Part shown: positions 1 to 64,000 of the stretch, piece after piece
How positions within the stretch are numbered: the first letter of the stretch is position 1
Layout: each line of letters starts with the position of its first letter
Source: Escherichia phage JLBYU50
Length of the DNA stretch: 64,000 nucleotides
Sequence record: OK272470.1
Reading direction: 5' to 3' (one strand)
The notes under the pieces: generated by a model
What the model was told of the DNA's origin: nothing
Seen by the model: the letters and a program-made list of their open reading frames with translations, nothing else
Databases searched by the model: none
Program-made: the position numbers and the translations under genes

Positions 1-1
1 T

Positions 2-505
2 GTTAAAGACTTAGTTAAAGATTTAGGTACTACAGAAGGTAATATTCACGTAGACACAGAGAAAACTTTATCATCTGCAACAGCTATGTGTGGTAACACA
101 TCACATTACTTAGAAAGTATCTGTAAAGGTATTGATCATAATGTGTCAATACAAGATGGATCTGTTTACGTAACACCAAGATCACAAATGTCTAGTGCAA
201 GATGCGCATATATTAGTGCAGAAACAGGTTTAATTGGTAGTCCAGAACCTTTCCACAACGATATTAAACCGACACAAAAAGTAACTAAATCTTCCAAGAA
301 AGCTAAAAAGCCTACAGATGGTGTTAAGTTCAGATGTGAAATGAACGGTGCTATCTTACCAGAAAAAACTGTTTGGCTCAAGAGTCATAACTATGATGGT
401 GGTTTTAAGGTGGTGTCTGTTGTTCATACAGGAGATAGGGAAGGTAAAGACTGGACAACTGAAGTAGAGTCTGTATCTGTATCTGCAATTATTAAGAAGG
501 GATAG
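2..505 (+). CDS. 5'-truncated virion/baseplate-associated protein (ORF open to window start)
   Basis: Reading frame of ORF 86..505 has no stop back to position 2; first gene of co-oriented structural module. Confidence 0.45.
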   Translation, partial: VKDLVKDLGTTEGNIHVDTEKTLSSATAMCGNTSHYLESICKGIDHNVSIQDGSVYVTPRSQMSSARCAYISAETGLIGSPEPFHNDIKPTQKVTKSSKKAKKPTDGVKFRCEMNGAILPEKTVWLKSHNYDGGFKVVSVVHTGDREGKDWTTEVESVSVSAIIKKG

Positions 506-507
506 AA

Positions 508-1245
508 ATGGATGCTTTAAATTTTGTAACAGCAATCCGTGGATTAATCAACGAGCAAGTTGCGGAAGTACATACATCTTTACCTGTAAGGGTAATTGGT
601 GTAGATTATGGATCTAAGACAGTAACTTTAGAATCTATCGTAAAAAATACCAGATCTACTGAAGATGAAATAGATTACCCAACATTCCACGATGTTCCTT
701 TTATGGTAAATGGTGGTGGTACAGGTAGAATTTCATTTCCAATTAAAGCAGGAGATATTGGTGTTGTTGTCTTTTCAGAAAGAGATCCGTCGAATGCTTT
801 CCAGACAGATGGAGATACAGCCAGCAGCGGAACATTAATTCAACCTTGCGGTTTGTATCCAGCCTGTTTTATTCCTAAGATAGCAACAGCTACAGATTCT
901 TCAGAAGAAGTAGATTCTGAAAAAGTTGTTATCTCAAATAATAAGCAAACTTACGCTTCGTTTGATCCTAACGGTAATATATCTGTGTACAACACACAAG
1001 GTATGAAAATAGATATGACACCAAACAGTATCGTTCTTACTGATGCAGGAGGAGGAAAACTTACACTGCAAGGCGGGACTATGACATATAAAGGTGGCAC
1101 TGTAAATTTAAACGGTTTAACAATCACACCTGACGGTCGTATGAAAGATAGTGGTGGCATTGGTTTACACACACATACACACCCTGTACGCGGTGTTGAA
1201 ACTGGTGGTAGCACTGTTACTTCCGACAAACCAAATGGAGGTTAA
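508..1245 (+). CDS. baseplate central spike / puncturing-device candidate
   Basis: Gly-rich beta-rich C-terminal half ending in HTHTHP His cluster, as in iron-loaded spike tips; RBS aaggga upstream; structural neighbourhood. Confidence 0.5.
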   Translation: MDALNFVTAIRGLINEQVAEVHTSLPVRVIGVDYGSKTVTLESIVKNTRSTEDEIDYPTFHDVPFMVNGGGTGRISFPIKAGDIGVVVFSERDPSNAFQTDGDTASSGTLIQPCGLYPACFIPKIATATDSSEEVDSEKVVISNNKQTYASFDPNGNISVYNTQGMKIDMTPNSIVLTDAGGGKLTLQGGTMTYKGGTVNLNGLTITPDGRMKDSGGIGLHTHTHPVRGVETGGSTVTSDKPNGG

Positions 1246-1248
1246 CAG

Positions 1249-1884
1249 ATGGGAATACCATTTGATTTAAAACTTGATGGTTCTAACGATTTAGTAATGG
1301 TAGATGGTGATTTAACACTAACCACAACTAAAAGTGAAATTGCAGCACAGACGCTTGGAATAACACTTAGAACTTTCCGTGGAGAATGGTTCCTCAATTC
1401 TAATTTTGGGGTTCCATATCTGCAAGAGATTATTGGTGTTGCCAAGAAGAAAGAGATTGTTGATCGCATTTTCTTATCAACTATCGCAAGTAATGTTTAT
1501 ATAGATAATATTAATTCCTACACATCCTCTTATGATAGAGATGATAGGTATTACTCAATGAACGTTACTGTTACAGTTGGTGAACAAGTTGTTAGTGCTC
1601 TATTCAGTACACAGCCGTCTGAAGAATATATCTATCCAGAAGCTGGTGACGATAATGCAGCAATCACTTGTGAAGCATTTGAAATTGTTGAATCTGCAAA
1701 TAGACTCTATCGCTTTATTAACATTGTTGGTCTTCCTAAAGATACTTATTCTACTTGGTGGAATGAGTGGTCTAACGAGGCATTGCTTGAAAAATACCTT
1801 GTTAACGAAGCCAATAAAGGTCTTGCAACCAATTACAACTATGCTATAACAGCAACAATGGGAGCTACAAATAATAATGGCTGA
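1249..1884 (+). CDS. baseplate protein (gp25/W-like family candidate)
   Basis: N-terminal pattern DLKLDGSNDLVMVDGDLTL...RGEWFLNSNFGVPY typical of small baseplate wedge proteins; start abuts previous stop. Confidence 0.45.
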   Translation: MGIPFDLKLDGSNDLVMVDGDLTLTTTKSEIAAQTLGITLRTFRGEWFLNSNFGVPYLQEIIGVAKKKEIVDRIFLSTIASNVYIDNINSYTSSYDRDDRYYSMNVTVTVGEQVVSALFSTQPSEEYIYPEAGDDNAAITCEAFEIVESANRLYRFINIVGLPKDTYSTWWNEWSNEALLEKYLVNEANKGLATNYNYAITATMGATNNNG

Positions 1885-2350
1885 TTTAACTACAATCAAG
1901 GTGTCTGATCTACCTGTAACAACATCTGTTTCAGACACAGATTATTTTGTAACAGATCAATCAGGCATCACTAAGAAAACATCATTACGTGTTCTTCTTG
2001 CGGGTGCTGGTGTTACACGAAATCGTCTTTCTGCAAGGGGTACTGTTACAAATACCCTAGCTTTAGATATTAGCACGGCAGAGTATTTCTCTGCCACTTT
2101 ATCTAGTCCAACTTGCAGTATTTCATTTAGTAATGTTCCAGTTACAACTAACATTGTTCAAAACTTTACACTATCCCTACGTCAAGGCAGTGGAGCAAAT
2201 AAAGTAACGTGGCCTCAATCTGTTAAATGGAGTTTTGGTCGCGCTCCTGTTTTGAGTTATAAACAGGGAGCTACAGATATTTTTGAATTTGTTAGTTATG
2301 ATAATGGAGCTACCTGGATAGGTAGTTTAGTGATGGCAGGAGTGATTTAA
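1877..2350 (+). CDS. structural protein, unknown
   Basis: ATGA-type overlap with flanking genes, co-oriented in structural module. Confidence 0.5.
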   Translation: MADLTTIKVSDLPVTTSVSDTDYFVTDQSGITKKTSLRVLLAGAGVTRNRLSARGTVTNTLALDISTAEYFSATLSSPTCSISFSNVPVTTNIVQNFTLSLRQGSGANKVTWPQSVKWSFGRAPVLSYKQGATDIFEFVSYDNGATWIGSLVMAGVI

Positions 2351-5226
2351 TGTCAAGAATTAAGCACAGAATTGACAATGTTTTTCAACTGATCGATGGA
2401 CATATTCAGTTCTTAGATCGTAATACAGGTTTAACTGTAGATCCTACAGTGCAACACTATGTATTAAACCCACAAAACGTTCTAGCTAATAACAGACACT
2501 TTATAAACTGGACTGCTCAAGAAGGGCAACCAAACGGGGATGCTACAACAGAAGGTCAATCCGTGCTTATTCTTGGTTGCGCTTATGCATACCTGGCTTC
2601 CGGCGATACAAAGTATTTAGACTCTGCTAAAAAATATTGGCAAGCCTATATAGATTACTTCTTTGGTGGTCAACCTATCCCAGATCCGCCAGCAAAGTAT
2701 CGCCCTAACTGGATTATTAACGGTAAAGAACCACGTCTTGCACATTATCCTCTTACAGATGATGGCTACCCTACACACGGAGGTTTTAAGGGTAGCTTAA
2801 TGACGTGGACTAACGGTAGAACAGTTATTCCTCATGGTGCTCCACATTGGGGAGAATACCTTGACAAAGCATGGTTTGCTTTTAATGGTAATCTAGGATG
2901 GAACTCTGTAAACGCTACAGTATATGCTGTTAATGCAGATGGTACAACAGATTGGTCTAAGAAGGGAGATCAATGGGATGTTGATTGGATCATTGATCGT
3001 CTAGGACGTAAAGTTGATTGGGATGGAAATATCTTAGAAGAAGGTTTTCCAACATCTCAATACGGAACAGTTCAACTAAAAAATACTTCTGTAAATGGTA
3101 CATATAAATTTAACTACGCGACTTGTAACCCTGTTGAACACGGTGGTTATTTAATGGAGCGTAACACTATGTGGCATAACAGACCAGTTAACGTTCCGGT
3201 AGAAATGGGCTTTCAGGATAATGCGTCAGATGCCGAAACTTGGTGGTGTGATGCTAATTACCTGATGTACCAAATTACAGGGGAAAGAAAATATTGGCTA
3301 TGCTGGCAGTCTTCACTGTTAGTGTGTCAAGATTATTCAAACATTGATATGTTTGATAAATTCTTCCGTAAGTCTACATATGCAACTATTCCGTTTACAG
3401 ATGGCATCTCTTACGATTATTCGTATCCATCTACAGCAATACCTAAATATTCAAGAGATACTTTAGGTTATATTGTTATTAGACAAGATGTTGCTGCTCA
3501 AACAACATTAGAACAGCAAGCCATTTGGTTTAAAGTTGATCAGAACTCTAAGTTACGAGTCCAGTTTCAAGGTGTAGATGACGCAGGACAGGGTATTCTT
3601 TTCCGTCCAGAGTTGGAATTAAGTAAGACCAAAGATGAAAATAACACAGTAACTTACCGCTGTGGCTTACCACTAGGTACAGCTAATATGACAAGCATGG
3701 ATATTCCACTATCCAGCTTTATGAGAAGTACCCCTCCTAGTGGTGGAACATATATTATCGCAGATCCGCGAATTATTGTTGACTGGGGTGACAATACTGT
3801 GGTACAATATAAGTATGTAACAGGTATTGCTGGAACTAATAATGACCAGATTGTTACTGCATCAATGGATACGGATGGTGGTATCACTGTTGGTTTTTGG
3901 TTAACTCCTACATCAAAAGCTAATGTTAAGTCTATTACATATAGAACATATGAAGATGACTTTAACATGACTATCACGGATGCTCAAGGTTGGAGATGGT
4001 GGGTTATGCTTCCTAAAACACAAGGAGCATGGAGTACGAAGACTTTATCAGCTTCTGATTTTAAGTTAAGTGCTTACCAGCCTAATCATCCAGATACAGA
4101 TCCTAAACCTTCAGCAATAAATCTTACTGCGGTAGATCAGGTAAATTTAGTTCTTGATACGGCTCCTGTAAATGGTTTAACAGGAACAATAGATTTCTAT
4201 TGTATTAACGATGTACCTGAAAGATATTCGTCATCTTCTGGTGATGATTATACCATGTACTTCCGTATTACTGTACAGGCTTCAAGTCCTCATACTGCTA
4301 AATTAGGTGATTGTACTATTATTGACTATAAATTAAATAGTCTTAATTACACACCAGGAATAATTCCATTCTCTAATATCAGTGACCCAAACACTGCATT
4401 ATACGATGGATGGCGTGGTATTCCATACCCAGGATACCAGTATCCTTCCTTATACTGTTTCGCAGGTAGGGATATTGATTGGACACGTTTAAACAACAGT
4501 ATTGATTTCTTGTATGATGCTCAAATGTGGTTTTATAACACGTTTGATCCTGTGATGCCTGGGCCTATGGCACAAGCATATGTGTGGGATCGTTGGGATG
4601 CAAGAAAATACGGTGAACCTAATACGTTTACAATGAAACACTGGAATGAAAAAGCGTGGGATGGTTATGAAGCTCGTGCATTCTACTGTGCTTGTCATGC
4701 TGTATACGAACTTGTACAAAGAGGAGAAACACCTCCTGAAAAACTAGTAACTGTTTGTAAAAATTGGATCAACTACCTTAAATGGTTCCAAGACAATAAT
4801 GATGGAAGAACACCAACTATCTTTAACCCAGATGGTACAGTTCTTGCTCCTATAGATGACTTTACTAGTCATATGTCTGCACTGTTTATGGCGGGTTGTT
4901 CAATCATGGGCTTGGCAGGTTATGATTCACAAATTCCAAACATTGGTATTGTAGCAGACAGATGTTTTGATCTGATTCAGCAAAACTATATTGTGCTTTC
5001 CCCTAACCATCCGATGAATGGTTCCTGGAGTGTTGCACCACGCCCAGATTCAGATAACGGAATGTTCTTTGGTTTCCATGCTGGAGAACTATTACGTGGT
5101 TTTGGTTTATATGCCTTGTATCGTAAACTAAACCCTCAAAACGCTTTACCAATTTTGGATAATAGTAACATACCAACACTAACTGTTCTAACTATGAATG
5201 ATATTAGTGTTGATGTAACCAAATAA
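2350..5226 (+). CDS. large virion protein, putative tail fibre/baseplate-associated carbohydrate-active protein
   Basis: 958-aa ORF, Trp/Tyr/Asp-rich, translationally coupled to neighbours. Confidence 0.55.
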   Translation: MSRIKHRIDNVFQLIDGHIQFLDRNTGLTVDPTVQHYVLNPQNVLANNRHFINWTAQEGQPNGDATTEGQSVLILGCAYAYLASGDTKYLDSAKKYWQAYIDYFFGGQPIPDPPAKYRPNWIINGKEPRLAHYPLTDDGYPTHGGFKGSLMTWTNGRTVIPHGAPHWGEYLDKAWFAFNGNLGWNSVNATVYAVNADGTTDWSKKGDQWDVDWIIDRLGRKVDWDGNILEEGFPTSQYGTVQLKNTSVNGTYKFNYATCNPVEHGGYLMERNTMWHNRPVNVPVEMGFQDNASDAETWWCDANYLMYQITGERKYWLCWQSSLLVCQDYSNIDMFDKFFRKSTYATIPFTDGISYDYSYPSTAIPKYSRDTLGYIVIRQDVAAQTTLEQQAIWFKVDQNSKLRVQFQGVDDAGQGILFRPELELSKTKDENNTVTYRCGLPLGTANMTSMDIPLSSFMRSTPPSGGTYIIADPRIIVDWGDNTVVQYKYVTGIAGTNNDQIVTASMDTDGGITVGFWLTPTSKANVKSITYRTYEDDFNMTITDAQGWRWWVMLPKTQGAWSTKTLSASDFKLSAYQPNHPDTDPKPSAINLTAVDQVNLVLDTAPVNGLTGTIDFYCINDVPERYSSSSGDDYTMYFRITVQASSPHTAKLGDCTIIDYKLNSLNYTPGIIPFSNISDPNTALYDGWRGIPYPGYQYPSLYCFAGRDIDWTRLNNSIDFLYDAQMWFYNTFDPVMPGPMAQAYVWDRWDARKYGEPNTFTMKHWNEKAWDGYEARAFYCACHAVYELVQRGETPPEKLVTVCKNWINYLKWFQDNNDGRTPTIFNPDGTVLAPIDDFTSHMSALFMAGCSIMGLAGYDSQIPNIGIVADRCFDLIQQNYIVLSPNHPMNGSWSVAPRPDSDNGMFFGFHAGELLRGFGLYALYRKLNPQNALPILDNSNIPTLTVLTMNDISVDVTK

Positions 5227-5234
5227 GGAAAATA

Positions 5235-7394
5235 ATGAAACAGGCTATTTTTACTGTAACTCGAAATACGAGAGTAAATGCCAGTTCATTCAGCTATAAG
5301 ACCGTCGATGGAACGGCGGTCGCTGGTAGAGATTATGTAGCTAAACAGGGAACAGTAACGTTCCCTTCTGATGCAGATTCTGCTACTGTAGTGGTTGATG
5401 TATATGAACGTCCGGCAAACTCTTTAGATCTTTATTTTACTCTTGAGATTACTAGCATAAGTCAAAATAACATGATGATCAACGAAGAAATTCGTTGTGT
5501 TATTACGACTGATCAATCGAATACAACCCCACTAACTTGGCCTGTTGTGAAGTCTAGAATGTTTGATCCTAAGTTTTGGACAATAGATTCTCAAGCAACA
5601 GAGAGCTGTTCTATTATCTCTAATGGTGATTCTTTCACAGCAAGAATGGTTAATAGGACAGTGGCTGGTCTTGCTGGGATTATTTGGTCAACTTACGATA
5701 AATATGATCACAAAGGATTAGGCTACCAAGAACATTCTGACTTAAGTAAAGAGAAACTTTGGTTTAAAATGGAACTTAGTCAAGGTGTTCCTGGATTAAA
5801 AGAAGAAAAATTATTGCCATCCTTAACAGTGACACTGAAGGATGAAACAGTTCATTATGTATCTCTAAACTTTTATGCAGAAGAAGTTTCAGAGGACGGT
5901 AAAACAGCAACAATAAAATTAGATTTCTCAAATTTAAAATCTGGGCCAGAAAATGATATTGTTGTTGACACTACACAGATAGATAATATGTTCTTCTCCT
6001 TGATCTCCACAAGGTATCAAGAAATTGAAGATGTTATACCTGTAGACAATATGGATCTTTCCTTTAAGTTTACCATACTAGAGCCTGATACTGGTTACAG
6101 TATGATGAATATGGGTAATTTAAATGTTCCGGCGCACACCATAAGAATGTGTACATCTTATGATGATATGTATAACCTAACCCCAGAGCGAGTTATTTCT
6201 AACACCTATAGATTAGGTTATAGAGATATGATTAACCATTATAATGGTATGTCACACTATTATCAATTTAGTTGGGATGCTGGATCTAATAAATGGGCTT
6301 TGAACAGAACAGAATATTTAAACCCAGCAACAGAAGCCTGGTTTGACAATTTCCACGCTAATGCAAAAGCTATGGGCTACACAGTAATGAACTCCTTAAG
6401 TTTTGAACTTATGAGTACAGTGTGTCCTGTAGAATGGGTACAACATGCTTGGAATGATGATCTTGCTGCTACAGGTTATGAGCCACCAAGTTATGTTTTA
6501 TCTCCTTCAATTGATGAAGGGATGAATTATTTACAAGGTGTAATAAATAAGATAGCTTCTATATCCGCTGCCAATGATCTTCCTGTTATTATTCAGGTTG
6601 GTGAACCGTGGTGGTGGTATAACACAGCTACCAATCTACCGTGTATTTATGATTATACAACCAAAGTTGCATTTAATAATGAAACTGGATTATATGCACA
6701 AGATGTTGGTACAGTTAAGAATTATAAAACTGGTACACCATATGATGAATATTATGCATTCCTATCTAAAACATTAGGACTACGTGTTGCTAAGTTTGCA
6801 ACGGATACTAGATTAGCATATCCTGGAGCGAAAGTTACATTGTTACCATTTGTGCCATCCATTTTGGGTAATGGTATGATGGAGTTTGTTAACTTCCCTA
6901 AAGATTATTATATCCCAGAAAACTTTGACTTTTATTGTTCAGAATGTTATGACTGGTTGTTGGAAGGCAAGATGGAAAGATCTTTCGACGCTATCACAAT
7001 ACCTAATGAGCAACTAGGTTTTAGTTACGATAAGATACATTATCTTGCAGGGTTTGTTCCAGATGCAACTCTAGCACCATTATATGGCTTTGATCCTGAA
7101 TCAAACTATAGAACATATTTGTGGAAAATGATTATAGGCAATATTGTATTGAATGACCAGAAGTTTGTTGGTTTATATCAATACATATGGGCTTACCCAC
7201 AAATAATGCATGATTCAATAACTGTTCTTAATTCAAAATCCCAAGTGTTTTATATGGGTAATGTGCCTTTGAATTGCTACTTGCAAGATATCACTCTTAA
7301 ACAGGTAAATGTTGAGATTGCCACTATAAGTGGAATTACATTAGCCACTAAATCTGGAGAAGATTTAGTAACAACACAAAAATTTTATATATAG
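5235..7394 (+). CDS. virion protein with N-terminal Calx-beta-like domain
   Basis: Motif TVDGTAVAGRDYVAKQGTVTFPSDADSATV resembles Calx-beta; 719 aa. Confidence 0.5.
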   Translation: MKQAIFTVTRNTRVNASSFSYKTVDGTAVAGRDYVAKQGTVTFPSDADSATVVVDVYERPANSLDLYFTLEITSISQNNMMINEEIRCVITTDQSNTTPLTWPVVKSRMFDPKFWTIDSQATESCSIISNGDSFTARMVNRTVAGLAGIIWSTYDKYDHKGLGYQEHSDLSKEKLWFKMELSQGVPGLKEEKLLPSLTVTLKDETVHYVSLNFYAEEVSEDGKTATIKLDFSNLKSGPENDIVVDTTQIDNMFFSLISTRYQEIEDVIPVDNMDLSFKFTILEPDTGYSMMNMGNLNVPAHTIRMCTSYDDMYNLTPERVISNTYRLGYRDMINHYNGMSHYYQFSWDAGSNKWALNRTEYLNPATEAWFDNFHANAKAMGYTVMNSLSFELMSTVCPVEWVQHAWNDDLAATGYEPPSYVLSPSIDEGMNYLQGVINKIASISAANDLPVIIQVGEPWWWYNTATNLPCIYDYTTKVAFNNETGLYAQDVGTVKNYKTGTPYDEYYAFLSKTLGLRVAKFATDTRLAYPGAKVTLLPFVPSILGNGMMEFVNFPKDYYIPENFDFYCSECYDWLLEGKMERSFDAITIPNEQLGFSYDKIHYLAGFVPDATLAPLYGFDPESNYRTYLWKMIIGNIVLNDQKFVGLYQYIWAYPQIMHDSITVLNSKSQVFYMGNVPLNCYLQDITLKQVNVEIATISGITLATKSGEDLVTTQKFYI

Positions 7395-7402
7395 GAGTAA
7401 AA

Positions 7403-9976
7403 ATGTCAACTACAATTACTAATTTACCCGAAACATCAAAAGTTAATGGTTCTGATTACCTGGTTTTAGACCAACCTGATAAGACTGTTAAAAGCACAGT
7501 TTCCAACTTTCTTGCTGACACTGGGGTGGTTTTAGCCACCCAGTTGAAAGATACAGATGGAGCAGATTTAATACAATCCTCAAATGGTAATACTGTTCAG
7601 GAAGAGTTGAATAACAATCTTCTTAATGATCGTGAACAGTGGCATCGTAGTCTTGCTGAGGCAGGGTTAACCCTTGTCAACGGTAGCTTTGAAGAAGGGG
7701 CTACAGTAAACAATAAGACGGATGCTGTTTGGCATATTGCTGGTGGGCAGTGCTATACGTGGGGTGGTGAATTTCCTAAAACAGTAGCTGCTGGTTCAAC
7801 TCCAGAAACATCTGGTGGCATTGGTCTTGGTGCATGGGTTAGTGTTGTGGATATGTCATTAAGGGATAATCTTTCAAACTCCAGTAATGATAATTACGGT
7901 GATGCGCTGGTAGCAGTTAAGCAGCCGTATACTACCGCAATAAGTAGAACGCAGCATGATAAAAATGCTGATGTACTTGATATTTCGGATTTTGGTGTAG
8001 ACATAACTGGTGCTTCTGATGAGGGTAGTAAGTTACAACAGATATTTAATGAGTTGGCCGCAGCAGGCAAGACTATTCGTATGCGCGGTTCTGTAAAGAC
8101 TACTATTAACCTAGATATAAGGTGTAACGTGCTGTTTGAGCAGGGTTTCAAACTAACTGGCGTGAAACTAGAAACTGGACCTCAGACTTACATTAATATT
8201 TTTAATCGTAATGTAGATGTAAGCCATATTATCCTAGATGGTATTGTTATGTGTTTCTACCCCGTAAGTTCCACTACTACTGTTAGAAACAAAAGATGTA
8301 TTACGTTTACATCCAACACGTTAGAAGATTCATGTGTTCAGGTGGGCGGTAATAACCTATCTGTACGTAACGTGTTAATTTCTAACAATACTTTTAAGAA
8401 CTCTGGGTCACGTATTCCAACAGCAATTCGCCTAACTAATGTCTCAAATATTGAGGTGAGTTTTAACCTTATCCATGAGTATGGTAGACCTATTTACCAA
8501 ACAGCAACCCGCTCTTTCTCCAACTACAATGTCAATATACACCACAATAATATGGTTTGTGAGTATGGTATAACTCTTGCGGGTACTACTGCTTTTAGGG
8601 TTAGTAAGTTCACAATTGCTGACAATGACATTGTTTGCGAGGTAAGAAATACAGCAACAGGTGGTCGGGATGGTATTGATGTAGTTTATGGTACTAGTGG
8701 TTTGATTACTAACAATAACATAAGGACAAACGGAAGAAGCCTTAGACTGTCTAATACTAAGGTAGATGTACTGTTTAACGATATGATATCCAGCGCAACC
8801 AGTGCATTCTCAGTATTAATGGCGAGTTGTTATGAGTCATCATTTGTTGGTAACACTGTTTTCAATAACTCAACTGCTGAAATTATTGTTGTACATGTGC
8901 AGGATGAAGCTGGTGGGCTTTACCGGAGTAATAACATTCGTGTGGAATCTAATACAATCAAGGGATTTGGTAGGCTGATTCGGGTATTAGATACAAAGGA
9001 TTATGTTGTCATCAATAACAGATTAATCAGAACATCAAACAATGGTAATGCAGTTATTATTGCGGATGGGACTAGTGACAGAGGCCAGGTGCATAGCAAT
9101 GTGGTAGTTGGTCCTGCTGGAGTGGTAGTATCTGATATAGGCGGAACCAACAATGCAACAACCCCTGCTGATACACTGCTGAGTGTTGCAGCTAACAGCA
9201 AGACCATAACAGCCGTGGCGAATGGATTAGTTGATCCAGACTTGAATAATTCGAAGGCATTCATCTTCAATGTTCAGGTGTCTGATGTTCAACTATTACG
9301 TGCGGTATCTTCTACAGGCTCAGGAAATGCTAAAACCGTATCTCAGTTCATGTCGGGTATAACTGGGGCAACTCTGGCATGGAATGGTACTGCCTTCCTA
9401 TCAGAGATGTCTGGACCACCAGATATATTTGTGAATGGTGTACTTCAAGATTCCTATGGTGCAGAAGACTATGTGTTCTACAGATCAGGGATGCTTATTG
9501 ATTCCCAGAATAAACTCAGTGTTAGAGACTTCCAGTGTATTGGGGATGGGGATACCATAAACGATGGGACTGGTAATATGACCCTTCGTAATATGGCAGC
9601 AGCACAATCGGCTGAGGGCGCTATTCACAGTGCTTTCTTCCGTGCTCCTCTTGTTATGAATGGCTCAGTGTATGACCCTACAGTAACAGGTATTGCATCT
9701 TCAGATTTGTTTAGCACAGCTCTAGATCCAAGAATGGCTATAGGACAAAAAGCTGATGGAACCTACGTTATTATTTGTGTTAATGGCAGAAACGCAGATG
9801 GGGTAAGTCCAGGCTGCACTATGCAGCAGCTAGCTTCTAAGTTTGTAGCCCTTGGTTGTATCAACGCAATGAATTTGGATGGCGGCGGTTCAGCTACTCT
9901 TTGGTATAACGGTGCTATCATTAATGACCCGGCGGATGGAAGTGAACGCCCTGTTTACCATTGTATGTATGTGTAA
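7403..9976 (+). CDS. tailspike: N-terminal anchor, right-handed beta-helix, C-terminal phosphodiester glycosidase (NAGPA)-like domain
   Basis: N-terminus MSTTITNLPETSKVNGSDYLVLDQ typical of tail fibre anchors; Asn/Gly/Thr-rich beta-helix repeats; C-terminal NAMNLDGGGSATLWYNG motif. Confidence 0.6.
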   Translation: MSTTITNLPETSKVNGSDYLVLDQPDKTVKSTVSNFLADTGVVLATQLKDTDGADLIQSSNGNTVQEELNNNLLNDREQWHRSLAEAGLTLVNGSFEEGATVNNKTDAVWHIAGGQCYTWGGEFPKTVAAGSTPETSGGIGLGAWVSVVDMSLRDNLSNSSNDNYGDALVAVKQPYTTAISRTQHDKNADVLDISDFGVDITGASDEGSKLQQIFNELAAAGKTIRMRGSVKTTINLDIRCNVLFEQGFKLTGVKLETGPQTYINIFNRNVDVSHIILDGIVMCFYPVSSTTTVRNKRCITFTSNTLEDSCVQVGGNNLSVRNVLISNNTFKNSGSRIPTAIRLTNVSNIEVSFNLIHEYGRPIYQTATRSFSNYNVNIHHNNMVCEYGITLAGTTAFRVSKFTIADNDIVCEVRNTATGGRDGIDVVYGTSGLITNNNIRTNGRSLRLSNTKVDVLFNDMISSATSAFSVLMASCYESSFVGNTVFNNSTAEIIVVHVQDEAGGLYRSNNIRVESNTIKGFGRLIRVLDTKDYVVINNRLIRTSNNGNAVIIADGTSDRGQVHSNVVVGPAGVVVSDIGGTNNATTPADTLLSVAANSKTITAVANGLVDPDLNNSKAFIFNVQVSDVQLLRAVSSTGSGNAKTVSQFMSGITGATLAWNGTAFLSEMSGPPDIFVNGVLQDSYGAEDYVFYRSGMLIDSQNKLSVRDFQCIGDGDTINDGTGNMTLRNMAAAQSAEGAIHSAFFRAPLVMNGSVYDPTVTGIASSDLFSTALDPRMAIGQKADGTYVIICVNGRNADGVSPGCTMQQLASKFVALGCINAMNLDGGGSATLWYNGAIINDPADGSERPVYHCMYV

Positions 9977-10016
9977 TTATCTGGTGGGACTATGCTAATG
10001 GCGTAGATTTCATAGC

Positions 10017-10048
10017 AAAAAAAAACCCCGCTTCGGCGGGGTAATCAT
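10017..10048. terminator. stem-loop ccccgc-ttcg-gcgggg flanked by A9 run
   Basis: Perfect GC hairpin after tailspike gene; T-tract would be on the opposite strand, so orientation is ambiguous. Confidence 0.45.
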
Positions 10049-10166
10049 TGAGAATAACAATAGGAGTACATATGGAATCTCAACTCAGTCAACCTAAGCA
10101 GGTTATCAACGTCAAAGTGAACAAGCAGAGTATCGCTCATGATTTAAAAAGTAATGAGAACGCACT

Positions 10167-10412
10167 ATGAGAAAATTTTTAATAGGTATGTTCTGTACAT
10201 ATCCTGATAATAAAGTCAGTTCTACTAAAGTTTGGAATGCTATTGGTATGATTGTTATGTCCAGTATGTTTATTTATTTGGGAATTGATAAAGAAATTCC
10301 TGAATGGATGGGCTGGGCTTTTGTTTTTATGATCACACCATCCAGACTAATGAAGAATTTAATAGATTTACGTTGGGGCAGATCACCTGCTCCTGATAAG
10401 GAGGATAACTAA
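10167..10412 (+). CDS. small membrane protein
   Basis: 81 aa with hydrophobic segments; stop overlaps start of baseplate J-like gene. Confidence 0.45.
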   Translation: MRKFLIGMFCTYPDNKVSSTKVWNAIGMIVMSSMFIYLGIDKEIPEWMGWAFVFMITPSRLMKNLIDLRWGRSPAPDKEDN

Positions 10413-11899
10413 TGGCAGATTATGGTTTAACAGATGCTGGTTTTGTAATTCCAACGTTTGATGATATTTTAAATAATTATATGACAGCATTGAAAAACAC
10501 TTTCGGTGCAGATACAGCTACATCTGAAGATACTGTCTTTGGTCAACTGTTTCGTATTATTGCATATACAGATTACACCCTTTGGGAAGGTATGCAAGGT
10601 GTTTACAATACCCAAACCTTAGATGGTGCAGAAGGTATTTACCTTGATGAAATCTTCTCTAAAAGAGGTTTTTATCGTAAAGCTGCTTCTGCTGGTAGTG
10701 GTTATGCTTATGTTAAATCTAACAATAAGGCAGCTTGGACTTATGAACTAAGCACAGATGTTTATTTTAATGCTGATAACGATTTAACATATTATGTCAG
10801 TGCACCGACAATGTTGAATGCTAAGATTGGAGCATATACCATTTCTAAAGCAAACGCAACAGCTTCTGGTGAAACTTCCATTACTTTCTACATTCAAAGT
10901 GCCATTGATGGTGGGCTTAACAGTAAAACACTAAGTCCTAGCAATACAAACTTTATTGTAGACCTCACGAATTTCATTAAAGCTAACGTATCAACAACAG
11001 ATCGTGCTTTAGTATGGAATGATGCTAGTAATGTTTACATGGGTTATAATCCAGAAGATAATGTTAACCCAGTAGGTCTAGTAACACCAGTGAAATTTTA
11101 CGCATCTATTGCAATAGGTACAAAATGGAGTGAAATTCCAGTTACGTGTTCAGACGTTGGTTATAATCCAGTAGGTACAGAAAGTATTACAGGTATTTCT
11201 TCAACGTTTACAGGCTTTTTAGATACAGGTAACTTCTATCCGTTCTCTCCAGGTACAGATGTTGAAACAGATGCAGAATTCCGTTCTCGTTTCAATGATA
11301 ATATGGATGAAGCTAATGCTGCTACTCGTGCTGCTATTGTTAAAGCTCTATTACTGACAGATGGTGTGACAAAGGTTAAGATTTATGATAACCCTACACT
11401 ACACGATCAGGAACATGCTCCAGCTATGACATTCCAGACTATTGTGTATGGTGGTACAGCAGAAGAAGTTGCACAGGTTATTTATAATACTAAGCCTATT
11501 AACACCTTAACTTATGGTACGACAGCAATTACTATCATAACAGAAGATGGTGGTCAAGAAGTAATTCGTTTTTCTCCTGGGGATAATGCGGAATACTCGC
11601 TTAAACTGGTGTATCAAACTGGCAATGGTAGTGTGTTAAGTACAACAGAAAGGGAAAATATTGTTTCTGCTCTTGCAAACTTACAGGCTTATTTTGAATT
11701 AGGGTCAACAGTAACTAACGACCAGATAAAAGGTGTAATTTATTCTGCACTTGCGTTCGGACGCTTGACTTCTCTCCGTGTTTATGTTAAACTTAATACT
11801 GAGGATGACAGTAAATATAATGAGGGAGATATCACTCCAGCGTACAATGTTGTACCATCCTTTGACCTTGATAATATTTCCTACGAGTACGGAGTCTAA
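10412..11899 (+). CDS. baseplate J-like protein
   Basis: 495 aa; N-terminal MADYGLTDAGFVIPTFDDIL pattern characteristic of baseplate J family. Confidence 0.6.
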   Translation: MADYGLTDAGFVIPTFDDILNNYMTALKNTFGADTATSEDTVFGQLFRIIAYTDYTLWEGMQGVYNTQTLDGAEGIYLDEIFSKRGFYRKAASAGSGYAYVKSNNKAAWTYELSTDVYFNADNDLTYYVSAPTMLNAKIGAYTISKANATASGETSITFYIQSAIDGGLNSKTLSPSNTNFIVDLTNFIKANVSTTDRALVWNDASNVYMGYNPEDNVNPVGLVTPVKFYASIAIGTKWSEIPVTCSDVGYNPVGTESITGISSTFTGFLDTGNFYPFSPGTDVETDAEFRSRFNDNMDEANAATRAAIVKALLLTDGVTKVKIYDNPTLHDQEHAPAMTFQTIVYGGTAEEVAQVIYNTKPINTLTYGTTAITIITEDGGQEVIRFSPGDNAEYSLKLVYQTGNGSVLSTTERENIVSALANLQAYFELGSTVTNDQIKGVIYSALAFGRLTSLRVYVKLNTEDDSKYNEGDITPAYNVVPSFDLDNISYEYGV

Positions 11900-11901
11900 A
11901 A

Positions 11902-12531
11902 ATGGCAGTGAGTGTTGACCATGTGACAACGTGGGATAGTATCAATGAAGATGTTAAAGACCTACTGATTGAAGATTTTAAATCTTCTCCGAACATTGTC
12001 AAACTACTCTATATCATTTCTAGCGAAAAACAAAAGATAGATCAGGCAATGATCTATCTTGCCAAACACCGCTTAATCTCTACTGCAACTGGTAAGTATT
12101 TAGATCTTATTGGTGAAGAAATGGGGATGGAAAGAAATGGTGCTACAGATGAAGAGTATCGTACAATATTAAAAATCAGGGCTTATCGTGTTGCGTCTTC
12201 TGGTACGCGAGATGATATCATTGATATGTTCGCTCGTTTTACAGGAACAGAAAAAGAAACGATTAATACATACGTTGGATTAAATAAAACATTCGACGTA
12301 TTCTTTTATAATTTGTGTCTACAATCCGATCAGGCAGTAGCACAGTTACTTAACGTTTTCCCGATCCTAAGTAGTTATCGCTTAGGTGCGAAAGCGGGTT
12401 CAGCCTTTGGTTTCACTTCCTATTATGCCACAAAGCCACCTCATGGTATAGGTGGTTTAGGTTCTCTTTACACAGAGGCTGAAGGAGATGATACAGGGCG
12501 AATGACTATGCTGATAGCTCAAATAGAATAA
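11902..12531 (+). CDS. baseplate/tail protein (gpI-like position)
   Basis: Follows baseplate J gene with 2-nt gap; 209 aa. Confidence 0.45.
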   Translation: MAVSVDHVTTWDSINEDVKDLLIEDFKSSPNIVKLLYIISSEKQKIDQAMIYLAKHRLISTATGKYLDLIGEEMGMERNGATDEEYRTILKIRAYRVASSGTRDDIIDMFARFTGTEKETINTYVGLNKTFDVFFYNLCLQSDQAVAQLLNVFPILSSYRLGAKAGSAFGFTSYYATKPPHGIGGLGSLYTEAEGDDTGRMTMLIAQIE

Positions 12532-12544
12532 GGAGTTACCCTTA

Positions 12545-13528
12545 ATGGCAAAGCCACAATACTACCCTGACTGGGCGACACAAACAGTAACCCTCCCAGG
12601 AACGGGAAACACAAACAAGATTAGACCAAAAGAAACCATCCGTAATGTTGGTATGGACTTTGGTCAGATTATGACTTGTGAAGAAATGAACTGGATCTTA
12701 AACAATATTGGGTCTTGGATTCGCTATATGCAAGATGAATTCTTCCCAACATTGCCTACGACATATCTTCCTATAGTCGGTACTAAAATTACAATGGCAG
12801 GTGATGCTACAGGTGAAGTTACATGGAATGGTAATGCTGCTGTAACATTGTCTATTCAAGTAGTAGATAACAGCCATAATCACTTATCAGCTAACATTAC
12901 AGACGCAACATCAAACCAAGTTGTAGGGAATGTCCTTGTTAAGCGTGATAATGGTGGTGCTATCTATGCAGGTGATATTTACACTTGTGGTACAGGTGCT
13001 ACAGATCCTGCAACATTATTTTTTAGAAACTACAACGGACAAACAGTAGGTAATATGTCCTCTGAACCAGGTGCAGGTGGTCAACTCTATATTTATAGAA
13101 TAAATCCATCTACTGGAGGAACATCTTGTGGAGTCCGTTTGTATGATGCAGGTTATGTTTTAATAGACAATCCTCGTTCTAATTCTGGTCAAGATACTGG
13201 TAATGGTAATGCTCTTGTAAGATTAGATTATCTTAACTCAAGACTAAACTCATTGCAAAGCACACTGCAAAATAATATTAACAACGTTAATAGCAACTTG
13301 CAAGGCCAAATTAATAACATTAACAATAGAGTTTCTTCTGTTGTGTCTGGTATTCGTCTAGGAGCACGTATCCAAGCTGGTGTGTCTGAGTCTCGTTTCT
13401 ATGCTGGTCACGTGATCACAGGTTGGGGCTTTGGTGATAAGAAAGAACTTCGTGGTGCTTGGTATTGGTCAGCCCCGCTACAATATTATATTAATGGTAG
13501 CTGGATAACAGTAACCAACGTTTCATAA
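12545..13528 (+). CDS. tail fibre protein (short)
   Basis: Asn/Gln-rich heptad region NNINNVNSNLQGQINNINNR; RBS aaggag. Confidence 0.5.
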   Translation: MAKPQYYPDWATQTVTLPGTGNTNKIRPKETIRNVGMDFGQIMTCEEMNWILNNIGSWIRYMQDEFFPTLPTTYLPIVGTKITMAGDATGEVTWNGNAAVTLSIQVVDNSHNHLSANITDATSNQVVGNVLVKRDNGGAIYAGDIYTCGTGATDPATLFFRNYNGQTVGNMSSEPGAGGQLYIYRINPSTGGTSCGVRLYDAGYVLIDNPRSNSGQDTGNGNALVRLDYLNSRLNSLQSTLQNNINNVNSNLQGQINNINNRVSSVVSGIRLGARIQAGVSESRFYAGHVITGWGFGDKKELRGAWYWSAPLQYYINGSWITVTNVS

Positions 13529-13537
13529 GGAGAGTCT

Positions 13538-14089
13538 ATGAAAAAAGATGTTATTTTTACAGGTTTTGAATTGTACGAACCGGAATTAACAGAGGAAAAC
13601 ATTCTTTATCTTTCTGTTGGCGGTGGTTTTTTGCAAGACAAGGATGGTAATGATTGGTATCAACTTCAAAAAACCTTGATGGCTGAATATCCCGACGCTT
13701 ATTTTATTACCTTAGATGATAATAATATTGTACGTGGTGCTACTAAAGATGTTACTACCTATTTCCCTGCCGGACAATCTATTTTAGTTACATATAATGC
13801 ACCAGATAAAATAGAAGATGAAAGTAATATTGGCTCTTGGCAATATGTTAAAGGTAAATTTGTTCCTCACAATAGTCTTGCTATTGAAGATGCTACTCTT
13901 AAGTTAGAAAAGGAGTTAACTTGGGCTACGAATCAAGTGTCTGCGATTCAAGATTTAGAGGAATTACAAGGTTTATCTGAAGAACAAAAAGATTGGTTAG
14001 GAAAAGTTAAACTCTATCGTGCAACATTAATTCAAATTAACGTTGAAGATGCACCTAATATAACTTGGCCTACAAGACCTAAGAAATAG
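13538..14089 (+). CDS. hypothetical protein (possible tail fibre assembly factor)
   Basis: RBS aaggagag; position downstream of fibre gene. Confidence 0.4.
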   Translation: MKKDVIFTGFELYEPELTEENILYLSVGGGFLQDKDGNDWYQLQKTLMAEYPDAYFITLDDNNIVRGATKDVTTYFPAGQSILVTYNAPDKIEDESNIGSWQYVKGKFVPHNSLAIEDATLKLEKELTWATNQVSAIQDLEELQGLSEEQKDWLGKVKLYRATLIQINVEDAPNITWPTRPKK

Positions 14090-14098
14090 GGGCAATGT

Positions 14099-14440
14099 AT
14101 GGAGCTAACAGAAGTATGGGATATCGCTAAAGAGGCGATTATCCCTCTTATTGGCGTAATCTGGGTGGTCTTCAAACAGAAGATAGATGATATGGCAAGT
14201 GATTTGGATAAAATGGAAGACAAATACCGCGAACTAGAAAAGAAGTTGGTGTTTGTTGAATCCACTTATGCTACCAAAGCGGAACTTGCTCAAATGCTTA
14301 ACCAGATCAACTCTACATTAATGGCAAATAACACTGCCTTAGAACAGAAGATTGAAAAAATAATGGATTTAAAAAATGCTCCTGTTCAATTAATGTTAGA
14401 GGAGATTACGAAGCGCACACAAAGTAAGGACAAAAATTAA
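14099..14440 (+). CDS. membrane-anchored coiled-coil protein
   Basis: N-terminal hydrophobic helix IIPLIGVIWVVF followed by charged coiled-coil. Confidence 0.45.
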   Translation: MELTEVWDIAKEAIIPLIGVIWVVFKQKIDDMASDLDKMEDKYRELEKKLVFVESTYATKAELAQMLNQINSTLMANNTALEQKIEKIMDLKNAPVQLMLEEITKRTQSKDKN

Positions 14441-16854
14441 TGGCGAATTTTCCAACATATCCTGCTACGACACTAGAACAAGGTGTTGATCTGGTTATAT
14501 TCTCGTCTAACCAGATGCATGATGTTATTAATGGGGATGCTACAGCAACTGTAGAAACCGAAACAGGTTTAATACCTACACTGCGTAAAGCACTTGTTGA
14601 TAACTTCTTCTTTAAGAGTCCTGTTGCTTGGTCAGCAGGATCAACTGAAACTGTATTTAACCAGTTACGTTATTTTGAAAACGGTATCTTGAGTGGGTAC
14701 TATTATGCCCCATCTGCCACTACTGCGAACCCTGTACCTATGCAGGGAACACCTGTAGGAGACAGTAACTGGACTCTGTACGCTCTTAAAACTGAACAGT
14801 TAGCTTCAGATGTGTATCCTTGGTATTTTAAAGGTGCTACAGGATATGAAACAGAAATCAGTCCTCCTTATATCTTTGATAATGCTATTGTCACCATTAA
14901 CGGTGTAATTCAGATTCAAGGTGAAGCATTTACTATCAAAGATAGTAAAATTATTCTGGCAGAACCATTAGGTTTAGATCCGTCTACTGGTCTACCTAAC
15001 AAATTGTTTGCTTTTATTGGTAAAACAACAGCCTCTACTTCTTACGTAGAGAAAAACCTTTTGTCATCCACCACTGGTGCAGCAATGGTTGGTCTTCCAT
15101 CTGGAGGCAACCTGTTACAAGCTCAATACTTTGTAACGCCTGAGCAGTTTGGTGCAATTGGTGATGGAGTTACCGATGATACTCAAGCAATTTTAAAAAC
15201 CATTACTTTCGCTAACACGAATAACATTCAAGTACGTGCAGATAAGAATTATAGATTCACAAGCTCAATTGCTATGTCTGGTATTCGTTGGTATGGTGGT
15301 ACATTCACTGGTAACGGTGGAACAATGATTTCTACTGTGTCCTGTTGGATGGAAAACGTTCGCTTTGAAAAATGTTATGTTAAGATGTTAGGTGGTGATT
15401 GCCGATTCTATCGTAATATCTTCTCCAATGCAACATCTACAGCAGCATTCTTAATGCAAGCAATGACAAGTGAAGGTACGTTGGACTTCAGTTACAACGA
15501 AATGTATGGTTGTAAATATGCGATCCTGCAACAAGGTACTGGAGAAGTAATGACCTACGGGCGTTACTCTAACAACTATATTCACGATATTAAAGGTGAT
15601 GCTATTGAACTTAACGTAGTTCAAAAACACTACACTGAAGGTTTGATTATCGAGAATAACCACATTGCTAACGTAGATGCTTCTGGACAAGGGGCAAACT
15701 GGGGTATTGGTATTGGTGTAGCAGGTAGTGGCCCATATGGTGTTGATGTTCCTGATTCACAATATGTACGTAATTTCAGTATCGTTGGGAATAGGGTTTA
15801 CAATTGCCGTCAATGTTTACACGTTGAAATGGGTAAAAACTTCACAATACGTGATAATGAAGTTTATCCTAACACAGCAGTTTCAACAGGTACAGGTTTA
15901 ACTACTTGTGGTGTTGCATTATACGGATGCCAAGATTTTGAAGTTGATGGTTTAACTGGTTATCTGCTTAATGATCCATCTGTTTCAACACGCATGGTCT
16001 TTATTGACTGGGGTGTTAACAGTGGAAGATATGCGGGGCCACCAATTAACTTTACAATTAAGAATTTGGATATTCCAGAATCTTCAATTGAGATTGCAAC
16101 ATCTGGATCAGATGACTGGGAAAACTCTACAATTGTTAGTAATATCAATTGTAATGTTTTTAAATGGCGTGGGCTACCATCTAGCTCTACCTTTAATAAT
16201 ATTCGTTGCCGTAGTATTGACTTTATTGGTCAACACGGAAGCGGAGAAGGAAGTGGTGGCGGTTTCTATACTCGCAGCCAATTCACGTATATGAAGTGGG
16301 TAGGATGTACAGCACTTAGCGGAGATGAAACAACAGTTTCTTTTGCTAAAATCTACACTGATCGTTGCGATCAGGTTGGAAATAACTTTGGTGTTCCAAC
16401 TGCTGTTGATGGTACAGGTCATCGTGGGCCAGTTTTAACTACTATTTCTGAACAATATTTTACAGCTTATGATGAATTCCCAGGTGGGCGTGAATTCCCT
16501 ACTGGAACAGTTATTCATTGTGCAAGCGGTAAAAAACATGTTGTTACAGTAGGTGGTGCTTTCTTTAGTGCCAACGAGAAAATAAAAGCAACTGTTACAG
16601 GTCAAACCTATCTACAGTCTAATGCTTTAAACTGGGCTAGTAATGGCTACGCTAAAGCAGCAGGTACTAAGATTGTTATTCCAGGTGCAGGTGCAAATGG
16701 CGGCGATCTTGTGACAACTATAGCACGTGCTACATATGTGACAAATAGTTTGTACACAATAGATATTGCAGATCCAATTGTAACACCTACAGCAGAGAAT
16801 ACACAAATTAAAGCTCTGAACCCTGTTACTTTTGTTACTGTCAATAATGCTTAA
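14440..16854 (+). CDS. tailspike with pectate-lyase-like right-handed beta-helix
   Basis: 804 aa; repeated N/G/T-rich beta-helix rungs; terminator downstream. Confidence 0.6.
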   Translation: MANFPTYPATTLEQGVDLVIFSSNQMHDVINGDATATVETETGLIPTLRKALVDNFFFKSPVAWSAGSTETVFNQLRYFENGILSGYYYAPSATTANPVPMQGTPVGDSNWTLYALKTEQLASDVYPWYFKGATGYETEISPPYIFDNAIVTINGVIQIQGEAFTIKDSKIILAEPLGLDPSTGLPNKLFAFIGKTTASTSYVEKNLLSSTTGAAMVGLPSGGNLLQAQYFVTPEQFGAIGDGVTDDTQAILKTITFANTNNIQVRADKNYRFTSSIAMSGIRWYGGTFTGNGGTMISTVSCWMENVRFEKCYVKMLGGDCRFYRNIFSNATSTAAFLMQAMTSEGTLDFSYNEMYGCKYAILQQGTGEVMTYGRYSNNYIHDIKGDAIELNVVQKHYTEGLIIENNHIANVDASGQGANWGIGIGVAGSGPYGVDVPDSQYVRNFSIVGNRVYNCRQCLHVEMGKNFTIRDNEVYPNTAVSTGTGLTTCGVALYGCQDFEVDGLTGYLLNDPSVSTRMVFIDWGVNSGRYAGPPINFTIKNLDIPESSIEIATSGSDDWENSTIVSNINCNVFKWRGLPSSSTFNNIRCRSIDFIGQHGSGEGSGGGFYTRSQFTYMKWVGCTALSGDETTVSFAKIYTDRCDQVGNNFGVPTAVDGTGHRGPVLTTISEQYFTAYDEFPGGREFPTGTVIHCASGKKHVVTVGGAFFSANEKIKATVTGQTYLQSNALNWASNGYAKAAGTKIVIPGAGANGGDLVTTIARATYVTNSLYTIDIADPIVTPTAENTQIKALNPVTFVTVNNA

Positions 16855-16856
16855 TT

Positions 16857-16880
16857 AAAAAGGGGCGAAAGCCCCTTTAT
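16857..16880 (+). terminator. rho-independent terminator
   Basis: aggggc-gaaa-gcccct hairpin followed by TTTAT. Confidence 0.65.
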
Positions 16881-16895
16881 AAAAGGAGTAGTAAA

Positions 16896-18857
16896 GTGAT
16901 TTTAACACGTCCAAATAGTGCCATTGCAGACATGGTAGAGTCTCGCTATAGAAAGCGTAGAAGTTTTGCAAGTGGTTTTACCTTAAGAGATGCTCGTGAA
17001 GCATTGCTCTTTGAAGCTGACGGTAACTACTATCAGTGGAAAGGTTCTCTACCTAAAGTTGTACCTGCTAACTCTACTCCTACATCTACTGGAGGGATTT
17101 CAGATACAGCTTGGAAAAATGTGGGTAATGCAGATGACATTGCTCAAATAGAATCAGAATTAGATGCTATTGAAGCTGAAATTGAAGATCTTAGAGAATC
17201 CATTCCAGAAGCTGGTAAATCAGCTTACCAGATTGCCGTAGACAATGGTTTCCAAGGTACTGAGACAGACTGGTTGGCTTCTTTAAAAGGTGATCCAGGT
17301 GCTCCATTAAAGCTGCTAGGGACGCTATCTAATACCAACCAATTACCTACAACTGGAAACAATGCAGGAGATGCATGGATTGTAGGCGAGAATATGTATG
17401 CTTGGGATGGTACTGCTTGGAGAAAAGTAAACTCACAGGGGCCAGAAGGTAAATCAGCTTATCAAGTTTGGCTTGCAGCAGGAAACCAAGGTACAGAACT
17501 AGATTATCTTGCTTCAATTAAAGGTGATAAAGGGGAACCTGGCCCAGAGGGGCCACAAGGTGTGCCAGGTAACAATGCTAATGGTTTTGATTACCAAGGT
17601 GCAGCTAATTCCGTTTCAGATCTTCCTTCTGCATCTCCTGGAAACACATCTCAAGCATGGAGTATTGGTACATATCTATACGTGTCAAACGGTGTAGAAT
17701 GGATCAATATGGGCGCTATAGTGGGGCCAAAAGGAGATAAAGGCGACAAAGGAGATAAGGGTAACACTGGTGATTCTGCTTATCAAGTCTGGTTAAATGC
17801 TGGTAACGTTGGTACTATTGACGAATATATTGCCTCTCTGAAAGGAGAAAAAGGTGATAAGGGAGACAAGGGTGATCAAGGTGAGCAGGGTATACAAGGC
17901 TTGACGGGGCCAACTGGTGCAGGGTTGACAATTATTGATATTCTGACTGACACTTCTGAACTACCACAAACTGGAGAAGATGGTGATGGTTATCTGATCA
18001 ATAATGAACTTTGGGTTTGGTTGCAAGGAGCCACACAGTGGACAAATGTTGGTCGTTTAGCTGGTACTCCAATCACTGCAAAAGGACACGTTGCGTCTGC
18101 AAGTGCACTTCCTCCTACAGCCAATTACGGTGATGCTTATCTGACGGAAGATACAGGTCATCTTTACATTTACACCTATGATGAACAAACTCAAACTGCT
18201 GAATATGTAGATATGGGTAGTTTGAAAGGTGATAAGGGTGAAAAAGGTGACGCTGGTACTAACGGTACAGACGGTGCAACTTGGATTGTTAAAACAACAG
18301 ATCCAATCTCTAGTGATGGTAAACAAGGTGATTATGCCTTTAATATCTCCACTGGCGAGGTGTTCTTAAAAACATCTGCAACTGCCTGGACTTCTCAAGG
18401 TACACTGCCTAGCATCACAGATGCACCTAGTGACGGTAAAATTTATGCTCGTAAAGATGGAGCATGGGAAGAACTCACTAGTTCTGTAGATGGTCAAGAT
18501 ATAGTTCCAACAAAAGTAACAGCTAATTTTATAGAGGTTACAGCATACACCAACAACTCTGTTACAGGTGACTGGACACCTCCAGGAACACATAACATGA
18601 ATGTGTTGAATCTTACTGGTAACGCTACTATAAAAGCATGGCCTGGTGTCGAAGATAGCACAAAACCTAAACCATTCTCTGCAATAGTTTATCTTATCCA
18701 AGATGCCACTGGGGGTCATACTGTTACTTTAGATCCATCTTACAAAGTAATTGGTTCTAGTGATATTAATACAGATCCTAACGGAGTAACAATACTACAA
18801 CTAACATATTGTGGTATTGGCGATTACGTGGATGCTATTGTTGCTAAACGCACATAA
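16896..18857 (+). CDS. collagen-like repeat tail fibre (GTG start)
   Basis: Gly-X-Y tracts GDKGEPGPEGPQGVPG and GPKGDKGDKGDKGNTG; RBS aaggag 7 nt before GTG. Confidence 0.65.
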   Translation: MILTRPNSAIADMVESRYRKRRSFASGFTLRDAREALLFEADGNYYQWKGSLPKVVPANSTPTSTGGISDTAWKNVGNADDIAQIESELDAIEAEIEDLRESIPEAGKSAYQIAVDNGFQGTETDWLASLKGDPGAPLKLLGTLSNTNQLPTTGNNAGDAWIVGENMYAWDGTAWRKVNSQGPEGKSAYQVWLAAGNQGTELDYLASIKGDKGEPGPEGPQGVPGNNANGFDYQGAANSVSDLPSASPGNTSQAWSIGTYLYVSNGVEWINMGAIVGPKGDKGDKGDKGNTGDSAYQVWLNAGNVGTIDEYIASLKGEKGDKGDKGDQGEQGIQGLTGPTGAGLTIIDILTDTSELPQTGEDGDGYLINNELWVWLQGATQWTNVGRLAGTPITAKGHVASASALPPTANYGDAYLTEDTGHLYIYTYDEQTQTAEYVDMGSLKGDKGEKGDAGTNGTDGATWIVKTTDPISSDGKQGDYAFNISTGEVFLKTSATAWTSQGTLPSITDAPSDGKIYARKDGAWEELTSSVDGQDIVPTKVTANFIEVTAYTNNSVTGDWTPPGTHNMNVLNLTGNATIKAWPGVEDSTKPKPFSAIVYLIQDATGGHTVTLDPSYKVIGSSDINTDPNGVTILQLTYCGIGDYVDAIVAKRT

Positions 18858-18858
18858 T

Positions 18859-18885
18859 CAAAGCCCCTTCGGGGGCTTATTGTTT
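18859..18885 (+). terminator. rho-independent terminator
   Basis: aagcccc-ttcg-ggggctt hairpin then ATTGTTT. Confidence 0.65.
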
Positions 18886-18896
18886 AAGGAGATTAA

Positions 18897-21716
18897 ATGT
18901 ATCCTATTCCTTTATTTATGTCAACAACATCAGCTTCAGTAGTAACAGCTACATCTATAACCACTTCCTCTATTGGTATTGCAATAGTTGGTAGTAAAAA
19001 GCAACTGACATACACAGTTTCACCGGAAGATGGTGCGTTATTTGATATAGCTTTTTCATCTTCAGATAATACCAAAATGGTTATAGATAATAGTGGTATG
19101 ATGGAGTTTGTTGCCGAAGGTGGTTTTGATGCAATAATGACAGCTAAAAATAATTTAGGTGCTGTCTTAACTGATCAATCTGGTGGTTATGCTTCAGAAT
19201 TAAGCGTGTACACTGAAAGTCTATCAGCTATGGATGTAGGCACTACTCAACAGTTGGTTGCTACAATCAGTCCAGAAGGTGCTAAAGATCTTCCAGACAT
19301 GGTAATTACGTACACCACAACAGATCCAGAAGTAGCTACTGTAAGCCCTACAGGATTAATAACTGCTCTTAAAGATGGTAATTGCCGTATAGGTTGTACT
19401 GCAACTTATCAAGGAACAGTGGTGGCCTCTGATAGTTCTTATTTAGGTGTTAATGCTATTCCTGTTATTTCTAATGTAACAGCCGTGGCAAACAGCTATG
19501 GAGACGTTCGTGTTGCTTGGGATGTAGCTGATCCGCTAGATGGTGATACTTATACTGTAGAAGTATTAGATTTAAGTAATAATAGTGTTCAGTGGACTAC
19601 AACAACCACGAATACTTACGCTTACTTTGATATCTCTGACTCTATTCCTCTTTATGGGTTTGCTCCAACATACCTTAAAATTAGCGTTAAGAGCACCAAA
19701 GCAGCAGCCGTTATCTTTAATAACTCAATAGCTACAGATGATTCGTTCATTAAAGAAGTTATTGTTTTTGCTGGACAAGATAACGTAAATGCACACTTTA
19801 CAGAACTATCTGGTGCAAATAAAGCAGCAATGAGTAGCACAACAGCCCGTAATGCATATGCTACGCAACGTGGTTTAGCAAATGCTGAAGTTCTTCCGTT
19901 AAATACAGCTTCTGGATCATCAGCAGCAGATAAATATGCTGACGATAAAGCTGGAACAGGTACACCAGACAACTACTGGTATGATCTGGATAACACAGCA
20001 GATGGGCCATGCTTAACTAACTTTATCACTAAAGTCACACCTTATGCAAGTAAGGTTAAAGCCATTATTTGGGGACAAGGTGAAAATGATGCTGTATCAT
20101 CATCTTCAACTGTTGCAGGTAGATACAGTAACACTACACGTTACCATGATGCTACGATAGCTATCTTTGATAAGATGCGTACAATAGTTCCTGCTTCTCA
20201 AGCAAAAATTGTTTGGCAGATCCTGGGACGTTCTTATTTATATGGTGTAGAAGTTAATGGTGTGGATTGGCAGAAGTACAGAAATGTACAAAGAACCATC
20301 TCTACAGCACGTGATGATGTTATCATTGGTTCTTGGGTAGATGGTGCTGAACGTTACAGTGGTTATGTTTATGAAGAAGGTATTGATGGTCGTATCCATT
20401 ATATTTCTTCTGTATACCAAACAGCAGCTACAAAACTTGCTAAATCAGCAGCAGACGGTACAGACCTAACATCAACGTCACCTGTTTGGGTTGATATGGC
20501 TGTTCCAACTGGAGCAACAGCTACTTCCCAATCTAATCAAGATACAATTTTAGTATGGGATGCTCAAGGCTATAGTAAACACTACTTCCGTAATATTAAC
20601 GTCTTAACAGCATCTGTATTAACTGAACAAACGCTTAATACGAACAGCTATACGTTTACCTATGCAGATCAAGTAGAACAATATGGTTTTGCAGCAGGAA
20701 CTACTATATTTGATGTTGCATATTATGATGAAGCAAATGATGTGTTATCTCCTTTAGTACGTTTTAATGTTAACGTTACAGCAGGAACCGTAGAAGATAA
20801 ACCTGTAGTGATGGATTATGATTTAACACAAGAAACTCTTCCATCAGATGTTAAGGTTAATGGTGGGAACTCTTTTGCTCGTGCTTCTGGAGATACACTT
20901 GTAGCCACTAACACCTTGGTTGCTCCGTTGGAGTATGTTGGCACTACCCCTGTAGGTAGACGTGTAACAGCTAACACAGCTACACAAATTTTTGTCAACA
21001 ACGCCTTAACAAGCGCAAGCCCGTGGGTAAAGACCAACTTAACTGTTTCAACTTCATCTGATAAATCTCCGGCTGGAACTACTGCCAATGTATTCAAATT
21101 AACTCCGACTACAACATCTGGTAGTCATATCTTAACTGCAACATATACTAACGCGTACAACATATATGCCGGACGTAACTGGTCTGCCTCTGTTTTCTTG
21201 AAAGCGAACGGGATTACTAAGGCCAAACTAAGATTAAAAGCAGGAACTGAAGTTAATGAGGGTACTTTTGATTTAGCAGCAGGTACATTTACAGGAAGTG
21301 AAGCTAATATTATATCTATGGGTAACGGTTGGTATCGTGCTATTCTGCATAAAACAGGGATAGCCAAACAGTCCTCCATAAGTTTTGAAATAATTGCCTT
21401 GGATGCAACTGGTGCGGAGATTTTCGCTGGGGATGGTACTAGTAACCTTGCAGTTTGGTTGCCACAGCTTGAAGGTGCTCCTACAGGAGAAACATCAAAA
21501 GCTGGAGCGCCTTATGTCTGCACATATCCTGGAAGTTTAGGAGGAGTATCCTTCACTATACCAAGGAACGGACATACTGGTGTGGATGTTTACTATTCCA
21601 ACGGGGACGTTGTTCGTGACGTATTCTCTGGTACGGCATCTACTTGGACAATAAACTACTCCAGCTTGTACGATTGGGGATCAGTCTTTATTACAGGTTT
21701 GAAATATTACGACTAA
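18897..21716 (+). CDS. tailspike with Ig-like domain and SGNH/SASA-type carbohydrate esterase-like domain
   Basis: Ig-like segment (ATVSPTGLITALKDGNCRIGCTATYQG); FAGQDN and WGQGEND motifs resembling sialate-O-acetylesterase GQSN / WxQGESD. Confidence 0.55.
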   Translation: MYPIPLFMSTTSASVVTATSITTSSIGIAIVGSKKQLTYTVSPEDGALFDIAFSSSDNTKMVIDNSGMMEFVAEGGFDAIMTAKNNLGAVLTDQSGGYASELSVYTESLSAMDVGTTQQLVATISPEGAKDLPDMVITYTTTDPEVATVSPTGLITALKDGNCRIGCTATYQGTVVASDSSYLGVNAIPVISNVTAVANSYGDVRVAWDVADPLDGDTYTVEVLDLSNNSVQWTTTTTNTYAYFDISDSIPLYGFAPTYLKISVKSTKAAAVIFNNSIATDDSFIKEVIVFAGQDNVNAHFTELSGANKAAMSSTTARNAYATQRGLANAEVLPLNTASGSSAADKYADDKAGTGTPDNYWYDLDNTADGPCLTNFITKVTPYASKVKAIIWGQGENDAVSSSSTVAGRYSNTTRYHDATIAIFDKMRTIVPASQAKIVWQILGRSYLYGVEVNGVDWQKYRNVQRTISTARDDVIIGSWVDGAERYSGYVYEEGIDGRIHYISSVYQTAATKLAKSAADGTDLTSTSPVWVDMAVPTGATATSQSNQDTILVWDAQGYSKHYFRNINVLTASVLTEQTLNTNSYTFTYADQVEQYGFAAGTTIFDVAYYDEANDVLSPLVRFNVNVTAGTVEDKPVVMDYDLTQETLPSDVKVNGGNSFARASGDTLVATNTLVAPLEYVGTTPVGRRVTANTATQIFVNNALTSASPWVKTNLTVSTSSDKSPAGTTANVFKLTPTTTSGSHILTATYTNAYNIYAGRNWSASVFLKANGITKAKLRLKAGTEVNEGTFDLAAGTFTGSEANIISMGNGWYRAILHKTGIAKQSSISFEIIALDATGAEIFAGDGTSNLAVWLPQLEGAPTGETSKAGAPYVCTYPGSLGGVSFTIPRNGHTGVDVYYSNGDVVRDVFSGTASTWTINYSSLYDWGSVFITGLKYYD

Positions 21717-21748
21717 TAAAAAAGGAGCCTAATGGCTCCTTTTCTTTT
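21715..21748. terminator. bidirectional terminator between convergent structural (+) and replication (-) blocks
   Basis: ggagcc-taat-ggctcc hairpin flanked by A6 upstream and TTTTCTTTT downstream. Confidence 0.7.
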
Positions 21749-21751
21749 ATC

Positions 21752-22183
21752 TTAATCAGTGAAAATTACGCTTACATCTTCTTTAGAAAAGAGTTTATGA
21801 TCTTCACCTTTTGTCTCAAGAGTTTCATACAGGTTAAGAAGTTCTGAAACATCTTTCTCTACCAGTTTCTTCAATGTTGCAATTTTCTGTTTGCGATTCT
21901 TAATACGTTCAGCTACAACCTTACGTTGGTATCCAGCAGTACGATAACCTGAGAAAGTTACACCAGTGAGACTTGCAGTTACAGGATCGTAATGACGTTC
22001 AATCTGAAATTTATTAAAAGGTACAGCGTCATCACGAATAATCTTCCCGCCATTACTTACTTGACGAAGACCAGTAACTTGTTCTAGTCGTGCCATAGAA
22101 ATCTTTGGAGACAGACCAGAGTCTAGGTTCATACCATTGTTAATCAGTGCTTTCAGGGTGATTTTGCTGTTCAGTGTACTCAT
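21752..22183 (-). CDS. hypothetical protein
   Basis: RBS ggagga before ATG at 22183; 5' end overlaps 3' end of methyltransferase gene by 44 nt. Confidence 0.5.
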   Translation of the reverse strand: MSTLNSKITLKALINNGMNLDSGLSPKISMARLEQVTGLRQVSNGGKIIRDDAVPFNKFQIERHYDPVTASLTGVTFSGYRTAGYQRKVVAERIKNRKQKIATLKKLVEKDVSELLNLYETLETKGEDHKLFSKEDVSVIFTD

Positions 22184-22871
22184 TTAGTCGTTCCTCCGCT
22201 TGCTTAAAAATATTTACATCGGCTTCACAGCCTAAGTATTCTCTACCTGTTAAAAGTGCCGCAACTTGTGTTGTTGCACTTCCAGAGAAGAAGTCTAAGA
22301 CTACATCTCCTTCGTTGGTGTGTATATTAATAAGGTCACAAAACAAAGTCAAGTGTTTTTGTGTTGGATGAAAACGATCTGCTCCTTGATAGATAGGATA
22401 CTCAAACACACCCTTATGGTAGGAAGCATTGAAGGTTGGCTTAGAACCTTTAACACAAACAATAGCCATTTCTTTAGCGTTACTAAGGTAGTTAACACCA
22501 CTGTTGATGGGTACAGGGTTTGTTTTAATCCATTCAATAGTACGGAACATACGAAAACCAAGCGGTTCAAGGATTTCACGTAGCTCCTGGATCTTCCAGA
22601 TATCATACCAAACTATGCAAGTACCACCTTTTCTAAGCACCCTGTAGGCTTCTTTGAATACTTCTTTAAAGTAAGGAATATCTACAACATCCCAATCACC
22701 AAAGTTGTAAGATACACGGAATCTATCCGTATCTTTTCCAGTAGGCTCTCCAGATTGAAAATTTGTGTCACGAGAAATAGCATATGGTGGGTCAGTAAGA
22801 ATCAAATCTACACTATTGCTTTCGAGGGTTTGCAGGTAGTTTAATGCGGTGTTGTTTACAAATTCGCTCAT
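22140..22871 (-). CDS. DNA N6-adenine methyltransferase (beta-class, orphan)
   Basis: N-terminal DPPY catalytic motif and later VLDFFSGSATT SAM-binding motif; no adjacent restriction endonuclease. Confidence 0.75.
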   Translation of the reverse strand: MSEFVNNTALNYLQTLESNSVDLILTDPPYAISRDTNFQSGEPTGKDTDRFRVSYNFGDWDVVDIPYFKEVFKEAYRVLRKGGTCIVWYDIWKIQELREILEPLGFRMFRTIEWIKTNPVPINSGVNYLSNAKEMAIVCVKGSKPTFNASYHKGVFEYPIYQGADRFHPTQKHLTLFCDLINIHTNEGDVVLDFFSGSATTQVAALLTGREYLGCEADVNIFKQAEERLNEYTEQQNHPESTD

Positions 22872-22884
22872 TATATCTCCTTCA

Positions 22885-22910
22885 AAGAAAAGGAGCCGTT
22901 AGGCTCCTTA
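22885..22910 (-). terminator. rho-independent terminator downstream of SSB-like gene
   Basis: ggagcc-taac-ggctcc hairpin followed on - strand by TTTTCTTTG. Confidence 0.6.
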
Positions 22911-22931
22911 TATTCACACAATATTTAACTA

Positions 22932-23879
22932 TTAGAAACAGTGCAGGAAGTTTCGACCATACTGCAAACCAATAGGAGCAAATGGGATATCATCATCGAA
23001 ATCTTGAACAACAGGTTCTGGTTCTTTCGGTGCTGGCTCTTTCTTCTCTACTTTTTTAGTTTCTTTCTTAACTTCTTGTACTGGGGTAGACATTCCACGG
23101 ATAGCAGCAGCTACTTTATCAGACAAAGCAAGAACTTCACGAGCAGCTTCAATAATCTCTTCTGCCGTTACAGTTTTACCTGTATGATCACGACAAGCGT
23201 TAAGAATTGCGTGTCCAACTGAAGCACCAAGATCATAATCAGTCACATCAACGCCACGATCTTTAGCAATTTCTGCTTTCAGAGTAACAGTTGCAGATTG
23301 TACCACACCAGCCAAGTCGAAAGCATCACCTTTCACACCAGCACGTAGAAGCTCCAGAGCGCCGTTTACAGCGTGTCCTGTTTCAATCCCTACGGTATCA
23401 CGTTTTTTGTAGTTAGGCTTGCTACCTTCGTTATTAGATGGCTTATTTCCACCTTTTGAAGAAGATTGTGCTTGCTGAACACCTTCTGTTGAAAGAATAG
23501 TGATTTTACCTTTAGAGGAATTGTAGTATGTTTTGCCATTCCATTCAGAAGGTTTAACATCCATAGTTAGTTCTACACCTTTTTCGATAGTAACCCACTT
23601 GTCACCATCTTTAACTTGCAGGTTTTCATGTTCTGGATGCAGTTTAACTTCACCTAGGCTAACCCAAACACCTTTATCATCAGCACTAGCACCTTTCTCT
23701 TTAATAAGCAGAGATGCTTTGTGAGTTGATTCAATTTTCTTATCTGGCTGACCTGCAACCTTAATATAAGAGACTTTCATTTCATCAAACTTATCCAGTT
23801 TGACATATTCAACGATACCTTCAGCCCAGAATGCTTCTTTTTTAGTACGACGGTCGATTTCAGAATTAATTACTGGCAT
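22932..23879 (-). CDS. ssb: single-stranded DNA-binding protein-like
   Basis: Gly/Ser/Asn-rich linker then acidic DFDDDIPF motif (bacterial SSB C-terminal tip), here followed by 15 more residues. Confidence 0.6.
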   Translation of the reverse strand: MPVINSEIDRRTKKEAFWAEGIVEYVKLDKFDEMKVSYIKVAGQPDKKIESTHKASLLIKEKGASADDKGVWVSLGEVKLHPEHENLQVKDGDKWVTIEKGVELTMDVKPSEWNGKTYYNSSKGKITILSTEGVQQAQSSSKGGNKPSNNEGSKPNYKKRDTVGIETGHAVNGALELLRAGVKGDAFDLAGVVQSATVTLKAEIAKDRGVDVTDYDLGASVGHAILNACRDHTGKTVTAEEIIEAAREVLALSDKVAAAIRGMSTPVQEVKKETKKVEKKEPAPKEPEPVVQDFDDDIPFAPIGLQYGRNFLHCF

Positions 23880-23895
23880 AAATTCTCCTCTATAA

Positions 23896-24294
23896 TTACA
23901 TTACTTTAACACAAAACTCTCGTAAAAGAGTAGCGTCAGTTTCTTCCAACAGGTATTTACCAAGACCAATACCAAATCCTATTTCACCACTTTCAAAATG
24001 GAGGATTTGTATCTTTTCTCCACCAAGATTAATTACTTTTGCTTTTCCAGGATTATCCAAAACATCTCGTATTGTATCCTGTAGTAGCATAAGCTCACGT
24101 TTTGTGATAGTGGTTTCAGATATCTCTTTGTTTTCTACTCTCACTGTTAAACGATTGTATCCACCAAAGAGACATAGTATTTGAATAAAAAAGGTATTAT
24201 CTTGAGGTTCAACATCTTTTTTGGTTAGCTCAAGACGATTAGTTTCTCTACTGTAGAACGTCTCGACTAAGATTTTAGAACGATTATCTGTCAT
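23896..24294 (-). CDS. hypothetical protein
   Basis: 132-aa ORF, co-oriented, tightly packed. Confidence 0.45.
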   Translation of the reverse strand: MTDNRSKILVETFYSRETNRLELTKKDVEPQDNTFFIQILCLFGGYNRLTVRVENKEISETTITKRELMLLQDTIRDVLDNPGKAKVINLGGEKIQILHFESGEIGFGIGLGKYLLEETDATLLREFCVKVM

Positions 24295-24337
24295 TCAAGT
24301 CCTCATAATAACACATAATTATAATGTTTGTCAACAC

Positions 24338-24931
24338 TTAAATCTTAAATTCTTCGTTGTTAAATGAATCTAGTGTACGTACTTCTGGCTCTTTGGGAAT
24401 GAAAACGTCTTTTACAAAGCGGAACATAGGGAAACGTTCTGCCATTTTACGGACGTGTGCTTCTTTACCTGTGTATCGGTGATTAATAGTACAAATATTA
24501 GTTTTCAGTGCAAATTCAAAATCTGGATGATATACATAATTTTGACCATCCCAGTAACACAAGCAAATAGCTACATCAAAGTTCCATACGATTTCACTGC
24601 GTACACCTTCTTCCATGATCATAAAGTTAAACTTAAGATCTTTATAGTATGCTTCAAATACCCATTTCAAATGTGGTAGTTCGGCATAAGTGTGTTCTGT
24701 TTGCTTAGTAAGTTGTTTAACATTACGTGCACCAACACCCAACATCAAAAATTTCTCTACTAGTACGATTGTATTGTGGTTAGGCATACGCAAGTAAATA
24801 TCAATATCTTGCGCAGGTTTCTCTAATCGCCAATCACGTACAGCGCCGCCAGCTACAATTGCAAACGGATCTACCAGTTGGCACATACGTAACACTTCTA
24901 AAGCTCGTACTTTTTGATCTTCAATATTCAT
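24338..24931 (-). CDS. minimal nucleotidyltransferase (CCA-adding/poly(A) polymerase head-domain-like)
   Basis: AGGAVRD ... DIDIY motifs matching the GGxVRD / DxD catalytic core of class II tRNA nucleotidyltransferases; only 197 aa. Confidence 0.55.
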   Translation of the reverse strand: MNIEDQKVRALEVLRMCQLVDPFAIVAGGAVRDWRLEKPAQDIDIYLRMPNHNTIVLVEKFLMLGVGARNVKQLTKQTEHTYAELPHLKWVFEAYYKDLKFNFMIMEEGVRSEIVWNFDVAICLCYWDGQNYVYHPDFEFALKTNICTINHRYTGKEAHVRKMAERFPMFRFVKDVFIPKEPEVRTLDSFNNEEFKI

Positions 24932-24965
24932 ATTTTCTCCTATCTCTTATGGTCTTTGCGTTATT

Positions 24966-24985
24966 CTAGATGTTCAAACATCTAA
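24966..24985. promoter_or_regulatory. perfect palindrome tagatgtt-caa-aacatcta upstream of nucleotidyltransferase gene
   Basis: 8-bp inverted repeat with 3-nt spacer in the 5' region of the gene starting at 24931. Confidence 0.3.
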
Positions 24986-25003
24986 TTATGAAATGGTTTA
25001 AAA

Positions 25004-25048
25004 GTGTGGAACAACCTTGGCAATAATAGGTTGTCCCACATAAAAACT
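25004..25048 (-). terminator. rho-independent terminator downstream of DNA polymerase gene
   Basis: 11-bp stem (one mismatch) gtggaacaacc/ggttgtcccac followed on - strand by TTTTAAA. Confidence 0.55.
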
Positions 25049-25068
25049 CCTTTAAAATCAAAGAGATG

Positions 25069-27648
25069 TCAGTGACAACTAGCCCATGAGTTACCAACAT
25101 CGTAACCAGCAGTGAGAGGTACATTAAGATTGTAATACTCACCAGCTTTATTAACAGCAATAGATGCTAATTCTCCAGCACGACTGTAGGCTGTAAACCA
25201 ACCACCTTTCGGAGATTCATGTACGTTAGCCCAAATCTTGCCAGTACGTTTCTCTTCCTCTTCTTTCCAGGTATTAACTTTATCCAAACATTCTTTATCA
25301 ATTTTCTTTTGTTCTTCTGGATCATCAACTTGAGTCCAACCTAAAGATTCTTTAGAGAACCATTTAAAATGCACCAGATCACGAGTTACTTCAAGCTGTG
25401 CTTCATCGTGGTATGCAATCATTTGTTGAACGAATGACTTATTTTTCCAGTCATCAACAAAAAAGTCAACAGCTAATCCTTCTTCTTCGATAAGATCATC
25501 GTAGATAACCATTGCTCTTTTTGCACAAATAACACCACCACTCTGGAACAGAGAGTTAAGTATTGCGTGTGCAGATCGTGTAGGTACTTTCCTTCCATCA
25601 ATACCAAGAATGTATTTCTTACCTGTTTTAACCCAAAAATCATGCAGACGTTCTTTAAGAAGAGCAAGAGGTTTTGCAGCTTCCCAGAAAGCATCGTATA
25701 CAAGCTGTCCTGTATACATATCACTACCAATGGTTTTTGCTACTTTTGCAGCTTGAGCACCATAAGTAATACCATACTTAACAGATTTAGCAGGGCTTCG
25801 TTCAAACTTACGACCAATAGTATCAGAAATACGTCGAGCCATCATTGTATGAACATCATTAGGTTTTTCCAACAATAGAGCATTACAATATTCGTGTGGT
25901 TCCTGCTCGTACCGCCAACAGTAGTGTGATTCTATTTTTGCCTCAAGAGAATCAAAGTCATAACCAATTTGGAAGTATTTTGGAACTTCTACACCAAATA
26001 AGTTACGCATTTCATATCCGTACAGAGATGTTACACGTGGGATATTTGCTACTAACCTATGTTTCATACGAGATGTAGCTGCATCACACGTTGCAGCAGG
26101 AGTTGGTATACGACCATCAGCCCTTACTGCTGCCAGATAACCTTTATCGTAATCCTCTTCATCTTCTTCCCAATCAGCACCACCCCCTAAAATAGAGTTC
26201 CTACGGTGTTTATACGTAAGATACTGCACAATCTGCGTAGCATAAGGAAACTTTTCACCTAGTGCTTCCAAGTTAGGACAAATATCTTTCTCTTGCCCTT
26301 TTGTAAAGGAAGGGTTAGTAAGCACTTTAACACCACGACCTTTAGCTTTAGCAATACGATCTCTTAGTTTCCATTCCAAAGTTTCTGGTGTGCACTCCAG
26401 ATGATCACATCTGTCCTGGCAGAAGTTAGATGCTAATGTTTGATCAACGTAGTCACGAATAGCTTTCTCCATTTGTGCTTCATCTTTCTTAATCTTAGTG
26501 CCAGATTTAAGAGTGATATCTTTATCTTTATATTCAGATGGACTCCAACCTAAACCAACTAACCAGTTTTTAATATGTGTAGTGTCATCTAAAGTAGCAG
26601 GTACTGTAGGATCACAAATAGGTTCTTCTGCTGGAATAGGGAGTTTAAACTCTTTACCTAATGCAAATAACCACCAACCATCTTCTTTTTGTACAAGTTC
26701 ACCAGAATGTTTCTCTGCAAACTTTATCATGTTACTTGAAGGTTCACCATTCTTTTTAAACTGTAGTTTAGGTGGAATGAATGATTTCAAATAACCTTTA
26801 GTAGCAGGTTTGGGAGGTAGTACAGGTTCTGCCTCTAAACGACATGCTTCCATTCGAGCATCCAGATCACGAATATTATCTTCTGCTTGTTTCATATTGA
26901 AAGCAAAGCCACGGTGCTCTTGACGTGTAATAATATCAGCTACACGTTGTTCTAAGTTAAATGGTTCAGACCACTTATTATAATCACCCCACTCTTCCAT
27001 CAAATAACGGAACACTGCGGTGTTAGCTTTGTTATCGTAAATACAGTAATACAGCATATCTGCTGCAAATGTTTTAAATCTTTCAGTTTCAGGAATGTTT
27101 TTTCTAAAATCAATTTTAACATCCCCTCCAGCTTTCTTAGATAACTCTGCCAGACTATGACCACCGAAGCGATCAGGGTTTAGTGTCTTACTTAAGATCA
27201 TAGTATCACAAATTTCAATGTTACTATTACCCCAAGTATTGTACTTAATACTATAGTTGAGTTTAAAAAATAATTTAATTGCCAGTAAGTCGAAGTTAAT
27301 GATGTTGTGTCCAACTACTTTGGTAATTTTATAGTTTGAATTACCTTTAAATTTACCTGTTCCATTTACAAAATCAGGAAAATCTTTAAGAGGGAAATGG
27401 GTATATTCTAAATGCTCATATTCCTCCAGTCGGTATTCATACTTTCCGTCAGTCTCAATATACGGACGACCATCGAAAAGATATTTATCACCATCATGGA
27501 AAGCAATAATCTCTCCAGTATCATGACTTTCGCACACAATACAGTGCATTGCAAAACTATCTTTTAAACGATATGGACTTGCCAAGTAATCTACACTTTC
27601 GTCATTAAGCAAGTTGTTACTTTCAATGTCGAAAGTAAAAGCTCCCAT
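25069..27648 (-). CDS. DNA polymerase, family A, with 3'-5' exonuclease domain
   Basis: Exo I FDIESNN; motif A-like GYDFDSLEAKIE; motif B-like KSVKYGITYGAQ; motif C MIAYHDEAQLEV. Confidence 0.8.
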   Translation of the reverse strand: MGAFTFDIESNNLLNDESVDYLASPYRLKDSFAMHCIVCESHDTGEIIAFHDGDKYLFDGRPYIETDGKYEYRLEEYEHLEYTHFPLKDFPDFVNGTGKFKGNSNYKITKVVGHNIINFDLLAIKLFFKLNYSIKYNTWGNSNIEICDTMILSKTLNPDRFGGHSLAELSKKAGGDVKIDFRKNIPETERFKTFAADMLYYCIYDNKANTAVFRYLMEEWGDYNKWSEPFNLEQRVADIITRQEHRGFAFNMKQAEDNIRDLDARMEACRLEAEPVLPPKPATKGYLKSFIPPKLQFKKNGEPSSNMIKFAEKHSGELVQKEDGWWLFALGKEFKLPIPAEEPICDPTVPATLDDTTHIKNWLVGLGWSPSEYKDKDITLKSGTKIKKDEAQMEKAIRDYVDQTLASNFCQDRCDHLECTPETLEWKLRDRIAKAKGRGVKVLTNPSFTKGQEKDICPNLEALGEKFPYATQIVQYLTYKHRRNSILGGGADWEEDEEDYDKGYLAAVRADGRIPTPAATCDAATSRMKHRLVANIPRVTSLYGYEMRNLFGVEVPKYFQIGYDFDSLEAKIESHYCWRYEQEPHEYCNALLLEKPNDVHTMMARRISDTIGRKFERSPAKSVKYGITYGAQAAKVAKTIGSDMYTGQLVYDAFWEAAKPLALLKERLHDFWVKTGKKYILGIDGRKVPTRSAHAILNSLFQSGGVICAKRAMVIYDDLIEEEGLAVDFFVDDWKNKSFVQQMIAYHDEAQLEVTRDLVHFKWFSKESLGWTQVDDPEEQKKIDKECLDKVNTWKEEEEKRTGKIWANVHESPKGGWFTAYSRAGELASIAVNKAGEYYNLNVPLTAGYDVGNSWASCH

Positions 27649-27713
27649 TCTCCCTCCTTAAAATATTTCTAAAGTCTTAATTTGTTAATACTGTACCATA
27701 AATTAATTGTTTT

Positions 27714-27736
27714 GTAAAGGGGCTTTCGCCCCTTCT
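27714..27736 (-). terminator. stem-loop downstream of ORF 27739..28134
   Basis: aagggg-ctttc-gcccctt hairpin; weak U-tract. Confidence 0.45.
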
Positions 27737-27738
27737 TG

Positions 27739-28134
27739 TTATTTATTGTCAGCACTTAATTGTACTTTAATAAGGCAATTAGGGACACCATTGGTATTTC
27801 TCAAGCCTACACGTTCAATTTTAACTGTCCCTGTTAAGCCACTAAAAGTGGAAACAATGTTATTAATGTTTTCATCCTTACTAGCGATATCAAGAACAAC
27901 TTTATCACTAACATTTTTCAACATACGATCTACAAGCTCTCCCACAAAACCACTGGTAGTTTGAATGAGAAGGTATAGACAACCATCCTCAAACCACAAA
28001 TGTTCACCATAAGCATAACCGTATGGTTCTAACTCCGATCCATCTTGAAATTTAAACTTAGCAATAGTTTTCGTATAATCATACCCTAACGCAGAAGGGG
28101 ATACCCCATAGAGGATATTTTCGTTGTCTTTCAT
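27739..28134 (-). CDS. hypothetical protein between polymerase and primase-helicase
   Basis: Start reassigned to ATG at 28134 (RBS aaggagag); longer track ORF would overlap helicase gene. Confidence 0.5.
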   Translation of the reverse strand: MKDNENILYGVSPSALGYDYTKTIAKFKFQDGSELEPYGYAYGEHLWFEDGCLYLLIQTTSGFVGELVDRMLKNVSDKVVLDIASKDENINNIVSTFSGLTGTVKIERVGLRNTNGVPNCLIKVQLSADNK

Positions 28135-28144
28135 ATTTCTCTCC

Positions 28145-29917
28145 TTAATAAGAACCATCAGGAATATTCTCTGGGTTACTTGTGTATTGATCGTAATCGT
28201 GAAGTGTAGCTGTTTTAATCTCATAGAAGAAACTACCTGCTGCACCAGTCTCTGAGAACTCACGGTTCTTTAGAATGTAGCAATATGTGCGGTTACGTTC
28301 CATAGGATCTTCAGCTTGTTTATCACGCTCCAGCGCAATTGTGATACCAGCACCTTTAGCAAGGAAGCTACTACCCATTGCATCATCTTCTACAATATGT
28401 TCATTACTATTGTTAGAAGACTTTTTAACGTGTGAAATTACAACAATGGTAATTGCGTACTCTTTCATAATGCGTTTGAGCCACGTCGCAAGTTCCTCTT
28501 GTTGTGACACGTCCATACCAGAAAGCAAGTCAGAATAAGGGTCGATAACAAGAATGGTTACTCCGAAATAAATAATCATTTCCAGAACCTTCTCTTTAAT
28601 CACATCTACGTTAGCTCCACGATCATCACAAACATAGAAACGTGGTGTTCCATCTTCTCGTTCGTAAAAATCACGAATCTTTTCTTCATTATCTTTTAAA
28701 ATCTTTTCCTTCTCTTCTTTCGTTTTACGGTGAAGAGGGATATGCAAGAATGAAGACAGTAAGTTACGAGAATACTTCTTATACGTTGCCTCCAAAGATA
28801 AAATACCAAGAGTATGTTCTGGGTGTGCAAGAATAATGTGCTTCGTAATCTCGTTAACCAACAGTGTTTTACCGATACTTGTTTTTGCAAGTATAACAGT
28901 AATTTCTTCTTCTACCAAGCCTCCACCTAACATATTAGAAGCAACACGCATGAATGGAGGAAGGGTGATCATTTTAGCTTCCAGGCATTCCAAGGCTGCT
29001 TCATACAGTACGTTAGAAGCGTAAACACCAGCAGGTGTGTACAGTTTAGCTTTGAAAAAGCGATCAATAAAATGATCAATTTTTCCTTCTACTAGTGCCT
29101 GGTTAGGATCTTTAACATCAGTTAGTTCCATCACGTAAACTTTATTACGTGGTAAGATTTTAACACATTTCTCAACTGCTGCACGTCCAGCGTCATCATT
29201 GTCCATACATAGAACAATCTTTTTAAATTGGTCTAAGAATTTATAACGATGTTGAAGCTGCTTATGCAGAGATGTTTCGCCACAAGTACCAGATACTACA
29301 GCAGGAACAGGATATTTACCACCCTTGTTATAATCTTTTAGCATCTGTGTTGCAGCCAGCATATCGTGTTCACCACCAACGATTAGAATAGTACCGCTGT
29401 GGTTACGATATTTAAACTCCCCAAAAAGATCACAATCCTTTCCTGTTTCACCGATAGGATGTGAGAAATCTTTTGGATCGATACGTTGTTTATACCCCGC
29501 AATATTGTAATCTTTAGTTGTAGGGTATAGTGTTGAAATTACTTCGCCAGTAGCTTCATCGTACATATAACGTACACCGAAAGGCTTAGAGATATCTTCA
29601 CGAATACCGCGATAACCTTTTGGATTAGTTCCAGTGCTGGCTTTTAGTTTATCATGTACTTCTGGATTAAACTCACTACCCAAGATATCCTCCTCTTCAA
29701 TTTCTTCGCCGTGTGCATTTAACCATTTTTGATCAGGGATAGTAAAGCCACAAGAAAAACAATGTGCGCCTCGATGGTCTTCATCGGCATCTAAGCCATA
29801 TACCATCAAATTGTTTTGTGATCGATCACGCCCTCCTTTCATACAACGAGGACACCCAGTATGTCCTTCTTGACTTAGATCAATGTTATACCCATATTTA
29901 TTTACAACATAAGACAC
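28145..29917 (-). CDS. bifunctional DNA primase-helicase (T7 gp4-like)
   Basis: N-terminal zinc ribbon CPRCx17CFSCG; TOPRIM-like IVGGEHDML and LCMDNDDAG; P-loop ILAKTSIGKT in C-terminal helicase half. Confidence 0.8.
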   Translation of the reverse strand: MSYVVNKYGYNIDLSQEGHTGCPRCMKGGRDRSQNNLMVYGLDADEDHRGAHCFSCGFTIPDQKWLNAHGEEIEEEDILGSEFNPEVHDKLKASTGTNPKGYRGIREDISKPFGVRYMYDEATGEVISTLYPTTKDYNIAGYKQRIDPKDFSHPIGETGKDCDLFGEFKYRNHSGTILIVGGEHDMLAATQMLKDYNKGGKYPVPAVVSGTCGETSLHKQLQHRYKFLDQFKKIVLCMDNDDAGRAAVEKCVKILPRNKVYVMELTDVKDPNQALVEGKIDHFIDRFFKAKLYTPAGVYASNVLYEAALECLEAKMITLPPFMRVASNMLGGGLVEEEITVILAKTSIGKTLLVNEITKHIILAHPEHTLGILSLEATYKKYSRNLLSSFLHIPLHRKTKEEKEKILKDNEEKIRDFYEREDGTPRFYVCDDRGANVDVIKEKVLEMIIYFGVTILVIDPYSDLLSGMDVSQQEELATWLKRIMKEYAITIVVISHVKKSSNNSNEHIVEDDAMGSSFLAKGAGITIALERDKQAEDPMERNRTYCYILKNREFSETGAAGSFFYEIKTATLHDYDQYTSNPENIPDGSY

Positions 29918-29929
29918 ATGATTCTCCTA

Positions 29930-30199
29930 CTAAAATGATTCGTTTGTCTCCATAATATATTGCATTTCCAAATCTTCCATATGTTTCTTAAATTGGTAAA
30001 CAATTTCCGATGGGGAAATATCTATATCAAAAAGTTCTTTTGTACCAGAATAAAATCTAATACCATCAACAATAAGACCACCATAATAATCCCAATCACT
30101 TTCTCGTGAGAAAGGGTTAGGTTCTTCATAATAGTAATCTACTTCAACAATAATAGGTTCTTTATTATCTTGTTTATACTCAAAATCAAAAGTGTTCAT
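29930..30199 (-). CDS. hypothetical protein
   Basis: 89-aa ORF; start overlaps stop of upstream gene. Confidence 0.45.
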   Translation of the reverse strand: MNTFDFEYKQDNKEPIIVEVDYYYEEPNPFSRESDWDYYGGLIVDGIRFYSGTKELFDIDISPSEIVYQFKKHMEDLEMQYIMETNESF

Positions 30200-31143
30200 T
30201 ATAAATCCTCGATAAGCAGTCTGCGGGTTTCATTTAAATCATCAATATTGTAGTTATCTCTTACATACTTAGCAAGAGCCAATCCTTTCTCAATACAAAC
30301 ATCAGGGGATTCGATTAAGTATTCTACAATATCTTTCCACTCTTTAACTGAATCAGCAAAGAAGATTAGATCTTTAAATTCTTCAGTATAGTAGTTCTCT
30401 CGTGGTGAACAAACGAGTGGCAAACCTTTAGCACCAGCTTCAAGAATTTTTAAATTACTTTTGGCATTATTAAAATGATTATTTACTAACGGAGCTATGG
30501 AGATTTGATGACCATCGTATGCTTCCATATAGCACTCATAAGGACGAATACCTTCATAAACACAATTTGGTTGAATATCTTCTTTAATTTGCAACCATTG
30601 AGCACTACTTAACTCTTCGTGATCTCTACGAAATCCACATAAAGTTAAATCTTTACCAAAACTAGGAAGAATAGCTAAATCATGTTTATGTGTTTCACTT
30701 CCCGCCCAAACCAGTGGACTTTTAGAATAACGATCTTTAGTAAGAACAAACTGTCCTTCATCAAAAGGTAGTCCGTTAGGCACAATATGTACATTATCAT
30801 TGTATTGGCTTAATTCAACCTTTAATGCTGGAGTTGTTGTAGTTACAAGATCGCTTCTTTCAAGGAACCATTTTAGGTCATCTCGGATTTGATTTTCAAA
30901 TAATCCTTCCAGCATATGCCCTTCAGGAATAATTAAAGAATCATCCAGATCCATTACCAATTTAAACCCAAGTTGTTTAAGAGCCAGGAAACCTGGCTTT
31001 CCACGGGTTGGTACTCCATTGAACACAAAAATATTATGCTTAGGATTAATGGTCAGTTTGCGTTTATATGGCAAAATGATTCTGTGAAAATCACATACAC
31101 TATACTTTTCATTTCCGCGTGTGTCAAGAATAATATTAGGCAT
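30199..31143 (-). CDS. glycosyltransferase (GT-B fold candidate), paralog 1
   Basis: C-terminal SNLKILEAGAKGLPLV (GT-B type EAxAxGxP motif); paralogous to next gene (VWAGSETHKHDL vs VWAGGASHEPDL). Confidence 0.55.
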   Translation of the reverse strand: MPNIILDTRGNEKYSVCDFHRIILPYKRKLTINPKHNIFVFNGVPTRGKPGFLALKQLGFKLVMDLDDSLIIPEGHMLEGLFENQIRDDLKWFLERSDLVTTTTPALKVELSQYNDNVHIVPNGLPFDEGQFVLTKDRYSKSPLVWAGSETHKHDLAILPSFGKDLTLCGFRRDHEELSSAQWLQIKEDIQPNCVYEGIRPYECYMEAYDGHQISIAPLVNNHFNNAKSNLKILEAGAKGLPLVCSPRENYYTEEFKDLIFFADSVKEWKDIVEYLIESPDVCIEKGLALAKYVRDNYNIDDLNETRRLLIEDL

Positions 31144-31154
31144 ATCGCTCCTTA

Positions 31155-32168
31155 TTAAAGACTTTCAATAACTTGACGACGCAGTTCATTGGCATCTGCA
31201 AGATTATAATTAAGACGAACGTGTTCTGCAAGCATCATACCACGATCTTCTGTGTATCTAGGGTTCCTCATTAGCTTGACAACTTCATAATGCCAAGATG
31301 CTTTAGAGTCTGCATAGATAACAGCCTTTGCATCTACCGGATTGAAGTACGGCAGCACAGGAGAACAGATAATAGGAAGACCCTTTGCACCTGCTTCCAA
31401 AATCTTCAAATTGCTTTTACAGTTGTTGAAGTCATTATCTACCAGAGGAGCAATTGCAATACTGTGACCGTCATACACAGACATATACTCACCTAAATTT
31501 TTAATAGCTGGTTTATACTGTGCATTTGGAATTTTACGTTTTACTTTAACCCACTCCGCAGTAGTTAGATACTGACTATTATTTCCAACAGGTGCAGAAG
31601 GATACACTTCATACCCTGCAATTGTCAATAGTGTATCATCAAATGTATTAGCTACAAGAGATAAATCAGGCTCATGGCTTGCTCCTCCAGCCCAAACAAT
31701 AGGCGTGTCAGAATAACGGTCTTTTGTTAAAGTAAATTGACCTTCGTCGTAAGGCAGTGCGTTTCTAATAACGACAACATTACGATTTAAATGACGAATT
31801 TTGTAAGCTAGGTATTCTGTTGTTACTGTAACAACATCTGCTAACTTAACCATCTCTACAATAGTCTTTGAGTGATTAGTAAATACGCCAGCCATATAAT
31901 GTTCAGGATTAAGCGAATAAAAATCATCTAAATCAACAATAATCTTAACACCTTGTGCCTTCAGGCGTTTAACTTCGTCTGATCCACGAGAATACACTCT
32001 ATTAAAAACTAAAACGTCTTTCTTAGGCTTAAACGTATTTCCCGCAAATGGCATTACAATACGATGGTAATCACAACCACTGCCTAACTTATTATCACAC
32101 TTAAGTACAGGAGTATTAGGATTTACCATATTTTTGAGCCTCCTCATAAGAGATAAAAGTTTTACCAT
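31155..32168 (-). CDS. glycosyltransferase (GT-B fold candidate), paralog 2
   Basis: SNLKILEAGAKGLPIICSP; alternative start ATG at 32129 with RBS gaggagg would reduce overlap with upstream gene. Confidence 0.55.
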   Translation of the reverse strand: MVKLLSLMRRLKNMVNPNTPVLKCDNKLGSGCDYHRIVMPFAGNTFKPKKDVLVFNRVYSRGSDEVKRLKAQGVKIIVDLDDFYSLNPEHYMAGVFTNHSKTIVEMVKLADVVTVTTEYLAYKIRHLNRNVVVIRNALPYDEGQFTLTKDRYSDTPIVWAGGASHEPDLSLVANTFDDTLLTIAGYEVYPSAPVGNNSQYLTTAEWVKVKRKIPNAQYKPAIKNLGEYMSVYDGHSIAIAPLVDNDFNNCKSNLKILEAGAKGLPIICSPVLPYFNPVDAKAVIYADSKASWHYEVVKLMRNPRYTEDRGMMLAEHVRLNYNLADANELRRQVIESL

Positions 32169-32802
32169 TGCGAAGATCCTCCAGTGATTGTTTATATTGT
32201 TCCCAGTTTACACCAATCCCCTGTTCTTTCTCTTCTTTTGACAGATTCGCAAAAGGTAAAGGATTATCTCCAAACACATCGTCAGGATGGATAAACGCCA
32301 TAATTCGAATAGGACATGGTACGCCGTGAATACCTCGATTCAAACCTGCCAGTGGAACACGCTGAATCCACTCTGCATCCTCATATCCATAACCGTGAGT
32401 GTATGAGCGGAAATAGCCAGCTTTCTCAATAACTGCACGGGAATACATACCAAACTGGCACATGCCTAGCTCCCAAATAACCACTTCTCCTTCAATACCT
32501 TTTACTTTATCTTTAAAATATTCAGGCATACCAAAGAAATCCCAACCGTTTTCCTTCGCCTGTTTTACAAAGTATGTTTCCCAACCTGGTACAACCGGAT
32601 AGCAATCATCATCAAAAATAAACCAGTAGTCATACCCTTCATCATAAAACTTTTTCATCAGTTCATTACGGGCATATGCAACACCTTTTCGTTCACGATC
32701 ATACTGTACAACAAAAGTAGCATTAGGATCAGTTACAAGATAATCTTTAAGAGGACGCTTACCTACAGTAATAACACCAACACCAATTTTTGTATTTTCC
32801 AA
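32116..32802 (-). CDS. glycosyltransferase (GT-A fold candidate)
   Basis: DxD-like FIFDDDCYP and GYGYEDAEW motifs. Confidence 0.45.
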   Translation of the reverse strand: MENTKIGVGVITVGKRPLKDYLVTDPNATFVVQYDRERKGVAYARNELMKKFYDEGYDYWFIFDDDCYPVVPGWETYFVKQAKENGWDFFGMPEYFKDKVKGIEGEVVIWELGMCQFGMYSRAVIEKAGYFRSYTHGYGYEDAEWIQRVPLAGLNRGIHGVPCPIRIMAFIHPDDVFGDNPLPFANLSKEEKEQGIGVNWEQYKQSLEDLRNGKTFISYEEAQKYGKS

Positions 32803-32811
32803 AATAACTCC

Positions 32812-33375
32812 TTAAATAATTTTATTCATGTCTTGACAATGTAAAAGGTGTGAAACAGCTTTTCTAGGATCATCATTACCTAAACGGTATGTGTGAAATA
32901 AATATAACCCACGTAGTAAACCTAGCCTTTTATTGTTAGCGTGCAATGCTTTAGAGAAAATTATATCAAACTGTATTGATCTTTCCTCAAAAGGAATTTC
33001 ATTCCACAGACTCTTACGAAAGAGAAGAAAGAATCCTGCTAAGATAGCATCTGTAGGTACTTCCTCTATTGAGTTTCCCCATTCTAGATGTGCTCTTTTT
33101 GCAATCTCAATGTGGTGTAATATATTCGGATCTTCACTTCTTTCATTATTAAATAATTGATATGTTGATCCCAATCTGTTACAAGATGCACCAAGAACAT
33201 CAAAATCAGGATTTGAACGGACTATTGATTCCAGCCAAGCAGGTTGTTCTGGAAGAAGAAACATTGTATCAATGTCTCTTAGGCAAATCCAACTATCTTC
33301 TGGTAAGACACTTATTGTGTCATTGATACCTTTTCCAATATCTCCAGAAAGATAGGGAGTTATGTGAAATATCAT
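32812..33375 (-). CDS. hypothetical protein (possible glycosyltransferase-like)
   Basis: 187 aa, co-transcribed with the three glycosyltransferase candidates; DID acidic motif. Confidence 0.4.
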   Translation of the reverse strand: MIFHITPYLSGDIGKGINDTISVLPEDSWICLRDIDTMFLLPEQPAWLESIVRSNPDFDVLGASCNRLGSTYQLFNNERSEDPNILHHIEIAKRAHLEWGNSIEEVPTDAILAGFFLLFRKSLWNEIPFEERSIQFDIIFSKALHANNKRLGLLRGLYLFHTYRLGNDDPRKAVSHLLHCQDMNKII

Positions 33376-33432
33376 ACTCCCTCCGTATTATTACTTTAGC
33401 ATTTTTAGACTAAAAAGTCCAAATGGTTTTAC

Positions 33433-33627
33433 CTATTGATTACGTTTTGCGAGTTCCATTTGGATAGCTAAACTGTGATCTCGTGCTTCCATATACTCTT
33501 TATATGTTTCATTAAGATGATCACGACAAACATCACGCAGTTTAATCAGTTTATCTGTAGGGATACCACTAAGATCATCCCAAGATTTTACAACTTCACC
33601 AGTATCATTGATCCCAATGGTTTTCAT
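33433..33627 (-). CDS. hypothetical small protein
   Basis: 64-aa ORF. Confidence 0.4.
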   Translation of the reverse strand: MKTIGINDTGEVVKSWDDLSGIPTDKLIKLRDVCRDHLNETYKEYMEARDHSLAIQMELAKRNQ

Positions 33628-33883
33628 CTACAACCTCCTTAATTGCTACAGCACAGTTTTTGCAGATACACTGCCCTTTACCTTTAGAAATCTGGATGTA
33701 AGGTTCATTTTCATTTTCGCCCTTACGTGAGTCATATATTACAGAATTGAAGCACACAACGCAAATATTTTTTAATATTGTATACTTATCAACTTTCTTT
33801 TTTGTTTTAAAGTTAACTTCAATAACATCAGCCATCAGTGTAACACTCCCAGTATGTTGCTTTGTGACATAACCATAGAACAT
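33605..33883 (-). CDS. hypothetical Cys-rich small protein
   Basis: CVVCFN ... CICKNC pairs suggest a zinc ribbon. Confidence 0.4.
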   Translation of the reverse strand: MFYGYVTKQHTGSVTLMADVIEVNFKTKKKVDKYTILKNICVVCFNSVIYDSRKGENENEPYIQISKGKGQCICKNCAVAIKEVVDENHWDQ

Positions 33884-34113
33884 TCAACATTATCGTGACT
33901 ACGTGAAAAACGTTCCCAAACATCTTCATCGACTCGTAAAGCTATACAAGGATAGACGTTATCATTGATCATTTCAATTGAATAAACATCTACATTGTCT
34001 TCGTCTTCGATGAACATCATTGCAAACTGTTCTAAATGTTTCCTAATGTAATGTACATCCTCTTCTGTAAGACCAATAACAAGATAACTTGCAACGATAA
34101 CGCCCTCTTTCAT
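33835..34113 (-). CDS. hypothetical protein
   Basis: 92-aa ORF. Confidence 0.4.
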   Translation of the reverse strand: MKEGVIVASYLVIGLTEEDVHYIRKHLEQFAMMFIEDEDNVDVYSIEMINDNVYPCIALRVDEDVWERFSRSHDNVECSMVMSQSNILGVLH

Positions 34114-34123
34114 CTATATCTCC

Positions 34124-34633
34124 TTAGCGATAGAATTGATGTTCTTTGTAGCGGTACACTAGAACCATATCTTTTTCCCAGTGTGCTCTTATTGTAGATT
34201 TTTTAAAGTATAATGCTCCTTTTGTAATATCTAATGCAATTCGTAATTCTGGAAAATGCGTATCGAGATAAAGTAGACGTTCTGCTATAGCCTTAGCTTC
34301 CTTCCACTTATCACGTTCCATAACGTTGAATGTCTTTGTGTAAGAGAATTGTCCTTTTTGAAACAAAACTTCTTTTATAGTATCAGGGAAATATGAATCT
34401 CTAGCCCTATTCAATACTACATTACCAACAGCAGACATACCGCGCTTTCCTTGATTACGACTTTCTGCATAGATTGCACAAGCTAATAGATTTTCTTTAC
34501 TATCACGCTTTGTACACTTGTGAACTACTTTAGCAGTTTTTACGTTTGCAGCTTCGGCTTGCGCCACAACAGGTGTAAATGTAAAAGCAGTTAAGGATAG
34601 TAACGCAATTGCGACAAAGGTTTTTATTGACAA
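34124..34633 (-). CDS. secreted SleB-like cell wall hydrolase (candidate endolysin)
   Basis: Signal peptide MSIKTFVAIALLSLTAFTFTPVVAQA; core AIYAESRNQGKRGMSAVGNVVLNRARDSYFPDTIKEVLFQKGQFSY matches SleB-type hydrolase signature. Confidence 0.7.
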   Translation of the reverse strand: MSIKTFVAIALLSLTAFTFTPVVAQAEAANVKTAKVVHKCTKRDSKENLLACAIYAESRNQGKRGMSAVGNVVLNRARDSYFPDTIKEVLFQKGQFSYTKTFNVMERDKWKEAKAIAERLLYLDTHFPELRIALDITKGALYFKKSTIRAHWEKDMVLVYRYKEHQFYR

Positions 34634-34695
34634 ACTTGCCTCCTATTTTGTTAAACGAACTTTTATTGTAACACAGAAGAGGCTGTTTTGCAAGT

Positions 34696-34718
34696 GGAGG
34701 GGGATTATCCCCCTCTTA
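34696..34718 (-). terminator. stem-loop (gaggggga-tta-tccccctc) downstream of ORF 34726..35328
   Basis: 8-bp GC-rich perfect stem; U-tract weak. Confidence 0.4.
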
Positions 34719-34725
34719 GACTCTG

Positions 34726-35328
34726 TTAGATATTGTAAACCTTTGTATGAGTTACTACACCATCTTCTACAAAATCAACACGTTCTTGATCCGTAACTAG
34801 TGCAGACAATACTTTAAATTTAATTTTTACACGTTCAAAAGCTGGTTGACCATCTTTAAGATAATTATGTTCAGTTGTCACTGTCTTGTTTACAAAATCA
34901 ACTTTTGCTTTACCGTTTTCGCGTAAATGGAATGTTTTTCCTGCTTTATACACAATTTCAACATTGCCTTCGAGAGTAATTCCTTCAAAAAGTTCACCCT
35001 CTTCTTCATTTTCTTCACTTTTGAACAGACGACGAAACTCTTCCATATCAAGATAAACAACATCTTCAGAATAACTATCAGTAAGGTATGTCTTACCATC
35101 CATTAACCCGAAATATTGCCAGATCGCAGAATAAACATCACTGGTTGATCCAAGGGTTTCTCTGAGTTTAGTTCCACGGATTACTTCATAAACTTCAAAA
35201 TTGAAACCAGACTGCAAAGCATTAAACAGTACATCACTAACTTCTAAAGCATAATCTTCATTGTTGTCAATATCCACAAGAAAATTACCGCTACGAATAA
35301 GTTTTTGACCTTCTAAAGTAATACCCAT
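34726..35328 (-). CDS. hypothetical protein
   Basis: 200-aa ORF between TerD-like gene and lysin. Confidence 0.5.
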   Translation of the reverse strand: MGITLEGQKLIRSGNFLVDIDNNEDYALEVSDVLFNALQSGFNFEVYEVIRGTKLRETLGSTSDVYSAIWQYFGLMDGKTYLTDSYSEDVVYLDMEEFRRLFKSEENEEEGELFEGITLEGNVEIVYKAGKTFHLRENGKAKVDFVNKTVTTEHNYLKDGQPAFERVKIKFKVLSALVTDQERVDFVEDGVVTHTKVYNI

Positions 35329-35349
35329 TGTTTTCTCCTCTTTTATTTA

Positions 35350-35375
35350 AAATATGCGCCCCGAAGGGCGCTATG
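35350..35375 (-). terminator. rho-independent terminator downstream of TerD-like gene
   Basis: gcgccc-cgaa-gggcgc hairpin followed on - strand by ATATTTTAAAT. Confidence 0.6.
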
Positions 35376-35380
35376 ATTTA

Positions 35381-35977
35381 TTACTCGAACCAATCGTCGC
35401 CAGCGCCAAACGCTTTAACTACATCGTAAATGTCAAGCCCAGCTTTACCTACACCATATGCTTTCAGTTTCCATTCGTTATCTTCTCGCACCAGGGAGGC
35501 AACGTGGCAAATGGTATTACCTGCAAGTTCTGGAGCCAAGAAGTCAAAATCCAGCAGTTCAACGTTACGTTCATCATCGAAGATTTTAAGGAAACCTTCG
35601 GTAGCGTGACCAAGGCGTTTCTTACCCGTTTCGTCATCAATAGTAATTACGAATGCAATTTCCTGTGCTTCAGCAGAGATATTATCCAGTGTAACATCAA
35701 TCTGCTCCATTTGTCCTACACCATCACGAACATCTTCACCTGCAAAAGTAGAACGTTCAGGATCAAATTTCTGCGCGTAGCACACCAGGTGACGAGGAGA
35801 CAACAGTTCCGGCAGACCAGATGCATTGTGTCGGCAAATCAGAGCACTAACATCCAGATCCAGTTTTTCGTTAGATTTCCAAGAGAATTCCAGACGAATG
35901 CGTTTCAGTGCTGGTGCAATCTTTTTCAGAGAAACTTTTTCGCTAGAACCTTTTTTCAGGGAAATTTTCTGAGTCAT
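35381..35977 (-). CDS. TerD-domain stress protein
   Basis: N-terminal repeated ISLKK...VSLKK; central FAGEDVRDGVGQMEQIDVTL resembling TerD Ca-binding GDN..G.GDDE..I motif. Confidence 0.65.
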   Translation of the reverse strand: MTQKISLKKGSSEKVSLKKIAPALKRIRLEFSWKSNEKLDLDVSALICRHNASGLPELLSPRHLVCYAQKFDPERSTFAGEDVRDGVGQMEQIDVTLDNISAEAQEIAFVITIDDETGKKRLGHATEGFLKIFDDERNVELLDFDFLAPELAGNTICHVASLVREDNEWKLKAYGVGKAGLDIYDVVKAFGAGDDWFE

Positions 35978-36049
35978 AATTTATTATCTCCTTTGTTGTT
36001 AATTTACGTTGTCTATTTTACTAATCTTTTCTACAAAGTCAAGCGTTTT

Positions 36050-36844
36050 TTACGCTTTTGCTCCAAATTTTTTAACCCACTCACCAAACTCTTCGGATAA
36101 CAGTTTATCGTAAAGTTCTTCATCAGACAAGGACAAATCTGCAATACCGATAAAATCAACATTATCGTATTCTTTTGCCAAGTCTTTCAGGAATTTAAAG
36201 TTTGCATTACCTACACCAACCATAAACCAGTAAACAGGTGTATTGCGGTGTTTGTTCAGTAAGCTACGTACTGCTGAAGTATCCATGTTCTCCCCGTCAG
36301 TTTGGAAGAAAATCATTGCAGGAGTACGATCAACTTGTGCATCAGTATCTACAACCTGTTCTACAACAGTACGTGTTACTTCTACAAGTTCTTTTTTACC
36401 AGTTAGTTTAGCAAGGAAACCTTTAGCTGGAACTTCTTCATACTCAACGACTTCGCGTGTAATATTTTTCATAGGTACACTACCGAAGTATGTATCATAA
36501 ATGTCTTGCATTACTGGAGCATAAGCTGTACCACCATTGATGCAAACATTAGACATACAAGAGCCGACATAATCATCATATACATCAGCCGTTGCAGGAG
36601 GCAGTTCAAAAGAAGAACTATTGAAAGCCCACATGTCAATCTGCGCATTATCATCAAACTTCATACCAAACGGCAGCAGCTTACCTACAAAATCACTAAC
36701 AGTGCCATCACGATATAGCTCACACATACTACCCGAAATATCTAAGGCGCTACCGACACGAAGAACAACATCGTTAATCTTTTTCTTACGCAGAGATACA
36801 GTAAGAGTTTCTTGACGTTTTTTAAGACTGATTTTATTGGACAT
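36050..36844 (-). CDS. von Willebrand factor A domain protein (TerY-like)
   Basis: MIDAS motif DISGSM near N-terminus; N-terminal ISLKK...SLRKKK resembling TerD leader. Confidence 0.6.
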   Translation of the reverse strand: MSNKISLKKRQETLTVSLRKKKINDVVLRVGSALDISGSMCELYRDGTVSDFVGKLLPFGMKFDDNAQIDMWAFNSSSFELPPATADVYDDYVGSCMSNVCINGGTAYAPVMQDIYDTYFGSVPMKNITREVVEYEEVPAKGFLAKLTGKKELVEVTRTVVEQVVDTDAQVDRTPAMIFFQTDGENMDTSAVRSLLNKHRNTPVYWFMVGVGNANFKFLKDLAKEYDNVDFIGIADLSLSDEELYDKLLSEEFGEWVKKFGAKA

Positions 36845-36845
36845 A

Positions 36846-37115
36846 TTATTTCTCCTTTCTGACTGTAATGTTAGTAACTTCTAAATCCACTTCTACCACT
36901 TCTGTATCATATAAAATACAGTTAAGTTGACCTCTTTGTGAACCGTTCAGACACATTGCTTGGTTTGTATTAACCTTAATAAACACTAAGTTTATGAACG
37001 TATCTAAACCAGAATCTTGATAGGCAACATAATATACAAATGTATCACCTGTGTCAAGTTCTCCAAAACATTTAGGTTCATCTGATTTGTCGTCTTTGAT
37101 ATTAAATTTAAGCAC
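36846..37115 (-). CDS. hypothetical protein
   Basis: 89-aa ORF, overlapping stop/start with neighbours. Confidence 0.4.
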   Translation of the reverse strand: MLKFNIKDDKSDEPKCFGELDTGDTFVYYVAYQDSGLDTFINLVFIKVNTNQAMCLNGSQRGQLNCILYDTEVVEVDLEVTNITVRKEK

Positions 37116-37671
37116 TGTCTTCTCCTTTACCTGCTCTCAAGCCTAAATAGAAAGCCTCTCTGGTGATTTTTTGCAACTCGTTTAAAGAGATAGTTACAAC
37201 TAAATCATCTTCAATTTCTAGCTTTGAGTCTTCTTCTGTCTCAATGCAAGTATTATGCACTTTGTGGTAAGGATTGTCAACACGTTTAAATTTATTATTT
37301 TCAGTGCTGAAGAAGCAATCTGGATCTTCTTCTCCATCACCCCAACCCTGGTTAGGGTCTTCTTCAGATCTTTCTGTTGGGATCTCACCTGTAAAGTGCT
37401 CTTCTAATACCAGAGCAATCCCATCTCCAAGATCGGAAGAGAACATCAAATTACAAACTTCTTCCCAAGGCATAGACCACTTAAATCTTTTACGATTGCC
37501 ATGTTTATCTTCTTCGTTAGAGAAAACACTACCATAGCTATCATAATTGCCATACATCTCTTCAACAACTTTACCACCTTTCAAAAGAAATAGGTAGCAA
37601 GGAGAGCCATCGAAAGAGGTAGAAAGAGCAGCATTACCAGACTCTTTGCACAAGAAACTAAAACACCCCAT
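37108..37671 (-). CDS. hypothetical acidic protein
   Basis: 187-aa ORF. Confidence 0.45.
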   Translation of the reverse strand: MGCFSFLCKESGNAALSTSFDGSPCYLFLLKGGKVVEEMYGNYDSYGSVFSNEEDKHGNRKRFKWSMPWEEVCNLMFSSDLGDGIALVLEEHFTGEIPTERSEEDPNQGWGDGEEDPDCFFSTENNKFKRVDNPYHKVHNTCIETEEDSKLEIEDDLVVTISLNELQKITREAFYLGLRAGKGEDSA

Positions 37672-37871
37672 TATACACCAACCTTAAGATCAATTATAGC
37701 CAAAGTGGTTTCAGAGTGTGTTTGCTCGTCTACAGGTGCAGTCATGTGATAATACAAAAAATCTTCGGCATCATACCAATCTGACTCTTGACCTTGTTTC
37801 CAACCATCAATGAAAGCATCTTCCATAATTGTTTGTAACTCTTCACGAGTTAAGTGAATATCTTTACTCAT
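37671..37871 (-). CDS. hypothetical small protein
   Basis: 66 aa, start/stop overlaps. Confidence 0.4.
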   Translation of the reverse strand: MSKDIHLTREELQTIMEDAFIDGWKQGQESDWYDAEDFLYYHMTAPVDEQTHSETTLAIIDLKVGV

Positions 37872-38104
37872 TACACATTCTCCTCTTTTACCAATTCCAT
37901 CGTTGAACTATCAAAACCATCTTTAGAAGAATAGGTATAGACAGAACGTAGTTCTCGCAGGACAGTGAATACATTGGGATCATCTAACCAAGCATCCTGG
38001 AGGAGAACATAACGATCTTCATTGTCGTACTGGACAGCAATCATAGAACCAGACAGTTTGTAAATTTTAATATTCATAATATATTTCTCCTTAAAGTAGA
38101 CCAC
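37871..38104 (-). CDS. hypothetical small protein
   Basis: 77 aa. Confidence 0.4.
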   Translation of the reverse strand: MVYFKEKYIMNIKIYKLSGSMIAVQYDNEDRYVLLQDAWLDDPNVFTVLRELRSVYTYSSKDGFDSSTMELVKEENV

Positions 38105-39194
38105 GTTTAACAGTTTGAATCATACCATCTTCAAGAGATTGCACTTCTTGAATGTAATCAATACGCGCAGCACGGGCTTCAGTGTTGATTCGGTTAGTTT
38201 CTTCCAACATTTTAACTAAGTTTTCTTGATCGCGACGTAATGTCTCAATATCCAATACTTGACGATTAGCAAGTTGTGTAGCTTCAATTTGGTTTTGTGC
38301 CGCCAGATCACTACCCATTGCAATAGCAGCATTAAATTCATTCAGCACATTGTTCTGTGTATCGGCTGCTTTCTTCTGGCGTAGACTTTCAATATACATA
38401 GAAAAGTTTGCAGAGTAAGCAGGGATAACATTATTCACAATATTACGGGCTGATCGCATCAAACTTGCAGATACTTTCTGCATACTTTGTACACGTGGCC
38501 CCATCTGAACACACAGTAAGCGTAGGGCTTTCAGGTCTGCAATACGAATTTCAAGCAGATCCATAGTATCACGAGTACGTTGACGCTCTTCTACCTCATT
38601 TTCAGGCAGTGTATTAAGGCGAACTTCTTCTTTTTCATACGTAGCTGTTAGAAGCTCTATATCTCTGTTTAAGCTAAGAGCATATTTGGCAATAGCCTCT
38701 TCTAAACGTTGCAGATATCGTAAAGAATCTTCTTCTTTTTTCAAGTCTGTTTGGAGTGTCTTTACCAAACCTTCAATACGATTATTGATGGTGTCAAATT
38801 CTCCAAACAAATCTTCTTTCATACCTAATACTTTCTTAACTAGTTTACCTAAGCCTTTAGATTGCTTAATAGAGTTAGGATCAAGTTGCTTTGCTTGCTT
38901 AATAAGTGCAGTTAAACGTTCACTCATTTCATCCCCCTGAGATGAACGCTGGTGTTTAAGCACTTCAGCATTAAGGTTACGAAGAGTAAGTCCTGCATCA
39001 GCACCAACTTGTTCAATCTCTTCACGAGACATTGGAGGCAGCATTTGTACAGGTCGTGCAACAGCAGGGGCATATACAGGGCTTGCATCCATAGCACTTG
39101 GAGCAAATAAAGACTTACTTTTTTCTGTTGTTGCCGTGAATACACTCATTTCAGACGGTTTGCTTTTTACGGCACTGATAAAAGGACTGGACAT
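38091..39194 (-). CDS. TelA-like (toxic anion resistance family) coiled-coil protein
   Basis: 367-aa all-helical protein; assignment rests on overall pattern and genomic linkage with TerD/TerC/vWA genes. Confidence 0.45.
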   Translation of the reverse strand: MSSPFISAVKSKPSEMSVFTATTEKSKSLFAPSAMDASPVYAPAVARPVQMLPPMSREEIEQVGADAGLTLRNLNAEVLKHQRSSQGDEMSERLTALIKQAKQLDPNSIKQSKGLGKLVKKVLGMKEDLFGEFDTINNRIEGLVKTLQTDLKKEEDSLRYLQRLEEAIAKYALSLNRDIELLTATYEKEEVRLNTLPENEVEERQRTRDTMDLLEIRIADLKALRLLCVQMGPRVQSMQKVSASLMRSARNIVNNVIPAYSANFSMYIESLRQKKAADTQNNVLNEFNAAIAMGSDLAAQNQIEATQLANRQVLDIETLRRDQENLVKMLEETNRINTEARAARIDYIQEVQSLEDGMIQTVKRGLL

Positions 39195-39262
39195 TCAATT
39201 TCCTCCATATTCTTTAGTAGATGGTGATACCTCTGTACCACCATCATAACACAAATTAAGTA

Positions 39263-40114
39263 TTAAACAAACATATCTAAATAATTTGTAGTAATAAACG
39301 CCCCATCTGCTTCCAGATTAACATAACCAGTAGCATTAGTGGTTAAGAAATCCAGATCGAAGGACTCTTTAACACCCCGTACCTCAACACGAGAGATATC
39401 GAATACAGGTAGTGTAACAGCCTCTTCGTGCAATACCGTACCTTTGTAGGTTGCCTTAATGATAAACTTGATATTACCCGTTCCAGCATCATACAAAACA
39501 CTTTCAAACCCTTTGAGAGTATATTTATCACCAGAAGTGAAGTGCAAAGTTGCTTTGTTTACAGTACGTTTTTTACGAGGAGTTCCTTTCACACGTTTAT
39601 GATCACTACGTTTTTTGTACTTAGGAATGAATACAAACGATACATTCTGAAGAAAGGTATCAACATCAAGGATTTTAATATCCTCTGTTGCAGCAAATTT
39701 TGAAGTCGTTGCATCAAAATGCTTTTCCCTGCGATCATACATAAAGATATCAAACCGATCTTCTAAATCAAACAAATTATGTATTTTAATTTCAGAATGC
39801 TTGCGCATTGCAGCAACCTTGAACTCTTCAAAACGTGGGTGTTCTACAAGTTCTTCAAGTTTTACACCAAAGACAGTATATTGCTTCGGAGTTTTTTCTG
39901 GTGTTGGCATTACAGAAGCATAATCCCCGATTGCGCTCTTAAAGCAAAATTGTTCTTGACCTGTATTTTTACCAACGAATTTACAGTATTCATCATTGTG
40001 CATACTTTCCTTAGTAGTACCAACAAACTCAAAACCATCTTTATTCTTCTCAAGAATTTCTTGATTAAAGATCCAACCTTCCAGGCGATACACTTTACCA
40101 ACTTCTAGTTTCAT
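39263..40114 (-). CDS. hypothetical protein
   Basis: 283-aa ORF. Confidence 0.5.
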   Translation of the reverse strand: MKLEVGKVYRLEGWIFNQEILEKNKDGFEFVGTTKESMHNDEYCKFVGKNTGQEQFCFKSAIGDYASVMPTPEKTPKQYTVFGVKLEELVEHPRFEEFKVAAMRKHSEIKIHNLFDLEDRFDIFMYDRREKHFDATTSKFAATEDIKILDVDTFLQNVSFVFIPKYKKRSDHKRVKGTPRKKRTVNKATLHFTSGDKYTLKGFESVLYDAGTGNIKFIIKATYKGTVLHEEAVTLPVFDISRVEVRGVKESFDLDFLTTNATGYVNLEADGAFITTNYLDMFV

Positions 40115-40149
40115 CTGTTTCTCCTTCTTATTTAATCTGTATTAAATTA

Positions 40150-40740
40150 TTAACGACGACGTGAGCTACTAAAACTACGTTTCGACGAAGAATAACTTTT
40201 CGAAGACTTACTATAAGAGCTAATAGGACTTGAGTAAGACTTACGAGCAGAGTAATCACTATTCACTTTTGTTGTTGATGGGCGTGAATACGTTTGTACA
40301 CTTTGCTGCTTAATTGTGTTTTGTTTAGTGGTTGTATATGTATTTCCTTGTTTATCATAAAAACTATGCTTTTGTGTTGTATATGCTTTGCTATTAGTTG
40401 TAGGAGCAGCGTTGTTATTGATAATTGTTGTATTGCTACCGCCATCTCTATAACCACCACCGCCACTATTACCACTCAACATATGACCAAGAAGCATACC
40501 TGTAGCAAACTCACCTACACCAGAAGAACCACTGCCGCCTCCTTGCACAACAACTGTTGAAGGTTGTGCAGGTGCTGCTTGAACAACTTGAGGTGCAGGT
40601 TGATTTACATATTGTTCATCTACCATCTGATTTGGTGTTTGTTGGTAACGTTGATTTTGTACATTTTCAGAATCATCACAACCTACCAGCAATACACTAC
40701 CTAAAACAACTGCAACAATAAAAGATTTAATGTTTTTCAT
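40150..40740 (-). CDS. outer-membrane lipoprotein with Gly-zipper-like and Ser/Tyr-rich regions
   Basis: Start reassigned to ATG at 40740; signal peptide with lipobox LLVGC; GGGSGSSGVGEFATGMLLGHMLSGNSGGGG. Confidence 0.5.
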   Translation of the reverse strand: MKNIKSFIVAVVLGSVLLVGCDDSENVQNQRYQQTPNQMVDEQYVNQPAPQVVQAAPAQPSTVVVQGGGSGSSGVGEFATGMLLGHMLSGNSGGGGYRDGGSNTTIINNNAAPTTNSKAYTTQKHSFYDKQGNTYTTTKQNTIKQQSVQTYSRPSTTKVNSDYSARKSYSSPISSYSKSSKSYSSSKRSFSSSRRR

Positions 40741-40933
40741 TTGTAACCCTCTCATTTAAAGTCTCAACACAATTTTTAAAATCCCTAGAGAAACAATACA
40801 TCTGTTCTCCGTTCCTGTTGATAGTAATTGTATGGTTATCAATATATGTTGTCAAGATAAAAATCAAACAAAACAACCCTAGAGCAAAACAAATATTTTC
40901 AAACAGAATCCAAAGAACACGTAAAACCACCAT
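40727..40933 (-). CDS. small membrane protein
   Basis: 68 aa with hydrophobic LGLFCLIFILTTYI segment. Confidence 0.35.
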   Translation of the reverse strand: MVVLRVLWILFENICFALGLFCLIFILTTYIDNHTITINRNGEQMYCFSRDFKNCVETLNERVTNEKH

Positions 40934-40946
40934 CAGATCACCTCAA

Positions 40947-40968
40947 TAAAGCCCCCGAAGGGGCTTAA
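40947..40968 (-). terminator. stem-loop downstream of TerC-family gene
   Basis: aagcccc-cgaa-ggggctt hairpin. Confidence 0.55.
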
Positions 40969-40972
40969 TGAA

Positions 40973-41950
40973 TTAAGCAACAGCCTGGTCTTCTTTTTCA
41001 GGGAAGATTAAACTTGCAATAACACCCAACCCAAGAGTACCTAACACAATATACATACTGATCGTCGGATCAATGTGTGCTGGTAGGAAACTCACTTTTG
41101 CGTGCAGAGTTTCTGCAAACGGGTGATACATCAGTTTTACACCCACAAATACCAGGACTACGATAACTGCTTTCTCCAGATGAACCAAATACTTCAGTGC
41201 AACACTAAGAACAAAGAACAGAGCGCGTAAACCTAAGATTGCACAGAGCATCGAAGAGAACACCAGCAGAGGTTCTTGTGTCACTGCAATTACTGCTGGA
41301 ACAGAGTCTACTGCAAAGATTACGTCAACCATTTCCATTACAAACACACAAACCAGAGCCGGAGTTGCTACACGAACACCATTTTTGATTGTGAAGAACT
41401 TCTCACCATCCATCTGATCAGATACAGGGAACAGCTTACGAACAATGCGAGTAGCCCAGTGTTTAGAGTAATCAACTTCTGCATCATTATCTCCAGCGAA
41501 TACCATTTTAGCCGCACAGAAAAGGATGACAGCACCGAAGAAGATATTAACATACCAGCCCAAACTCAACAAGTAAGTACCTACTGCTACAAACACACCT
41601 CGGAAGACAATCGCACCTGCAATACCCCAAAGTAGAATCTTGTGTTGCAAGTGTGTGCTTTTAATACCAAAACTTGCGAATACTGCCACAAATACTACTA
41701 AGTTATCTACAGAAAGAGATTTCTCCAACACATACCCACTCAAGAACAAACTCGCAAAATCAGCACCGTGTTGGAAGTATACAAAACCATAGTAGGCTAA
41801 TGATACCCCAATCCAGAAAATTGACCAACCAACTGCCGATTTAAATGAAATCTCTTTGTTTTCTCTGTGTCCAAAGAAATCAATACAAATCGACAACACT
41901 AAAATACCCACTAAAACAACCACATCAATAATTGGGAAACCCAGTTGCAT
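40973..41950 (-). CDS. TerC-family integral membrane protein
   Basis: Multi-TM 325-aa protein with duplicated signature LEKSLSVDNLVVFVAVF and FAVDSVPAVIAVT. Confidence 0.75.
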   Translation of the reverse strand: MQLGFPIIDVVVLVGILVLSICIDFFGHRENKEISFKSAVGWSIFWIGVSLAYYGFVYFQHGADFASLFLSGYVLEKSLSVDNLVVFVAVFASFGIKSTHLQHKILLWGIAGAIVFRGVFVAVGTYLLSLGWYVNIFFGAVILFCAAKMVFAGDNDAEVDYSKHWATRIVRKLFPVSDQMDGEKFFTIKNGVRVATPALVCVFVMEMVDVIFAVDSVPAVIAVTQEPLLVFSSMLCAILGLRALFFVLSVALKYLVHLEKAVIVVLVFVGVKLMYHPFAETLHAKVSFLPAHIDPTISMYIVLGTLGLGVIASLIFPEKEDQAVA

Positions 41951-41968
41951 TCTTTTCTCCTCTTTAAT

Positions 41969-41987
41969 GCGGAGGACAATCCTCCGC
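41969..41987 (-). promoter_or_regulatory. hairpin in 5' leader of TerC-family gene
   Basis: gcggagg-acaat-cctccgc stem-loop immediately upstream of the RBS gaggag. Confidence 0.35.
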
Positions 41988-42027
41988 TCTATGTCTTATA
42001 CTATAAACTGTTTTTAAAGAAAGTCAA

Positions 42028-42327
42028 CTAGTTCAGTTCTGTAATTTTAAGTTTATCTTCTTTGTTAATGATAGGGAAAGCTACAGCATCACCTACGTCA
42101 TCAATAAAGCAAATAGCAAGGCCACCTTCCACTTTGCTAATCTGACCATTAAAGGCGTGATACGGGGCAGGAACTTGATCTCCATCTTCAAGGAGAATAG
42201 CCTCGTAAACCTTGCCGATAGTACAATCACGAGTGTTTCTAAATTTTTCAAGCACTTCAACATTTACTTTACGCATATAAAATCCTCTCTTATTTGTTAG
42301 ATTGAAAGATACCACGGAGTACCGCAA
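42028..42327 (-). CDS. hypothetical protein
   Basis: 99-aa ORF. Confidence 0.45.
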   Translation of the reverse strand: MRYSVVSFNLTNKRGFYMRKVNVEVLEKFRNTRDCTIGKVYEAILLEDGDQVPAPYHAFNGQISKVEGGLAICFIDDVGDAVAFPIINKEDKLKITELN

Positions 42328-42496
42328 GAATGAACGTCACACAGACTACACTCCAAAACGTTACAGGAACATGATGCCAGTCTAAGCCGATAATGTCAAT
42401 CATATAATTGTATGCTAAAAGCAGTAGCCAACTAGGGATTAACACAATCAAGAACACAACAATAAAACAACCTAATACTGCTAAAACACCTGCCAT
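42290..42496 (-). CDS. small two-helix membrane protein
   Basis: 68 aa, two hydrophobic helices. Confidence 0.4.
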   Translation of the reverse strand: MAGVLAVLGCFIVVFLIVLIPSWLLLLAYNYMIDIIGLDWHHVPVTFWSVVCVTFILAVLRGIFQSNK

Positions 42497-42505
42497 ACTT
42501 TCTCC

Positions 42506-42883
42506 TTATTTCAGTTTGTAAACAATTACATTTAAACCTTTGTTTACTAGAGTTTCTTCGATCATAAGTTTTACAATATTCCAAGAACCTCCAGCCAAAC
42601 CACAACCAAGCATTGGTAAACCTACAATTTTACCGCCTGAAGATACAACATCGTCTCCCATACTATCTAGCGCATTGTAGATAGCTTCATAATTCAGGTC
42701 ACGCTTACCTTCCTCACGACGACTATAACCATATTGTCCATATAAATTATAAATTGTCAAATTGTTTTCTGTATATTTGGTAAACGTACCTAATTTTTTA
42801 TAATCACCACGTTTAGTGGCACAATCTGCTTTAAACGCACCAGGCCACTTGCTTTTAATTTTTGGTGCAATACCACTACCCAT
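42506..42883 (-). CDS. macro-domain-like protein (N-terminally truncated relative to canonical macro)
   Basis: MGSGIAPKIKSKWPG resembles macro Gly-rich phosphate loop; C-terminal KIVGLPMLGCGLAGGSWNIV resembles second macro signature; start overlaps stop of AAA+ gene. Confidence 0.4.
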   Translation of the reverse strand: MGSGIAPKIKSKWPGAFKADCATKRGDYKKLGTFTKYTENNLTIYNLYGQYGYSRREEGKRDLNYEAIYNALDSMGDDVVSSGGKIVGLPMLGCGLAGGSWNIVKLMIEETLVNKGLNVIVYKLK

Positions 42884-43829
42884 AGTGCAAAAACAGTTGA
42901 AGATGCTCTTCTCCTGACTTATGGTCTACAGCTACAACATAACGATTACCGCTAAACAAACCTTGTGCTGTCATACCGTCAATATCGGTATCTGCCGAAA
43001 CATCTCCTGTACGATCTACACCGTTAACTTTCAGGAGTTTAACTTCTTTTGCAGCATAGCGGTGTTCAGTAATACTGATACCCATTAATGCAAGTGCATC
43101 AGAGAATTTGTCATTAGGGTAACGGTTAAGTTCTTCTACTAGTGACTGAACAATATCAAAGTTCAAGTCCACGGAAAGATTATAAAGCGTTTCAAAATCT
43201 GGTAAAAAGGCTTTGTTCTCCAGATTTTTAGCCAGATAGTCATCCATAGTAGCTTTAGGTAGTTTCTTATAGCTAAAGCTGTAGAAAATACGGCTAGGAC
43301 GATTACGCAAAAATTCTGATACATAACCATCATTTTTAGTCAATACAAACAGCTTGTCATAGCCACCAACACCATCCAGCAGGGTAAGCAAACCATCCTG
43401 TGCATCTTTTTCAGCATACAGTTTATCAAATTCATCGATCATAATCATCACAGGTTGTGTGATTTTAGACATAAAATTGATAAAGCCTTCACCATTAAAA
43501 GCACTACCGATAGAAATAGTAGGAATACCCATTTCACGAAGAGCAGAAGATAGCATTTTAGCTTGCAAAGTTTTACCGCTACCCTTCGTACCCTCAAGGA
43601 GAACACCTGTGTTTTTACCTTTGCGGCTAAGGAACGTCTTGATAATACGTTCTGATTTATCATCAGTATCACCGTATGTTACTGAAGGGACTTCCATATC
43701 GTTTTTAGGATACAGGAAGAACTCACCACTTTGAGTAACACCTACACCAAAAGTTCCTGCTGGAATTTCTTCAATATCTGTACCAGACTTCTGACGCAGG
43801 AAGATTTGATTGCCGAATACTGTAAACAT
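42876..43829 (-). CDS. AAA+ ATPase (paralog A)
   Basis: Walker A GTKGSGKT; Walker B IMIDEFDK; sensor-1 FVLTKN; Arg-finger NRPSRIFY. Confidence 0.65.
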   Translation of the reverse strand: MFTVFGNQIFLRQKSGTDIEEIPAGTFGVGVTQSGEFFLYPKNDMEVPSVTYGDTDDKSERIIKTFLSRKGKNTGVLLEGTKGSGKTLQAKMLSSALREMGIPTISIGSAFNGEGFINFMSKITQPVMIMIDEFDKLYAEKDAQDGLLTLLDGVGGYDKLFVLTKNDGYVSEFLRNRPSRIFYSFSYKKLPKATMDDYLAKNLENKAFLPDFETLYNLSVDLNFDIVQSLVEELNRYPNDKFSDALALMGISITEHRYAAKEVKLLKVNGVDRTGDVSADTDIDGMTAQGLFSGNRYVVAVDHKSGEEHLQLFLHYG

Positions 43830-43849
43830 AGTTTTCTCCTCTATTTAAT

Positions 43850-44320
43850 TTAGTCAGATTCCCAAATGTTGTCTTTCTTAACCCACATTCGTTGATTATC
43901 TGAACCTCTATAACGTTTCGTTGTTGGTTGATTCATATCATACTTACCATCTATCACTATGTCAACCAGTTTTTTAATTTTTTCTGGAATTTCTTCAAAA
44001 AGATATCCTGTATATAAGACAATATCTTTTTTGTTTCCAAAACAATCTCTTACCTTTTCAAGAACATACTCTACAGTATCAATGTTCTCTTTGTCAAGAG
44101 GTTCACCACCTAAAACTGTTAATCCTTTAATGAAAGGTCGAGATAAATCTTTCAAGATAAGATCTAATGTTTCAGTAGTGAACTCTTGTCCGTAGTTATA
44201 CGACCAGGCTTTCTGGTTAAAGCAGCCACGGCAACCGTGGCTACAACCGCTCACCCACAAAGAGCATCTTACACCGTCACCGTTGAGCATGTCAACAGGT
44301 TCATATCCGGCGTAATTCAA
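43850..44320 (-). CDS. nrdG: anaerobic ribonucleotide reductase activating protein (radical SAM)
   Basis: CSHGCRGCFN radical-SAM cysteine cluster; 156 aa; start overlaps nrdD stop. Confidence 0.8.
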   Translation of the reverse strand: MNYAGYEPVDMLNGDGVRCSLWVSGCSHGCRGCFNQKAWSYNYGQEFTTETLDLILKDLSRPFIKGLTVLGGEPLDKENIDTVEYVLEKVRDCFGNKKDIVLYTGYLFEEIPEKIKKLVDIVIDGKYDMNQPTTKRYRGSDNQRMWVKKDNIWESD

Positions 44321-46116
44321 AAATGTTTCTCCCTTTCTAATACTTCTTGCATTTTACCTTTATTATAAGGGCGAGAGTTAGGGGCAGAAAGGTATCCTGA
44401 CACTCTTCTGATCACAGATATGGATTCTTCTTCATGATTACCGCAACTTGGACACTCGAAGCCTTTAGCCGTTGCTTTAAATTCACCATGAAAACCACAT
44501 TTGAAACACTGATCTACAGGTTGGTTCACGCCAAAATAAGGAATTTTATTGTAGGCATAATCTACAAGAGTTTCCAGTGCTTGCAAGTTATTTTTAAGGT
44601 TTGGTGTTTCTACATAACCTATGTTCCCACCATTACTAATTTGTGCAAAACCTTCCTCATAATCCCACTTTTGGAACGGGGTAGTGTGCATCCACACAGG
44701 TTGATGGAAAGAGTTTGTCAAGTAGTCACGATCAATAGAACCAGGATAGCGATCATTTAATGCTTTGGCAAATTTATAGCACAAGGATTCTGCTGGTGTT
44801 CCATACAAACTAAAAGCTAAACCAGAACGTTCTTTAAATGTGCCACAGATATCCTTCATATATTGAAGGATGTTTTTACCCATTGCTTTTGGATTGGTGT
44901 TACCTGGGTATAAAATCTCCATAGCTTCTGCTAAACCTACGTAACCGATACTAATAGAGGCATAACCACCTTCGAATAGTTTACCAATCTCTTCATTAGC
45001 TTCTAGTCGAGCTAAAGCCCCTTCCATAAACAATGTAGGGTTTTGAGATGCTTTGGTATGTCTAATACGGTTAACACGTAGCATATGTGCCTTATACGCC
45101 ATCTCCATATGTTGTTCCAACAGTTCAGTAAATAAGATGCCCTTTTCACGGGACTCTGCTGCAATGATAGGTAAGTTTAAAGAAACTACGCCTAAGTTGA
45201 AACGACCATCATATTTTTCACCTTGCTCTGTTGCATAGTATGACAAGAAGCTACGGCAACCCATGCTTGTGACGCGACCATCTGAAGATCCTGTAACCTC
45301 TTTGTTTAAAGGTACAGAGATAAAATCAGGATAAATGCGTTCAGCACAACACTCCATTGCCAGTTGCTTCAAATCATAGTTTGGATCGCCAGCTTTCATG
45401 TTAACACCATCTTCCAAGAAGAAGATAACTTTAGGAAACACAGGAGTTACTCTATCTTTTCCCAACCCTTGTTTGTGCACCATTAGGTAGTTTTTAGTGA
45501 TCATTCTACCAAAAGCAGAGGTATCCAAGCCTAAACTAATTGTTATAAAAGGTGACTGACCATTTACACTCATTAGAGTGTTCACCTGGTAGATTAAAGT
45601 TTGCATTGCATCATAGACCTGTTTATCTACCATACGCATAGCAATATCATAATCACCAACATCAGCATATATTTTATTAAAACTTGCTTTAACGTATTGA
45701 CTAAGCCCAGTATCAACATGTGCACAAGTTTGTCCACCATATTGGCTAGAAGCTACTGCTTGAATAATTTGAGTTAGGACAGTAGTCGCTACACCGATAG
45801 ATTTTGGTTTTTCAATATGTGCATTACCAATACGGAAACCGTTCTCAAGCATATCTTGGTAATTTACCAGGCAACAATTAGTTAAAGGTGAGAGTAAATA
45901 ATCTAAATCGTGGATGTGACCATACCCACTTTTATGCCATTCTGCTAAATCTTCAGGTAAAATATGGGTCATTGCCATGTGCTTGCTTAGGATACCTGCT
46001 AGTAAATCTCGGTGAGTATTAACAATCATTGCAGGTTTGTTTGCATTTTCACGAGTAAATTCTTCGGATGTTTGTTCGAGGAATCCGATTACATCCTCAT
46101 ATAGTTTTTGGGTCAT
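44317..46116 (-). CDS. nrdD: anaerobic ribonucleoside-triphosphate reductase
   Basis: 599 aa; C-terminal Zn ribbon CFKCG...CPSCGNHEE and glycyl-radical motif RRVSGYL. Confidence 0.85.
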   Translation of the reverse strand: MTQKLYEDVIGFLEQTSEEFTRENANKPAMIVNTHRDLLAGILSKHMAMTHILPEDLAEWHKSGYGHIHDLDYLLSPLTNCCLVNYQDMLENGFRIGNAHIEKPKSIGVATTVLTQIIQAVASSQYGGQTCAHVDTGLSQYVKASFNKIYADVGDYDIAMRMVDKQVYDAMQTLIYQVNTLMSVNGQSPFITISLGLDTSAFGRMITKNYLMVHKQGLGKDRVTPVFPKVIFFLEDGVNMKAGDPNYDLKQLAMECCAERIYPDFISVPLNKEVTGSSDGRVTSMGCRSFLSYYATEQGEKYDGRFNLGVVSLNLPIIAAESREKGILFTELLEQHMEMAYKAHMLRVNRIRHTKASQNPTLFMEGALARLEANEEIGKLFEGGYASISIGYVGLAEAMEILYPGNTNPKAMGKNILQYMKDICGTFKERSGLAFSLYGTPAESLCYKFAKALNDRYPGSIDRDYLTNSFHQPVWMHTTPFQKWDYEEGFAQISNGGNIGYVETPNLKNNLQALETLVDYAYNKIPYFGVNQPVDQCFKCGFHGEFKATAKGFECPSCGNHEEESISVIRRVSGYLSAPNSRPYNKGKMQEVLEREKHF

Positions 46117-46135
46117 TAATCCTCCGTGGAAAATA

Positions 46136-46160
46136 AAAGCCAGCTTAATGCTGGCTTTAG
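46136..46160 (-). terminator. rho-independent terminator
   Basis: aagccagc-ttaat-gctggctt hairpin followed on - strand by TTATTTTCC. Confidence 0.65.
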
Positions 46161-46205
46161 GGTGGATCTTTATTTTAAATCTTTTTCGTAAGATTGTCCT
46201 TGATC

Positions 46206-47156
46206 TTAGTCAAGGTTTTTGGTAATACGTGTACAACCGTCAGAAGTCAAACCGTCAACTTGAGTTTCCCAAGTACCATGAATATTTCGGAACAATGTTG
46301 TTACACCTTTTGGTTCATTAATAATGATTGCCATAACAAGTTTAGGATCGATAACAGACATAATCTTTTCCTCAATACCCTCTGTAATAACATTATTGCG
46401 CACAATATTAATTGCATCTTCTTGTACAGTAAGAGCACTTACGTTCTTAAGAGTATATACCTGCTGCGTAGTGTAAATGATACGAACATAGCTTACAGAA
46501 CGAGTAGGCACAGGTTTACGCGGTCGGCGAAAACGTGGTTTTGGTGAAGATTCAGTCTTACTTTCATTTTTTGAATAATACTCCTCAAACAGTTTAGTAA
46601 ATGTTTTTACATCAACTACAAATCGATCTTTCCTATATGGAGAATTCTTATGTGCACCATTAATACCACTGTTTTCATCGAAGAAAGTAATGTTTTCTTC
46701 AGTTGAATACATTAGATAATGATCTGCATTTTTCCAATGTGGTTGTGGACAATGAGGATTACAAACGGAAAGCAAGTAATTAATATTTTCTTCCGTGGCC
46801 TCAGTATCCAGGAAACACGTATTATGCACAGTCAGTTGTACTTTTTCAGCCATATCTTTTTCTTTATCCTCTTTAGCAAGATATTCAGTACGAATAATCT
46901 CCAGAAAACCTTCAGGTGTTACTTCCATAAATTTATATTCAGGATGAAGCTCCATATATTCAAATCCACAACCATCTAATTGCTGTAGAAAGTTAGGGTA
47001 GAAGAACAAGTCATTAACACTATGAATCAGATCATTGATTTCTGCTTCAGATGTGTAACCAAAACTTTTGTGAATTGCTTCGTTAAGAATATGCAGGATA
47101 CCCATCTCTTCTGCTGCTTTTTTAACTTCCAGTTTATTAGCGTAAAATGCAATCAT
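46206..47156 (-). CDS. hypothetical protein
   Basis: 316-aa ORF. Confidence 0.5.
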   Translation of the reverse strand: MIAFYANKLEVKKAAEEMGILHILNEAIHKSFGYTSEAEINDLIHSVNDLFFYPNFLQQLDGCGFEYMELHPEYKFMEVTPEGFLEIIRTEYLAKEDKEKDMAEKVQLTVHNTCFLDTEATEENINYLLSVCNPHCPQPHWKNADHYLMYSTEENITFFDENSGINGAHKNSPYRKDRFVVDVKTFTKLFEEYYSKNESKTESSPKPRFRRPRKPVPTRSVSYVRIIYTTQQVYTLKNVSALTVQEDAINIVRNNVITEGIEEKIMSVIDPKLVMAIIINEPKGVTTLFRNIHGTWETQVDGLTSDGCTRITKNLD

Positions 47157-47173
47157 TATGTTCTCCTTCTAAA

Positions 47174-47608
47174 TTAGTTTAAAATTTCTTTTGCAATGGT
47201 AGAAGCAAGTTTTCCATCATATTGATTCGGATACTCTGCTTTAAGGTGTTTCATCATATCTGGCATTTTCTTGCCTGTCAAGGCAAATTCTTCAGCAATA
47301 GCTCGAAGATCATCTTCAGATAGCATTTCTGGCAAATATTTTTCCAGAGTGGTGATATCACGCATAGCTCGCTCACATTTGCTAATGGAGGCATTAACTT
47401 TCTTAAGCGAGTCTAGTTCCTCTTTAGCGTGTGCAATACCAATCTTAACAATGTTAATCATAATATCGTCTTCTGATTTATTCAGATTTACCTTTTGAGT
47501 ACGAGCAAGGTCAAACTCACCAATAATATTAGTTAACAAAGCAAAAGCACCCTTATCGGTTGTACGTGCTAAGATACGATCTGCTTTCATTTGTGTCACA
47601 ATAGACAT
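47174..47608 (-). CDS. YqeY/GatB C-terminal-like domain protein
   Basis: KYLPEMLSEDDLRAIAEEFALTGKKMPDMMKHLKAEYPNQYDGKLASTIAKEIL matches YqeY signature (YLPxQLSEEE..., GRADGKLVS). Confidence 0.6.
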   Translation of the reverse strand: MSIVTQMKADRILARTTDKGAFALLTNIIGEFDLARTQKVNLNKSEDDIMINIVKIGIAHAKEELDSLKKVNASISKCERAMRDITTLEKYLPEMLSEDDLRAIAEEFALTGKKMPDMMKHLKAEYPNQYDGKLASTIAKEILN

Positions 47609-47620
47609 TCTATTCTCCTC

Positions 47621-48193
47621 TTATTCGCTAATGCTTTGAATCTTATTTACAACACGGTTTATTGCCAGTGAAGCCCTAGGCTCCGCAATACCTGTTGCAT
47701 AGATATAAGGATGACCTTTTGGAGACTCCCTCATACCGAATGAACCTAATTCTAAACCATATTCATCCTCTACGTCAACCCCCATATTAGTGGGTACTAA
47801 ATATGTTTTAACTCCATAATAAGTAGAGAAGAAACAGCGCATAGCGTTAGCATACTCTTCAATTGTAGCATCAGGGTAGAACTCAATCAACTCCAATTTC
47901 AAGAAAATATTAAAATGAGTATCATCTAAATTTTCTTCTGTGCGGTAACATGGTGTTAGTGCCATATACGGATTACCTACTGCAAATTCAAAACCATCCT
48001 TCTCCATTTGCAGGAAAGATTGTTCTGCACTAGCTACATAGTATTTACCGTTAGGATGCCCTAATGGGCGATCCTCTTTATTTTCTGGTAGTGTATACGC
48101 CAGTATATCAGCATCCACGAGATATGGAACTTCTAACATTTGTGCAAATCGACCATAGTAATCAATAGCTTGAGCTATTACTGCAACATTCAT
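47621..48193 (-). CDS. hypothetical protein (possible class II aminoacyl-tRNA synthetase-like core)
   Basis: CYRTEENLDDTHFNIFLKLELIEF resembles class II motif 2 (fRxE...H..EF..E); weak motif-3-like GIAEPRASLAI. Confidence 0.3.
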   Translation of the reverse strand: MNVAVIAQAIDYYGRFAQMLEVPYLVDADILAYTLPENKEDRPLGHPNGKYYVASAEQSFLQMEKDGFEFAVGNPYMALTPCYRTEENLDDTHFNIFLKLELIEFYPDATIEEYANAMRCFFSTYYGVKTYLVPTNMGVDVEDEYGLELGSFGMRESPKGHPYIYATGIAEPRASLAINRVVNKIQSISE

Positions 48194-48441
48194 GATCGAC
48201 CTCCATTGCGGAATGCACGTTTAGTAATGTTTGACATAGTGATCAAATCTTGAAGCGTCATACCAGGAAAATGCTGTTCAAGAACACCTTCAACAGCGCC
48301 TACAATATCTGACAACTCAATAAGTTGCATCAGCTTGCAATCTTGATCAATAGCATCTTGAAGTTCATAAAGCTCTTCTTGAATCTTAGCAACAGAACCA
48401 TACTCCTCTTTGCTAATCTCCTTCAAATGATACCCTGCCAC
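48190..48441 (-). CDS. hypothetical protein (possible MazG-like all-alpha NTP pyrophosphatase)
   Basis: EELYELQDAI ... ELSDIVGAVEGVLEQ acidic helix pattern; weak. Confidence 0.3.
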   Translation of the reverse strand: MAGYHLKEISKEEYGSVAKIQEELYELQDAIDQDCKLMQLIELSDIVGAVEGVLEQHFPGMTLQDLITMSNITKRAFRNGGRS

Positions 48442-48451
48442 TTTAACCCCC

Positions 48452-50188
48452 TTAGTTTACCAGTTTATTTATGTCTGGTAAAAGATTTATTTCACCTAAG
48501 AAATCACCTTCACCTTCCTCTAGCCAACTCTCATATGCTTGTGCATGATTATAGTTACCATCAAAAGAATCTGCAACAAATTTTTCTACAGTTTTTCGAG
48601 ATGTGCCAGCGCCAAATACACCAAGTTTAATACCATTGATCGGTAAAGTGGTGCTTGTTGGTACTTTCTCTGTTGCAACACGGTTGATATCTATAATCTC
48701 CTGTACGGTTGTGTTCCATTGTAAGCATTTAACACAACGGGTATGCGCTACATACAGTAGGTTTCGCTCTGCCTCTTCCAGTCCTACCCATTCACCAGTC
48801 TTTTTATCATAGTTGGAAGGAAAATCATTAGCAACAATAACCTGATCCCACTCCAAACCTTTAGACTTGTGTGCTGTAGTCAGTGTGACTTTTGCTGTAG
48901 GAGAATTTCTATGCGTTCTAAGTGTATGTGCTATGGTGTTCGCCTTACCAGAAACTACGATGTTTAACAAGCGTTTAGCATCTGGATCAGCCTCTGCACA
49001 CTCAACAAATTCATCCCAGTCTGCGTAAGGTAATACAGTTTCATGTTTTACTTTCTCAATATCTCCTCTACGAAGAGCATTAACACTATCTACCATAGAG
49101 ATAAAATCCCTGGTATCTACGTTAATAATAATTTCTTCCCCATCTGCAATACGATCCATTGCCTCCATAAGCAAGGTTAAATTCTTGCGAAAGATGATAG
49201 TGTAAGGTTTTGTATAGTCTACAACATCTGATTTGTAGCTACCTACTACAGTATCAAAGCCTTTACCAACCAAAGGATGACGCAAAGGTTCTTTATCGCT
49301 TAAAATCATATTGGCAATGTTTGCCACTTTGGGGCCAAAACGGAAGCAAGCAGTTAATGGAAGCTCTGCCCCATATGTAGATGTTTCCTTCATCATATTT
49401 TGGCTTCCACGGAACTGGTAGATGCTCTGATATTCGTCACCCACCACTACTACTTGTTTTGCAGATTTAGCATTTCGCAGAATAGACAAGAATGCAGGGT
49501 TAACATCCTGGAATTCATCACCAAAAATAATATCATAACCAAGATCAGCACCAGACAATTCAAACAATTTTACATAGGTGTCATGCGTCATCAAAGTATC
49601 TGTGTTAGGATCGATGCGCTCTCGCCACAATTGTTTTGCATACTTAACTACTTCTGTAATTAGTTTGTGTTCGTTAATACCTTTTCTTTTAATATCTGCA
49701 AGATGTACACCAGGAAAATGTTTACGGCTAATAAAAGGATCATCCGAAAATTCAAACTTACCTACGGTTTGCTTGATCATTAAACCAATCATAGCACGAG
49801 TTAAAAGTGTTTTCCCTCGTTTATCAATAAGATTATTAATCTTAAATTTCTTTGCTATCTCGCTACCTGTACCTGCAACGTTAACATACTGTCCTTCTGG
49901 TCGTGACAGTTTTGCACGTAAACGATGATCCAGGAATTGATAGCAAATAGAATGCAATGTACGGCATTCTACATTTAGTGGCATCTTACGTCGTGCTTCT
50001 TCTGCCATGCTTTTATTGAAAGCTAAGTAAAGAATGCGATCTTCTGTACTGTTAGCCAGCAAATAAAGTGTTGACGTTTTGCCTGATCCAGATTTAGCTT
50101 GGATAGTTAAAAAACGATGGTCTGGAAAAGCCTCCTTAATAGCTGTTTGCTCTTCTGTTGGAGTAAAACTCAACTCTTTCTTAGCCAT
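48452..50188 (-). CDS. superfamily 1 DNA helicase (UvrD/Dda-like)
   Basis: Walker A AKSGSGKTST; motif II FGDEFQD; start reassigned to ATG at 50188 (RBS agagagg). Confidence 0.7.
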   Translation of the reverse strand: MAKKELSFTPTEEQTAIKEAFPDHRFLTIQAKSGSGKTSTLYLLANSTEDRILYLAFNKSMAEEARRKMPLNVECRTLHSICYQFLDHRLRAKLSRPEGQYVNVAGTGSEIAKKFKINNLIDKRGKTLLTRAMIGLMIKQTVGKFEFSDDPFISRKHFPGVHLADIKRKGINEHKLITEVVKYAKQLWRERIDPNTDTLMTHDTYVKLFELSGADLGYDIIFGDEFQDVNPAFLSILRNAKSAKQVVVVGDEYQSIYQFRGSQNMMKETSTYGAELPLTACFRFGPKVANIANMILSDKEPLRHPLVGKGFDTVVGSYKSDVVDYTKPYTIIFRKNLTLLMEAMDRIADGEEIIINVDTRDFISMVDSVNALRRGDIEKVKHETVLPYADWDEFVECAEADPDAKRLLNIVVSGKANTIAHTLRTHRNSPTAKVTLTTAHKSKGLEWDQVIVANDFPSNYDKKTGEWVGLEEAERNLLYVAHTRCVKCLQWNTTVQEIIDINRVATEKVPTSTTLPINGIKLGVFGAGTSRKTVEKFVADSFDGNYNHAQAYESWLEEGEGDFLGEINLLPDINKLVN

Positions 50189-50189
50189 T

Positions 50190-50666
50190 TCAACCTCTCT
50201 TAATTTGTTTAACAAGCATAGGAACAAAATCTCGTTTTAAAATTTGTTCAATAATATGATCAGGTAGCTGTTGGAAATTATAATTAAAAGCTACTGTCTC
50301 ACCTTTAGGTGTTTCTACCCGCACATATAACATGTTACGAAGTTTATCCACTTGTGCTGTGTATTCTAAACCATGTAATTGATGTAATGCAAACATCAAA
50401 TCATCAGTTTCAGTTTGGAATCTATCCCTTCCCTGCATCAAGGACAAGGAAAAAGGTAGATTTTCCCTAAGAGCCACCTTCTTAGGCACTAGTGAAGGGA
50501 AATACTCCCCAATAACTTCCTGTGTAAGCTGAATACACTCTTTTTCAAGCTGGTTTTGTTCCTTGAGTTCACAAACACTCTTTTGTAAAGTATTAACCTC
50601 TTTTTGCAAAGCTGCTAGTTGAGCACTTAACTTTCTTTTTTGATTACGACCAAAACGTTTAGACAT
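50190..50666 (-). CDS. hypothetical coiled-coil protein
   Basis: 158 aa, N-terminal heptad region. Confidence 0.45.
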   Translation of the reverse strand: MSKRFGRNQKRKLSAQLAALQKEVNTLQKSVCELKEQNQLEKECIQLTQEVIGEYFPSLVPKKVALRENLPFSLSLMQGRDRFQTETDDLMFALHQLHGLEYTAQVDKLRNMLYVRVETPKGETVAFNYNFQQLPDHIIEQILKRDFVPMLVKQIKRG

Positions 50667-50780
50667 ATTTCCCCCTAGTAAAACCCCTTAACAATTTGTA
50701 TTAACTCGGCACAACGGTTGACCAACTTTTCCTCACACAGTACACGTTGTGGCATATGTTGTATAATATACTCCATTTGC

Positions 50781-51191
50781 TCATGCCATGTCCACTTTTC
50801 TTTTTTTGTCCGGGATAACATCACTAGCACGAGAATTATCTTTTAATGTTTGTATAATCCAATTGCTTGGAAAGTGCTCTCCACCTTTCTTAAATGGTTT
50901 ATAGTGGCCTAGAGTGAATTGAGAATCCCCTGTTAGAGCACCCAATTTATTTAGATGGATAATCAAACTACGAAACACATAGTATTCATAGATGTTATCC
51001 ACCGTATAGCAAGCATAATATTTCAAGATGCCCTTATCTCGCGGATACTTACCAACATCCAGATTGCACCAGTTGACATTTTCTGGATCATAGTGGTGTT
51101 CCTTAAGCCATATTTCTCTTTCATCAAAGTCTGGATATATTACCGCTCTGCTTACAGAGTCAACAAGTGGAGATTGAGCATCAAAAAACAT
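50781..51191 (-). CDS. hypothetical protein
   Basis: 136-aa ORF. Confidence 0.45.
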   Translation of the reverse strand: MFFDAQSPLVDSVSRAVIYPDFDEREIWLKEHHYDPENVNWCNLDVGKYPRDKGILKYYACYTVDNIYEYYVFRSLIIHLNKLGALTGDSQFTLGHYKPFKKGGEHFPSNWIIQTLKDNSRASDVIPDKKRKVDMA

Positions 51192-51212
51192 TATATTTTC
51201 CTTATTGGTTTG

Positions 51213-51578
51213 TTAAACGTTTTCTAAATCTTTTAAGGCATTACCCAACGTTAGAACAATAACATCGTTTGCTGCCTCTTCCCCATTGATATTGGTGAAA
51301 TTTGGTGTTACAAAAGTAACCATATAAAACTCGTCCACCTGGAAGATAGCAATAACACCATCCATCTTAACATCTTGACGAAAGGAAAAACCAATCATCT
51401 TCTCTTGCAAAGGCATATCCCCTTCCTTCATTACCGCTAGGGAGTTTTCAGGAATGTTATATTTATCTGCTCCAATGTAGATGTACGTAATGTTATCTTT
51501 ATCGTGATGATACAGGGTTGCTTTTTCCATATCTAAACCTGACAGATCAAATACGTTAATTTCTTGTGTAGTCTTCAT
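51213..51578 (-). CDS. hypothetical protein
   Basis: Start reassigned to ATG at 51578 with RBS gggagga. Confidence 0.45.
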   Translation of the reverse strand: MKTTQEINVFDLSGLDMEKATLYHHDKDNITYIYIGADKYNIPENSLAVMKEGDMPLQEKMIGFSFRQDVKMDGVIAIFQVDEFYMVTFVTPNFTNINGEEAANDVIVLTLGNALKDLENV

Positions 51579-51966
51579 AAATATCCTCCCAAATCCAATA
51601 ATCATCTGTGTAAGTAGGATGCCTTTTATCCCACTCTGTTCTAGCCCAAGCAACCGCTGCTACCAACACATCACCATGACAAGGTTGAGGTGAGCAGAAG
51701 CAAACTAAGTCTTTCCCTTCTAATTCTAACAAATCCTCAAGAGTGATTTTACCACAACGAATTTGTTCCCACAACCACTCTTTATATCTTTGTATAGTTG
51801 ACCCTCGTGGTTCATCATCCTTTAACTTAAAAGGATTTGCAAACTTTGAGGCTTTTAACCCCATATGAGGCATAGCTCTGCCAATGTAAACTGCACCTTC
51901 AGGTATTACTTTACCTAAGTGGTAGAAATTCAATACTCTCATATTAACCCAAACACATTTGTGCAA
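51556..51966 (-). CDS. DUF4326-like protein
   Basis: VYIGRAMPHMGLKASKFANPF ... YKEWLWEQI ... GKDLVCFCSPQPCHGDVL matches DUF4326 pattern. Confidence 0.55.
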   Translation of the reverse strand: MHKCVWVNMRVLNFYHLGKVIPEGAVYIGRAMPHMGLKASKFANPFKLKDDEPRGSTIQRYKEWLWEQIRCGKITLEDLLELEGKDLVCFCSPQPCHGDVLVAAVAWARTEWDKRHPTYTDDYWIWEDIYEDYTRN

Positions 51967-52294
51967 TCAAGCCCTGTATAAATTTATTAGCTTCTTTACT
52001 GTCGTAGTCAGTTTCTTCTGGATATCCATCTTCATCGTACACAACTGTACCTTCAATATACCCTGCCTCAATTAAGGCGCGGATCATATCAAATTGCCAG
52101 CATGAGTTACCAAATGGACGTTTACCATTAAAACACTCTTCTTCTTTCCATAACGTAGAGAGTAGTTGTCGGAAATATTCCCGTACAGTGACAGTACCAA
52201 GATCTGAATCCTCAAACATAACATCCAGGGCATCAGGATTGCTTTTCTCTACATAAGGGATATATTTAACACCATTAATAGTTACATCAAGCAC
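51944..52294 (-). CDS. hypothetical protein
   Basis: 116-aa ORF. Confidence 0.45.
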   Translation of the reverse strand: MLDVTINGVKYIPYVEKSNPDALDVMFEDSDLGTVTVREYFRQLLSTLWKEEECFNGKRPFGNSCWQFDMIRALIEAGYIEGTVVYDEDGYPEETDYDSKEANKFIQGLIAQMCLG

Positions 52295-52657
52295 TTATTT
52301 CTCCTTATCATCATATTCTAGGAACATATCTGCACGATATGCTTTACGCTCTTCAAACTTAGCAGGATCTACAACAATAAGCAATACAAGGTTAACATCT
52401 AAATACTTCTTAACAAATAGAAATAAATCTTTTCCACAGTTAAAACCTATACCAGTATAGGCATCCCCATATTGATCTACTGATTTGATCTTCTTACTAA
52501 CCGTACACTCTATGCTATTCTTTTCTTCTTGGTATAAGGCTTTCCCACCCCAATATGTAAAGAATTTAGTACCGTCAGCACCAAGTTTAAAACCCTCTGT
52601 TGCATGTCCCGCAAATGAAAGTAAGCATAACCAAGTGATCATCAGGTACTTTAGCAT
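52295..52657 (-). CDS. secreted periplasmic protein
   Basis: Start reassigned to ATG at 52657; signal peptide MLKYLMITWLCLLSFAGHA. Confidence 0.45.
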   Translation of the reverse strand: MLKYLMITWLCLLSFAGHATEGFKLGADGTKFFTYWGGKALYQEEKNSIECTVSKKIKSVDQYGDAYTGIGFNCGKDLFLFVKKYLDVNLVLLIVVDPAKFEERKAYRADMFLEYDDKEK

Positions 52658-52658
52658 T

Positions 52659-53141
52659 TTAACCACCCAATTGCAAATGTTTAGAAAGAACAATATCCCA
52701 CTGATCACCACAACCGTTATCTATGCGGAACATAATGTACGTATCATCTTCTTCTACGACATATAATACTTCATAGGAATTACAACAGCCTTCCCAATTT
52801 TTAACAGCCTCTGGTGTATCATGTGTAAAAATTTCATTACCATCATATGACCAAAACAAAGGGGTAAGGTTTTCGAAGGTCAGTGAAGTAGGGTTTACTT
52901 CATCTTTAACTGCTTCCTCATATTCTTTATGCGTTTGTACTGCTTTAGTTAGTGTACTCATGTCTATCTCCTTTTCTCCTTCTTGACTATGGAGGATAGC
53001 AAACTCTCTAAACTCCACTTCACGCCACGTTTTTAGGTAGTGCTTTATAATTTTATCAACATCTGCCTGTTCAACATTACTTTTCAAGCAATAGTAATCA
53101 TGGTCTTCGCCCATTCTACCCCATATGCTATACATTGTCAT
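52659..53141 (-). CDS. hypothetical protein
   Basis: 160-aa ORF. Confidence 0.45.
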   Translation of the reverse strand: MTMYSIWGRMGEDHDYYCLKSNVEQADVDKIIKHYLKTWREVEFREFAILHSQEGEKEIDMSTLTKAVQTHKEYEEAVKDEVNPTSLTFENLTPLFWSYDGNEIFTHDTPEAVKNWEGCCNSYEVLYVVEEDDTYIMFRIDNGCGDQWDIVLSKHLQLGG

Positions 53142-53409
53142 CTGATTGATCCTTTACATTGTTCTTGGCATACACAGGAATAACATCATTATGATCTTTA
53201 TTACTTTCATCTGTTAAAGCCCAAAACAACTTACCTGCTGGATGTTTAAAGATGTAAGCAATAGGTTCCTCTTCCTGGGCTTCTTTGCTACGGATACCAT
53301 CCCGCCAGGCAAGCCAAGTGTAGATCATCACTTCTTGACGTTCTTCTTCGTTAGGCCACATATGTGATGGAAAGTTTTTATCAAACCATTGCTTAAATTC
53401 TTCAGTCAT
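53128..53409 (-). CDS. hypothetical protein
   Basis: RBS aaggag 6 nt before ATG at 53409. Confidence 0.5.
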   Translation of the reverse strand: MTEEFKQWFDKNFPSHMWPNEEERQEVMIYTWLAWRDGIRSKEAQEEEPIAYIFKHPAGKLFWALTDESNKDHNDVIPVYAKNNVKDQSDDNV

Positions 53410-53419
53410 AGTCTACTCC

Positions 53420-53584
53420 TTAGCGTACAAAGTTAACTTCTGCTTCTTTCAGCTTTGACACTTCTACATAACCACCATGATCATCTTTAATCCATTCTTT
53501 TCCTTTACGGATGATAACAGGATATGTAGAGTGAGTAAGTTTAGGTACAGATCTTTTTGTTTTAGTGATAGAAATGTTTTGCAT
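53420..53584 (-). CDS. hypothetical small protein (54 aa, not in ORF track)
   Basis: ATG at 53584 preceded by RBS aaggag; stop TAA directly precedes RBS of next gene. Confidence 0.4.
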   Translation of the reverse strand: MQNISITKTKRSVPKLTHSTYPVIIRKGKEWIKDDHGGYVEVSKLKEAEVNFVR

Positions 53585-53644
53585 AGTAGTCTCCTTAGTA
53601 AATTTTACATAGAGTCTAGATTATTTAGTAGATAGAGTCAATAA

Positions 53645-53911
53645 CTAATTACTGTTAGATCTGTATTCTGTCTTCCATTCACAATGGTAAACTTCAACAG
53701 GTTCTAACTTCCAATGTTCAGGAACTAATTCAGGGCAATATCTACAAAAGAGAAATAGATAGATAACTAAGACAGGTATTAAATAGTAAAATGGTATACG
53801 ATCATAACCATACTTACGAGATAACATGTAGACATATAGATAGGGTATAACAATTAATCCTATAACTATAAGTAAGAAGAGAAGTATAAACCTTAGTGTA
53901 GTAACATCCAT
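53645..53911 (-). CDS. small membrane protein
   Basis: Two hydrophobic helices (LRFILLFLLIVIGLIVIPYLYV; LIPVLVIYLFLF). Confidence 0.45.
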   Translation of the reverse strand: MDVTTLRFILLFLLIVIGLIVIPYLYVYMLSRKYGYDRIPFYYLIPVLVIYLFLFCRYCPELVPEHWKLEPVEVYHCEWKTEYRSNSN

Positions 53912-54074
53912 AGTATTCTCCTATACAGTAATATACTCTGTTCCTGCCCCTCCATGAGTGACAGGAACAATATCTATAGAGAATACTAACTCGCTTCGCT
54001 CGTCACCTTTCAGGTTTAGGGTAGCATGTTTTTCTGAAAAAGTCAATACTCTCCACAAAACTTTACAAAATACT

Positions 54075-54347
54075 TTACATAGGTACAACAGAGTCTGTTT
54101 TGAAGTCGTACATATGATTTACACCTGTGATTTTTGACATAGAGATTGCACGTTTAGCACCTGCAATTACCTGGTCTGTCTTCTTAATCTCTTCACGGAA
54201 CTTACGTACAGTTAAAGAGAAGAAACGATGATCCATCCATTGACGATTCACACGATCACGCTTGAAGTGACGGAAATCTTCAATCTGTTTATTGCGCAAT
54301 CGGCGCAGTACATGCAATAGTTGATAGTAAGGGTGTTTATTTTTCAT
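54075..54347 (-). CDS. hypothetical basic protein
   Basis: 90-aa Arg/Lys-rich ORF. Confidence 0.45.
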   Translation of the reverse strand: MKNKHPYYQLLHVLRRLRNKQIEDFRHFKRDRVNRQWMDHRFFSLTVRKFREEIKKTDQVIAGAKRAISMSKITGVNHMYDFKTDSVVPM

Positions 54348-54350
54348 AAA

Positions 54351-54779
54351 TTATTCTCCAAATCGAAAATCGTCAATATCATCAAACCATACACAATGGC
54401 GAGTCCTTTCTTTTTCTGTTGCAGACATTGTTTCAACAGCTTTAGGACTAAGCACAACAGGAATGTAACGAACAGGTCGTTCATAATAGTAGCCATACTT
54501 TTCTGTATTAGCTGCCTCAAAGACTTTACGGCGTTCTTCAAGATCTTCTATGGTGAATCCTACCATATAACCATCATGTTTGCTACCCCATCCTTCCTCA
54601 CTTTCAACAATCGGGATATAAAAGCCGTTACGCGTCCCTGACACTGGTTTTTCTTGAGCCTGAAGGCAAGCCTCCCATCCTGCTTTAAAGACGTTATAGA
54701 GCGATTTACGCACGTTATGAGTGCCGCTTTCGCTTGCTGGATAGAGTTCATTAAATTTGTCTTGAATTTGTTGTGTCAT
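54351..54779 (-). CDS. hypothetical protein
   Basis: 142-aa ORF. Confidence 0.45.
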   Translation of the reverse strand: MTQQIQDKFNELYPASESGTHNVRKSLYNVFKAGWEACLQAQEKPVSGTRNGFYIPIVESEEGWGSKHDGYMVGFTIEDLEERRKVFEAANTEKYGYYYERPVRYIPVVLSPKAVETMSATEKERTRHCVWFDDIDDFRFGE

Positions 54780-54993
54780 ACTCGCCCCTTAGTGATTATT
54801 TGACCAGCTAAACAAATAGCTTGTAGTACAATAAAGAAGTAGCCTAATTTTACACTACCCGATACCCAGAATGCAATGTTTGCAAACAAACAAAAAGCAA
54901 TATTAAGTCTAAAGAATAACATTTAATCCCCTTCATATTTAGGTAAAGGCATATATGCCACAATAGGAGGGTAATCAAAGTGAAAATGATGGT

Positions 54994-55122
54994 TCACCAC
55001 GATAATCTTACCCGACATACTTTTATGCACTTCACAATACCCTTTTCACCATCTTCCATTACCACCACATACTCACCTAGTGGAATATCGTATGGATCTT
55101 CTACTTTTACCCATTCTGTCAT
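54994..55122 (-). CDS. hypothetical small protein (42 aa), possibly 5' part of a frameshifted gene
   Basis: ATGA overlap with upstream small ORF; a second frame continues for 31 more codons from 55018 to 54923. Confidence 0.3.
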   Translation of the reverse strand: MTEWVKVEDPYDIPLGEYVVVMEDGEKGIVKCIKVCRVRLSW

Positions 55123-55274
55123 TTTGTAAACTCCTCATAGTAAGGTAAAGCCTTGATCAGTTGTTCTGAAGTGCCATTTTGTACCCACGTAACACCATTG
55201 TCAACAGAAACATACCCTTTTTTGTCAATAAATTTACGCAGACAGCCCGTGAACTTATTTTTGTAGATAACCAT
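55119..55274 (-). CDS. hypothetical small protein (51 aa, not in ORF track)
   Basis: RBS aaggag 5 nt before ATG at 55274; stop overlaps next start. Confidence 0.4.
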   Translation of the reverse strand: MVIYKNKFTGCLRKFIDKKGYVSVDNGVTWVQNGTSEQLIKALPYYEEFTK

Positions 55275-55286
55275 GTTTACTCCTTG

Positions 55287-55643
55287 TTACATCCACAGGT
55301 TATGAAAATACTTAGCAAACAAAATGCGACCTTCTAAACGATCTTGCCGCTGTTTTTCATTAACTTCTTCTGGTGGAGTTGAGTCCTTAAAAGAAGACTC
55401 CATTTTTTCAAGAATTTCTAACCAGTGTTCTGCTGCTCGTTCTTCCATATAAGGTAGATAGTCACCTTTAGCGTGTGGGTACATCCGACGAAGTAACCCG
55501 CTAGGAATTTTAACATTGTTTGTGGCTATCACTTTTGCACGATATGCAGAAAGTGCATTGTAGATCAGTTTACTTAGTGTCACATCTAGATCAAGAAGAT
55601 CACTCTCTTCAAATTGAATTTCATCGTGTACAATTTTCATCAT
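55287..55643 (-). CDS. hypothetical protein
   Basis: 118-aa ORF. Confidence 0.45.
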   Translation of the reverse strand: MMKIVHDEIQFEESDLLDLDVTLSKLIYNALSAYRAKVIATNNVKIPSGLLRRMYPHAKGDYLPYMEERAAEHWLEILEKMESSFKDSTPPEEVNEKQRQDRLEGRILFAKYFHNLWM

Positions 55644-55924
55644 GCTTTCTCCCGATCTGCCTCTAATTTCAATAAGAAAGCTGTATACTCTTCCGAGCCT
55701 TGGTGTAAAAACATGCGATAAGAGCTTACTAGTTTCTTCGTTGTCGTATAACGTTCCATTTCCCCAACAACACCTCCACCCAAGGTGTAGAGCACAACAC
55801 CCTCAAACCCAACATGAGTTACTACTTCAATCAAATCTGTGTTATCCCAATGGTAGTTAGGTGACACAATAAGATCGCCAACTGCCAATTTAATGTTTGC
55901 TGCTTCGTTTTGTGAATAATACAT
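55640..55924 (-). CDS. hypothetical protein
   Basis: 94-aa ORF, ATGA overlap. Confidence 0.45.
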   Translation of the reverse strand: MYYSQNEAANIKLAVGDLIVSPNYHWDNTDLIEVVTHVGFEGVVLYTLGGGVVGEMERYTTTKKLVSSYRMFLHQGSEEYTAFLLKLEADREKA

Positions 55925-55936
55925 TTGGTTCTCCTC

Positions 55937-56227
55937 TCACATTAAAACACGTTTTGCATTGCTTGGTGCATTGTCGAACATGTTTATCACTTTGTCAAGT
56001 TTGTGTATTAACTCGTTCGTAATGTTCCACTCTTTGTATGATCTCCATTGTTTCTTATTCTCACCTACCTGGTGTAAAACTTTGATGGGTGCATTCAAAC
56101 GTACATTGCGTTCTTTGTCCTCTTCAAAAGAGGCTAACCATTTTTCGTTATGTCCATGAACAGCAATAATAATGCCAAAACCATCAAAAGTTTCTGTAAT
56201 ATTCTTAGTTGCTAGTGTGATGTTCAT
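55937..56227 (-). CDS. hypothetical protein (first gene of - strand block)
   Basis: 96-aa ORF adjacent to divergent promoter region. Confidence 0.45.
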   Translation of the reverse strand: MNITLATKNITETFDGFGIIIAVHGHNEKWLASFEEDKERNVRLNAPIKVLHQVGENKKQWRSYKEWNITNELIHKLDKVINMFDNAPSNAKRVLM

Positions 56228-56286
56228 ATCTAACCTCTTTTGTTACGATACACACAGAGTACCAGAAATTAATTTCAGATCAAGTA

Positions 56287-56315
56287 TTGACATACTGTTT
56301 TATTGTGCTAATCTT
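56287..56315 (+). promoter_or_regulatory. sigma70-like promoter in divergent intergenic region
   Basis: TTGACA at 56287-56292, about 16-17 nt spacer, TAATCT -10-like element. Confidence 0.45.
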
Positions 56316-56346
56316 AATGCATACACAAATGAGAGGAGATAAACGA

Positions 56347-56898
56347 ATGCAAAACATCGATCTTACTTGGATAGAAGCCAAAGAAGCAATGTTAAAAGGC
56401 AAACGCGTTAAACATAAATACTTTTGCGAAGGAGAATGGTTTGAAATGCGTAACCGATCCATTGTAGATGAAAAAGGGAATGACATGCAACAATGGTTCA
56501 AAAATGAAATTTGGCAGGGAACAGGTTGGTCTGTAGTTGAAGAGCAGCCTAGCTCAATCGCACTGTTTAGCCCTATTATGTATCGCGTTATCGGTGCTTT
56601 AGTTGTTGATCACGGGATTGCAGTGGAAAAAGAATACTGGGAAGAGGTATCTTTTTTCAACCTGGCTTCTTATGCAAAAAGCCATATGCACTTGTTTGAA
56701 GAAGGGGATGAATTTGTTCTTCGTATGCGATATGGCAAAGAATTCAGATTACCACTTGATAACGATGTAGACACTGTTGTAAAATGGTTAGCAGAGCATT
56801 ATGCTTACGATGCAATTTGTGGTCGCAGCTTCGGCAACGAACGCTGGGACATGATTTGTGAAAAATATGATTTTGAGCCGGAATACGGAGTTTTATAA
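56347..56898 (+). CDS. protein with DUF2829-like N-terminal domain (Tad2-like candidate)
   Basis: Start reassigned to ATG at 56347 (RBS gagaggag); N-terminus LTWIEAKEAMLKGKRVKHKYF resembles DUF2829 opening FGEALEALKxGKKVxRxGW. Confidence 0.4.
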   Translation: MQNIDLTWIEAKEAMLKGKRVKHKYFCEGEWFEMRNRSIVDEKGNDMQQWFKNEIWQGTGWSVVEEQPSSIALFSPIMYRVIGALVVDHGIAVEKEYWEEVSFFNLASYAKSHMHLFEEGDEFVLRMRYGKEFRLPLDNDVDTVVKWLAEHYAYDAICGRSFGNERWDMICEKYDFEPEYGVL

Positions 56899-57149
56899 TG
56901 TTAAGTATCAAACCTAAAATGATAACAGCAGATGAAGCAGACTTTATTTTCAAATGTGGACATGTATGGAGAGAATTCACAAAAGGGAATGAAGTGGTGG
57001 TTGTTGTCGAACACAAGATATCTATCCAGGATCTGTTTGGACAATATGTTGATGTTATTAAATTAGGTATTGACAAGGGTTTAGTTGAGGTGTTAACATT
57101 AGATCAAGTTGAAGCAGAGCACCTCGATAAAGTAGTGGTTGAATTTTAA
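56898..57149 (+). CDS. hypothetical protein
   Basis: 83-aa ORF, TAATG overlap with upstream gene. Confidence 0.45.
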   Translation: MLSIKPKMITADEADFIFKCGHVWREFTKGNEVVVVVEHKISIQDLFGQYVDVIKLGIDKGLVEVLTLDQVEAEHLDKVVVEF

Positions 57150-57169
57150 AATACAGACGGGAGAAAGGT

Positions 57170-57343
57170 ATGAGTTTCTTTGTTACAGTATTTATGGCTA
57201 TCTGGATTGTAGTCTCACTCGTTCTTTTCCTGGTGGGTTGTCTGGAAGAGATTAAGAAAGCGGTTATTTGCGGTTTCTTTGGCTTTATTATCTCTCCTGC
57301 CTGGATGTGGTTCTTCATTATGATTGGTTTCCTTAAAAGGTAA
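57170..57343 (+). CDS. small hydrophobic membrane protein (57 aa, not in ORF track)
   Basis: RBS gggagaaagg before ATG at 57170; two predicted TM helices. Confidence 0.4.
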   Translation: MSFFVTVFMAIWIVVSLVLFLVGCLEEIKKAVICGFFGFIISPAWMWFFIMIGFLKR

Positions 57344-57357
57344 GTGAGGAATAAAGA

Positions 57358-57795
57358 ATGAGTAAAACAAACGCAATCGCAGATAAAGCAACTGATGTAC
57401 TTCTGAACATGGTTAACGTCACTATTCAAACAATGAGTGATGTTGTGGAGTTTGGAAAACAACAAATTCCAGAAGTAATCCATCAATTATTAGTGTGGAA
57501 AGCAGTATCCGCAGGTTTATGGCAACTTTTTGGTATTTGCTTTATGTTTATTACTTTTATTGCTGTGCGGAACCTCGTAAAAGCAATTAAAGATAAAGAA
57601 TGCCTGTGGTCACGAGATCGCTATGGTGAAGTATCTGCTTTACCTATTGTTGGTCTTGTTGTCTGTGCTTTCTTTTTCTTTTTAGGATTTGTTATTTTCT
57701 TTTCGAATTTTGATTGGCTAAAAATCATTATTGCACCAAAAGTGTATCTGATTGAATTTGCTGCTGATTTAATTCGTTCATCTCAACAAAAATAA
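57358..57795 (+). CDS. membrane protein
   Basis: 145 aa with two long hydrophobic helices. Confidence 0.5.
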   Translation: MSKTNAIADKATDVLLNMVNVTIQTMSDVVEFGKQQIPEVIHQLLVWKAVSAGLWQLFGICFMFITFIAVRNLVKAIKDKECLWSRDRYGEVSALPIVGLVVCAFFFFLGFVIFFSNFDWLKIIIAPKVYLIEFAADLIRSSQQK

Positions 57796-57806
57796 AAGGG
57801 GTTAAA

Positions 57807-58934
57807 ATGAAATACACGATTTATGGTGATATTGTAAGTGTAAATAAAGATATGGGCGTGGAATCTAACTATCTTCCACCTGGATTCTATACTGTTAGTC
57901 GTGATCCCCTTGGCAATTATTTTTTAAGCCGTGGTAATCTGACAGGTGTACCGGATGTTTTGTATGGTGAAACAGAAAAACGAGCAAATCACGTTATCCG
58001 TACATTCCATCGCCGGAGTGCACAAGGTAAAAACACAGGCTTGCTTCTGACAGGAACTAAGGGCAGTGGTAAAACTATGTTAGCCAAACTCATTAGTCGT
58101 GACCTTGTAGAAGAAGGTATTCCAACTATTATGGTTACTCAAGCCTACAGTGATGCTAATTTCATTGAACTTATTAGCAAGATCACCGACAAAGCAGTGA
58201 TTATTTTTGACGAGTTTGATAAAGTGTATGAGAAGAAACAAGATCAAGAAGCACTTCTCACTTTGTTAGATGGTACTGGCAGTGGTAATAAACTGTTTAT
58301 TCTGACTAAAAACAGTGGTTTTATTTCTGAATTCTTTTTAAATCGTCCTAGTCGTGTGTTTTATAATTTTAATTATGATAAAATCTCACTAGAAACTATG
58401 ATTGACTATTTAGATAAAAACCTAGATAACAAAGCACACTTTGATAATTTCCAAAGACTTTGGGATGTAAGTTTAGAGTTGTCCTTTGATGTGATCCAAG
58501 GTATAGTAGAAGAACTTAATTTCTACCCTGATTTATCCTTTAAAGAATGCATCTCTATGATGGGCGTTTCTTTAGGTGGTGGTAATAAATGGGATATCAG
58601 CAGTGTTGTTATTAATGGGAAACTTCAGAAAGTTAGCTGGGTATCTAGTTGGCATAACTTTACACCTGCAATCTTTTTAGGTGGCTCGTGCACACTAGAC
58701 GTGTACTTGTCATCTCCAAGTGATGCAGACTCTAAAGAAGCCCTTGCTAATAGCTCTTACGTGGTTTTTGATGATGAAGGAGATGCTCGAATTCCATTGA
58801 ATGCGACAAAAATGAAAGCAGATCTTATTACAGGCGGTAAAATCGTTGTGTTTAGTGATGATCCAGAAGATTCTTTCCGTATTGTTCTGGAGCCAACTAT
58901 CACCAATGGTGCAACTTTGGCAAGTGTGTTTTAA
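57807..58934 (+). CDS. AAA+ ATPase (paralog B)
   Basis: Walker A GTKGSGKT; Walker B IIFDEFDK; sensor-1 FILTKN; Arg-finger NRPSRVFY; collinear with paralog A across about 300 aa. Confidence 0.65.
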   Translation: MKYTIYGDIVSVNKDMGVESNYLPPGFYTVSRDPLGNYFLSRGNLTGVPDVLYGETEKRANHVIRTFHRRSAQGKNTGLLLTGTKGSGKTMLAKLISRDLVEEGIPTIMVTQAYSDANFIELISKITDKAVIIFDEFDKVYEKKQDQEALLTLLDGTGSGNKLFILTKNSGFISEFFLNRPSRVFYNFNYDKISLETMIDYLDKNLDNKAHFDNFQRLWDVSLELSFDVIQGIVEELNFYPDLSFKECISMMGVSLGGGNKWDISSVVINGKLQKVSWVSSWHNFTPAIFLGGSCTLDVYLSSPSDADSKEALANSSYVVFDDEGDARIPLNATKMKADLITGGKIVVFSDDPEDSFRIVLEPTITNGATLASVF

Positions 58935-58949
58935 GTAAGCCAGCAAATA

Positions 58950-58975
58950 AAAACCCGCTTCGGCGGGTTTTCTTG
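58950..58975 (+). terminator. rho-independent terminator
   Basis: acccgc-ttcg-gcgggt hairpin followed by TTTTCTTG. Confidence 0.75.
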
Positions 58976-59008
58976 TATTAATACCAGATTTAATAAAAGG
59001 AGTAGTAG

Positions 59009-60001
59009 ATGGGAACACCAAAATCATGGGAACAATATAAAGAAGAATTAACACCTCTTGCTAAAAATCGCAATATTCAAATCCTGGGTTATGTTGGTGA
59101 ATGGAAAGGGAATAAAACAAAACTTGATTTGTTGTGTCATTGTGGGTATAGATGGCAAAGTACAGCTATTACGGACTTTAAACGTGGTGGTGGTTGCCCC
59201 AGTTGTAATTTAGATAGCTTACGCAAACGTATAATCATCCCTGACGATCAACACATACAAGATTTCATGAATACTGGCGCTTTCCAACCAGGAACCATCT
59301 TCATCAATACAGGGGAACGTACTGGAAATAGTGACAGTATTTGGTGTATAAAATGTCCTATTTGCTCATACGACGAATATGTACAAGCTGGAGTATGTGA
59401 TGGTAAGTTTTATTCTACAAAGAGTAGTCTTAAAAACGGGAGTCTCGCTTGTCGTTGTTCTACACGTTATGTGTTTAGCGATCAGCAGTTAACATACCGC
59501 ATGAGAAAGGAGTTGCAGAAAAAAGATTTGATTTTTATTGAATGGGTAGGCAAACCTTCTGTAAGATTAGGTAAGTTTAAATATCTTTGTCTTGTACATG
59601 GGGAGCAGATAGGGAGTGCTAGTAACTTATTAAGCCACGGTCGAGGTTGTCCTATGTGTGCTGGTCATAGTCAGCAGCAGTTATATATTAATATTGTTAA
59701 GGATGATAATATTATAGTTGCTCTTAAGTTTGGTATAGCTAAAGATAGTGATAGGCGATTAAACATTCAAAATAGCCGTAATCTGTTTTTTATGGAACGT
59801 ATTTGTTTATATGATTTTAGCACAGTGAAACAGTGTAAGGCTGCTGAAAGAGCTATAAAGAAAAAATTAAAAACTGGTATTTTAACAGCAAGAGAGTTGA
59901 AAGACGGTCATACAGAAACAGTAAGTGTTTCTGATTTGGAAAATCTTCAAAAAATTATTACACAATATGGTGGCAAATTAGTATATAGTAAGGAGGTGTA
60001 A
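59009..60001 (+). CDS. zinc-ribbon repeat protein with C-terminal T5orf172 (GIY-YIG-like) domain
   Basis: Three Cys modules (CHCGYRWQ...GCPSCN; CPICSYDEY...CRCSTRY; CLVHGEQ...GCPMCAG); C-terminal VALKFGIAKDSDRRLNIQNSRNLFF resembles T5orf172. Confidence 0.5.
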   Translation: MGTPKSWEQYKEELTPLAKNRNIQILGYVGEWKGNKTKLDLLCHCGYRWQSTAITDFKRGGGCPSCNLDSLRKRIIIPDDQHIQDFMNTGAFQPGTIFINTGERTGNSDSIWCIKCPICSYDEYVQAGVCDGKFYSTKSSLKNGSLACRCSTRYVFSDQQLTYRMRKELQKKDLIFIEWVGKPSVRLGKFKYLCLVHGEQIGSASNLLSHGRGCPMCAGHSQQQLYINIVKDDNIIVALKFGIAKDSDRRLNIQNSRNLFFMERICLYDFSTVKQCKAAERAIKKKLKTGILTARELKDGHTETVSVSDLENLQKIITQYGGKLVYSKEV

Positions 60002-60553
60002 ATGCGGATTACTGATAAGTATGTGTTCTTCTTTTCAGCAAAAGATGAATTTAGCAACTGGTATCTATCATCTTTTATTGAACCTTTAGCTCCCAAGTAT
60101 AATAATTCTATTACAAGTTCTGTTGAATTTACTTGTGTGGAACAATATATGATGTGGAGAAAAGCATGTTTATTTTATGATTACAACATTGCATCTTCTA
60201 TTTTAACCGGAGATCTAAGATATACAGGAGAAAAAGAACAAGCATATTATAAGCGACTAGGCAGATTAGTTAAAGATTATGATGAAGATACCTGGACTTC
60301 TTTACGGGAGAAGATTGTCAAACGTGGTTTGTATCTTAAATACACACAAAATGAAGATCTCAAAAATAAACTTATAGCCTACGCAGATAAGGAGTTCGTA
60401 GAGGCAAGCCCTTATGATTCTATTTATGGTATCAAAATGGGGATGTGGGATCGGGACGTGGAAAATAAGGATTGTTGGAAAGGACAAAATCTTTTAGGAA
60501 AATGGCATACAGACCTTGCTGTTTATCTAAAAGCACAATCTGATATTTCCTGA
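60002..60553 (+). CDS. NADAR (YbiA-like) domain protein
   Basis: Collinear with E. coli YbiA: FSNWY, VEQYMMWRKA, RGLYLKYTQNEDLKNKLIAY, FVEASPYDSIYG, GQNLLGKWH; ATG overlaps upstream stop. Confidence 0.75.
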   Translation: MRITDKYVFFFSAKDEFSNWYLSSFIEPLAPKYNNSITSSVEFTCVEQYMMWRKACLFYDYNIASSILTGDLRYTGEKEQAYYKRLGRLVKDYDEDTWTSLREKIVKRGLYLKYTQNEDLKNKLIAYADKEFVEASPYDSIYGIKMGMWDRDVENKDCWKGQNLLGKWHTDLAVYLKAQSDIS

Positions 60554-60772
60554 TATTTTGAAAATTTTTATTTTTATAAAAAGGGGTGTGGGTTTCATGT
60601 ACGGAAATTCACCCTCTGCACAGTATATCCAGAGTAAGTAGTATTCTATACCCTGTTAATAAAGTATTTAATTTGTTTGTTGGACTATGGTATCTGATCT
60701 TTAAAAGGCATACTATCTCTTAACTACTACTTATAACAGAACAGTAAAATCATTTTTATAAAAAGTACAAAA

Positions 60773-60969
60773 TTATTTAAAGTTTTTACAGATTTTTGGG
60801 TACAAATTTTGAAAATGAAAAGTTCAAGTTTGGTCAAAATTATTTAAAGTTTTTGTACGTATTTCTATTCAGATTTTGAAAATGAAAACTTCAATTTTTT
60901 AAAAATTCCCCAGTTTATTTAAAGTTTTTTTGCCTTTTTCCGTAGAAAAATCAAAAATGAAAAGTTCAA
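60773..60969. repeat. three tandem copies of a composite element (ttatttaaagttttt - 21 nt - TTGAAaatgaaaagTTCAA)
   Basis: Unit A at 60773, 60840, 60915; palindromic unit B at 60809, 60876, 60951; A-to-B spacing 36 nt in each copy. Confidence 0.7.
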
Positions 60970-60992
60970 TTTCGTGTTTTTATAGGTGTGTT

Positions 60993-61050
60993 AATGAGAA
61001 TCATTTTCGTTTGTAAATGAGAATCATTAGCAAATGAGAATTTTCTCATT
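60993..61050. repeat. three copies of palindromic site AATGA-gaa-TCATT
   Basis: aatgagaatcatt at 60993-61005 and 61016-61028; extended palindrome aatgagaattttctcatt at 61033-61050. Confidence 0.65.
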
Positions 61051-61286
61051 TAGAGAATAACGCGCAGGGGTGGTGTTTGTCTCGCGCTCCCGTGTCCCCT
61101 CGCCATACAATAAGAATAGCATAACCAACAACAAAAGCAAGCGATTATTTTTATCTTTACATTTCTTTACAAATTTATTTTGGACGAGCTACCGGCGATC
61201 AACCTTCCAACCAGTGCCCCCTGGTATGTTAGCCCCGCCTTTACGCCGTGGGGGTGGCGTTTCCTCTTCTGTATGTAAAACAGTAT

Positions 61287-61320
61287 AAGCCCGATCCCTG
61301 GGCTTGTCAATATTATTTTT
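61287..61320. terminator. stem-loop aagccc-gatccct-gggctt with T-run on + strand
   Basis: Hairpin followed by gtcaatattattttttgtttt on + strand; overlaps 3' end of - strand ORF 61313..61579. Confidence 0.35.
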
Positions 61321-61579
61321 TGTTTTCTTGCCAGGATAGGACACCTAACCAAAAATACATGTCGCCCCGCGCCCCTGGCGGGATCTTGCTTTCCCCGCCG
61401 CCACTGCAAGCCCATAGATAACCATTTACGAACGTATCAAAGTGATCTATCTCTTCCACCTTATGATCGCCCAGGTTGAGAACGGTTTCAACCTTTAAGC
61501 CCGTTGCGCTTGCTACCTGGTGCACCGTGCCGCCTTGCCAGCCCAATGAGTGCATGAGATGTAAAGGAGTATTTGTCAT
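61313..61579 (-). CDS. hypothetical protein encoded in GC-rich islet
   Basis: 88-aa ORF, RBS aaaggg; own sigma70-like promoter; GC content visibly higher than phage average. Confidence 0.45.
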   Translation of the reverse strand: MTNTPLHLMHSLGWQGGTVHQVASATGLKVETVLNLGDHKVEEIDHFDTFVNGYLWACSGGGESKIPPGARGDMYFWLGVLSWQENKK

Positions 61580-61626
61580 GGTATCGCCCTTTCTTTGATG
61601 TGCGCCCTGGTTGGCGCGGTAGAAAG

Positions 61627-61655
61627 ATAATAGCCGTTTCCTTTATAGATAGCAA
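61627..61655 (-). promoter_or_regulatory. sigma70-like promoter for ORF 61313..61579
   Basis: On - strand TTGCTA, 17-nt spacer, TATTAT. Confidence 0.45.
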
Positions 61656-61691
61656 GCAAAAAAGAAATGAAAAAAAGATTAAAAAAAATGG

Positions 61692-61720
61692 TTGACGTTC
61701 CTCACCTGGTAGCGTAGTAT
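61692..61720 (+). promoter_or_regulatory. sigma70-like early promoter
   Basis: TTGACG, 17-nt spacer, TAGTAT, upstream A-tract. Confidence 0.55.
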
Positions 61721-61773
61721 TCATCTTGTCGAGGGGGCAATAGTGCCGCTCATAACAGAAGAGAGAAATAATC

Positions 61774-62046
61774 ATGGCATCATATAGCGCATCAATGATC
61801 GTAACGGGTATCACTGGTAAACCTATGCGCGGTGGCGGATCTTTCGCTAACATCAACATTGACGGGCGTTTATCCCTGGACGCAGCGATCACAGTGGCAC
61901 GGGAAACATTTAAAAAAGAATGTAATTTCAATAAACAAGATTATCTCGGTTTCGCTATTGAAAAAACCGCGCGCTTTGTGGATTATAAAAGCCCGAAAAT
62001 GATCGACACTACACTAAAAGCGCAAGATGTAGCGTTTTTGCTTTAA
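61774..62046 (+). CDS. early protein, unknown
   Basis: 90-aa ORF with RBS gagaga; downstream of promoter. Confidence 0.45.
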   Translation: MASYSASMIVTGITGKPMRGGGSFANINIDGRLSLDAAITVARETFKKECNFNKQDYLGFAIEKTARFVDYKSPKMIDTTLKAQDVAFLL

Positions 62047-62049
62047 GGT

Positions 62050-62077
62050 TTGACACTGAAAAATAATTGGGTAATAT
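62050..62077 (+). promoter_or_regulatory. sigma70-like early promoter
   Basis: TTGACA, 16-nt spacer, TAATAT. Confidence 0.55.
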
Positions 62078-62132
62078 ATACGACATAAGGCGGGGAAATG
62101 GTTTCCCGCCAAATCAAAGAAAGGGTAATGCA

Positions 62133-62495
62133 ATGAGCAAGCAAATCAATACTATCATGTTTAATCTGGTATCTTTCCGCGATGACGTGAAAAACCTTTC
62201 GCGTGATGCAGTGGATGCACGGATCGAAAGCTATCGCACACAGATCGCAACGTTACCGCTGAAACGTGATCAACATGCCGCTAATATGATGCTGGATGCT
62301 ATGATTAAAAAGATGATTCAGTGTGATATTACCCTGGCTTATGAATATGCTGGCGATCTCTTTGTAACATATAGCAAGCCCGTTCCAGGTATGAGCACCA
62401 CGGAAGAATTGCATGCCTTAAATCTGCGACAAGATGCATGGGATAACATGCGCCGTGTTATGGTATGGGTAGAAAGCGGTAAAATTTACGAATAA
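62133..62495 (+). CDS. early protein, unknown
   Basis: Start reassigned to ATG at 62133 (RBS aaaggg); upstream track extension lies inside promoter. Confidence 0.45.
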   Translation: MSKQINTIMFNLVSFRDDVKNLSRDAVDARIESYRTQIATLPLKRDQHAANMMLDAMIKKMIQCDITLAYEYAGDLFVTYSKPVPGMSTTEELHALNLRQDAWDNMRRVMVWVESGKIYE

Positions 62496-62501
62496 AAACG
62501 G

Positions 62502-62530
62502 TTGACATTGCACTAAAACCTGATAAGCTA
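62502..62530 (+). promoter_or_regulatory. sigma70-like early promoter
   Basis: TTGACA at 62502-62507, TGaTAAGCT extended -10-like element. Confidence 0.5.
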
Positions 62531-62573
62531 TCTTAAAGCGGGAACTATTCCCGCTTACATAGGATAAAACTTT

Positions 62574-62720
62574 ATGAAACAATATGTAATGAGTATTCAT
62601 ACCAAAAACGGCGCTACTGTTACGACTCCGGCACGGTTTGCACTTGTAAACCGTTGCAAGAGACTAAAACGAGAGCTAAAAAATAACCGTGCAACGGGCT
62701 TTAAACGCTGGGGAGGATAA
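62574..62720 (+). CDS. small basic protein (48 aa, not in ORF track)
   Basis: ATG at 62574 after aggat RBS; Arg/Lys-rich. Confidence 0.35.
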   Translation: MKQYVMSIHTKNGATVTTPARFALVNRCKRLKRELKNNRATGFKRWGG

Positions 62721-62722
62721 TC

Positions 62723-62983
62723 TTGTTTTTTCTAAAAGTTTTTGATAATGTGATCGCTTTTGAACATGCTACAACGTTCGACCTGGCGAGATACGCTATC
62801 AGGTTTAAAGATAATGTTTATCCCCGTGCTGGCGGCGGTTACACTATTTTTAATCATCGCAACGCGCAACTGACTGATGTAACTAATCCAGATCCTGGAG
62901 TGTATCGCATAGGCTGGCTACCGTCAAAAGACGCTGCAAGCATGTTTAAGGTGTGTAAACTACTAACAGAAGAGGCGAACTAG
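62723..62983 (+). CDS. early protein, unknown (TTG start)
   Basis: RBS ggagga before TTG at 62723. Confidence 0.4.
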   Translation: MFFLKVFDNVIAFEHATTFDLARYAIRFKDNVYPRAGGGYTIFNHRNAQLTDVTNPDPGVYRIGWLPSKDAASMFKVCKLLTEEAN

Positions 62984-62984
62984 C

Positions 62985-63539
62985 ATGGGGCGTGAATATG
63001 TGATCCAGTCCTGGGTAAAGCATGATGCTAATGATCCGCGCATAATACCAGATGACATGATCGATCACATGGTAGGGTATAGCGGGGAGCAGATAGGAAA
63101 TCGAGCGGCAAAGAGCAACGGCAACACCAGGACGCGATCCGTTCGTCCTGGATGGCTGGCGAATGGTAACGCTGACATTGCAAGCGCCGCAGATCCAAGC
63201 GATGACGCTAAAAATAATCCCTTGTACAGCATTGATCCGGCTTTTAAGGTGTTGGAAGAGTATCCCGCTAAATTAGCCGCACTAGATAAGGCATACGAAG
63301 AAAAGCGCATGGCCTGGACTGTATACAACACCGCTAAAATGGTGCTAGATGCAAAACTAATTAAAGCCCAGGAGAAGATCAATAAACTTGTTACCATAGC
63401 GCAAGAGGAAGACCAGGGCGACCAGGAGGAAGAGGAAGAAATCATGCCTACCCTGGAAGAGGAAGAGATCCAGCCATACATGCCGACGGAAGAGGAAAAA
63501 AGACAAGCCTTAAAAAATTATGAAAATTGCATTGTGTAA
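62985..63539 (+). CDS. early protein with acidic C-terminal tail
   Basis: 184 aa; C-terminus QEEDQGDQEEEEEIMPTLEEEEIQ. Confidence 0.5.
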   Translation: MGREYVIQSWVKHDANDPRIIPDDMIDHMVGYSGEQIGNRAAKSNGNTRTRSVRPGWLANGNADIASAADPSDDAKNNPLYSIDPAFKVLEEYPAKLAALDKAYEEKRMAWTVYNTAKMVLDAKLIKAQEKINKLVTIAQEEDQGDQEEEEEIMPTLEEEEIQPYMPTEEEKRQALKNYENCIV

Positions 63540-63542
63540 GGG

Positions 63543-63571
63543 TTGACATATGCAAACAAGCCCCGTAATAT
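63543..63571 (+). promoter_or_regulatory. sigma70-like early promoter
   Basis: TTGACA, 17-nt spacer, TAATAT. Confidence 0.55.
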
Positions 63572-63619
63572 GTACCACATAGAGCGGGGCAACTTCTCAA
63601 AGGTGAAATAAAAAATCAG

Positions 63620-63647
63620 TTGACACCTGAAATCAGTAAGCTATAAT
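63620..63647 (+). promoter_or_regulatory. sigma70 consensus-like early promoter
   Basis: TTGACA, 16-nt spacer, TATAAT. Confidence 0.6.
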
Positions 63648-63684
63648 GCTTATATAGATTGAAACATTACTAAGGAATAAAAGC

Positions 63685-63864
63685 ATGGCTATTATTGCGA
63701 AGACTGAGATCGTAGGTTTAAATTCTATCCTCCTGGCATATGAGGAAGCTATAGAAATGTATGTGGTTTCCTATGGTGATTATATCCGTGAATATAATTC
63801 TATTGATCTAGCTTTTGAATGCTATATTCGCCAGGTAAATAAAGCATACGATGATTATCGTTAA
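63685..63864 (+). CDS. small early protein (59 aa, not in ORF track)
   Basis: RBS aaggaa before ATG at 63685; downstream of tandem promoters. Confidence 0.4.
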   Translation: MAIIAKTEIVGLNSILLAYEEAIEMYVVSYGDYIREYNSIDLAFECYIRQVNKAYDDYR

Positions 63865-63884
63865 AAGTTTTAGTCTTGTGCTAT

Positions 63885-63912
63885 TGACAACGAACGATAG
63901 TACAAGCATAAT
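63885..63912 (+). promoter_or_regulatory. sigma70-like early promoter
   Basis: TTGACA, 16-nt spacer, CATAAT. Confidence 0.5.
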
Positions 63913-63959
63913 AACTTTTATCGGGAACACTCCTAACTAATCAAAAGAGATTAAAGATT

Positions 63960-64000
63960 ATGGCTAAAAATATTAATGTTTCTGCTTATGCTACCCTGGC
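63960..64000 (+). CDS. 3'-truncated early ORF (runs off window)
   Basis: ATG at 63960 downstream of promoter. Confidence 0.3.
   Translation, partial: MAKNINVSAYATL

Follow-up and report, generated by a model that had tools for sequence, protein, structure and literature searches.

The locus considered here poses two questions: which activity is encoded by a gene whose product is annotated as 'hypothetical protein' in the majority of phi92-like phages, and how alleles of this gene have come to be exchanged between phages whose flanking genes hardly differ. A stretch of 64,000 nucleotides from Escherichia phage JLBYU50 (sequence record OK272470.1), referred to below as the window, was used for the analysis. 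The gene product is probably a free-standing enzyme of the homing-endonuclease type from the T5orf172 branch of the GIY-YIG superfamily, by which a probable activity and a name can be given to the gene. It is an ordinary member of a published nuclease class, with modules that are swapped and lost among related phages.

The nuclease gene and its surroundings

The reading frame named in the earlier note was recovered exactly, and an exact-sequence look-up identified the product as GenBank UGL62076.1, a 'putative endonuclease' of Escherichia phage JLBYU50 (Table 1). It is a free-standing ORF between an AAA ATPase gene and a NADAR gene, and each of these neighbours shows 97-99% identity within the genus. 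Throughout the phi92-like phages (Stephanstirmvirinae) it has a single fixed position immediately behind the AAA ATPase gene, and its synteny in two genera, Justusliebigvirus and Phapecoctavirus, fits long-term retention and possibly domestication.

A terminator-like hairpin (nine pairs, five of them G-C, with a loop of 4 nt, according to the terminator scan) lies between the ATPase and nuclease genes, in an intergenic region with 93-100% identity among relatives, and the phi92 annotation has a ribosome-binding site at the position equivalent to the Shine-Dalgarno-like sequence of the nuclease gene. No convincing promoter was found between the hairpin and the nuclease ATG, and sigma-70-like promoters were not in excess in the region (15 found, 15.5 expected). 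At the 3' end, the TAA stop codon (59999-60001) abuts the ATG of the NADAR gene (60002..60553; Pfam NADAR, 2.5e-36), the Shine-Dalgarno sequence of which was matched by an AGGAG ribosome-binding site at the same place in the phi92 annotation. No tRNA and no paralogue of the nuclease (tblastn) was found within the window, and Rfam gave no match in 58800-62100. With a GC content of 0.35-0.40, the nuclease gene resembles its surroundings and thus gives no compositional hint of a foreign origin.

Table 1. Positions of the features in the window (aa, residues of the nuclease protein).
Feature	Position	Strand	Description and basis
Intrinsic-terminator-like hairpin	58950..58981	+	AAAACCCGC-TTCG-GCGGGTTTT, then T-rich tail; terminator scan
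Shine-Dalgarno-like AAAGGAG	58996..59002	+	6 nt 5' of nuclease ATG; direct sequence reading
Nuclease gene	59009..60001	+	Complete, ATG start, 330 aa; ORF list, Pfam and PHROG matches
Zinc module 1, A-type	59009..59233	+	aa 1-75; CapR PF21817 41.8 bits alone; putative ligands C43, C45, C63, C66
Remaining copy of 14-bp direct repeat	59099..59112	+	GAATGGAAAGGGAA, sole copy left; DNA alignment with KKP_3264
Divergence island, module-coding part	59100..59700	+	18-45% mismatches per 100 nt to most relatives; flanks 0-4%
Zinc module 2, B-type, canonical CapR homology domain	59234..59479	+	aa 76-157; CapR 53.6 bits alone
Zinc module 3, A-type	59480..59674	+	aa 158-222; CapR 27.8 bits alone; putative ligands C194, H197, C214, C217
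T5orf172 (GIY-YIG superfamily) domain	59675..59998	+	aa 223-330; Y226, K240-F-G242-I243, R250, E280, G300-x-T-E303-T304
Shine-Dalgarno of NADAR gene	59990..59998	+	AAGGAGGTG, inside last nuclease codons (…SKEV*); direct reading
Interval with right-hand switch of closest relative	60038..60172	+	KKP_3264-like to VivaForever-identical; mismatch counts

Zinc-type modules and T5orf172 domain

All three N-terminal modules, scored as separate fragments, exceeded the gathering cutoff of the Pfam CapR model (PF21817, 24.2 bits), and the whole protein reached 103.6 bits in three stretches. Module 1 gave an additional weak match to DUF4379 'treble clef'. Module 2 was aligned with positions 2-67 of the 67 in the CapR profile and was predicted with a pLDDT of 85.8 when modelled alone; its cysteines are arranged as C116-x2-C119, 28 aa and C148-x-C150, with C130 as a fifth conserved cysteine. 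The ligand order of modules 1 and 3 is C-x1-2-[C/H], 16-17 aa, C-P-x-C. These two modules resemble one another (local alignment, z=4.4, a score reached by 0 of 1000 shuffles), and the pairwise similarity of module 2 to module 1 or 3 was not significant (z 1.2-1.6). The putative ligands C63, C66, C194, H197, C214 and C217 were present in 41 of 41 homologues and C43 in 40, C45 was replaced by His in most relatives, and C116, C119, C148 and C150 were found in 37-38 of the 41, the remaining sequences being mostly those without module 2. Conservation of the putative ligands is far above chance level. The modules are predicted from their sequences to bind zinc, and they may well bind DNA in a sequence-specific manner that depends on the zinc, as suggested by the invariance of the ligands and by analogy with EMSA of Cys-to-Ser variants of CapR (PMC8096241).

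Three similar Cys4 zinc ribbons, each followed by a GxG turn, had been described in the earlier note. Three modules of zinc type are indeed present, but module 2 differs from the others in ligand order and module 3 is of the Cys3His type with an invariant H197. The G-x-G (G60-G-G62 and G211-R-G213, respectively) directly precedes the second ligand pair in modules 1 and 3, and module 2 is without it. The name zinc ribbon is not supported, as the modules did not show the pair of beta-hairpin zinc knuckles in a three-stranded ribbon, with likeness in structure or profile to known zinc ribbons, that characterises this fold. To our knowledge, there is no solved structure of a CapR-type module.

CapR is the capsid repressor of the PLE satellites of Vibrio cholerae, and DNA binding by it depends on its four cysteines (PMC8096241). 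Module 2 covers the Pfam model over the whole length and has the C-x2-C ... C-x-C pattern of CapR save for the spacing of the cysteine pairs, which is 24-26 aa in CapR (Netter 2021) and 28 aa here, whereas modules 1 and 3 represent the variant C-x1-2-[C/H]...16-17 aa...C-x2-C. CapR acts as a repressor with one module and carries no nuclease domain, in contrast to the three modules and intact T5orf172 domain of the present protein. The same layout, with repeated CapR-type modules at the N-terminus and T5orf172 at the C-terminus, is found in Gp165, Gp174, Gp121, Gp53 and Gp130 of phage ICP1; such ICP1 proteins with CapR homology and T5orf172 have been reported as putative homing endonucleases (HEGs) (Netter 2021, PMC8096241; Barth 2023, PMC10448857). 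By BLASTP, the similarity to Gp165 (6e-33, 31% identity over aa 21-256) extends across all modules, although the Gp165 module aligned with module 1 has lost the C-x2-C pair.

The C-terminal region, in which the earlier note had seen a resemblance to T5orf172, scored 21.4 bits with PF10544 in the full protein and 24.4 bits as aa 219-330 alone (profile positions 10-98 of 101), and thus lay narrowly, though consistently, above the gathering cutoff of 20 bits. Among 41 family members, the CapR model matched 41, T5orf172 22 and the sister model MUG113 6 (E<=0.01), and PHROG 681 'endonuclease' matched the protein at 6.5e-65. The Pfam GIY-YIG model itself did not match the protein, nor was the nuclease matched in NCBIfam or PADLOC. 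Y226, K240, G242, I243, R250, E280 and E303 were conserved in 41 of 41 homologues, among them the Tyr, Arg and Glu (Y226, R250 and E280) expected to be catalytic. The AF2 model (pLDDT 91.6) has the beta-beta-alpha-beta-alpha topology in aa 224-286, so the predicted core fold is that of the GIY-YIG type, and the domain is under purifying selection (dN/dS 0.10-0.30). The T5orf172 and PHROG matches and the invariant Tyr, Arg and Glu support the earlier description of the protein as DNA-binding or nuclease-like and similar to homing endonucleases.

E280 was aligned with E180 of Odn (E=0.11, not significant alone), and K240-F-G and R250 with Y17-V-G and R27 of I-TevI, respectively (hhalign of the family profile, E=0.21, not significant). 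The I-TevI alignment was used as a consistency check only; the catalytic-domain sequence used for it agrees with the published numbering Y6/Y17/R27/E75/N90. A sequence search of the PDB with the family profile returned only a spurious match (E=0.24), and Foldseek with the full model against the PDB returned nothing at E<=0.001. SLX1 was matched by Foldseek only at E of about 1, and faint dsRBD-like matches were not trusted. SLX1 and HIGLE are structure-specific GIY-YIG nucleases of eukaryotic DNA repair with a RING/PHD partner domain, their likeness (14-16% sequence identity) is at the level of the fold only, and they have no homology to the zinc modules. Odn is a T5orf172 nuclease which, when purified, cleaves DNA in vitro and is inactivated by E180A (PMC8263062). 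Metal-dependent cleavage of DNA has been shown for Odn (PMC8263062) and, by analogy, would be expected of the present protein.

Module number, divergent alleles and exchange of the gene

Homologues carry three to six modules, and their lengths are quantised at ~330, 400, 467 and 562 aa, which corresponds to [A]1-4-B-A architectures with A-B-A in the window protein and the maximum of six modules in the 562-aa homologue; a parallel is given by the repeated DNA-binding domains described in ICP1 (PMC10448857). In the protein alignment, the window allele equals that of Serratia phage KKP_3264 minus exactly one 67-aa module. The corresponding 201-bp in-frame deletion falls within a 14-bp repeat, the copies of which stand at gene positions 91-104 and 292-305 in KKP_3264. 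The module was lost from the window allele by deletion across this direct repeat, just as gp174* of ICP1 lost one module in frame via intragenic repeats (PMC10448857). An apparent 'second copy' of the gene in phages alia, muut and ALITA, each with two places in the tblastn search, proved in alia to consist of extra modules of one longer gene.

Divergence among the relatives is concentrated in the module-coding part, where dS is 0.6-2.6, compared with 0.08-0.23 for T5orf172 and 0.05-0.12 for the ATPase and NADAR genes. Classical positive selection was rejected as the main cause of the module divergence because dN/dS of the modules (0.13-0.73) does not reach 1 and dS approaches saturation, a pattern that points to old alleles joined by recombination.

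Exchange of the gene was followed in nine genomes. The 'mod2+3' distance matrix was unaligned for indel pairs, so that only near-identical pairs were read and values above 40% were disregarded. The flanks of the window are closest to those of VivaForever (0.6% and 0.5% mismatches), and the gene is the KKP_3264 allele (0-0.2%). VivaForever in turn carries the PHB05 allele (0-0.9%), although the flanks of these two phages differ by 1.8-2.0%. Mismatches between the window and VivaForever rise from 58960 on and fall to 0 in 60173-61029, and a single mismatch to KKP_3264 was counted in 59099-60090. The exchanged tract therefore extends over about 58950-60172, with the hairpin roughly at its left edge. 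The whole nuclease gene has been swapped between genomes that are otherwise nearest neighbours, and such horizontal movement with short co-converted flanks and with breakpoints of recombination at the gene borders is compatible with homing, though it is not proof of it.

Proposed homing and its alternatives

The domain identities, fold, residue conservation, module deletion, divergence island and allele swap described above are best joined in a homing-type reading. The three tandem CapR-type modules, placed like beads before the catalytic domain, would most likely bind an extended DNA site, and the T5orf172 domain would most likely cut nearby DNA by GIY-YIG chemistry, with Y226, R250 and E280 as the putative equivalents of Y6, R27 and E75 of I-TevI, respectively. 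During co-infection the nuclease would cut genomes with a different allele, and in repair templated by the cutter genome the gene and 60-170 nt on either side of it would be copied into the genome that had been cut, which would explain why the whole gene is the unit of horizontal exchange. The DNA-recognition array would evolve through cassette exchange and through gain or loss of whole modules. In this reading, cleavage would be the driving force of the allele exchange.

By tblastn, homologues were found in 397 phage records at 729 places, including phage T5 and the 'putative homing endonuclease' genes of ICP1. In both the putative HEGs of ICP1 and the present family, the module number varies and the genes lie at boundaries of genetic exchange. 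The present family differs in that it belongs to phi92-like Stephanstirmvirinae of Enterobacteria, another lineage with another host, in that one locus holds many highly divergent alleles with no empty site in 133 records, and in that up to six modules are found. With I-TevI and the T4 Seg proteins it shares the 'beads on a string' arrangement, in which a GIY-YIG-type domain is tethered to DNA-binding units including a zinc finger, and the occurrence as free-standing genes between conserved phage genes; the homologue of the T4-like Krischvirus sits between the genes for the ssDNA-binding protein and frd. The nuclease is N-terminal in I-TevI and C-terminal here, the second motif reads K-F-G here and not Y-I-G, and DNA would be bound by the repeated zinc modules in place of a helix-turn-helix.

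Several observations weigh against homing. When the two flanks were joined and used as a query, no single place covered at least 80% of it in the 133 phage records with the flanks, none of which were contiguous; no empty site was thus found in these records, and the classical presence/absence signature of active homing is missing. The synteny in two genera points the same way, conserved flanks together with ordinary homologous recombination could swap alleles without cleavage, and the T5orf172 score is barely over the cutoff, with non-significant alignments to Odn and I-TevI.

The same fixed locus, kept across two genera without an empty site, would also be expected of a domesticated, Odn-like nuclease that benefits the phage, no longer homes, and cuts a changing opponent, for instance a phage satellite, another phage in competition or some element of the host, its array diversifying so as to follow the target. 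This reading, which we consider unlikely, gains from the invariant catalytic residues, from purifying selection on nuclease and modules, and from a hypervariable modular recognition array as in an arms race. It has a precedent in Odn (ICP1 Gp88), which destroys PLE satellites (PMC8263062), and a role as nucleases against satellites has been suggested for coliphage T5orf172/RepA_N proteins (PMC10448857). The T5orf172 domain is common to Odn and the present protein, which can be aligned at the K-[FV]-G, Arg and Glu motifs. For DNA binding, however, Odn has a RepA_N domain that was copied from the satellite it attacks, whereas CapR-type zinc modules take this place here, as in the putative HEGs of ICP1; moreover, some ICP1 isolates carry Odn and others do not, alternating with CRISPR-Cas. 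No candidate target element was identified, and a whole-gene swap with short flanks is what homing or gene conversion predicts, although it is also compatible with domestication.

A more specific form of the homing-type reading, judged quite unlikely, is a long-lived system of 'allelic homing', by which a nuclease fixed in all genomes of a phage subfamily would persist. The array of each allele would recognise, and the nuclease cut, the module-coding or nearby DNA of rival alleles, so that alleles would replace one another in co-infection, and new specificities would arise by swap or deletion of ~67-aa modules, each reading its own sub-site. If this were true, the alleles of the window and KKP_3264, with three and four modules respectively, which differ by a single module and hardly in any other respect, would offer a natural experiment on a modular, possibly programmable, protein-DNA recognition code, and the anti-DarTG1 NADAR gene could hitch-hike on conversion tracts. 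With this allele pair and the available BASEL phages Bas60-62, module-wise recognition and E280-dependent allele drive are testable in E. coli.

The homing-type reading remains the preferred one, and its wider value is modest: it provides a clean, well-sampled coliphage case of the situation that Barth et al. reported for ICP1, with a nuclease gene at a boundary of genetic exchange, an old, divergent and selectively maintained recognition cassette, and a module count altered by microhomology-mediated deletion.

An improbable alternative is a DNA-binding regulator without cleavage, similar to CapR or to I-TevI as a repressor, in which the modules would bind a phage promoter and T5orf172 would be vestigial or structural. 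CapR is indeed a repressor derived from a T5orf172 HEG, with zinc-finger cysteines on which its binding to DNA depends (PMC8096241), I-TevI also represses its own expression (discussed in PMC10448857), and the gene stands after a strong terminator and before an anti-defence gene that could be expressed in a coupled manner with it. CapR, however, has no nuclease domain, whereas the full T5orf172 domain is kept here with Y226, R250, E280 and E303 in 41 of 41 homologues; the low dN/dS of this domain is unexpected for a vestige, and an array dS>1 between phages with 98-99% identical flanks is unexpected for binding to a conserved promoter.

A functional pair with NADAR, in which, for example, the nuclease would process ADP-ribosylated DNA that NADAR repairs or would form a complex with it, is very improbable, and this partnership, which the earlier note had drawn from the ATG-stop coupling, is largely refuted. 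The junction itself is real: stop codon and ATG abut in every Justusliebigvirus locus examined, the ribosome-binding site of NADAR lies within the last nuclease codons, and both genes are 3' of the same terminator. It is confined to Justusliebigvirus, however, as in Phapecoctavirus, its sister genus, two small ORFs stand between the nuclease gene and NADAR, and no NADAR gene lies next to the homologues of Klebsiella phage KB57 (Mydovirus), Krischvirus JEP8 and ICP1. The recognition array varies freely, whereas the identity of NADAR remains at 97-99%, so there is no co-variation of the two. The orthologous AdfN^Bas60, alone in E. coli, neutralises DarT1 and rescues three unrelated phages (PMC11825919), an additional phage factor not being needed according to its authors (PMC11825919).

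Domain architecture of the zinc-module protein

The open reading frame was confirmed, with an ATG at 59009, a TAA at 59999-60001 and a product of 330 amino acids. GenBank UGL62076.1, "putative endonuclease" of Escherichia phage JLBYU50, is the exact product and lies on two contigs, so the gene is already loosely annotated; in most relatives the label is "hypothetical protein" or "endonuclease". The region 57800-60600 was matched by 62 phage records, the top one being Serratia phage KKP_3264 (99.0%) and the others mostly Escherichia phages of the genus Justusliebigvirus (about 92%). This genus belongs to the Stephanstirmvirinae and comprises phi92-like phages of ~148 kb.

By Pfam, the CapR homology domain (PF21817) was detected on three stretches of the protein (E=6.5e-30) and T5orf172 (PF10544) in the full protein at 21.4 bits (cutoff 20), and PHROG 681 "endonuclease" was matched at 6.5e-65. 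The protein was also split into four fragments (three modules and the C-terminal part), each of which was scored separately. The modules reached 41.8, 53.6 and 27.8 bits, respectively, all above the CapR cutoff of 24.2, and the C-terminal fragment alone passed for T5orf172 with 24.4 bits. The T5orf172-like C-terminal region claimed from the sequence alone was thus borne out by HMM search, and the passing scores show that the three modules, with metal binding predicted, and the T5orf172 domain are real. Among the aligned homologues, CapR was matched in 41 of 41 and T5orf172 in 22 of 41.

The earlier note had described three similar Cys4 zinc ribbons, each followed by a GxG turn. Their number stands, and modules 1 and 3 are similar (z=4.4; score reached by 0 of 1000 shuffles), both with the ligand order C-x1-2-[C/H] ... 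C-P-x-C. Module 2 differs, with the canonical CapR order C-x2-C ... 28 aa ... C-x-C, a conserved fifth cysteine and a kinship to the other two at the profile level only, and module 3, in which H197 is invariant, is of the Cys3His type. G-x-G was found before the second ligand pair, in modules 1 and 3 only. The ribbon label was given up as wrong; in the AlphaFold2 model (41-sequence alignment; pLDDT 91.6) each module is a helix and a beta-hairpin closing in the first knuckle, followed by the second knuckle 16-28 residues on; no solved representative of this fold was found. Truncated homologues were seen on phage-sized contigs (P0041, 263 aa; P0030, 246 aa). P0041 has CapR domains only, with no T5orf172 match on record, which suggests that the nuclease part is sometimes lost; such loss would be the route to a CapR-like DNA-binding protein.

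Predicted nuclease domain and published precedents

The C-terminal domain was predicted to have a beta-beta-alpha-beta-alpha order, as in GIY-YIG nucleases; neither Foldseek alone nor PDB sequence search was informative. Y226, K240, G242, I243, R250, Q254, E280, G300, E303 and T304 are invariant among 41 homologues (down to 25% identity), and a dN/dS of 0.10-0.30 indicates purifying selection on the domain. Odn (ICP1 Gp88), a T5orf172 nuclease that has been purified, no longer cleaves either in vitro or in vivo when it carries E180A, a change at the equivalent of I-TevI E75 (PMC8263062). By profile alignment, E180, K-V-G and R148 of Odn fall on E280, K240-F-G and R250, respectively, and Y17-V-G ... 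R27 of I-TevI on K240-F-G ... R250; the alignments, individually non-significant, agree with the domain topology, which places E280 in helix alpha2. The lack of a T5orf172 match and of conserved catalytic residues had been named as evidence against a nuclease-like or homing-endonuclease-like DNA-binding protein. The match was obtained and the conserved residues are present (Y226, R250 and E280 being invariant), so this reading is supported, with the activity predicted.

CapR, the capsid repressor of Vibrio cholerae PLE satellites, has been described as a DNA-binding domain domesticated from putative T5orf172 homing endonucleases of ICP1, and its DNA binding needs the C-x2-C ... C-x-C cysteines (PMC8096241). 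According to Barth et al. 2023, T5orf172 homing endonuclease genes (HEGs) regularly bear repeated CapR, DUF723 or DUF4397 zinc-finger domains and sit at genetic-exchange boundaries, recombination between intragenic repeats deletes or duplicates modules (e.g. ICP1 gp174*), and bioinformatics alone cannot separate homing from domestication (PMC10448857). The protein studied here is directly homologous to ICP1 Gp165 (BLASTP 6e-33, aa 21-256), and the family was found by tblastn at 729 places in 397 phage records, including ICP1, T5, jumbo phages, Vequintavirinae and T4-like phages. The architecture is known; the new element is a previously unstudied carrier in phi92-like coliphages. In the T4-like Krischvirus JEP8 (MT764208.1), a 541-aa homologue lies at 1820-3445, flanked by frd and the gene for the ssDNA-binding protein. 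The T4 gene 32 neighbourhood holds the free-standing GIY-YIG gene segG, so this would be an independent case of an HEG-prone locus.

Contiguous flanks, as expected of an empty site, were found in 0 of 133 records matching a joined-flank query, and in Phapecoctavirus (ESCO5, nieznany) the homologue likewise directly follows the ATPase gene. The presence/absence pattern that classically marks an active HEG was not seen, and mainly for this reason a domesticated, Odn-like role is kept as a serious rival to homing. The recognition of a T5orf172 nuclease with repeated zinc modules for DNA binding was correct, both functions being predicted.

Module number, divergence and allele exchange

The closest protein is that of KKP_3264 (397 aa), and the window allele is the same minus exactly 67 aa (one A-type module), by a 201-bp in-frame deletion. 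The junction falls within an exact 14-bp direct repeat (GAATGGAAAGGGAA) found in both KKP_3264 modules, its 5' side matching repeat 1 and its 3' side repeat 2. Outside the repeat these modules are diverged, which rules out a recent duplication of the window form as the origin of the four-module form, and the deletion is judged to be the derived state. Family protein lengths are quantised (about 325-338, 390-432, 465-477 and 562 aa), matching the architectures [A]1-4-B-A-T5orf172; more distant members include B-A-B-A variants. Since alleles with three modules are also seen on a very different allele background, that of the 92CQ and EmilieFrey type, module number has changed more than once.

Mismatches per 100 nt against seven relatives were 0-4% in the ATPase gene, 18-45% in the modules (59100-59700), 1-5% in the T5orf172 domain and 0-5% in NADAR. 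Codon-based dS for the modules was 0.6-2.6, against 0.08-0.23 for the nuclease domain and 0.05-0.12 for the genes on either side. The high dS, together with a module dN/dS of 0.13-0.73, argues that the array is neither decaying nor simply fast-evolving in place; we infer old recognition alleles, kept by selection, within a backbone that is young and homogeneous. Potential homology arms flank the array: the intergenic region and the ~25 conserved N-terminal codons at one end, the nuclease domain at the other.

Nearest relatives were compared among nine genomes. Both flanks are closest to VivaForever (mismatches 0.6% in ATPase and 0.5% in NADAR); despite this, the gene is the KKP_3264 allele (0-0.2%), with 1 mismatch in 59099-60090 and flanks differing by 0.9-2.4%. 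VivaForever and PHB05 share an allele (0-0.9%) with flanks 1.8-2.0% different. Mismatches to VivaForever numbered 15 in 57000-58950, 13 in 58960-59098, 161 in 59100-59700, 20 in 59700-60172 and 0 in 60173-61029, so the exchanged unit comprises the gene, an upstream portion of roughly 60 nt that starts at the terminator, and no more than 170 nt on the downstream side. Gene conversion driven by double-strand breaks would be expected to leave such a pattern; it could equally come from ordinary recombination in the conserved flanks. Module deletion, divergence island and allele swap are good examples of known principles, not new ones.

NADAR neighbour, surrounding features and host labels

NADAR has 98.4% DNA identity to the Bas60 (PaulScherrer) orthologue, AdfN^Bas60. 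The latter was shown by experiment to be an anti-DarTG1 counter-defence enzyme, a guanine-specific DNA ADP-ribosylglycohydrolase, which when expressed alone neutralised the DarT1 toxin and rescued three unrelated phages from DarTG1, and it was concluded to require no further phage factor (PMC11825919). The stop|ATG junction between the nuclease gene and NADAR is conserved in Justusliebigvirus. Two small ORFs intervene in Phapecoctavirus, and no NADAR gene adjoins the homologues of Mydovirus KB57, Krischvirus JEP8 and ICP1. For these reasons, and given the solo activity of AdfN^Bas60, the junction is no evidence of the joint biochemical function proposed earlier; it reflects the packing of genes in an operon, where translational coupling and, in evolution, hitch-hiking on conversion tracts may also play a part. 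NADAR labels are misleading in several relatives ("GTP cyclohydrolase II" in ESCO5, "YbiA-like N-glycosidase").

Features of the nuclease locus and its surroundings
Feature	Coordinates	Remarks
Strand switch	56227-56290	minus-strand ORFs end ~56227; plus-strand run (ATPase, nuclease, NADAR) begins ~56287; likely divergent promoter region (predicted)
AAA ATPase gene	57807-58934	PHROG 2376
Strong terminator-like hairpin	58950-58971	with T-rich tail; between ATPase and nuclease genes
Nuclease gene	59009-60001	plus strand
NADAR Shine-Dalgarno AAGGAGGTG	59990-59998	inside last nuclease codons; conserved in Justusliebigvirus
NADAR gene	60002-60553	
Stretch without long ORF	60554-61770	~1.2 kb, directly after NADAR
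Three imperfect direct repeats	60752-60972	about 70-79 nt, 71-72% identity; very AT-rich (GC 0.23)
17-23-nt repeats	60984-61040	ends AATGAGAA
GC-rich block	61100-61700	GC 0.46-0.51; after AATGAGAA repeats

No promoter stands out between the hairpin and the ATG, promoter-like matches in the region being at chance level. The ATPase protein is almost invariant genus-wide (pN 0.000-0.001 over 375 codons; dS 0.04-0.11); it is labelled "FtsH-like protease" or "ATPase or Zn metalloprotease" in relatives, and only an AAA domain was detected (Pfam 1.5e-09), with no protease domain seen. The stretch after NADAR gave no Rfam match, inverted repeats of at least 14 nt were absent from 60500-61800, and "repeat_region" features are annotated in the corresponding stretch of alia and muut; it could be an origin or regulatory region.

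KKP_3264 (OK210077.1), the closest relative across the locus, is labelled a Serratia fonticola phage, and the exact protein is from an Escherichia phage, which suggests either a broad host range spanning genera or a very recent change of host among phages that are nearly identical. Several "UNVERIFIED" GenBank records named Campylobacter phage A145, A110a and A150 (including MG065639.1; stated host C. jejuni) contain Justusliebigvirus genomes of ~146 kb that share about 92% identity with this coliphage locus, and their host assignment therefore looks doubtful.

Follow-up and report, generated by a model that had tools for sequence, protein, structure and literature searches.

The open reading frame at positions 60,002 to 60,553 of the analysed stretch of DNA, 64,000 nucleotides from Escherichia phage JLBYU50 (sequence record OK272470.1) referred to as the window throughout, very probably encodes an AdfN-type counter-defence enzyme, which removes the ADP-ribose that DarT1 installs at guanine N2 from phage DNA. 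Judged by sequence comparison, its product belongs to the AdfN-Bas60 orthogroup, and a functional difference from AdfN-Bas60 is not expected. The original prediction, made from the raw sequence, had described the gene as a candidate eraser of guanine ADP-ribosylation directed against host defences, which is supported by the reported neutralisation of DarT1 by the 99%-identical AdfN-Bas60 (PMC11825919). Since this protein, identical at 181 of 183 positions, was reported in 2025, the eraser reading has been published before; hence, the anti-DarT NADAR finding is correct, already CHARACTERISED and not new.

Identification of the NADAR protein

The reading frame starts with ATG, ends with TGA and encodes 183 amino acids (aa). 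Its coordinates are as predicted, and the four NADAR motifs occur in the order claimed, namely FSNW at residues 17-20, VEQYMMWRKA at residues 46-55 (containing E47-Q-Y49), EASPYDSIYG at residues 134-143 and GQNLLGK at residues 161-167; the observation is thereby confirmed, and the match to the NADAR family lies far beyond chance. The strong Shine-Dalgarno sequence of the gene sits within the 3' end of the upstream CapR/T5orf172 gene, the TAA stop of which (59999-60001) directly adjoins the NADAR ATG. The features of the locus and the correspondence of active-site residues are compiled in Table 1.

A profile search against NADAR/DUF1768 and a structure prediction with comparison to YbiA had been proposed along with the prediction, the absence of a profile match or the loss of catalytic residues counting against it. 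The search was significant, with a score of 125.8 bits (E=2.5e-36) for Pfam NADAR PF08719 (DUF1768), the gathering cutoff of which is 35.1 bits, and the match spans profile positions 9-154 of 163. In addition, PHROG 1017 matches the protein with E=3.5e-50. An AlphaFold2 (AF2) model, computed from a 64-sequence alignment, reached a pLDDT of 96.9 and a pTM of 0.90 and displays the YbiA-like fold, an alpha-helical core between two small beta-sheets. Foldseek comparison of this model with the PDB returned 8BAU, the NADAR-ADP-ribose complex of Phytophthora nicotianae (Pn; PMC11543638), with a TM of 0.77 (E=1e-9), and E. coli YbiA 2B3W with a TM of 0.68 as the sole significant fold matches; apart from these two, sequence comparison detected no solved structure. 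Hence, profile, catalytic residues and fold, each of which was tested, all agree with NADAR identity, and according to the profile scores and the residue mapping neither the family match nor the catalytic residues are missing.

Table 1. Features of the NADAR locus and its surroundings in the window, and residues of the phage protein that correspond to active-site residues of Pn NADAR (8BAU)
Feature	Position	Strand	Basis or counterpart
Tail and tail-fibre genes	1 to 21.7 kb	+	
DNA methyltransferase, PolA, primase/helicase, glycosyltransferases, endolysin and ribonucleotide reductases, followed by small unknown genes	22 to 56 kb	-	
Candidate promoter of the sigma70 type at the start of the + block (TTGACA, 16 nt, TGc-TAATCT)	56287..56314	+	Sequence and custom scan; inferred
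Divergent block: small ORFs, AAA ATPase, CapR/T5orf172 gene, NADAR	56.3 to 60.55 kb	+	
AAA ATPase, 375 aa	57807..58934	+	Pfam AAA, 38.9 bits; phrog_2376
Hairpin AAAACCCGC-TTCG-GCGGGTTTT, bidirectional, intrinsic-terminator-like, between the ATPase and the endonuclease-NADAR pair	58950..58971	+	Consensus scan
CapR/T5orf172 gene, 330 aa, homing-endonuclease-like	59009..60001	+	Pfam; phrog_681 'endonuclease'
Shine-Dalgarno AAGGAGG, 5 nt 5' of the NADAR ATG	59990..59996	+	Direct sequence reading
adfN-type gene, stand-alone NADAR-domain ADP-ribosylglycohydrolase, 183 aa	60002..60553	+	ORF, Pfam, Bas60/Bas62 identity, AF2
E47 codon, catalytic glutamate	60140..60142	+	Pn NADAR E43; E. coli C7 DarG1 E88; opposite T4 AdfN E36
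K54 codon, phosphate-coordinating lysine	60161..60163	+	Pn NADAR K50; C7 DarG1 K95
K84			Pn NADAR K75
R88			Pn NADAR R79
Y93			Pn NADAR Y84
E95 (changed)			Pn NADAR D86
W98			Pn NADAR W89
R102			Pn NADAR R93
E134 codon, subfamily-diagnostic acidic residue	60401..60403	+	Pn NADAR E125
D139 codon, water-mediated pyrophosphate contact	60416..60418	+	Pn NADAR D130
Y142 (changed)			Pn NADAR W133
Stretch of about 1.2 kb without a long + strand ORF	60.55 to 61.77 kb		
Further small genes, all of them having their own near-consensus sigma70 promoter	61.77 kb onward	+	

Active site and subfamily

The residues of Pn NADAR that contact ADP-ribose or are needed for hydrolysis were defined by structure and mutagenesis (Schuller et al. 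2023; PMC11543638). E47 was assigned as the catalytic glutamate from the alignment with 8BAU, the 64 homologues and the profile alignment with T4 gp30.3, together with the mutagenesis in PMC11543638 and PMC11825919. The phage protein keeps E47, K54, K84, R88, W98, R102, E134 and D139, that is, the full catalytic and ADP-ribose-binding set, and E47, K54, K84, W98, E134 and D139 are invariant across the 64 homologues. The catalytic residues are both intact and invariant, which points to selection for catalysis and speaks against a non-catalytic inhibitor of defence, which would bind ADP-ribose or an effector. Such a function has a precedent in a phage NADAR-type inhibitor of Retron-Eco1 that does not need enzymatic activity (Carabias et al. 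2024, as cited in PMC11825919); for the protein described here it is very improbable.

Among the solved structures, 8BAU is the best match, with 28% sequence identity and 125.6 bits for the family profile. Pn NADAR is a eukaryotic protein; all its ADP-ribose-contacting residues are conserved in the phage protein except for the two changed positions in Table 1, and the phage protein differs further by a short lineage-specific insertion at residues of about 28-40. By comparison, E. coli YbiA has the same fold and a conserved Glu/Lys/Glu/Asp active site but is more distant, with 67.8 bits, and represents a housekeeping clade of riboflavin-intermediate N-glycosidases. The phage protein appears to belong to the 'NADAR proper' clade rather than to YbiA, and it lies outside DarG1. 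The label 'YbiA-like' in the original prediction is loose, as the profile is nearer to 8BAU and the published tree places the protein among non-YbiA, non-DarG1 members.

The relation to YbiA bears on whether the protein could instead be a housekeeping N-glycosidase of the YbiA type, which destroys reactive intermediates of the riboflavin pathway. The protein carries the glutamate that characterises the YbiA family in the broad sense of de Souza and Aravind, passes the cutoff of NCBIfam TIGR02464 ('riboflavin biosynthesis intermediates N-glycosidase') with 109.8 against 73.7 bits, and appears in several GenBank records under 'GTP cyclohydrolase II / riboflavin biosynthesis'. On the contrary, the profile score for 8BAU is about double that for YbiA, AdfN-Bas60 is set outside the YbiA clade in the published tree (PMC11825919), riboflavin genes are absent nearby, and protection against DarT1 in vivo, which was given by the orthologue of this protein, failed with E. 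coli YbiA (PMC11125620). A housekeeping role in riboflavin metabolism is hardly credible.

DarG1 proteins (BC4488 subfamily), for instance of E. coli C7 and G. lovleyi, share the hydrolysis of guanine-N2-ADP-ribose on DNA with the proposed phage enzyme and counter the same toxin. They are encoded next to darT1, whereas the phage gene is flanked by the T5orf172 endonuclease gene and a non-coding gap, with no ADP-ribosyltransferase (ART) domain. Moreover, DarG1 has an aspartate at the position equivalent to E125 of Pn NADAR, where the phage protein has E134, and features a basic N-terminal beta-beta-alpha extension, which the phage protein lacks, as its NADAR core begins at residue 7 or thereabouts. 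A PADLOC scan of the phage protein gave no DarG match but 117 bits for PDC-M42C, the NADAR component of a candidate defence system, and DarG1 structures were absent among the significant sequence or fold matches.

AdfN-T4 (T4 gp30.3), the prototype of anti-DarT NADARs in phages, belongs to the same superfamily, with the same proposed chemistry and role, and its catalytic E36 and its K43 align with E47 and K54 of the phage protein in a profile alignment. The similarity is undetectable by BLASTP (E=2.2) and weak by profile (E=0.0013, 19% identity; hhalign probability 18%). NADARs of the T4 type carry a histidine at the position of E134. Furthermore, they are reported to need the T-even context for full activity and not to neutralise DarT1 in uninfected cells (PMC11825919, PMC11125620).

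Orthology to AdfN-Bas60 and range of substrates

The phage protein shows 100% identity to its counterpart in phage VivaForever and differs from bas62_0106 of BASEL phage Bas62 (JohannJBalmer; 182/183 identical) and bas60_0111 of BASEL phage Bas60 (PaulScherrer; 181/183) by one or two conservative substitutions at positions 62, 96 and 178, all of which lie outside the set of catalytic and ligand-contact residues. The flanking genes are likewise common to the three loci. According to Johannesman, Awasthi, Carlson and LeRoux (Nat Commun 2025; PMC11825919), the NADAR of Bas60, Bas61 and Bas62 is AdfN-Bas60, AdfN denoting anti-DarT factor NADAR. In a tblastn search, each phage record showed one NADAR-like match (717 places in 716 records), and the link between the protein in the window and AdfN-Bas60 rests on this result together with the authors' statement.

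In that study, AdfN-Bas60 neutralised the toxicity of DarT1 in uninfected E. coli and was thus active without other phage factors, and on DarTG1 hosts its ectopic expression allowed RB69, T5 and Bas25 to form plaques at full titre again, while T5 was not rescued on DarTG2, which modifies thymidine; the published activity is guanine-specific (PMC11825919). In the main text, an in vitro glycohydrolase assay was found for AdfN-T4 only, and the enzymatic activity of AdfN-Bas60 is deduced from the rescue in vivo. Reports of a deletion of the gene, whether in Bas60-62 or in another phage of the Stephanstirmvirinae, were not found in the literature searched. In the published tree, AdfN-Bas60 groups with bacterial NADARs that are neither DarT-associated nor YbiA, which suggests a capture independent of that of T4 AdfN (PMC11825919).

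DarT1 may be only one natural target, because Glu-type NADARs also remove cytidine-linked ADP-ribose and count RNA guanosine-ADP-ribose among their substrates, as reported by the Mikolcevic group (PMC12945103). Extending the main explanation, the phage protein could act as a broad-spectrum de-ADP-ribosylase of nucleic acids, which would clear cytidine-ADP-ribose, RNA guanosine-ADP-ribose or both in addition to its guanine target on DNA; DarT1 would then be one of several opponents, alongside pierisin/ScARP-like or yet-undiscovered ADP-ribosyltransferase defences. The diagnostic position occupied by E134 is a glutamate in NADAR-proper and YbiA proteins, an aspartate in DarG1 and a histidine in T4-type phage NADARs (PMC11543638, PMC12945103), and the glutamate classes hydrolyse both cytidine- and guanine-linked ADP-ribose, whereas the aspartate and histidine classes clear only the latter (PMC12945103). 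Wider targets were also suggested by Johannesman et al. themselves (PMC11825919), and the PDC-M42C match of the same subfamily points in the same direction. On the other hand, no E. coli ART defence that targets cytidine or RNA and restricts these phages is known; this extension is doubtful.

A soluble substrate is a further candidate. The protein might degrade ADP-ribose-derived immune signals or toxins, such as the cADPR isomers of Thoeris/TIR systems or ADPr-1''P, with DNA repair not being its main role. Signal degradation of this kind was proposed in general terms by Iyer et al. 2022 (PMC9503650), and on two jumbo-phage-like contigs homologues with 42-43% identity adjoin genes of NAD+ salvage (NMNAT-like CTP_transf, NAMPT/NAPRTase). 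Nevertheless, the experiments on the 99%-identical protein demonstrate the reversal of a DNA-modifying toxin (PMC11825919), cleavage of a Thoeris-type signal by a NADAR was not found in the literature searched, and no SLOG, Macro or Nudix partner is seen beside the gene; among ten genes with vague annotation in the adjacent block, Pfam likewise returned no Macro, Nudix or NAD-salvage partner. A principal role in signal degradation is therefore quite improbable, and the removal of DarT1-installed ADP-ribose from DNA is retained as the main explanation.

Genomic setting and expression

Both neighbours named in the original prediction, a Zn-ribbon/T5orf172 protein and an AAA+ ATPase, are recovered by Pfam. 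The 330-aa product of the adjoining gene comprises CapR Zn-finger sequences over three stretches (103.6 bits) and a C-terminal T5orf172 nuclease domain related to GIY-YIG (21.4 bits, cutoff 20). Its orthologues measure 390 aa in Bas62, 467 aa in Bas60 and 486 aa in phAPEC8 and vary by whole N-terminal repeat modules, the protein in the window having fewer CapR repeats than those of Bas60 and Bas62. T5orf172 homing endonucleases carry repeated CapR DNA-binding domains, gain and lose them in frame via recombination between repeats, and sit at boundaries of genetic exchange (Barth, Dunham and Seed 2023; PMC10448857). This architecture, together with the variation in repeat number, suggests that the neighbour is a selfish gene of the homing-endonuclease type, which is probably not a functional partner of NADAR. 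The 375-aa ATPase contains an AAA domain (residues 79-170) only; since a protease domain is absent, the label 'FtsH-like protease' in some records is unsupported.

The gene order of ATPase, endonuclease, NADAR and gap is kept in phAPEC8-type phages, the NADAR of which is 57% identical. A single functional system of ATPase, endonuclease and NADAR was considered and rejected, as the hairpin terminator sets the ATPase apart, the endonuclease bears the hallmarks of selfish T5orf172 homing endonucleases, and two small ORFs lie between endonuclease and NADAR in the phAPEC8 type.

Scanning the window for perfect TTGACA -35 sites placed 7 of the 10 on the + strand within 56-64 kb and most of those on the - strand within 24-56 kb, while the tail-gene block has one on its coding strand. 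Such sigma70-like promoters thus follow gene orientation and cluster in the NADAR and replication blocks, which supports non-late transcription by the host RNA polymerase, early and middle expression not being separated by this signal. No transcriptome or timing data for Stephanstirmvirinae were found in the literature; the HIDEN-SEQ preprint covers T4 and Bas54, which belong to another lineage.

The hairpin between the ATPase and endonuclease genes has a predicted folding energy of -15.9 kcal/mol, and the annotation of phage Paula independently shows terminators at this position. Because a good promoter is absent between this hairpin and the endonuclease-NADAR pair, the pair is probably expressed by read-through across it. 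Of the 'early operon' in the original prediction, non-late expression is thus backed by the sigma70-like sites, whereas the hairpin splits the ATPase from the endonuclease-NADAR pair and early timing is unproven.

Searches for tRNAs and Rfam families gave nothing meaningful, either over the whole window at the gathering threshold or over positions 60500-61900 in E-value mode. A host origin of the conserved GC-rich block downstream of the NADAR gene was rejected, as it has 0 matches in 5,426 E. coli genomes.

Proposed mechanism

Upon infection of a DarTG1 host, DarT1 would ADP-ribosylate guanine N2 in the phage DNA and thereby block replication. The phage NADAR, presumably produced before or during DNA replication, would bind the ADP-ribose moiety via K54, K84, R88, Y93, W98, R102 and D139, whereupon E47 and E134 would cleave the N-glycosidic bond between ribose and guanine. 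Unmodified DNA would thus be restored and phage replication could proceed. In this capacity the protein would resemble an orphan type-IV antitoxin for which other phage factors are not needed, and countering DarT1 is presumably what it mainly does in the native phage. Since the position of the locus is kept in the sister genus Phapecoctavirus with 57% amino acid identity, the gene appears to have been retained over the long term.

Distribution and implications

By sequence comparison, the window derives from an rV5-like lytic myovirus of the Justusliebigvirus type within the Stephanstirmvirinae. The 4.5 kb around the NADAR gene match 140 phage records, the best of which is Serratia phage KKP_3264 (98.7%), followed at about 94% by many Escherichia phages of the Stephanstirmvirinae (Justusliebigvirus, Phapecoctavirus). 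These relatives are lytic myoviruses of the rV5/phi92-like type with genomes of about 145-150 kb; the original description of the phage as virulent is supported. The gene is variously recorded as 'putative YbiA-like N-glycosidase', 'GTP cyclohydrolase II', 'riboflavin biosynthesis protein' or 'hypothetical'; the correct label is AdfN / NADAR ADP-ribosylglycohydrolase, which should replace the last three of these.

Beyond this lineage, the 716 phage records with related NADARs include groups of Staphylococcus, Listeria and Enterococcus myoviruses with genomes of about 135-150 kb. A bacterial origin of two homologues on long contigs (P0103, P0040) was rejected, as their gene contexts resemble those of jumbo phages. 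Taken together, the inference drawn from raw sequence agrees with the 2025 experiments on orphan NADAR 'antitoxins' outside the T-even phages, and the spread of related proteins over so many phage records suggests that phages may widely be under selection from base ADP-ribosylation. The tight coupling to T5orf172 through abutting stop and start codons may help to spread the anti-defence gene between co-infecting phages by co-conversion. It is rather unlikely, when taken as a whole, that the Glu-type phage NADAR is a general base-ADP-ribose eraser, acting on guanine and cytidine in DNA as well as RNA, whose dissemination the endonuclease perhaps aids. If true, such an eraser would shield the phage from several ADP-ribosyltransferase defences, undiscovered ones included.

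Predicted transcription signals and the variable endonuclease of the + strand block

Between the genes encoding the AAA ATPase and the CapR/T5orf172 homing-endonuclease-type protein, a perfect 9-bp GC-rich hairpin is bordered by an A-tract and a T-tract and is predicted to be a bidirectional terminator. With a terminator at this position, the downstream NADAR gene would not simply be co-transcribed with the ATPase gene. At the head of the + strand block, the mechanical ORF call starts at a TTG (56287), while the relatives are annotated from an ATG at 56348 that is preceded by GAGAGGAG. The TTG start is probably wrong; a preferable reading of the TTGACA at 56287 is that it forms the -35 element of a candidate promoter for the block.

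The CapR/T5orf172 protein differs in its number of N-terminal Zn-finger repeats between near-identical phages, with lengths of 330 aa in the window, 390 aa in the related phages Bas62, VivaForever and Paula, 467 aa for the Bas60 protein and 486 aa for that of phAPEC8. Recombination among the repeats within the gene could account for this size variation.

Coordinates of features in the window
Feature	Position	Strand	Remark
vWA-TerF-like	36050-36844	-	
TelA	38091-39194	-	
TerC	40973-41950	-	
AAA ATPase	57807-58934	+	
Predicted terminator hairpin	58950-58971		
CapR/T5orf172	59009-60001	+	
NADAR	60002-60553	+	183 aa
AT-rich repeat stretch	60760-61060		GC 0.23
Conserved GC-rich segment	61030-62110		~1.1 kb
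Hairpin-rich sequence	61040-61310		~270 bp
88-aa ORF	61313-61579	-	phrog_19316
90-aa ORF	61774-62046	+	phrog_8099
Divergent promoter region	inside 61030-62110		

Record labels and related gene neighbourhoods

In public records, the NADAR gene carries inconsistent labels, namely 'GTP cyclohydrolase II', 'riboflavin biosynthesis protein', 'putative YbiA-like N-glycosidase' and 'hypothetical protein'. For the ATPase, the labels 'FtsH-like protease' and 'Zn metalloprotease' occur, which are not supported, as the protein contains no protease domain. Moreover, over this region, five records named 'Campylobacter phage' (MG065689.1 and four others; host C. jejuni) share ~97% identity with the lineage of E. 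coli phages that the window comes from, and their labels may reflect a wrong host or name assignment, or contamination.

More distant NADAR homologues, with 42-43% identity, are located on metagenomic contigs of 455 kb and 310 kb (L007 4026-5477; L009 5001-10480), which look like jumbo phages. There, they adjoin NAD+-salvage genes (NMNAT-like CTP_transf; NAMPT/NAPRTase) and lie close to an Apyc1 anti-Pycsar gene and GIY-YIG endonucleases. Elsewhere in the window itself, a tellurite-resistance-like gene set, made up of vWA-TerF-like, TelA and TerC genes, occupies the - strand (36050-41950).

Repeats and a conserved segment downstream of NADAR

In the AT-rich stretch downstream of NADAR, a direct repeat of ~67 bp (TTATTTAAAGTTTTT...GAAAATGAAAAGTTCAA) occurs two to three times, and after it come recurring AATGAGAAT(CATT) motifs that look Fur-box-like or iteron-like. 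The motif array of Bas60 and Bas62 is 51 bp longer than that of the window. This stretch could constitute an origin or a regulatory array.

The GC-rich segment that follows (GC 0.44-0.49; the whole window averages 0.38) shows 90-92% DNA identity to phages of the phAPEC8 type, which belong to the sister genus Phapecoctavirus, while the ATPase, NADAR and other flanking genes reach just 69-78% in the same comparison. A search of 5,426 E. coli genomes yielded no match to the segment, and an Rfam scan found no family in it. The segment may represent a module that was exchanged or homogenised recently, perhaps in connection with the nearby homing endonuclease; alternatively, it may constitute a cis-acting or RNA element.

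Follow-up and report, generated by a model that had tools for sequence, protein, structure and literature searches.

Gene context and borders of the module

The window, by which we mean the whole 64,000-nucleotide stretch of Escherichia phage JLBYU50 DNA that was analysed, comes from a phi92-like phage (Justusliebigvirus, Stephanstirmvirinae, ~148 kb). It carries a NADAR/YbiA-type gene at 60002-60553, and the stop codon of this gene precedes the region 60554-61060. To the right of the region lies a GC-rich stretch with the small minus-strand ORF88 (61313-61579) as its sole ORF, and strong rightward early promoters with 5' hairpins are found from ~61690. An AAA+ ATPase gene, whose product has weak DnaC-like or clamp-loader similarity, is located 1.6 kb upstream. 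The initial annotation had called the region non-coding and without a credible ORF, and this was borne out: the ORFs overlapping 60554-61060 are only 36-45 aa long, no ORF is conserved among the homologous loci, and conservation of the stretch beneath the small ORFs ends at the genus limit. Some GenBank records annotate part of the region merely as 'repeat_region'.

A 3.5-kb query around the locus matched 47 records with at least 80% coverage, the top match being 97.8% identical, and the 507-bp region itself is 94-99% identical across 55 Justusliebigvirus records. Of this region, just the repeat part can still be recognised (66-71%) in two Klebsiella phages, phi1_175008 and KP2025, and in the Citrobacter phage Tr1; the overall DNA similarity of these phages to Justusliebigvirus is only ~12% (PMC11726925). 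The possibility that the locus is borrowed host or plasmid DNA was rejected, as no match was found in E. coli genomes or in 72,556 plasmids.

We gathered the locus from ~25 lineages by means of ORF88 and two DNA patterns. In all of them, Stephanstirmvirinae and Vequintavirinae-like phages, the order of elements was identical: GATATTT repeats where the upstream gene ends, a GGGGTG...CACCC hairpin, a variable stretch, tandem composite units, between one and five AATGAkAATcATTcTCATTT boxes, a GC-rich element containing nearly invariant blocks, a minus-strand promoter and the ORF88 stop codon. Judged from these comparisons, 60554-61060 is the AT-rich half of a ~770-bp non-coding module (60540-61312) that is colinear in both phage groups. 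The region had been placed between the NADAR operon and a GC-rich islet; these flanks are correct, but the islet is itself part of the module, as is a conserved leftward promoter.

The left border is formed by two GATATTT repeats (CTGATATTTC, 1.9 copies according to Tandem Repeats Finder) at 60540-60558, which overlap the NADAR stop codon. Two to four copies of (T)GATATTT mark this border in all lineages, including those in which the upstream gene is a different one. The hairpin GGGGTGTGGGTTTC...GAAATTCACCCTC follows at 60583-60616, with an A-run and a T-run on its flanks. It folds at -19.8 kcal/mol (z -1.99) on the plus strand; on the minus strand it is weaker and is followed by UUUUUAUAAAAAU. 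An equivalent GGGGTG...CACCC hairpin occurs in Tr1, phi1_175008, 05F01 and phAPEC8, and the element is probably a bidirectional terminator. ORF88, which flanks the module on the other side, encodes a conserved small protein, of which the Klebsiella versions are only 42-49% identical to that of the window phage; the non-coding GC-rich element is readily alignable as nucleotides across both subfamilies.

The composite repeats

Three composite units, each consisting of a box A (TTATTTAAAGTTTTT), a spacer and a box B (TTGAAAATGAAAAGTTCAA), lie on the plus strand at 60773-60827, 60840-60894 and 60915-60969. Box A is exact in all three (60773-60787, 60840-60854 and 60915-60929), box B (60809-60827, 60876-60894 and 60951-60969) has 0, 1 and 2 mismatches, respectively, and the gap between the two boxes is exactly 21 nt in every unit, confirming the three tandem composite repeats with constant internal spacing that the initial annotation had reported. 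The unit starts (60773, 60840 and 60915) are 67 and 75 bp apart, Tandem Repeats Finder assigned the array a period of 67, and the 79-nt units are 71-72% identical in pairwise comparison. An A/T tract, TTTTTTAAAAATT, followed by CCCCAG separates units 2 and 3 (60895-60913). The AT content over the repeats (60750-61050) is 74-84%, compared with 63% for the genome.

The boxes are confined to this locus. There is no other exact copy of box A in the 64-kb window, and box B matched three times against 0.11 expected, a number that was equalled in 0 of 100 shuffles. The whole region is likewise single-copy in the complete 148-kb genome of a relative, alia. The genome-wide motif search that had been proposed therefore places the composite boxes at a single locus in the window and in the genome of the relative.

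The array aligns colinearly in five Stephanstirmvirinae lineages, and unit 1 of the window phage is colinear with unit 1 in four other genera or lineages. All five keep TTATTTAAA, the A-tract pattern sAAAAssAAAAyyTAAA and, ahead of unit 3, the TTTTAAAAATT..CCCAG tract. The unit spacing is conserved as well, at 67/75 in the window and in Klebsiella phi1_175008, 67/76 in Citrobacter Tr1 and 66/72 in phAPEC8. Box A and the A-tract pattern of box B are retained in phi1_175008 and Tr1, and the sequence of the spacers between box A and box B diverges from lineage to lineage. In the Vequintavirinae-like phages, box A reads GGTTCTCGATCG..., or AACTTGAGAGGTTTTTC in A7_1 and W70, at the position and in the layout found in the window. 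These phages retain a related box B (TTTCAAAATCG...), and a AAAAAATTTTT tract closes each of their units. Most of their lineages have three units, and at least four boxes are present in A7_1/W70 and in CB7.

The dyad TTGAA-N9-TTCAA had been regarded as a site for a dimeric protein. We found it to be restricted to Justusliebigvirus: in the Klebsiella, Citrobacter and Phapecoctavirus homologues it is absent, and box B there has the form sAAAAssAAAAyyTAAA. Because it is not conserved in these homologues, the dyad is probably incidental. The boxes occur at one locus and differ between lineages while their layout is fixed, which fits sites co-evolving with a sequence-specific protein and not a promoter class. 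This pattern suggests that a DNA-binding protein specific to the lineage, and presumably encoded by the phage, recognises the composite repeats.

Fur boxes, promoters and the GC-rich element

Beyond the repeats, the palindrome AATGAGAATCATT occurs only twice, at 60993-61005 and 61016-61028. The initial annotation had counted three copies of AATGA-gaa-TCATT; two are exact, and what was taken for the third, at 61032-61051, is another palindrome, AAATGAGAA-tt-TTCTCATTT. The sequence AATGAGAA has three direct occurrences and one inverted. That AATGA-N3-TCATT has the form of a site for a dimeric regulator held up, since the palindromes are of the operator type and a matrix match allows them to be named as boxes for the host Fur protein.

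For the matrix we took 21 Fur sites that lie upstream of iron-induced genes (PMC3055841); these training sites score 17.7-25.5 bits. Fur box 1, GTTAATGAGAATCATTTTCGTTTGT (60990-61014), scored 26.2 bits; it matches the 19-bp Fur consensus GATAATGATAATCATTATC (PMC4506495) at 16 of 19 positions, and ~20 of 25 positions are alike between it and the A. baumannii Fur site TTAAATGAGAATCATTTTCATTTAT. Fur box 2, GTAAATGAGAATCATTAGCAAATGA (61013-61037), scored 21.3 bits, with 15/19 matches to the same consensus and 12/14 to the 7-1-7 motif TGATAATnATTATCA. The next best match in the window reached 8.6 bits and the shuffle maximum was 18.7. The element at 61032-61051, an inverted repeat with a fold z of -3.65, appears to be a degenerate third Fur-type box: its half-sites are 1 bp closer than in relatives, the spacer having lost 1 bp, and its counterpart in relatives, TGAGAATTTTTCTCA, has the Fur-type 6-3-6 spacing and scores 18.0 bits in alia. 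Two boxes and a degenerate third thus lie within 62 bp of the window. Two or more matches in a shuffled 81-nt segment have a probability of P = 0.0015. The motif is not enriched when counted as a plain 14-mer with up to two mismatches, and is significant only by the Fur matrix and by its clustering. By these scores, we identify the palindromes at 60990-61037 as host Fur boxes.

Relatives have one to five Fur boxes at the same position and match the 7-1-7 motif there in 13-14 of its 14 letters. Compared with alia and L143, two boxes are missing from the window phage owing to a ~55-bp deletion. All nine Fur-matrix matches above 15 bits in the alia genome sit in three non-coding loci, and the sites with at least 13/14 matches to the 7-1-7 motif, including one perfect TGATAATCATTATCA, are confined to these three loci. 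No report of Fur boxes in these virulent phages was found in the searchable literature.

A leftward sigma-70 promoter, TTGACA-17-TATACT, is located on the minus strand at 61282-61310. It has 11 of 12 consensus matches and a predicted start at ~61275. The promoter is kept in 16 of 16 lineages, with TTGACA, TTGACG or TTGCAA as the -35 box and a -10 box with four to six of six matches (five or six in 15 of the 16), and the sequence of its GC-rich spacer is variable. The predicted transcript is ~700 nt long, contains no ORF, and would traverse the GC-rich element, the Fur boxes and the repeats up to the hairpin and U5 at ~60580. In the opposite direction, the candidate -10 hexamer GAGAAT (61053-61058, plus strand) points to a weak rightward promoter that would be overlapped by the Fur boxes. 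A consensus sigma-70 scan detected no rightward promoter at this hexamer. In 10 lineages nAgAAT stands in the same alignment column, after the last Fur box, and the genome of alia has two further Fur boxes that show this layout of box, -10-like hexamer and G-rich start.

Between these promoters lies the conserved non-coding GC-rich element (61060-61275), which we aligned from 16 lineages. It contains the block CTTTACAtttCTTTACAaa at 61155-61173, a hairpin H3 at 61208-61228 and a hairpin H4 with a pyrimidine tail at 61228-61272. On the plus strand, a hairpin with a T-rich/pyrimidine tract forms a terminator-like site that ends at ~61272, beside the predicted minus-strand start at ~61275. The 5' end of the leftward RNA would consequently have an exact antisense partner in a rightward RNA of ~205 nt, from 61064 to ~61270. 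The alignment supports H3 and H4, in which 90.6% of cells are paired compared with 36-50% in slid controls, and one pair switches from AU in nine sequences to GC in seven with no sequence unpaired. Folding of the whole element was no better than that of shuffles on either strand (z +1.1 and -0.28), and RNAalifold gave similar energies for both strands, favouring neither. G:U pairs had at first seemed to favour the plus strand, but this argument was given up when the 198:222 covariation exposed the outer H4 pairs as spurious. A coding function was also rejected, as the 72-codon ORF in the element is disrupted by indels in relatives. Rfam recognised no family in 59.5-62.5 kb and in 17 kb of a relative, apart from a spurious mir-1468 match (24 bits, where the gathering score is 95; E = 0.16).

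The block CTTTACAtttCTTTACAaa recalls the tandem half-sites of OmpR: it consists of two TTTACA half-sites 10 bp apart, and its first ten bases match the ompC C1 site TTTACATTTTGAAACATCTA at 9 of 10 positions. Unlike an OmpR operator, it has no good -10 box after it, and it lies outside 60554-61060; we treat the likeness as resemblance only. The motif is also present in T5-like and other viral contigs, where it immediately precedes sigma-70 -35 boxes.

Proposed replication control and its alternatives

The initial annotation had offered an origin or a regulator-binding array, and this remains the best class of explanation. Our preferred reading, which we hold tentatively, is that Fur gates the module, which would be a transcription-activated origin or a region of replication control. 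We favour it because unique, lineage-specific repeats in AT-rich DNA are combined with a conserved promoter aimed at the array, because the sense/antisense geometry is ColE1-like in a phage group with a T7-like replisome and no known origin, and because there is an AAA+ gene nearby and iterons together with Fur boxes recur at a second non-coding region. Host RNA polymerase would start at ~61275, move leftwards across the GC-rich element, then the Fur boxes and finally the repeats, and stop near 60580. On its way it would open or prime the AT-rich repeats, on which the presumed repeat-binding protein would already be assembled. Iron-bound Fur would repress the ~205-nt rightward antisense RNA, in the geometry of ColE1 RNA I and RNA II, and may also obstruct the passage of the leftward transcript, so that initiation of replication would hinge on the iron status of the host. 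In its furthest form, which is in our judgement unlikely, a virulent phage would exploit the iron sensor of its host: Fur-Fe on the box array would decide, through the antisense RNA or as a roadblock, whether the leftward transcript activates or primes replication at the repeats. We know of no precedent for a Fur box inside a replication origin.

GC skew, which had been suggested as a check, gave no origin signal: there is no inflection at 60.5-61 kb of the window or at 80 kb in the relative, in a test that is weak for phages. The cumulative minimum at ~56 kb coincides with a point of divergent transcription, and the skew tracks the direction of transcription only. In rV5, too, the origin could not be placed by skew, and such a region was drawn just as a 'non-coding' box; the rV5 group has a T7-like replisome, with a family A polymerase and a gp4-type primase-helicase, and no mapped origin (PMC3606486). 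The second non-coding region of the relative, ~11 kb to the right, combines four 18-bp iteron repeats and very AT-rich DNA with Fur boxes. This is a more classical iteron array, and it may be the real origin.

The main rival, which we consider possible but doubtful, concerns gene expression and not replication. The Fur-repressed ~205-nt rightward RNA (61064-~61270) and a constitutive leftward antisense RNA would form an iron-responsive switch, and the repeats would be an upstream architectural or activator-binding region or a part of the ~700-nt leftward non-coding RNA. This accounts for the Fur boxes, which stand exactly where operators of a rightward promoter would, in a layout repeated at two other boxes in the relative, and for the non-coding element with its compensatory hairpin changes, its closing plus-strand hairpin and T tract and the conserved leftward promoter beside it; the single-stranded conserved tracts CUUUACAUUUCUUUACAAA and CCUCUUCUGU could serve as seed regions. 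It is weakened by the lack of an Rfam match and of a known target, by folding no better than that of shuffles on both strands and by the weakness of the rightward promoter. Moreover, a small-RNA gene needs no three phased, lineage-specific DNA repeats at conserved spacing.

Headful packaging usually begins at a unique pac site, and known pac sites are in or beside terminase genes. A pac site at this locus is quite improbable. On this reading, the small terminase subunit would recognise the repeats, lying in bent DNA, much as it does SPP1 pacL/pacR or P1 pac, and headful packaging would begin with a cut nearby. These phages are circularly permuted and terminally redundant, which indicates headful packaging (PMC3606486; PMC3475682), the repeat array with its A/T tracts is unique, the GATC-containing repeats of the Vequintavirinae-like phages recall P1 pac, and a few database records begin within 0.1-2 kb of the locus. 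These record starts are scattered, however, one of them inside ORF88; the module, at ~80 kb on the relative's 148-kb map, is ~70-80 kb away from the large terminase gene (21-2024); and Fur boxes, a conserved promoter and RNA-type hairpins would be unexpected at a pac site. A cluster of phage promoters, as the initial annotation had also proposed, would mean three tandem sigma-70 or phage-specific promoters, one per unit. A TAnnnA/T hexamer does follow box A by ~28-35 nt in most units of several lineages, and box A, when read on the minus strand, matches 7 of the 8 positions of the T4 late promoter motif TATAAATA. Yet the sigma-70 scan of 60554-61060 and its repeats gave 0 sites on the plus strand and one 9/12 match on the minus strand, two of the three units have 19 nt between the TTTAAA of box A and the hexamer, box A stands in a promoter context nowhere else in the genome, and the repeats of the sister lineages are without promoter features, all of which makes the promoter cluster very unlikely. 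The T4-late-like motif is not enriched elsewhere, and that reading of box A was rejected; inspection by eye for sigma-28 and sigma-E patterns at the correct spacing found none. Least probable of all is a decoy, by which replicated phage DNA would titrate Fur and derepress host iron uptake, or by which the repeat RNA would mimic an antitoxin like the pseudo-ToxI of phage PhiTE. Three to five strong Fur boxes per module and four elsewhere in the genome would be multiplied by the genome copy number, and PhiTE, a related phage that we take to carry the module (locus L131), counters ToxIN with a tandem-repeat RNA (PMC3475682). Fur titration would nevertheless leave the repeats, the promoter and the hairpins unexplained. 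As in the module, the PhiTE repeats lie in non-coding DNA of the same phage supergroup, and pseudo-ToxI is transcribed during infection (PMC3475682); the repeats here differ in locus, sequence and length, with units of 67-75 bp that are 71-72% identical against 36-nt ToxI repeats, and they are conserved as DNA spacing. Homology was rejected because the pseudo-ToxI locus lies elsewhere.

Phages like phi92, phAPEC8 and rV5 are broad-host-range candidates for phage therapy that have no mapped origin, pac site or regulatory circuit, and our literature search on these phages found no transcriptome, origin mapping or publication on the locus. The analysis sets the limits of a conserved module and names its parts: the three repeat units, the Fur boxes, the conserved leftward promoter and the hairpins that covary. 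The concentration of high-scoring Fur boxes in the non-coding DNA of strictly lytic phages suggests that these phages read or manipulate the iron status of the host, and such a link would bear on phage performance at iron-limited body sites. Production of dNTPs relies on iron-dependent ribonucleotide reductase. In the furthest, unlikely form of the Fur-gated reading, phage DNA synthesis would be tied to the iron supply, and the same logic would apply at the second region with iterons and Fur boxes ~11 kb away, across Stephanstirmvirinae and Vequintavirinae.

Compared with known systems, the boxes at 60990 and 61013 are like the operator arrays of enterobacterial Fur, as they score as high as real Fur sites, and like Fur site clusters, in which boxes are adjacent or overlapping (PMC2189734). 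Unlike the operators of the Fur regulon, they lie in non-coding DNA of a virulent phage and not upstream of an iron-uptake gene, and the candidate promoter is weak and would drive a non-coding GC-rich element.

With iteron origins (lambda ori, P1 oriR, SPP1 oriL and iteron plasmids) the locus shares a unique direct-repeat array in AT-rich DNA, a lineage-specific repeat sequence with conserved layout, predicted transcription through the array and an AAA+ gene nearby. It differs in that the array is not within an initiator gene and in its composite units, whose period of 67-75 bp is atypically long for an origin, classical iterons being 17-22 bp. Sites for DnaA and IHF are also lacking: in 60300-61800 neither TTATCCACA, with one mismatch allowed, nor TTWTNCACA nor WATCAANNNNTTR occurs. 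With ColE1 RNA II/RNA I, the T7 primary origin and T4 oriF/oriG, the module has in common a strong promoter facing an AT-rich region 200-500 bp downstream, and the phage group has a family A polymerase, as befits transcription-primed origins of the T7/T4 type. The predicted antisense RNA would, like ColE1 RNA I, cover the 5' end of the transcript exactly and end at its start, with conserved hairpins in the overlap. Sequence similarity to ColE1 is absent (0 matches in 72,556 plasmids), the antisense promoter here is a candidate, and the repeats have no ColE1 counterpart. We take any likeness to ColE1 to be one of mechanism and not of membership.

Borders and GC-rich core of the module

At its left edge (60540-60558), the module, the conserved non-coding stretch of about 770 bp at 60540-61312 of the window, is bordered by (T)GATATTT repeats, which number two to four. 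The same border is found in all related loci, and its copies are present irrespective of which gene lies upstream. The motif AAAGGGGTGTG (60579-60592) is found at the probable terminator hairpin that follows. Farther to the right, the GC-rich islet (61060-61275) is a non-coding element whose nucleotide sequence can still be aligned between two subfamilies, the Stephanstirmvirinae and the Vequintavirinae-like phages, while the neighbouring protein is just 42-49% identical. Two of its hairpins contain compensatory changes; a search of Rfam with the element gave no match, and its stability is not out of the ordinary.

At the module locus, several 146-kb records titled 'Campylobacter phage' (MG065639, MG065645, MG065656 and MG065689), which give C. 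jejuni as host, share about 96% identity with the E. coli Justusliebigvirus phages. These records may be mislabelled or contaminant genomes.

Fur boxes and a second non-coding region in a relative

The number of predicted Fur boxes, putative sites for the iron sensor of the host, differs among close relatives, with three in the window and five each in Justusliebigvirus alia (locus L012) and in locus L143. Comparison of the window with L002, L012 and L143 revealed an indel of about 55 bp (window ~61005-61030), by which two Fur boxes are gained or lost; the difference points to recombination between boxes.

The alia genome (OZ035770) has another non-coding region, 1.6 kb long, at genome positions 91.3-92.9 kb (L012 41340-42940), past the right end of the window. 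Its DNA is very AT-rich and contains four tandem 18-bp iterons, ATAAGCTATCCAATAATA (L012 41991-42062), together with four predicted Fur boxes, one of which is perfect (TGATAATCATTATCA). GC-rich non-coding sequence follows one of these boxes, as in the module, and the terminator-hairpin motif occurs here twice more (L012 42693-42709 and 42770-42786). This region may be a more classical origin.

Flanking genes, promoters and the TTTACA motif

On the left, a gene for a homing-endonuclease-like protein with CapR and T5orf172 domains (59009-60001) lies between the AAA+ ATPase and NADAR genes, and its length and presence differ among close relatives. On the right, 61692-61770 holds an early promoter, TTGACG-17-TAGTAT, and, downstream of it, a conserved 5' hairpin, GGGGGCAATAGTGCCGCTC. 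Hairpins of this 5'-UTR type are annotated as 'PHIRE promoters' in the phAPEC8 record; they are not promoters.

A near-consensus sigma-70 promoter, TTGACA-17-TATACT, is predicted on the minus strand (61282-61310), directly past the stop codon of ORF88, a small protein gene, and it points leftward into gene-free DNA. Its hexamers are kept in 16 of 16 lineages around a variable, GC-rich and partly palindromic spacer.

Within the GC-rich element, CTTTACAtttCTTTACAaa (61155-61173) consists of two TTTACA half-sites 10 bp apart. In T5-like contigs and further unrelated viral ones (e.g. L018, L020, L025 and L031), two to four tandem copies of this motif abut sigma-70 -35 boxes on their upstream side. 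Among known systems, the motif is similar to the OmpR C1 site of ompC.
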